This document shows, piece after piece, positions 1-20,000 of a stretch of 20,000 nt of DNA; position 1 is the stretch's first letter, and each line of letters begins with the position of its first letter. The notes below the pieces were generated by a model. The model ran no database searches and had not been told where the DNA came from. It was given only the letters and a program-made list of their open reading frames with translations. The DNA is from Vermamoeba vermiformis (lineage: Eukaryota). The stretch spans positions 121,079 to 141,078 of the forward strand of contig JBEWZL010000049.1 in NCBI GenBank assembly GCA_045837725.1. The letters are read 5' to 3'. The position numbers and the translations under genes were made by a program.

Positions 1-54
1 TTGAACACTAATCATTAATTTGATTACTAACCACCCACCTTTTTTTTCTTGCAG
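1..54 (+). other. 3' end of a probable 5'-UTR intron of SLBP
   Basis: Canonical branch point TACTAAC at 25-31, a pyrimidine tract and GCAG at 51-54, 11 nt before the ATG. Confidence 0.65.
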
Positions 55-65
55 GATAAGTCGCA

Positions 66-1318
66 ATGGCCGCTAGTGTAAGTTATTAACACTGCAATTT
101 GATCGTATCTAAGCAATCACATCTAACGTAGCTTCTTACAACCGACAGGTCGAAGCCGTAAACTCTTTCACTCGTGAATTTTTGATTCAATTCGAGCAGG
201 TAAATATCAACGTGCAAGCTCATGATTTAATTCGTGCTCACATCCTGTCTTGTTTAGAAAGTCTCTGTTCCTTCTCAATTGAAAGAACGCATCTTTGAAC
301 TCGTCCTCTCAAGAGGAGAGGCGTTGGCTGTCAAGAAGCCCAAGGTAAATTGAATTTATTTTCTCATCGGCATCTGATTTTTATTAACTTGTAATTCTTC
401 AATTAGGTTAAGCGCCCCGCTCAAACTGATTCTGACGTGGCCTCAACTAAGACCGCTTCTAAGACTTTGGTCAAGGCTAAATCGCAATCTGCCATCCAAA
501 AGCCCGCCAAAAAGTCAACCAAGGCTGAAGAGAACGCCGTCGCTGTCGTCGCTAAGCCCGCGATTAAGGTTGCTGCCGAGAAGCCCGCCCAACCTGCTAA
601 GGAACGAAAGGCTCTGGCTCCAATCGTTGCCAACAAGACTTCAACTGCCTCCGCTTTGAAGCCCAAGAACGTTACTATTGCCGCCCCTAAGGCTACCACT
701 GCTGCTGCCGTCGTTGCCAAGACTGCTGCTCCTTCTAAGGCTGTCGCTGTCGATAAGGAGAACGACGCCAATGCTGCTAAGAGCTCCGTAATCAACATTG
801 CCAAGGGTGTTGCTGCTATCACCAAGGCCGCTCTCAAGCCTCAAGTGCAAAAGCCTGCTGTTGCCAAGACAGTCAAGCCTGCCGCTCCTGTCGCCGTTGC
901 CGCCAAGCCTGTGCCCGCCATTCCTCAAGAGGATGAAGCTCCTGAGGGTGGTGAGTCAGACGAGGCTCGTCTCCGTGCTCGTCAAAAGCAAATCGAGTAC
1001 GGCAAGAACACCGATGGCTACAGAAACTACGTCGCCAAGGTGCCCAAGGACCAACGCGTCAAGGGCATGCCCTCTACTCCTGACAAGTACCAAAAGTGCA
1101 GCAAGCGCAGCTGGGACGGTCAAGTTCGCAAGTGGCGCCGTCAGTTGCACGCTTACGACCCTGCTCCCGCTCCCCTCAGCGACGACTTGGACCTCATCGA
1201 TGGCGAAGACTTGTCGACTCGCTTCAACGAGCTTCAATTGGGTCAAGGATCCTTGAAGGCTACTGACGCTTTCTCCTTGGAGGACAAGCCCAGAGCCGTC
1301 AAGGTCTTGCAGTTCTAA
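66..1318 (+). CDS. SLBP: Histone mRNA stem-loop binding protein (SLBP), about 353 aa, 4 exons: 66-77, 149-199, 258-344, 407-1318
   Basis: The C-terminal segment (953-1162) ESDEARLRARQKQIEYGKNTDGYRNY...PSTPDK...SKRSWDGQVRKWRRQLHAYDP matches the SLBP RNA-binding domain (RQKQIxYGKNT, TPxK, SxRSWDxQ..W+..LH..DP). GT-AG introns 78-148, 200-257 and 345-406 keep one frame. An in-frame TAA at 57-59 fixes ATG 66 as the start. Codon usage is strongly biased (AAG/GCC/GCT/GTC). Confidence 0.93.
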
Positions 1319-1407
1319 ACAATTTTCCTCTTGTATAGTCGGATTGTATTATTGTTATTATATGTGCATAAAGGTTGTTAATCAAAAGCTGGTCCAAATT
1401 TTCTTTC

Positions 1408-1428
1408 GCGATCGCAGGCACGTGCCTG
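1408..1428. promoter_or_regulatory. Palindromic E-box/G-box-containing element upstream of the J-domain gene
   Basis: Perfect 14-bp palindrome CAGGCACGTGCCTG (1415-1428) overlapping GCGATCGC (1408-1415) by one base, about 90 nt before ATG 1515. Function is inferred only. Confidence 0.3.
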
Positions 1429-1514
1429 GCAAATTATTCTTTTGCGCTGGTTGCGCTGTTATTTCCAGCATCTCATAAGCAAAGCAACAATTAGCTTGCT
1501 ACCTCAGATTAAAC

Positions 1515-3186
1515 ATGAGCCGCACGTATATTTCTCGAACTGAGTGCTACGAGGTGCTTGGCATCCAAGAAGGTGCCTCTGAAGATGAAATCAGGTATTT
1601 ATATAGTGCCGATCTTATTACAGGCATTTTATTTATCAAAAGTTGCACGCAAATATTCCAAGAAGTCCCTTTAGTTTTGAACGGCAGATCGGATGTCCTA
1701 AACTCGAACAATTATCATTATTTTGTTTTATTATCAACAAGTTATAATAATTCTCATATGTTAATTATCTCTTTGAAAAATACTTATTCTGATCTTTTGA
1801 CAAATAATGATTTATTTATTTAAACCAGACGGGCCTACAAGAAGCTTGCTTTGAAGCATCATCCTGATAAGAATAACAATAGTGAAGAGAGTACAGCGAA
1901 ATTTAAAGAGATTTCTACAGCCTATCAAAAATTAACCAAGCCGTAAGCACGATCTTCGAGGATTTGATTTTGGCGGGACTAATTCCTTATTTTAGCGATT
2001 TTGAAGATGACGAGGGCGATTTTGACTTCACAGACATGAATGAAATGTTTATGCAAGTTATTATGTCCCGTTTGTTTGGCATGAATCCGTTCATGCAAAG
2101 AGGACCTGTCTTTATCAATCCTGGTGGCTTCGGAGGGTTCCATTTCCGTAAGTTTGAAGTAATGGACTGATATTCTACCGAGACAAACGCCCTATGTTAA
2201 TATAGACGACATGTACGATGACGAAGACGATTATTATGACGAAGAAGATGATGATGAAGACGACGAGCACAATTATTTCCACGATCATCCGTTCTTCCAT
2301 TACAGACCTCACGCGCACTACCACGATGACGAGGACGAAGAAGAGTACGACGAAGACGAGGACGAAGGTGAAGAGAGTCCTATGGATGAAGAAGCTCGCC
2401 GTCGATTCTGGCAAGCTAGAATGCGTGCTTATTACGATGACGACGATGACGATGAAGGCGAAGAATATGACGATGATGATGAGGCTGAGGAAGATCTTGA
2501 CGCCGATGAAGATGACAGTATCGATCCTGCCAAAGTCGGTGACGAGCGATACAAACACACGTTCAAGTACAACCCTCATCCACTCGCAGCAGCTATTAGA
2601 GACAGCGAGTACGGAGTGTTCACAGATATGTTGGAAGATCATCCTGAATACGCCACTGCCAATCTTGGTGCTGGCAATACTGCCATGCATTTCTGCGCTA
2701 GATTTGGTCGCGTTCGCTTCGCTAACTATTTGTGCGATCACGGTGGCCTTCAAACAATTGCTTTGCGCAACGAGAAAGAGGAGAGCCCTATTGAGGTAAT
2801 GTCTTTAACTTACATTCAATTGGATAGCGTTGCTAATTCGTGGTGATTAGATTGCCGAGGCTTATGCACACAAGTCAGTGGCAGCTTTCAGAGAGATTGC
2901 TGCTCGCGCACGCAAACAAGCTAGAAAGGACGAACAAGAGAGCAAAGCTAAGCAACAACAGCAGCCTAAGAAAAAGAACAACAAGAAGAATAAGAAGTAC
3001 AAGAACACGCAGAAGAACAGCGATAAGAAGAAGCCAGAGAGCGGTGCTAATCCTACCACAGGGGCCAATGGCAATAACGGCAAAGCAGCGGAGAAAAAAG
3101 TGCAAGAAGAGAGCGATGAGGAAGATGAGGGTGTTTCATTTGGTCAAAATGTCTTCTCCGTGCTTCAAGGCGCCAACAAGAAGTAA
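1515..3186 (+). CDS. DnaJ (J-domain) protein with G/F patch, long Asp/Glu-rich tract, ankyrin repeat(s) and Lys-rich tail, about 423 aa; exons 1515-1594, 1829-1942, 1996-2147, 2206-2795, 2851-3186
   Basis: The spliced N-terminus [52 protein letters not shown] is a J-domain with [28 protein letters not shown]...[12 protein letters not shown] is ankyrin-like. All introns are GT-AG and frame-consistent. Confidence 0.9.
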
Positions 3187-3355
3187 TTGAAAGGACACTT
3201 GTCTTATCTAATGCTTTTGTTATTCGCGGTCTAGATTAAGTTTTGTACCGGTTGTAAATATAGGTTTTTGTTGCTGAAAAGAGGAATCTTTTAAATTTTG
3301 TCAAGCTGCATCCATTTATTTTTGTAACCCAACATGTTGGCAATACGACCTCATT

Positions 3356-5881
3356 ATGAGCTCTAATAAGGATTTTAAAAAACGAAGGGGCGAAGACGAA
3401 ATGGATGATAGAGAACAAAAGCGTCGACGAGGAGATCACGAGGGTGATCGCTCAAGATCTTATTATAATTCTCGATCTACGGACAAAAAAAGACACAACA
3501 GGAATAATTACAATAATGGGCAAAGCCAGAACTATTCAAATAATAGAAAATCGTCCAAAAATTATACAGATCGCAATAATAATTTAGCCTATTCACCAAA
3601 AAATTATAATCAGCCTCAATATCGAAGAAAAGAGTCGGATGATCATAATAGAAATATTGAGAAAAAAGAGTACAAGAAGAAGCTCACCATCCATCTTGTT
3701 TCAGATAACACGACACAGCACGCAGGAAATAATAGGACCCTGCATTTCAATTTTGTAAATAATAATATTAAGAGTAACCAATCGAATCAAAGTCCTCAAC
3801 AACCCAAAGTGTCAAGCCCATCCACGAATGACACAAAAACAGAGCCAGCGCCACCTCTTCCAGGCTATTACTACGACCCCGATATCAATAGGTACTTTAA
3901 AGTGCCACCGACAGGCACAGTAATGTACAAGAAGTACCAAGAGGCGTTGAAAAAGGCCGAGGAAAAGGATCGCAAACAGAAAGAGGAGAGGCAGCAGCGA
4001 GAGGAAAAAGAAAGAATAGAGCGTGGTGTAAATATATCTATATTAAGCGACAAATATAAGAGTCCATTATCAACTCTTATACGAAGAGAAGCTGGTAGAT
4101 CTCAACGACCGAAAGAATTTGTATCGTAAGTGGAATCAATTTTGAATATTCTTATGCTAATATCTATATTTAGCAAATCATTAGCAACGTTATTCAAGCG
4201 GATAGAATGCCGCTATAATTTTCCTTGGCCACTTCCTGACACAGAATGTTATGACATGATTGTACAGAACGATGAGACACTGATAACTGGTTTAAGAGAC
4301 GGCCAATTCATGTACGTCAAGTTACTACATGGACTTATAACCTGACATCATGACTCGCAGGGTTGATAAACTTGAATGGAGAGACAAAGATATTTATGTC
4401 AAAGGATTGTGCACGACAGAATCGAGTTCAGTACGTTAAGACTATCATAATAATTGTTAACATACATTATTGCAGATAAGCTCGGTGGGATTTCATTCAA
4501 AGCACAAGACAATGTACAGGTAGAGTAATTCTCTATTTAAGTTTAATTTTATTGACCGGATATCCGCATTTAGTTCGACTATCCTAGGAGGAGGTCGTAG
4601 CGGCGAATTAAAGCTATATAATTCGCGCCTTCAGTGCGAACATGTAACGAAGCTGCGCAAAGGTTCAATGTGGTGTCATCAATGGTCTGCGAATGGACAA
4701 TACATTTCTATGGGCATCAGCAAGGGTGCCATGATCCTTGATACTGTCACAACGAAGGTGATAAATTGTTTCACTGAAAAGAGCGATGTTTTTGCACAAG
4801 CGTTCACTGAAAACGTATGTCAGATCTACCTGTACAAACATTGTTTCATTTTCGAACTAATCTATTCTCAAGAGCAATATATTATTGAATGGATCACGCG
4901 ATGGCAAGATTCGCACGTTTGATATTCGTCAGCACACGCAACGAACGCCGTTTGGAAGTCACGCGCCACTCATGAAACACGAGTCATCGATCACCTGCTT
5001 GAAGCTGCTGAGGGATGATAACTATCTGGTCTCCAATTCTATAAATGGCGTAGTGAGTATATGACAACGAAGTGCTAATAGAGCCGTTTGTTGATTAAAT
5101 TTTGTCAGATCAACGTTTGGGATCGAAGAGTTAGCAAGGTCGTTACTAGGATGGAGTATTCTAACCAGATGACCTCAAACAAATTCTCCGTTGATCCGGA
5201 CGAAGAGTTTGTATTTATTGGTAAGCTAATTTTAATAACCGACAAGTTGAGAATTCTTAGAGAAGTACATCCGCAACTTCTTGTCTATTTCGTTACCAAA
5301 AAATTGTTGTACTCCCGTAAGTTATTCATAGCAATTAGCGGGGCCCTATTTTTAAGTCTGTTCAGACAACTTAGAAGTACCTTCTCCGAGCCTTGGCTCC
5401 GATCGAAGTGTAGTATCTGTTCTGCTTAGTTTAATCTCTAAGCCTGCCAGCCACCGCGCTGTGCATCGATGATTGAACAATTTATTCTTAGAGGGTCGCG
5501 GCGTGAGTTTGAGTTCAGATTGGCTTGCTGGTTTGAACTTGACTTGCGAACGGATCAGACGTGCATTGTACAACAGGCCGTAGTTGGTCCCCCTCTCTTT
5601 TTATTTTTGATACTATTTTTTTTAAGCTTAATAGCCCCTTAATAATTGGATGCACGCTCATATGGCTGATCTCGATTCCTTTAGGTGGTCAAGATAAGAA
5701 GATTTACATTTGGAACCTTAGAAGTGGCGAGCATATTCATACTTTAGGACCTTATACTACGCCTGTTAAATCGTTAGTGTTTGGAAGAAGCTGGATCCAA
5801 GATCAAATCTGTGTACCAGGTTTTTGGACCTTCCTTAACAATCGCATAGAATTCTATGGCATCTGCAATATAAATATGTAA
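3356..5881 (+). CDS. DCAF4: DCAF4/WDR21-like WD40 protein (putative CRL4-DDB1 substrate receptor), about 583 aa; exons 3356-4125, 4174-4311, 4361-4430, 4476-4519, 4574-4814, 4873-5052, 5109-5220, 5685-5881
   Basis: LPGYYYDPDINRYFKV resembles the DCAF4 N-terminal PGxYxDPxxxRYF motif. WD40 blades include LLNGSRDGKIRTFDIR, INVWDRR (WDxR) and GGQDKKIYIWNLR. Splicing gives a continuous frame (1752 nt). Confidence 0.82.
5313..5355 (+). promoter_or_regulatory. Candidate snRNA promoter: DUSE-like element TCCCGTAA (5313-5320) and AT-rich box TATTTTTAA (5347-5355)
   Basis: One mismatch to the Dictyostelium upstream sequence element (A/T)CCCA(C/T)AA. It starts 63 nt before the predicted U2 5' end at about 5376, the spacing known for DUSE. 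Confidence 0.55.
5376..5596 (+). ncRNA. U2: U2 spliceosomal snRNA (divergent), inside intron 7 (5221-5684) of the WD40 gene
   Basis: AAGTGTAGTATCTGTTCT with branch-site recognition sequence GTAGTA (5410-5415). Stem IIa GCTTAG-TTTAATCT-CTAAGC (5424-5443). Stem IIb TGCCAGC/GCTGTGCA. IIc pairing GTTTAATC (5429-5436) with GATTGAAC (5471-5478). Sm-like site AATTTATTCTTAG (5479-5491). Long stem III capped by GCTTGC. Stem IV with loop ATTGTAC (5565-5571). Ends are approximate. Confidence 0.92.
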
Positions 5882-5892
5882 ATAAAAGGCGA

Positions 5893-6780
5893 TTATTTAT
5901 TCTGGAAGAAATAGGCTAAGCCTGCTACAACTAAAGAAACTCCGAAAAATATATTTCTTCGCGAGATCCATGATTTACAATTGCGAAGTCTTTGAATGAG
6001 CGATGCGACTTGTTTTTGGGTGTCTTCGAGCGAGTTTGAATTATCTACGACTACGTTGGCTAGTTTCTTCTTAGTCTCAAGCGATAACTGCGCATTGATC
6101 ATGTCTTTTGCCGCGGGTTCTTCAATGCTGTTGCGCTTCATTAATCTGATAGAAAATCAATTAGATTACGTAATCTATGATATAATAATATATTTACCTT
6201 TCTAACTGGGTTTCATAAGGAGTATAGACGACCACGACAAGGTTGCAGATCCGGTTCAATTTCGCTTCGAATAATAACGGCGAGTCTAAAATAAGACATT
6301 GCGTTCCTCGAAGCCAATTCCATACTACTATTTTGCAAATCTCCCACATTATATAAGGAAATGTAATCCCGTTCAATTTCATGCGCTCTTCTTTCGATCC
6401 AAATATTTTCTAATTTTCTAAAATTAGCCTGATTGAATCTTATTCAATATAAAGCTCGAACTTACTGCGCCTAATTTCTTTCGATCGATATTTCCATCTT
6501 CTAGCAGAATATCAGTGCCCCAAGTCTTTACGATCTTCTTGTAAGCAGGTTTGCCGACTTGCACCAGCTAAAAATTAATTAGAATATTTCAATTAATTTA
6601 TTTTACGTACATCTCTGCCAATCTGATCGAGGTCTATGACAACAGCCTCTGAATAATGTTCCTAAAATTATTAAAATTAAATAAGGCGGAACGAGAGGAC
6701 TTAGCAGGACTTACTCGGAACATCTTAGCGACCGTTGACTTGCCAGACGATATCCCTCCTGTAAGTCCAACTATATACAT
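5893..6780 (-). CDS. DCAKD: Dephospho-CoA kinase (CoaE/DCAKD family) with C-terminal hydrophobic anchor, about 227 aa; exons 6780-6715, 6661-6611, 6567-6466, 6409-6198, 6145-5893
   Basis: MYIVGLTGGISSGKSTV P-loop, VIDLDQIGR, DGNIDRKKLGAKIF, ILDSPLLFE, QLERLMKRN and VVVDNS are CoaE motifs. The tail IFFGVSLVVAGLAYFF is hydrophobic. Confidence 0.93.
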
Positions 6781-6892
6781 GTTTTTTGTGGTTAAACGGT
6801 TCGTTAGTAAAATTAAATGAGAAAATGGTTGCGCGCCTTTTTCGTGTTTGAATCTGATCTTCTAAATGAACGACCACAAAGCTAAATAGAAG

Positions 6893-12083
<5,191 letters not shown>

Positions 12084-12161
12084 TTTAGCGAATAAACTTG
12101 TAATAATAGTTTATATACACTGTTACTCTAATATTCTACAACTACATCTAAATAAGCCTTA

Positions 12162-13236
12162 TTAACCATTTACTGCACGTTGTTGAACGAACAAAATGTT
12201 GTTGATCCAATGCTTGCCTAGCAAAAACTTATTAGTACTCGTTCTTTCCACATTAAATATTGACTAGCATACCTAATGGATCATCGACAGTATATTGATC
12301 GATAAGTTTGACTTCATACGATTTATCTTCGAGTAAAGTGCGGATCAGCTGCGCCATTTCTTGCATGGTCCAATGAGCTCTAAATCGCTTCACTTTTTGC
12401 ACGTAATCTTCTTTTTCTAATAAAAGCTCTTCGGATATATCATGCACAGTAGTAGAGAAGTGGATAAAGCCTAGTGTAGAATGAATTAAGTCCGGATTCA
12501 GATCTCGTAACAGCTGCTTTGACTTACCTTGACCGTTACGCAGTAGAGAAAAGAACTTGTTGAATATATTAGGCACTTCATGTTTACGGAACAGATGAAT
12601 AAAGCTCTGCGCGAAGATGACGTCGAACTTCTGCTCGAACTGATGCGTAACGAAATTTCCAACAATGAATGTAGAGCTTGGCGAGGCTTGTTTAGCGACT
12701 TTAACCATCTCTTCTGATACGTCTATACCGTAGGTAATCATTTTCTTCTGCGTAAAGTAACTAACCAAAAATCAGTTCAAGAACGAATCCGGATCGAAAT
12801 CATCATTTTGTGAAGCATGATCTTCAACGTAATAGTCTACACAAGATCTGTAATGTACCTGAGATCAAGTCCAGAACCCACTCCAACGTCTAGAACGGTC
12901 AGATCGGACCTGTCGCCGAAATGATTGTGGATGTGCTCGTAGTATCGATCGATCACGTTTTTATTATTCTCTGAGAATATTGGTAGACGCGTTCGATATT
13001 CGTCGGCTCTAATTCGAATAATTAATGAAATTCTAAGTGATTATTTTATTACTTAATTTTTCATGAAAAGATCACTTCACTTAAAATCGAATCAGTATAA
13101 AAAATAAACATCAAAAATGATTGGAATATTATATCAATATTAAAAAATGTAAAATACGGAGGAGATCGGCCAATACATTTTGGCGCACTTACAATGTATC
13201 GTAGGATTCTTTGTTGATATGCACAAACTCCATCAT
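12162..13236 (-). CDS. Class I SAM-dependent methyltransferase, about 226 aa; exons 13236-13193, 13008-12859, 12760-12528, 12470-12273, 12217-12162
   Basis: YDTLADEY N-terminal helix, motif I VLDVGVGSG, post-I YGIDVSEEMV, motif II KFDVIFAQSFIHL and motif III LLRNGQGFI. Introns are GT-AG and in frame. Confidence 0.88.
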
Positions 13237-13491
13237 AGTTGCTTTGGACCAAATAATGTCTATTGTGCTAGTACTATTGTAGTGTTGCTTATTTAAAAAT
13301 AAAAGAAATTCGAGCAAGAACTTTTCTGTTTTTGTGGATCCTGTCACAAAGCACGTTCAAGTTGTCAAAAATAGCAGCTTATTACTTTTAATAAATTATT
13401 TATTTTAAATAGAACGCCTGGCAATTATCTTTCTGCTTTACATCCTTGTCTAATGAAAACAAATTTTTGACAAAAAAAGGCTGGATCAGAT

Positions 13492-15612
13492 CTACTTTGA
13501 AATATCTGATTTTCCGCTGCTTCGTAACGAGCTCGTACCGCTCGCTGAAGAAGTTGTTGCAGAGGTCGGCAACATTTGCAGCAACAAATCGTGCCAAGCT
13601 GCGGCTTCATGATTGGCCTCGCACTTGAAGTAATGTGCGATGGTCTCGTGGCTGTGCGTGATCAAAGTCAACACGTTCTTGTTGCAGTGCACTTCGACCA
13701 CAGTGTCCATGTTGATCGTGCACACGGGGAACTGCAAATCAGGAGGCACGAGCTCCATGGCTGGTGTCTCGTAACCCTCGAGCAGTCCGTTGTCATTGAG
13801 CATGAACAACAATGTCTCGCGTGTTGCATCGCTGTCCAGTTGATACTTCATCCAACCCTTCATCAGCACTACGAACAGCGAGTTAGGTGATATTCATAGG
13901 CCTAAATATAGATGCCTAGTAGTGTAAACTAACGTACCTTTCGCTTGAAGTTTTGTGCCCGGTGAGGTGCCCAACATGGCGCCAATGCCCGACTGACTCT
14001 TGTTTCGCTTGTGCGCGCTGTTGCTGCCAGAAATGCTGCGAGGACTAGATTTGGGCGACAACGACGAGTGCAATGAGTGCTCGTGTGGCTTCAACGGGAT
14101 TGGTGGGACCATCGGATGTGTCGTGCGCGGTGAAGTTCCAGCCACAGCAGCAGCGGTGTGCGTGTATCTTGGTGCTGACATGCTGCGTGTGCGGTGCATG
14201 CGCGCTGTGCTGTTTGAACGAGACTTGCTCGGGCTGTGCGGTGTGACAATGGTGACGGGCTTCGTGGCCAGCATACTTGGCGAGGACGCTGAACCACTTG
14301 GCGGCGTGTTGCCGTGCCACCATTCAGTGAACTGACGCTCATCGTCGATCTCTGCGCCCCTGTCATATAACAACGCATAAGCGACTATTACGAACGATAG
14401 CTGCATATTAAAAAGTGTCTAGTGTACCTCTCCAGCAACATCTTTTCGGTGGTAATTTCTTGCAGCTTGCTGTGTTCTTTAGCGATTTTTTGTTCCAAAA
14501 CAAAGTTATCGGTCTTCAGTCGCTTCAATTTCTCTTTTAATGTTAAATTTTTCTTCTCGGCTAATTATAGTAAATAAATTAAAATTATTCGTTGCATAAA
14601 TTTAATACGACATCGTTTTTACGTACTATTTTCGAATTCTTCTTTGTATTGGTTAACCTTTTGACGACTCTCCTCGAGTTCTTTTTGCATTAATTTGTAT
14701 TTTTCATGAAGTTCTTTCTCTTCGTCTAATTTCTTCTCCAAGACACTGTCCAGAAACAATTAAAATTAATTGACGGAATAATTTTGAGCTGTTAAATTGT
14801 TATTTGCGCTAATTTAGTGCCATGCATGGATATACCGACTATATTAAAGCATTATAACAGATTTTTACGTACTCTTTTTCATGCTGAATTTTCTCGAGTT
14901 CTTTTCGGAGTTTATTAACGATATATTCTTCTTCTTGTTCCAATTGATTTTCGAGATCGACCTTTTCTTGCTTAAGCTATATTAAAGTACTAAACGTTAG
15001 CTTTGGTCGCGATTTGATGAAATTTTAATGGAGATCTGCCGTGGAAATTTAAAACAAAGCTAAAAATGGGTTACATTGATTCTCTGAAAGATCTTTAGCG
15101 ATTTGCTGCGTAACTAGTGCGTAATATATTAATGTTACCTGAATAAGTTTCTTCTGTAAAGTGTTGGTTAAATATTCTTCTTCTTGTTCGACTTGCAAAG
15201 CGAGCTGATCTTTCTCTTTTTTGATTTCCATTAAGTTTTTCATTAATTTATTAGTAATATATTCTTCTTCTGCTTCTGCTGCGGCTTGCTGTAAACGACA
15301 GAAATTATTAGCGAATGCGATCTGATTATTGTGAAAAGACGTCATTCTTAAAATATTATGAAATTCTGGGTATAAAGCTATTATTATACAGTGCATATAG
15401 TATTAAAGATGAAGCGAAATTTAACGTTGGGGCGTATAAATTATTACAGATTTGGTATTTTTATTATTTGTAATTACCGAAGAGATTTGTTCTTGCTTAG
15501 CAGCCTTTAATTCAGCAACTAATTTCGCATTTTTATGTTTTTCATCCTCCAAAGCGTGCTGTAATTTTTTAATTTGTTCAAGGAGCTCATCGGTAGATTT
15601 AGGGGGCTCCAT
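13492..15612 (-). CDS. CCDC6: CCDC6 (H4/DUF2046)-like coiled-coil protein with Ser/Pro/His-rich linker and C-terminal PH-like domain, about 479 aa; exons 15612-15478, 15288-15139, 14976-14873, 14745-14627, 14560-14428, 14359-13938, 13868-13492
   Basis: Repeats AEAEEEYITNKLMK, VEQEEEYLTNTLQKKL and LEQEEEYIVNKLRK, plus EIDDERQF, match CCDC6 signatures (EQEEEFISNTL; EMDDERYF). The last exon VLMKGWMKY...HYFKCEANHEAAAWHDLLLQM has a PH-like pattern. Confidence 0.8.
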
Positions 15613-15875
15613 TGTTGGTGATCGTTCTGAGGCCGTGTTATAACTATAATACACTGGACCTGTGGCCTCCTATTTATACAAGAAAACTTTTGAAGAACCA
15701 AGCAAAATCGTTTCGGTTTATTTTTTGGGATGTGAACTGGGCCCCACGTGCTGGAGATCGGCAAATCAAGGCCCCGAAGAATTTTCGGCGATGAGATATG
15801 ACGTTATTCTAGTTGCTATAAAACAGATTTATTGAGTTACAAGATCGAGATCAAAATCCGGGTACGCGATCCTGA

Positions 15876-17681
15876 TTAACCTCGTTTTTTCCTTTTAGGC
15901 TGCTCCTCTTCGCTATCATCATCTTCTTCGATCACAGCAGCCTTTCTTTTGCGCGAGACTTGAGTTTTTGGCCGTTCATCCTCATCCGCGCTGCTCGTCG
16001 ATTCTTTTTGCTTCTTGGACTTCTTATTAGTCTTCGCATTCGTATTATTCTTAGTATTAGCCACAACATCGACCTCTTCTTCTTCCTCATCGGCTTCAAG
16101 TTCTTCGACGTCTTCGTCTGATTCTTGTTGATTGGCCATCGATTTGTTCTGCGTGCTCAGCGTGCCGTTCTGTGAACTTTGCGCCGCGTTGTTATTGTTG
16201 TTAAATGCTGAAGCATAGGGCCTGTTGTATGGATTGACTGGAGGTGGCGGGATGATAGCTTTAGTAATCTTGTATTTGGCTACAACTTTCTATAACGAAC
16301 GTGTTAGTCTCGAGATCCGGTCGGTAACGATGGATCCGGATCCTTACCTCCCACGTCTGATAATCCAAGGATAATACGCCTTGCTTTCTAGTCGCACTTT
16401 CAGAAGCATAGTCATCTTGTGTGGGTCTATGACACGGTTCTATAAATAGAGTTAATTGAGTGTCAAAAATGTGCGTCAGATCTAATTTTTGTTCGTACCA
16501 ACAACATGACATCCACTCTCGTCTGTAGACAGTTTCGCATATCCATCCTTAATCAAAAATGCAAAATGAAAGATATTCTCGACTGTGCGTCCAAACGAGG
16601 TTGGATCTGTCACAAATGTCCAAAAATTAATTTTTCCTGTCTTTTGCAACAACGAGCCAATGTGCGCTACTCGCTTCGATGTTTCACTTTCGCGATCTTT
16701 TTCAGTATCAACTACCTATATATCATGCCATATTAGCCTCTCGTAAGATCCACTGATCTGATCTTAACGTACGTCTTCAGGAGTGACTTTAGCCGCCAAT
16801 TTTTCTCTGACAGTTCTTGCTTTCTTTTTCTTTTGCGGAATTTCTAAGCTCAATGTCCCGTACATGAAACTCGCGGACGGAATTGTTTTGTACACGGGCC
16901 GAATTGATTTTTCTAACTTGGTCCAATCTAACTGTCCTTCTGCTGCATCTTGTTCGGCGCCGAGATCAGCCACGGTCTATTTATAGATTAGATGCCTATA
17001 TATGGTAATATTGAAGCACGTGGACGTACCAGCATGGCCCTTAATTTGAGCACGTAGTCGTAAATGTTGTAGCTTCGAAAGCCAGTCTGAAGTTTGCTGA
17101 CTTGTTCCGCGCCTAGTTTAGACGCTAGACCCATAAATTCAGAATCGAGCGCTGCTTCTCGCGGCATTTTAACTAGGAGCCATAATTATTAAGGCTTGGA
17201 CAAATATTAAAGTTCCGATGTTGGGACTTACCGTTTGCAAATAATTCATCGGCGGTTTGTAATGCTTGAATTAATTTATCTGACTCGGGTTGAATATATT
17301 CGTGCTTATTTACTGTTTGAAAATACGAGGAATTATTAGCGACAGAATTAATAATTATTTTAATTCAGAAAAATCAGAAAATGAGCAATAACACCGATTA
17401 TATGTATAAAAATTACCAGTTGTCGTTTCTATAATATTTCGATAGCTTTGTCTTAATTTTCGTCGTTCCGCCCGTTCGTTTTCGGGATCTTGTCTAGATG
17501 CAGCTGCAGTTGGTGCCGACCGTTGTTTATTTGCCCCTTTTGTATTATTTTTAGCTTTGGACTTTGGCTGAACGACTTCCTCTTCTTCCTCGTCCGCATC
17601 AAGCTCATCGACGCTGTCGTCTTCAGATTCGACTTGCTTTACTGCCGCTTTTGATCGCGGTTTTTCTAACTGTCGACTCAT
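15876..17681 (-). CDS. NSE4: Smc5/6 kleisin subunit NSE4/EID3, about 471 aa; exons 17681-17417, 17312-17232, 17172-17030, 16976-16773, 16715-16499, 16439-16348, 16289-15876
   Basis: ERRKLRQSYR, ADELFANVKMPREAALDSEF, FMYGTL, FVTDPTSFGRTVENIFHFAFLIKDG and QGVLSLDYQTWEKVVAKYKI are Nse4 N- and C-terminal motifs. Confidence 0.92.
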
Positions 17682-17900
17682 GTTTGGTTCATATATCAAC
17701 AATAGAATATACAATGTTCGCCTGAGAAAATGAATTTCGTCCAACAGAACCGATCGTCTTTGCAAAACGTTTGACTGCTGAAGCACGTCTATAGATGTTA
17801 AATAATGATTTTTAACCCCTGAAAGTGAATTGCTGATTTTATTGCTCAACTGGTCCGTCATGACGATCAGTTGAGATCTCAACGTGTTTGCTCGCGAGAA

Positions 17901-18750
17901 TTACAACATTAAACAAGCGGCCAAAGATACTACAACAGTCATGAAAGTGAACTTGACTACATTGGATGCGAGATCTGTCCGTTGGGTGCTGAAGATCCAC
18001 CGTTCGGACTTTGTTCCTGTTGAACAGGTTGTTGTGACGAGGGCGTGGGACCAGCGATCTGCACCTGAGCAGTGAACTGCGAGTTCTGATTGGCACCACT
18101 GCTTTGTAACGCCATTCTTTTCTTGAACGAAGTCGGGGCATTGGTGCCGTTTGATTGCACGGACCACTCGACGTCAACATAGGCGACAAAGTTATACACA
18201 GCGTTCTGGCCTTGGTAAAGCTTGAACAAAGTGTTGTCGCTGGACTGCGGCGTGCTGACACTGACGTCAATGCTGAACCAGGCTTGTGACGCACCTAACG
18301 AGCCCCAGTTAAAGTTGTTCGACAGTGCAGCGCTGGTCACGTTGTTGTCGTAGAACAAGTATTGAAAGCCAACATTAGGACCATAGTAGTACACTGGGGA
18401 CAGTGTGGCACTTGACAGGCTGACTCGTGATGAGTATGCGTTGAGCAAGAAGTACGCGGATCTGATTCGATAAAAGTTAGTTAATAGAAAGGGTTGAAGA
18501 AGTGACTTACTGTCCAGGATAGAAAGCCATCGCTTGGTTTGAGAAGTTTTCATCAGTGTAAGCTTGGATGTATCCGTTCAAGTCAATATTAACTGACACT
18601 TCACTGCACAAGTTCTGTGAAGCGACACGTGACTCGAGATAGACTTGCGTGCCGTTTTTAGCTCCTTCAGGACAGCCAACATTGCTTCTATAATACGCGT
18701 TGGTTCTCATGGAAAAGTCTGAGTTGTAACCAGGCGATAGCTTGTTGGAC
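17901..18750 (-). pseudogene. 3' half of a secreted/GPI-anchored-like surface protein gene, 5'-truncated and frameshifted before the anchor signal
   Basis: Exons ~18750-18511 and 18461-~17970 are joined by intron 18510-18462 (..FYPGQ|SAYFLLN..). The sequence is Asn/Ser/Tyr-rich and beta-type, with N-glycosylation sequons, a KKR site and an S/P/Q stalk. The frame stops at 17957, while the hydrophobic tail ASNVVKFTFMTVVVSLAACLML* (to 17901) lies in another frame. No signal peptide is present in the window. Confidence 0.65.
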
Positions 18751-19897
18751 AATAAGATCTTCTTGGTACAATTGTACCCGTGACCAGCCAAAAGTAGATG
18801 GTGTTCTTTAGGTCACGTCTTGCATCAGCGGCATATGTTAGCAACTTATAAATAAGATCTTCTTTCTGGGCGCCCTCGGATTTGGTACAGTAATCCTACA
18901 ACAGGTTAGCTGAGTCGACATAGTAAGTTGCAACGTACTTGACACTCATCAATTCCAAAGATGAGCAAACTTCTGTCGACATTGGGTACATCAAAAGGGT
19001 AGTCTGTTGGTGGCGTACAGAATTTGTCAACGAGTGCGTTAAATAAGTCGACACATTCACCAACAAAGGCACCATCAAACTTGTTATTCAGAGACTTGGT
19101 AGTGATTTTCAATGGCTTGCTGCCTTTGAGTGTGATCTGCTTATCCTTAAATCTGGCCATTATTTTGTTTTTATTCATTGTTTTAATAGCTGCAGAAAAG
19201 TTAGATGAGAATAACTGATCAAGTTCACAGCAGAACTTACTCTCAAGCTGATTATCTTGGGGGCCCAACTCTGAAGCACGAACAATAACAAATCGCTGCA
19301 TAAACACAGTCTTATACAATGCATTAATAAAGGCCTGTCGCTTCTCTACCGTGTCAGTTATTGTTCCTGCCGACAAAAATTCTGCTATTATCACAGGGTC
19401 ATTAAGGGCGTGGTAGCTCCATTCTGTCAGTAAACGAGTTTTTCCACTGTCTGGGTTCATTGATTGAACTGCGTAGAAAGGTTTTTGGTCGGGATTCGAA
19501 AAGGTCTCATACGCCGCTCCCAATAGTGCCAAGAGGCTATGCTTTCGATTTAGAAACGGAGCGAGAGCATCGGAACCATTCCATACTTTTACGTTAGGCA
19601 ACGGGAACGGCAATTGCTTGCCGTTGATGTAAAGAGTAAGAACGTCTGTCGTTTCTACAGAAGGAAAATCGTCCGGAGTAAGCTCTCGCTTCGTTGTGCC
19701 TTTCGATCTCTTTACGGAATCTTTTATGGCTGTCACAGTTGTAGGAAAAGCCATTTTGGCCGAAGTGAAATACGGTGCAGCTGCAAATCTATCAGCAATC
19801 AATATCGACAGCTTCAAAGCCTTACTTGCATGGGGATATTTATCTATTCGATATGAATATGTAACGGTGCTGCTCGTTGTATTCATTTTTGGGGTGT
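18708..19897 (-). pseudogene. Truncated P-loop NTPase gene (Crinkler/STAND-like NTPase module); exons 19897-18939 and 18895-~18771, then out-of-frame junction sequence to TGA at about 18708
   Basis: PFLNR pre-Walker motif, degenerate Walker A MNPDSGKTRLL, Walker B LLIFGIDECQ and, after intron 18938-18896, strand-4 motif YFWLVTGT. The frame ends about 21 codons later. An acceptor CTAACAG ending at 19898 suggests upstream exon(s); first ATG is at 19886. Confidence 0.6.
18751..18889. repeat. Junction micro-repeats: 14-nt direct repeat, 8-nt direct repeat and 14-bp palindrome
   Basis: AATAAGATCTTCTT at 18751-18764 and 18851-18864; TTGGTACA at 18763-18770 and 18882-18889; palindrome GGTACAATTGTACC at 18765-18778. 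Confidence 0.85.
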
Positions 19898-20000
19898 CTG
19901 TTAGAAACAAATTAAGATCAACCATATTAAAATTCCAAATAATTTAAATGAGCTAATTATTAGCCAGTATTTTTATTTCGCGCAATTGTATATGCACGTT

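Follow-up and report, generated by a model that had tools for sequence, protein, structure and literature searches.

The window analyzed here, a 20,000-nucleotide stretch of the Vermamoeba vermiformis genome (contig JBEWZL010000049.1, positions 121,079 to 141,078 of the forward strand), contains a genuine U2 snRNA gene within an intron of a protein-coding gene. This U2 is probably a transcription unit of its own, nested in the sense orientation in intron 7 of a DCAF4/WDR21-like gene and carried on a cassette with its own promoter, and we infer that it is transcribed independently of its host. The cassette would consist of an upstream promoter, an RNA of roughly 219 nt and a T5-T6 run after the last stem, and it apparently entered an ordinary short intron, which would account for the outlying length (464 nt) of the intron that now holds it; the host polymerase presumably reads through the cassette, and intron 7 would be spliced out normally.

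The host gene and its introns are laid out as follows.

3356..5881, + strand: host gene, with 8 exons, encoding a DCAF4/WDR21-like WD40 protein of 583 aa (in-frame model with one terminal stop)
3356-4125, 4174-4311, 4361-4430 and 4476-4519, + strand: host exons 1-4
4574-4814, 4873-5052, 5109-5220 and 5685-5881, + strand: host exons 5-8
48, 49, 45, 54 (60 if an alternative donor is used), 58, 56 and 464 nt: lengths of host introns 1-7
5221..5684, + strand: host intron 7, 464 nt, GTAAGC...TTTAG, containing the entire U2 cassette (X2 contig 6; gapless junction with P0001)
5665..5671, + strand: candidate branch-site region of host intron 7, GCTGATC, 13 nt before the 3' splice site (predicted from sequence only)

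The host is identified by a Pfam Beta-prop_DCAF4 match on exon 6 (31.4 bits), by its nearest Atlas clusters, which are WDR21/DCAF4, and by an orthologue, P0001 (583 aa), with which the predicted protein is colinear and 73% identical from end to end. Intron 7 is about 8-10 times longer than the neighboring introns (45-58 nt). A preliminary description of this DNA had singled out that discrepancy, and the intron it delimited, 5221-5684, agrees with the in-frame model, with the alignment to P0001, which has no gap at the intron-7 junction, and with a contig assembled from the X2 library. This contig (contig 6) is 151 nt long, matches with 0 differences and runs from 5109-5219 straight into 5684-5712; the 464 nt that it omits have GT..AG ends. 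Since the end of exon 6 precedes exon 7 in it, both intron 6 and intron 7 are removed where the model predicts. Reads spliced across 5220/5685 had been suggested as a check, and it is exactly there that contig 6 joins exon 7 to exon 8. The evidence for host splicing is this single contig, of depth 4, from a library whose type was guessed ('RNA?', may be DNA), and we read X2 as RNA because contig 6 is itself spliced.

Within this intron the preliminary description had recognized a U2 snRNA on the sense strand, with its elements in order, and a search with covariance models upholds that reading. An Rfam cmscan of the whole window returned exactly one match at the gathering threshold, to RF00004 (U2) at 5379-5597 on the + strand, inside 5221-5684; it scores 56.3 bits against a gathering value of 46 (E 5.6e-09) and is full-length, spanning model positions 1-192 of 192. 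A permissive Rfam scan of 5100-5800 (E<=1) gave no match besides U2. The GUAGUA hexamer, stems IIa and IIb, the long stem III, stem IV and an Sm-like site are all present, and the main features of the RNA are these.

5379..5597, + strand: U2 snRNA coding region, about 219 nt, with ends uncertain by a few nt (Rfam RF00004, fold, and X24 snap-back reads)
5410..5415, + strand: branch-point recognition hexamer GUAGUA (Rfam alignment; invariant across the clade copies)
5479..5487, + strand: Sm-like site AAUUUAUUC, non-canonical, without a run of at least four U (aligns to the Rfam consensus AUUUUUgg)

The clade copies come from scanning metagenomes for a 23-nt word of U2, which yielded 16 loci, 15 of them with an Rfam U2. 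The only close relatives of the window's U2 among the 16 are L005 and L015/L007, at about 89% identity over about 250 nt; L015 and L007, which are 99.9% identical over 832 nt, are counted as one locus. Twelve other U2 loci belong to other lineages and served only as controls; these include AT-rich contigs beside RPL10/RPL15-like frames, canonical 190-nt U2s, and a U2 fused to a reverse-transcriptase frame. At L005, U2 lies within a 418-nt GT-AG intron that splits the SPRY domain of a DDX1-like gene (Pfam positions 1-46 fall 5' of the intron and 40-89 fall 3' of it, and Helicase_C follows downstream, also on that strand). At L015, the enclosing intron has 592 nt and GT-AG ends and belongs to an alpha/beta-hydrolase gene, for which there are 78 homologues of 190-300 aa; all three exons are matched in 19 of these and are colinear in 18 of the 19, as in P0027, where exon 2 corresponds to 102-146 and exon 3 to 147-221. 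The exon 3 homologues were obtained by a full HMMER search, a word-index search having given none. All three clade loci thus have U2 nested in the sense strand of an intron, in unrelated hosts, and no antisense or intergenic copy was seen in this sample of three. The window's host gene was not found among the 16 metagenome loci, and tblastx of these loci against the window gave no synteny outside U2; a tblastn match of L006 to the host gene (E 0.38) was taken as chance. Closer to the window is the relative X1, from which a contig runs from the 5' part of the intron (5235-5280) into U2, so that the arrangement, which the preliminary description had proposed to look for in the orthologous intron of related species, is kept in a close relative.

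Stems I, IIa (5424-5429 / 5438-5443), IIb, III and IV are supported by the covariance-model alignment together with the MFE fold. The consensus fold of the three clade copies has 78 pairs and 1 compensatory pair, and the fold z-score taken alone is weak (-1.52). Relative to the L005 and L015 copies, the window's U2 shows a single compensatory pair (A-U/G-C) along with several one-sided changes or G-U/G-C switches, with pairing kept, and the single-stranded functional parts are invariant across the three copies. The U6-pairing 5' region GUGUAGUAUCUGUUCU equals the Rfam consensus, is likewise invariant, and is preceded by one additional G (GAUCGAAG). In the Sm-like site AAUUUAUUC the U run is interrupted by an A and no G follows, again in all three clade copies, and a run of at least four T is found inside all 12 of the other U2 loci fetched. 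We note that the largest T run of those other loci usually falls about where the Sm site is expected, its position having been estimated without alignment. It could be argued from an Rfam score just 10 bits over threshold and from the non-canonical Sm site that the intronic U2 is a silent or decaying duplicate, the working U2 genes being elsewhere. We consider such a pseudogene unlikely. The modest score (L005 and L015 reach 60.4-60.7 bits) and the odd Sm site are common to the clade copies, the abundantly expressed X24 type among them, and the intact stems, the retention of pairing where copies differ, and the invariance of the single-stranded functional parts all speak against decay, as do the retention of promoter-like blocks and of the whole arrangement in X1.

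Alignment of the window with L005 and L015 shows that similarity extends beyond the RNA over a cassette of about 360 bp, roughly 5251-5608, which includes about 130 nt of upstream sequence. Its conserved parts on either side of the RNA are listed here, with negative numbers counted from the RNA start.

5251..5264, + strand: distal conserved block GAATTCTTAGAGAA, -128..-115, the approximate 5' limit of the cassette (alignment with L005 and L015)
5288..5297, + strand: conserved upstream block TTTCGTTACC, -91..-82 (TTTCGTnAC invariant in 3/3 loci)
5313..5321, + strand: USE/PSE-like element TCCCGTAAG, -66..-58 (TCCCrTAA conserved in 3/3 loci)
5347..5356, + strand: TATA-like box TATTTTTAAG, -32..-23 (with a counterpart in the corresponding position of L015 and of the X1 relative's loose end)
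5363..5378, + strand: conserved block CAGACAACTTAGAAGT next to the RNA start, -16..-1 (AGAAGT, which abuts the RNA, is invariant in all loci)
5598..5608, + strand: T5-A-T5 run directly 3' of stem IV, candidate terminator and 3' limit of the cassette

The gap from TCCCrTAA to the TATA-like box, which is weaker in L005, is 24, 24 and about 25 nt across the three loci (the start-to-start distance in the window is 34), and the window has one occurrence of the combined pattern, where 0.02 would be expected. Downstream, GGTCCCCCTCTyTTTTTATTTTT is conserved in all three loci and similarity stops beyond it; the T5-A-T5 run is the first run of at least four T since the RNA start. Identity between loci over -128..-1 is 58-60% and is concentrated in the same blocks, whereas U2 itself is 98.7% identical between L005 and L015; this contrast is better explained by selection on the blocks than by recent copying, and we infer that the blocks act as a promoter. 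Identity drops 5' of the distal block, where the introns agree over their first 30 nt in 10-12 of 30-35 columns; neither this stretch nor the 3' tails are related between introns, so that the cassette sits in introns that are themselves unrelated. The recurrence of the same cassette in sense introns of two unrelated genes suggests that U2 genes in this lineage duplicate as promoter-plus-gene units, which would then persist inside introns.

These same boundaries bear on whether it is instead the intron that moves, as an introner-like element whose insertion created the U2-bearing introns. The presence of a U2-bearing intron in three different genes would fit such an origin, as would the distance of the U2 start from the 5' splice site, which is 158 nt in the window and 157 nt in L005. 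Against this, inter-intron similarity ends at about -130 and right after the T-run, and the 5' part of the L015 intron is 143 nt longer; since there is no similarity at the intron ends, we rejected an introner-like origin, to which we would grant hardly any likelihood.

A different question is whether U2 is trimmed from the spliced host intron in the manner of a snoRNA, its supply then depending on host transcription and splicing. The preliminary description had left open a choice between a nested gene transcribed in the same direction as its host and a U2 released from the excised intron. The first of these gains from the upstream blocks and T-run being conserved at two loci with unrelated hosts, whereas a conserved cassette is unexpected under the second. 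All three clade loci do have U2 in a sense intron, as intron-derived RNAs require, but three of three in one orientation has a chance probability of 1 in 8. An RNA processed from an intron would be expected to lack a promoter of its own and to have flanks free to vary; what is found instead is a set of upstream blocks at fixed spacing (-128, -91, -66 and -32, the last being the TATA-like box) common to three loci in three unrelated hosts, and exonucleolytic trimming needs no conserved upstream blocks. We know of no Sm-class snRNA that is made by trimming from a spliced intron, which itself counts against this route, and a literature search of listings and abstracts for intron-encoded or intronic U2 returned no such case, mostly snoRNA papers. 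We therefore regard release from the intron as very unlikely and favor the nested, independently transcribed gene.

A search of sequencing runs found none that shares half or more of the window, the best sharing 0.15, and at such low shares the habitat labels of the runs were left out of the evidence. An abundant RNA signal is seen in X24, whose raw RNA reads derive from a relative or from another copy and cover only the bins 5372-5641, at about 30-45x in the 5' half, with 0 reads on host exons and 0 on the remainder of intron 7; as it has no host-exon reads, X24 is uninformative on host splicing or strain identity. In 22 of the raw reads the sequence snaps back onto the other strand at 5378-5381, the behavior expected of an RNA 5' end. 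The snap-back and the sharp coverage mark an RNA end that may be a transcription start or a processing site alike, and stable intron-derived RNAs also outnumber host mRNA, so that the coverage pattern does not decide between an independent gene and intron processing. The reads of X24 and the window disagree at 5466, 5468, 5475, 5478, 5486, 5540, 5560 and 5583, and at 5475 and 5478 (G and C in the window) 13 of 13 reads carry another letter; they come from another strain or another copy. X24 accordingly documents an abundant U2-sized RNA in a relative, and the window copy's own letters are absent from it.

The absence of the window's letters at 5475/5478 from all 13 X24 reads could again be taken to favor a pseudogene, and X2 matches the host exons without difference yet has no contig on U2, which may reflect poly(A) selection or a filter. 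A rapid turnover of nested snRNA families, as described for the families treated in PMC3342880, would also be in keeping with decay. A contig from X4, an RNA library, nevertheless has the window's letters at 5466-5486. Its first position is 5373, and that of L007 corresponds to 5372; the true 5' end of U2 could lie 6-7 nt upstream of 5379. At its other end the X4 contig extends about 23 nt beyond 5597, possibly as a result of read-through or of DNA.

The choice between RNA polymerases II and III is approached here through sequence features. The lack of an internal T4 run, the altered Sm site, the terminal T-run and the TATA-like box are no less compatible with Pol III than with Pol II. Internal runs of at least four T number 0 in the window, L005 and L015 copies, each of which has a T5/T6 run directly after stem IV, and 24% of shuffles of the window's U2 sequence also lack T4. 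In Arabidopsis the spacing between upstream element and TATA is put at 23-24 for Pol III genes and at 32-34 for Pol II genes (PMC8287931); the gap of 24-25 nt here equals the Pol III figure if the latter was measured end to start, and the plant rule may not transfer. A scan for tRNA-type promoter elements found 0 tRNAs in the window. We suggest tentatively, as a possibility that we do not favor outright, that U2 switched to RNA polymerase III in this lineage, with a TATA-containing promoter and a T5-T6 end. Under such a switch both U-runs of ordinary U2 would have been lost, through shortening of the stem I loop and rewriting of the Sm site to AAUUUAUUC. A Pol III unit, having no Pol II 3'-end signals, could sit in a sense intron and leave the host untruncated, which would explain why the cassette is in sense introns at 3/3 loci and how it might have spread.

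The gene described here is of a kind that protein-based annotation would miss, a core spliceosomal RNA gene inside an intron, and its nesting accounts for an intron about ten times the local norm. In a genome with introns of roughly 50 nt, all three U2 loci of the clade lie in sense introns and have the same promoter-plus-terminator cassette; if this arrangement is genome-wide, it would offer a simple system for examining how a highly expressed small-RNA gene and its host gene share DNA. If the use of Pol III proves true, it would be a change of U2 polymerase outside the trypanosomatids, with matching changes in the Sm site.

Nested snRNA genes are already known in animals, and the U2 reported here adds to a known kind. 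The preliminary description had treated such nesting as exceptional, which is overstated, while the anatomy it described holds: in C. elegans, Table 1 of PMC3342880 places 47 of 120 snRNA genes within introns of protein genes, and human RNU4ATAC is described as lying antisense in CLASP1 intron 2 (PMC12703291). The nested snRNAs of Caenorhabditis and Drosophila, as described in PMC3342880 and PMC2527325, resemble the present case in being wholly intronic with an upstream promoter motif of their own, and those loci are reported there to be expressed independently of their hosts and to form multi-copy families that turn over between hosts. They differ in that many introns in those animals are long, whereas here the host's other introns are 45-58 nt and the cassette makes an 8- to 10-fold outlier; in that all three loci here are sense-oriented; and in that a TATA-like box is present here, whereas PMC2527325 describes the majority of PSE loci in C. 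elegans as TATA-less. RNU4ATAC is likewise a functional spliceosomal snRNA gene forming an independent unit in an intron of a protein gene, but as presented in PMC12703291 it encodes a minor-spliceosome snRNA and is antisense to its host, whereas here the RNA is U2 and the orientation is sense.

In promoter layout the closest parallel is with the type 3 snRNA promoters of plants and ciliates, for which PMC8287931 describes a T-rich terminator and, upstream of the RNA, a TATA at about -30 and an element at about -60/-70, all as here, with spacing or the presence of TATA selecting Pol II or Pol III; the upstream element here is only loosely similar to theirs in sequence, and the organism looks fungus-like or protist-like and not like a plant. 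The occurrence of SLBP and DDX1-like genes speaks against a dikaryotic fungus. The U2 of trypanosomatids is described as transcribed by RNA polymerase III from extragenic tRNA or tRNA-like elements (PMC4950102), whereas the putative promoter here is upstream and TATA-containing, and the window has no tRNA. Like the present U2, intron-encoded snoRNAs are small stable RNAs located on the sense strand within a host intron, and they accumulate far above the host mRNA. Such snoRNAs lack promoters of their own and mature by trimming of the spliced intron; unlike them, the U2 described here travels with a conserved promoter-like cassette.

The Rfam covariance models find one sequence in the window above a gathering threshold, a U2 snRNA (RF00004) at 5379-5597 on the forward strand, scoring 56.3 bits (gathering score 46) with an E value of 5.6e-09 and a match to model positions 1-192 of 192. 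A permissive Rfam scan of 5100-5800 yields nothing beyond U2, and ARAGORN predicts no tRNA genes in the window. The preliminary description had proposed a complete U2 gene and named the Rfam model as a check; the match is significant, full-length and the only one in the window at the gathering threshold, and the covariance alignment and folds contain the expected elements:

Stem I: present
5410-5415, forward strand: GUAGUA, within the invariant GUGUAGUAUCUGUUCU
5424-5429/5438-5443, forward strand: stem IIa
Stem IIb: present
5479-5487, forward strand: Sm-like AAUUUAUUC
Stem III (long) and stem IV: present

The MFE z-score of -1.52 is unimpressive taken alone, and the identification rests on the covariance model and copy-to-copy comparison rather than on this score.

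The U2 gene lies within an eight-exon DCAF4/WDR21-like WD40 gene, modelled with an open frame up to one stop:

3356-4125, forward strand: exon 1, then intron 1 of 48 nt
4174-4311, forward strand: exon 2, then intron 2 of 49 nt
4361-4430, forward strand: exon 3, then intron 3 of 45 nt
4476-4519, forward strand: exon 4, then intron 4 of 54 nt (60 with an alternative donor at 4514)
4574-4814, forward strand: exon 5, then intron 5 of 58 nt
4873-5052, forward strand: exon 6, then intron 6 of 56 nt
5109-5220, forward strand: exon 7, then intron 7 of 464 nt
5685-5881, forward strand: exon 8

Exon 6 matches Pfam Beta-prop_DCAF4 (31.4 bits), and in Atlas the orthologue groups with WDR21/DCAF4 clusters. 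A homologous protein from public assemblies (P0001, 583 aa) aligns end to end at 73% identity, with a two-residue gap at intron 4 that favours the donor at 4520, and without a gap at the intron 7 junction (EEFVFIG|GQDKK versus EEFVLIGGDDRK). A 151-nt contig from sequencing run X2, with 0 differences to the window, begins with the end of exon 6 and joins 5109-5219 to 5684-5712, skipping 464 nt with GT..AG ends; it is a single contig of depth 4, from a library whose type is guessed ('RNA?'). Together with the gene model and the colinearity of P0001, this junction indicates that 5221-5684 is one intron, spliced as predicted. The proposed 464-nt intron 7 thus holds, including its spliced junction at 5220/5685, and U2 sits in its sense strand. 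The host stop codon (5879-5881) is about 12 nt from the end of a convergent CoaE-like frame (5893-6156, reverse strand), so that the 3' ends of both genes must overlap and the region is very gene-dense. Elsewhere on the forward strand are a frame with a histone RNA hairpin-binding (SLBP) RNA-binding domain (407-1318; Pfam 111.4 bits) and CHD-type chromatin remodeller exons (8612-10300; Chromo 56.7 bits, SNF2-related 103.5 bits).

Metagenome contigs were scanned with a 23-nt word taken from the invariant 5' region of the window U2, which identified 16 loci, 15 of them with an Rfam U2. Just three of these, L005, L015 and L007, are close relatives (identity of about 89% over about 250 nt). The contigs L015 and L007 represent the same locus (99.9% over 832 nt); L005 is separate, sharing with it only the U2 region; none of the three contigs has a DCAF4-like gene or other synteny with the window. 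In L005, a DDX1-like gene harbours U2 in a 418-nt GT-AG intron, in the same orientation; this intron interrupts a SPRY domain (Pfam positions 1-46 before, 40-89 after), and Helicase_C lies downstream. A DDX1-like host, taken together with the SLBP domain encoded in the window, would argue against a dikaryotic fungus as the lineage. At L015/L007 it occupies a 592-nt GT-AG intron between two in-frame exons of an alpha/beta-hydrolase gene, which match consecutive Abhydrolase_11 positions 67-109 (E 0.0076) and 125-167 (E 0.075) in L015. All three hydrolase exons are matched in 19 of 78 homologues (190-300 aa, full HMMER search) and are colinear in 18 of these 19; in the homologue P0027, exons 2 and 3 correspond to 102-146 and 147-221. 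All three loci of this U2 clade, the window included, thus show sense-strand nesting in introns of unrelated host genes. In X1, a sequencing run from a relative, a contig extends from the 5' part of the window intron (5235-5280) into U2.

The more distant loci are of other kinds. U2-like sequences at L014:433-636 and L016:3236-3439 (reverse strand; 49.3 and 46.7 bits) continue directly into a long reading frame whose motifs resemble those of reverse transcriptases (...FADDLKLYS...), a unit that looks like a Utopia-type non-LTR retrotransposon targeting U2. L001, L002, L003, L004, L006 and L011 are very AT-rich contigs (24-31% GC) with short U2 genes (110-132 nt, 55-64 bits), flanked by frames presumably encoding ribosomal proteins L10 and L15; tRNA genes are also present on L002 and L011. 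These contigs look like a very compact eukaryotic genome.

Alignment of the window, L005 and L015 introns reveals similarity from about -128, relative to the U2 start at 5379, to just past the T-run behind stem IV. Identity over -128 to -1 is just 58-60% between loci (the U2s of L005 and L015 are 98.7% identical) and clusters in blocks conserved at all three:

-128: GrATTCTkA
-91: TTTCGTnAC
-66: TCCCrTAA
-32: TATA-like box (weak in L005)
Directly before the RNA: CAGAyAAnTyAGAAGT

TCCCrTAAnn is separated from the TATA-like box by 24, 24 and about 25 nt. The combined pattern has a single match in the window (0.02 expected) and matches L005 and L015 only upstream of U2. The intron starts are unrelated (10-12 of 30-35 columns alike in the first 30 nt), as are the 3' tails, and a mobile intron carrying U2 was therefore rejected. 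The alignment suggests a cassette of about 360 bp, made up of promoter, gene and terminator, within otherwise unrelated introns, a pattern that appears to speak against a small RNA dependent on the host promoter. Of the two readings offered in the preliminary description, release of U2 from the excised intron is thus very unlikely, and a nested gene with its own cassette, conserved at three loci with unrelated hosts, is probable. The first 40 nt of intron 7 (5221-5260) have their own GT...AG ends and a CTAAT-like motif, and may be a remnant of an original short intron that took in the cassette.

Raw RNA reads of run X24, which has the same species label and a different organism code, fall in bins 5372-5641 only, reaching about 30-45x over the 5' half, and are absent from the host exons and the remaining intron. 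Twenty-two reads switch to the other strand at 5378-5381, a cDNA artefact commonly seen at RNA 5' ends. The reads show an abundant, discrete RNA of this U2 type, from a relative or from another copy, and not the window copy itself: at least eight places differ in the 3' half, 5475 and 5478 in 13 of 13 reads. The window's exact copy is not seen expressed, as would hold for a silent duplicate, which we nonetheless consider improbable. One root metatranscriptome (X4) contributes a 247-nt contig over 5373-5607 that carries the window letters at 5466-5486 and then seven differences; it overshoots the Rfam limits by 6 nt on the 5' side and about 23 nt on the 3' side, and may thus represent a precursor or DNA. 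L007 begins at the equivalent of 5372, so that two independent assemblies end inside the invariant AGAAGT, 6-7 nt ahead of the U2 start given by Rfam. These ends may reflect the true transcription start, placing the U2 5' end 6-7 nt upstream of 5379, or may be coincidence.

The chance that Pol III makes this U2 is roughly even. Within the window, L005 and L015 copies, T never occurs four or more times in a row; the first such run (T5 or T6) directly follows the last stem, whereas internal T runs occur in 12 of 12 other U2 loci, most near the expected Sm-site position as judged without alignment; since 24% of shuffles also lack T4, the weight rests on this contrast. Ordinary U2 has U runs in the stem I loop and the Sm site; here the loop lacks two U of the consensus, and AAUUUAUUC stands in place of the usual Sm site. 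The missing T runs, lost U runs and TATA-containing promoter-like region point towards Pol III; against this, yeast Pol II snRNA genes also carry TATA boxes. Upstream promoters with a TATA box belong to Pol III in humans and green algae according to PMC8287931, which gives element-to-TATA spacings in Arabidopsis of 23-24 bp for Pol III versus 32-34 bp for Pol II. The 24-25 nt gap would fit the Pol III figure if that is measured end to start; counted start to start, the distance is 34, and the Arabidopsis rule may fail to transfer to Vermamoeba vermiformis. A bolder, testable reading would have a U2 made by Pol III spread from one sense intron to another.

Nested snRNA genes as such are already known. 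Of the 120 snRNA genes of C. elegans, 47 are reported within protein-gene introns, with quick turnover (PMC3342880), intronic snRNA loci with an upstream motif are described as expressed independently of the host (PMC2527325), and human RNU4ATAC occupies intron 2 of CLASP1 in antisense orientation (PMC12703291). Transcription of U2 by Pol III is reported for trypanosomatids (PMC4950102). Among the open-access papers whose listings were scanned, none describes U2 genes located within introns in fungi or comparable organisms with short introns. What is particular to the window U2 is its setting in a genome of introns of about 50 nt, its sense orientation, seen at all three loci, and its Pol III-like features.

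What the first reader, a model, noticed from the sequence alone, without database searches (positions are those of the whole stretch)
5381..5420. U2 variant with substitutions in the normally near-invariant U6-pairing/stem I region
Seen: CTCCGAGCCTTGGCTCCGATCGAAGTGTAGTA. Established consensus: CTCGGCCTTTTGGCTAAGATCAAGTGTAGTA. The AA bulge between U2/U6 helix Ib (GCU) and helix Ia (GAUC) is replaced by CC, one extra G precedes AAGUGUAGUA, and the UUUU loop is shortened. GCU and GAUC themselves are intact, and stem I is re-formed as GAGC-CUUG-GCUC. Loop IV is AUUGUAC rather than AUUGCA(C/G), stem III is lengthened, and AGAGGG (5490-5495) could pair with CCCTCT (5591-5596). Inference: structure-preserving change argues for a functional, possibly specialised U2 isoform or a lineage-specific spliceosome core, not a decayed copy.
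Basis: partly seen in the sequence, partly recalled or inferred. Interest (0 to 1): 0.7.

Follow-up and report, generated by a model that had tools for sequence, protein, structure and literature searches.

The report
Second U2 RNA with U6-type promoter
Besides its ordinary U2 splicing RNA, this amoeba has a second, expressed and conserved U2 whose gene carries the start and stop signals of U6, so it is probably made by a different RNA polymerase and may be a separately regulated part of the splicing machine.

Summary
The sequence is as described, but the altered letters are not the main finding. This Vermamoeba-like genome holds 3 identical ordinary U2 genes and 4 near-identical variant genes (3 independent loci, all inside introns, on the sense strand). 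Reads from a diverged relative cover only the variant's body (about 250-fold, flanking intron 0). They show 0 changes in the first 90 positions against 14 in the other 132. Helix I strands, the branch-site sequence, stem IIa (three compensatory pairs) and stem IIc are kept.

All 14 Pol II-class snRNA genes found have a CAYAAA-type box 28-29 nt after the upstream element, start 60-63 nt after it, and end in an A-rich 3' box. The variant lacks these. Like U6 it starts 65-66 nt after the element, ends in a T-run and has no internal TTTT.

Best reading: a Pol III-transcribed U2 paralog beside the Pol II U2, working with the shared protein set. Pol III U2 is known in trypanosomatids. I found no report of both kinds in one genome. 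Polymerase and spliceosome entry are inferred, not shown. Support for a dedicated variant U6 partner is weak.

The parts
5379..5601 (+). Variant U2 snRNA gene body (about 220 nt, ending in the T-run)
   Evidence: Rfam RF00004 5379-5597. RNA-seq depth is confined to bins 5353-5631. The start at A5379 is inferred from promoter spacing and from fold-back joints that end at 5378-5381.
5251..5278 (+). Conserved distal promoter block; holds, in reverse orientation, a motif also found upstream of some U1 and ordinary U2 genes
   Evidence: 0.93 mean identity among the 4 copies against 0.47-0.51 in the adjacent blocks. Motif hits in 4 of 4 variant genes and 6 of 14 Pol II-class genes.
5313..5320 (+). 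Upstream sequence element (DUSE/USE-like, TCCCGTAA)
   Evidence: Same kind of element upstream of all 26 snRNA genes tabulated. 0.94 identity among copies. Resembles the DUSE given in PMC3188802.
5347..5354 (+). TATA-like box 34 nt after the element, at the U6-class position; no CAYAAA-type box at +28/29
5366..5378 (+). 13-nt block before the start, invariant in all four copies
   Evidence: Identity 1.0.
5379..5411 (+). Rebuilt, extended stem I: C5399 pairs with G5388, the inserted G5405 pairs with C5384; contains the helix II strand (5380-5386), helix Ib GCU (5396-5398) and helix Ia GAUC (5401-5404)
   Evidence: Predicted fold of the first 45 nt: -9.2 kcal/mol, against -6.8 for the ordinary U2.
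5410..5415 (+). Branch-site recognition sequence GUAGUA, unchanged
5424..5443 (+). Stem-loop IIa: loop identical to ordinary U2, three of six pairs changed on both sides
5471..5478 (+). 3' strand of stem IIc (8 bp with the IIa loop)
   Evidence: -8.6 kcal/mol; 0.1% of 3000 random 16-mers did as well. Both changes in the relative's reads keep 8 pairs.
5479..5491 (+). Sm-site region with the U6-run broken
   Evidence: 5486 T>A in 157 of 250 reads of the relative.
5490..5596 (+). 3' domain: closing helix 5490-5495/5591-5596, long stem III, stem-loop IV with loop AUUGUAC (5565-5571)
5598..5608 (+). T-run directly after the gene (T5-A-T5), Pol III-type terminator; no A-rich 3' box
   Evidence: T5 or longer at offset 0 in 4 of 4 copies; 0 of 14 Pol II-class genes have a T4+ run within their first 25 downstream bases.
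5221..5684 (+). 464-nt GT..AG host intron holding the whole cassette
   Evidence: A contig of run X2 joins across it, skipping 464 nt, GT..AG.
3401..5878 (+). Host gene, DCAF4-like WD40 protein (approximate extent)
   Evidence: Exon 4876-5052 hits PF23761 at E 1.7e-7, above the cut-off.

Best explanation
A second, functional U2 snRNA family that has moved from RNA polymerase II to polymerase III. SHOWN: the gene family, its expression in a relative, selection on RNA and promoter, and flanks that sort it with U6 and not with U1/U2/U4/U5. INFERRED: SNAPc binds the element at 5313, the spacing recruits Pol III, and the RNA starts at A5379 and ends in the T-run at 5598. The U-runs of stem I and of the Sm site had to go because they would stop Pol III. 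Stem I was rebuilt in a shifted register, which accounts for the first C of CC and, through the extended stem, the extra G. INFERRED further: the RNA enters the major spliceosome with the shared proteins and reads the same branch sites as ordinary U2. It would then be a separately regulated, differently capped U2 pool. Its stronger extended stem I may make it slower or more stringent to activate. My odds: real, expressed and selected about 0.9; Pol III about 0.75; acts in splicing about 0.65.
For: Promoter classes. Box CA[TCG]AAA at +28/29: 14 of 14 U1/U2/U4/U5 genes, 0 of 5 U6/U6atac, 0 of 3 variant U6, 0 of 4 variant U2, and 3 of 508 background element-like sites. Element-to-start distance: 60-63 in 14 of 14, 66-68 in 8 of 8 U6-type genes, 65-66 in 4 of 4 variant U2. 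T-run end and no A-rich box. No internal TTTT, against 1 of 70 distinct near-full-length metagenome U2s. Promoter footprint 0.93-1.0 against spacers 0.47-0.51. Expression: 383 reads of run X24, up to about 250-fold over the body, 0 in intron bins 5229-5352 and 5632-5755, 0-7 in host exons; a 247-nt contig of RNA run X4 spans 5373-5607. Selection: 0 of 90 against 14 of 132 positions, Fisher p 0.001; 6 of 7 changes at paired positions keep pairing. Stems IIa and IIc are kept, and their switching is needed for spliceosome progression (PMC4712673, abstract). USE-TATA spacing sets the polymerase in plants and ciliates (PMC8287931, passages).
Against: No direct test of polymerase, cap or particle. 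The spacing runs opposite to Arabidopsis, where Pol III has the shorter gap, so class is read only from this genome's own genes. My TATA rule was set after seeing the data and caught only 2 of 5 known Pol III genes (background 26 of 508). Lack of TTTT alone is weak: 14.6% of shuffles lack it, and so does RNase MRP, which has Pol II-class flanks. Most starts are my choices by homology, not mapped ends. The canonical Sm site is broken and varies in the relative. Loop IV AUUGUAC was not among the 64 loops typed. The extended stem I is predicted to bury the helix II strand and the G before GUAGUA. Helix II with ordinary U6 is weaker than for ordinary U2 (-7.6 vs -10.5). The reads come from a strain about 92% alike, are unstranded, are thin at the 5' end, cannot be assigned to one copy, and were not compared with ordinary U2 levels. 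All changes between strains are one-sided. Whole-RNA folding z is only -1.9.
Confidence: 0.58

Rival explanations
1. A parallel snRNA set: variant U2 works preferentially with the variant U6 genes L013/L014 (and perhaps variant U4/U1) as a second RNA core on shared proteins.
For: The genome holds 3 variant U6, diverged U4 genes and a diverged U1. Variant U2 helix II is -11.2/-11.1 with L013/L014 against -7.6 with ordinary U6. L013/L014 keep ACAGAGA and the AGC triad and have U6-class promoters.
Against: L013/L014 pair ordinary U2 just as well (-11.6/-11.9). The striking AGU/ACU match needs a start at 5376, which spacing and the read joints disfavour. One SF3b1, one gene each for the Sm/Lsm subunits found, two Prp8 copies 98.9% identical, one U5 sequence. 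Expression of variant U6 was not tested.
Confidence: 0.15
2. A Pol III RNA derived from U2 that no longer splices but acts as a nuclear decoy or store for U2 proteins (SF3b, U2B'') or as a regulator.
For: Broken and variable Sm site, altered loop IV, a stronger extended stem I that hides the U6-pairing strand, and a U6-like oligo-U end.
Against: Helix Ia/Ib strands, the helix II strand, GUAGUA and stem IIc are all kept, and nothing in the 5' domain changes between strains. A decoy would not obviously need stem IIc.
Confidence: 0.15
3. An intron-encoded U2 cut out of the host pre-mRNA like a snoRNA, that is a Pol II product without its own promoter.
For: All 3 independent loci lie in introns on the sense strand. 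The host intron is spliced.
Against: Distal block, USE and start block are conserved while the spacers drift. Spacing matches U6. Host exons have 0-7 reads against about 250, though strain divergence may hide exon reads.
Confidence: 0.06
4. A U2-derived SINE-like or decaying repeat without function.
For: Low Rfam score (56 vs 149 bits). A 360-nt cassette sits in unrelated introns.
Against: Only 4 copies by three searches. The untranscribed promoter travels with it, which retroposition cannot do. I saw no target-site duplication or tail by eye in the alignment. Expression and selection.
Confidence: 0.04

Closest known systems
Major-spliceosome U2 snRNA (Rfam RF00004), including this genome's three ordinary genes
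   Same: Full-length model match; helix I and II strands, GUAGUA, stems IIa/IIc, III and IV.
   Different: U6-class promoter and T-run end, no internal TTTT, broken U-run in the Sm site, shifted stem I, 19 nt longer, intronic.
Trypanosomatid U2, transcribed by Pol III
   Same: A U2 made by Pol III: the C82 subunit occupies the gene and its knock-down lowers U2 (PMC11894013, passages). A U2-specific Sm core is named in a reference title in PMC6597758.
   Different: There TFIIIC associates with the U2 gene, and I recall that it is the only U2 and uses tRNA-type boxes. Here a USE-TATA promoter, coexisting Pol II U2 genes, and no extra Sm gene found.
Polymerase-switched small RNA genes with type 3 promoters (plant U3; plant and ciliate telomerase RNA)
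   Same: The same upstream element serves both polymerases and spacing decides (PMC8287931, passages). DUSE serves Pol II and Pol III genes in Dictyostelium (PMC7919456, passage).
   Different: Those are described as lineage-wide assignments; here two gene families of one snRNA differ within one genome.
U2 sequence variants (human U2-2P and others; Dictyostelium developmentally regulated U2 variants)
   Same: Expressed U2 paralogs; some human ones enter spliceosomes (PMC8457000, passages). For Dictyostelium I saw only the title of Hinas et al. 2006 in a reference list.
   Different: Human U2 genes are described there as Pol II genes, and U2-2P differs only in the 3' half. The polymerase of the Dictyostelium variants could not be checked.

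Membership tests
U2 snRNA | Full-length match to RF00004 above the gathering score | tested here: met
   56.3 bits against 46, positions 1-192
U2 snRNA | Branch-site recognition sequence GUAGUA | tested here: met
   5410-5415
U2 snRNA | Helix Ia/Ib pairing with U6, 2-nt bulge | tested here: met
   -5.2 kcal/mol with all major-type U6 of the genome
U2 snRNA | Helix II pairing with U6 | tested here: met
   6 bp (-7.6) with ordinary U6, 7 bp or more (-11) with L013/L014
U2 snRNA | Stems IIa and IIc | tested here: met
U2 snRNA | Sm site (A, four to six U, G; consensus recalled) | tested here: inconclusive
   The U6-run is broken. The remaining AAUUUAU(U/A) resembles a U1-type site (recalled), and this genome's U4 L020 site also has a C.
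U2 snRNA | Loop IV motif AUUGCA for U2B'' | tested here: inconclusive
   AUUGUAC, one change, stem kept; binding not testable
U2 snRNA | Assembly into U2 snRNP and spliceosomes | not testable with these tools
   Needs immunoprecipitation or gradients
Pol II Sm-class snRNA gene of this genome | CA[TCG]AAA box at USE+28/29, start at USE+60-63, A-rich 3' box | tested here: not met
   0 of 4 copies against 14 of 14 controls
Pol III type 3 gene (U6 class) | Start at USE+65-68 with TATA-like box at about +34 | tested here: met
   Spacing 65-66; the TATA rule was set after seeing the data and fits 2 of 5 controls
Pol III type 3 gene (U6 class) | T-run terminator and no internal T-run | tested here: met
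Pol III type 3 gene (U6 class) | Pol III occupancy or inhibitor sensitivity; triphosphate or gamma-methyl 5' end | not testable with these tools
   Bench work
U12 snRNA (minor spliceosome) | U12-type branch recognition sequence and specific U6atac pairing | tested here: not met
   Only RF00004 reaches its gathering score in the window; pairing with U6atac is about equal for both U2s (-5.0 vs -4.7)
snRNA-headed SINE | Many copies, tail and target-site duplication, no external promoter | tested here: not met
   4 copies; external promoter conserved

The most novel reading that the evidence does not exclude
This amoeba runs a second major-type RNA core, Pol III-made variant U2 plus variant U6 (L013/L014), possibly with variant U4 and U1, on the shared proteins. 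It may be assembled without export or a normal Sm ring and be used in a particular state such as encystment.
Probability: 0.15. Interest if true: 0.92.

Novelty: new variant of a known kind. Interest (0 to 1): 0.66.

Why it matters
U2 is made by Pol II, capped, exported and loaded with an Sm ring in animals (PMC8457000, passage) and, from my own knowledge, in most eukaryotes; trypanosomatids are the known exception. A genome with both a Pol II U2 and an apparently Pol III U2 would be a natural experiment on three questions: whether U2 needs a trimethyl cap and a canonical Sm site, how snRNA genes switch polymerase, and what the extended stem I does. PMC8516221 asks for U2s with divergent 5' ends to test the last one. 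The 26 snRNA promoters also give a two-class spacing code for an amoebozoan, usable to predict other small RNA genes.

Tried and rejected
(1) Co-variation of U2 AGU with U6 ACU: dropped, because the likely start is A5379.
(2) A second protein set: not found for SF3b1, Sm/Lsm or Prp8. These searches are lower bounds. U2A', U2B'', SNAPc and Brf were not searched.
The depth in time of the family is unknown.
(4) More U2 genes: 7 exact core matches, and 7 one-mismatch hits (control 6) without U2 flanks.
(5) U4 x U6 pairing: only L023 with L012 shows a preference, of about 1 kcal/mol; not used.
(6) The CHD protein search did not place the lineage.
(8) Earlier notes of the scan: nothing relevant.
(9) Hinas et al. 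2006 is not held. No paper matched the helix I bulge terms, so the role of the bulge bases is not sourced.

Full report
OBSERVATION. The quoted letters lie at 5384-5415, inside a full-length Rfam U2 match at 5379-5597, 56.3 bits. All listed features are present. Against the genome's own ordinary U2, stem I has no length change. The stem is re-registered so that C5399 pairs with G5388, the TTTT is gone, and the inserted G5405 pairs with C5384 in an extended stem. The ordinary U2 already has an AU bulge.

ORGANISM AND CONTEXT. The genome has 43.3 Mb in 309 contigs. The window's SLBP exon is 88% identical to an EukProt protein of Vermamoeba vermiformis, so I infer a Vermamoeba-like amoebozoan. 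The gene lies on the sense strand of a 464-nt GT..AG intron (5221-5684; spliced joint in one contig of run X2) of a DCAF4-like WD40 gene.

GENE FAMILY. The genome search gave 7 U2 genes: 3 identical ordinary ones (149 bits) and 4 variants (56-57 bits), 97-100% alike in the body. DNA and pattern searches found no more. The variants share a cassette of about 360 nt, from -130 to the T-run. They sit in introns of a SPRY-containing DEAD-box (DDX1-like) gene, an alpha/beta-hydrolase-like gene, and the WD40 gene twice (the SPRY and hydrolase hits are below cut-off and the DDX1 label is my recognition). The two WD40 loci lie in a duplication of at least 14.5 kb at 95-97% identity, either alleles or a segmental copy, so there are 3 independent loci. 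The genome also has 4 ordinary and 3 variant U6, 5 U1, 4 U4, 2 U5, 1 U6atac and 1 MRP; these counts are lower bounds.

EXPRESSION AND SELECTION. I laid 4 of 24 listed runs. X24 is raw RNA-seq under the same species label, about 46% read, with reads mostly 90-95% alike. It gave 383 reads: about 250-fold over the body, none in intron bins 5229-5352 and 5632-5755, and 0-7 in host exons. Most of the loose ends shown for it look like library adapter (recalled motif), not genomic flank. The library is unstranded. Fold-back joints end at 5378-5381; I read them as reverse-transcriptase artefacts marking a 5' end near A5379 (inference). A 247-nt contig of RNA run X4 covers 5373-5607. X24 differs at 0 of 90 positions in 5376-5465 and at 14 of 132 in 5466-5597 (p 0.001; depth is low at the extreme 5' end). 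Of the 14, 7 fall in predicted pairs and 6 of these keep pairing. Two more fall in stem IIc and keep 8 pairs. None is a two-sided change. Against ordinary U2, stem IIa has three two-sided changes around an identical loop, and IIc is retained (-8.6 kcal/mol, 0.1% of random controls). IIa/IIc switching is needed for spliceosome progression (PMC4712673, abstract).

PROMOTER CLASS. All snRNA genes tabulated carry a DUSE-like element (DUSE as given in PMC3188802 and PMC7919456, passages). The 14 U1/U2/U4/U5 genes have CA[TCG]AAA at +28/29, start at +60-63 and are followed by an A-rich box. The 5 U6/U6atac genes and the 3 variant U6 lack the box, start at +66-68 and end in T-runs. The 4 variant U2 genes lack the box, have a TATA-like word at +34/35, start at +65-66 and are followed at once by T5 or more. 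Background for the Pol II box is 3 of 508 element-like sites in 210 kb of held DNA. Distal block, USE and start block are 0.93-1.0 identical among copies, the two long spacers 0.47-0.51. The variant has no internal TTTT, unlike 69 of 70 distinct near-full-length metagenome U2s (matches without a recognisable 3' domain and duplicates were dropped before this count). Limits: most starts were chosen by homology; my TATA rule was set after seeing the data and fits 2 of 5 known Pol III genes; 14.6% of shuffles also lack TTTT; and Arabidopsis uses the shorter spacing for Pol III (PMC8287931, passages), so the assignment rests on the internal controls.

MECHANISM. Most likely a U2 duplicate acquired U6-type spacing, lost the U-runs that stop Pol III, and rebuilt stem I. 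It keeps the elements used for branch recognition and U6 pairing, so I infer that it splices ordinary introns with the shared proteins: one SF3b1, 16 Sm/Lsm-type loci with no duplicate subunit by my reading (subunit names recalled), and two Prp8 copies at 98.9% identity with 1 difference in 1157 codons. A Pol III product would lack the m7G cap and end in oligo-U (established knowledge), so its assembly route must differ. The Sm site is the weak point. The extended stem I, which excludes the branch-point stem-loop in human U2 (PMC8516221 and PMC13019295, passages), is predicted 2.4 kcal/mol stronger than in the ordinary U2. That could tune activation or could mark a decoy role.

PARTNER U6. The variant's helix II is better with U6 L013/L014 than with ordinary U6 (-11.2 vs -7.6), but those U6 pair ordinary U2 equally well. 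The longer match seen needs three bases that are probably not transcribed. A dedicated pair is possible but weakly supported.

COMPARISON AND NOVELTY. It is a U2 by every sequence feature testable here, with the Sm site and loop IV inconclusive. It fails the test for this genome's Pol II snRNA gene class and meets the sequence tests for the U6 class. Pol III U2 is shown in trypanosomatids (PMC11894013, passages), and variant U2s enter human spliceosomes (PMC8457000, passages). Ten searches of the held library showed no report of Vermamoeba snRNAs (one search gave 0 papers) or of coexisting Pol II and Pol III U2 families. I read listings for most hits, and the library lacks most subscription papers, including Hinas et al. 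2006 on Dictyostelium U2 variants, of which I saw only the title. PMC6597758 was seen as passages and reference titles, and bioRxiv 10.1101/2022.06.08.495308 as abstract. I did not open supplements; the promoter table S1 of PMC8287931 could hold similar cases.

VERDICT. A real, expressed, conserved U2 paralog, probably switched to Pol III: a new variant of a known kind, interest 0.66.

Noticed in passing
L021 (G000:C102, near 336360-336561): A U4 snRNA gene interrupted by a 70-nt spliceosomal-type intron (GT..branch-like motif..AG); it has a normal Pol II-class promoter. I recall such introns in fungal U6, U2, U1 and U5; not checked for U4 or for amoebae.
   Followed up: partly
L051 (G000:C220:102897-103199): RNase MRP RNA has Pol II-class flanks here (box at +28, A-rich 3' box, no T-run). 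I recall it being Pol III in most eukaryotes, so this may be a switch in the opposite direction.
   Followed up: partly
L012, L013, L014: Three variant U6 genes with a different 5' hairpin and an added 3' hairpin before the T-run. L012 looks like a mosaic of variant and ordinary parts and lacks one C in the internal stem-loop.
   Followed up: partly
L018, L019, L022, L023: Diverged U1 genes with changes next to the 5' splice-site pairing region, and diverged U4 genes; all have Pol II-class promoters.
   Followed up: partly
window 1-14524 vs G000:C202:80000-94538: The first 14.5 kb of the window are duplicated on contig C202 at 95-97%. Yet the promoter spacer of that copy is 92% like the unrelated locus L007 and only 48% like the window's, which suggests gene conversion between variant U2 loci.
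   Followed up: partly
L061, L065, L078, L148: Four closely related U2-like sequences on AT-rich metagenome contigs have the same extra G, with a UU bulge; the organism was not identified.
   Followed up: no
window 56-1318: Histone stem-loop-binding protein (SLBP, PF15247) gene with a long Ala/Lys-rich N-terminal part.
   Followed up: partly
L033; L176, L177: A U6atac gene is present, so a minor spliceosome is likely. Prp8 occurs twice at 98.9% identity.
   Followed up: partly
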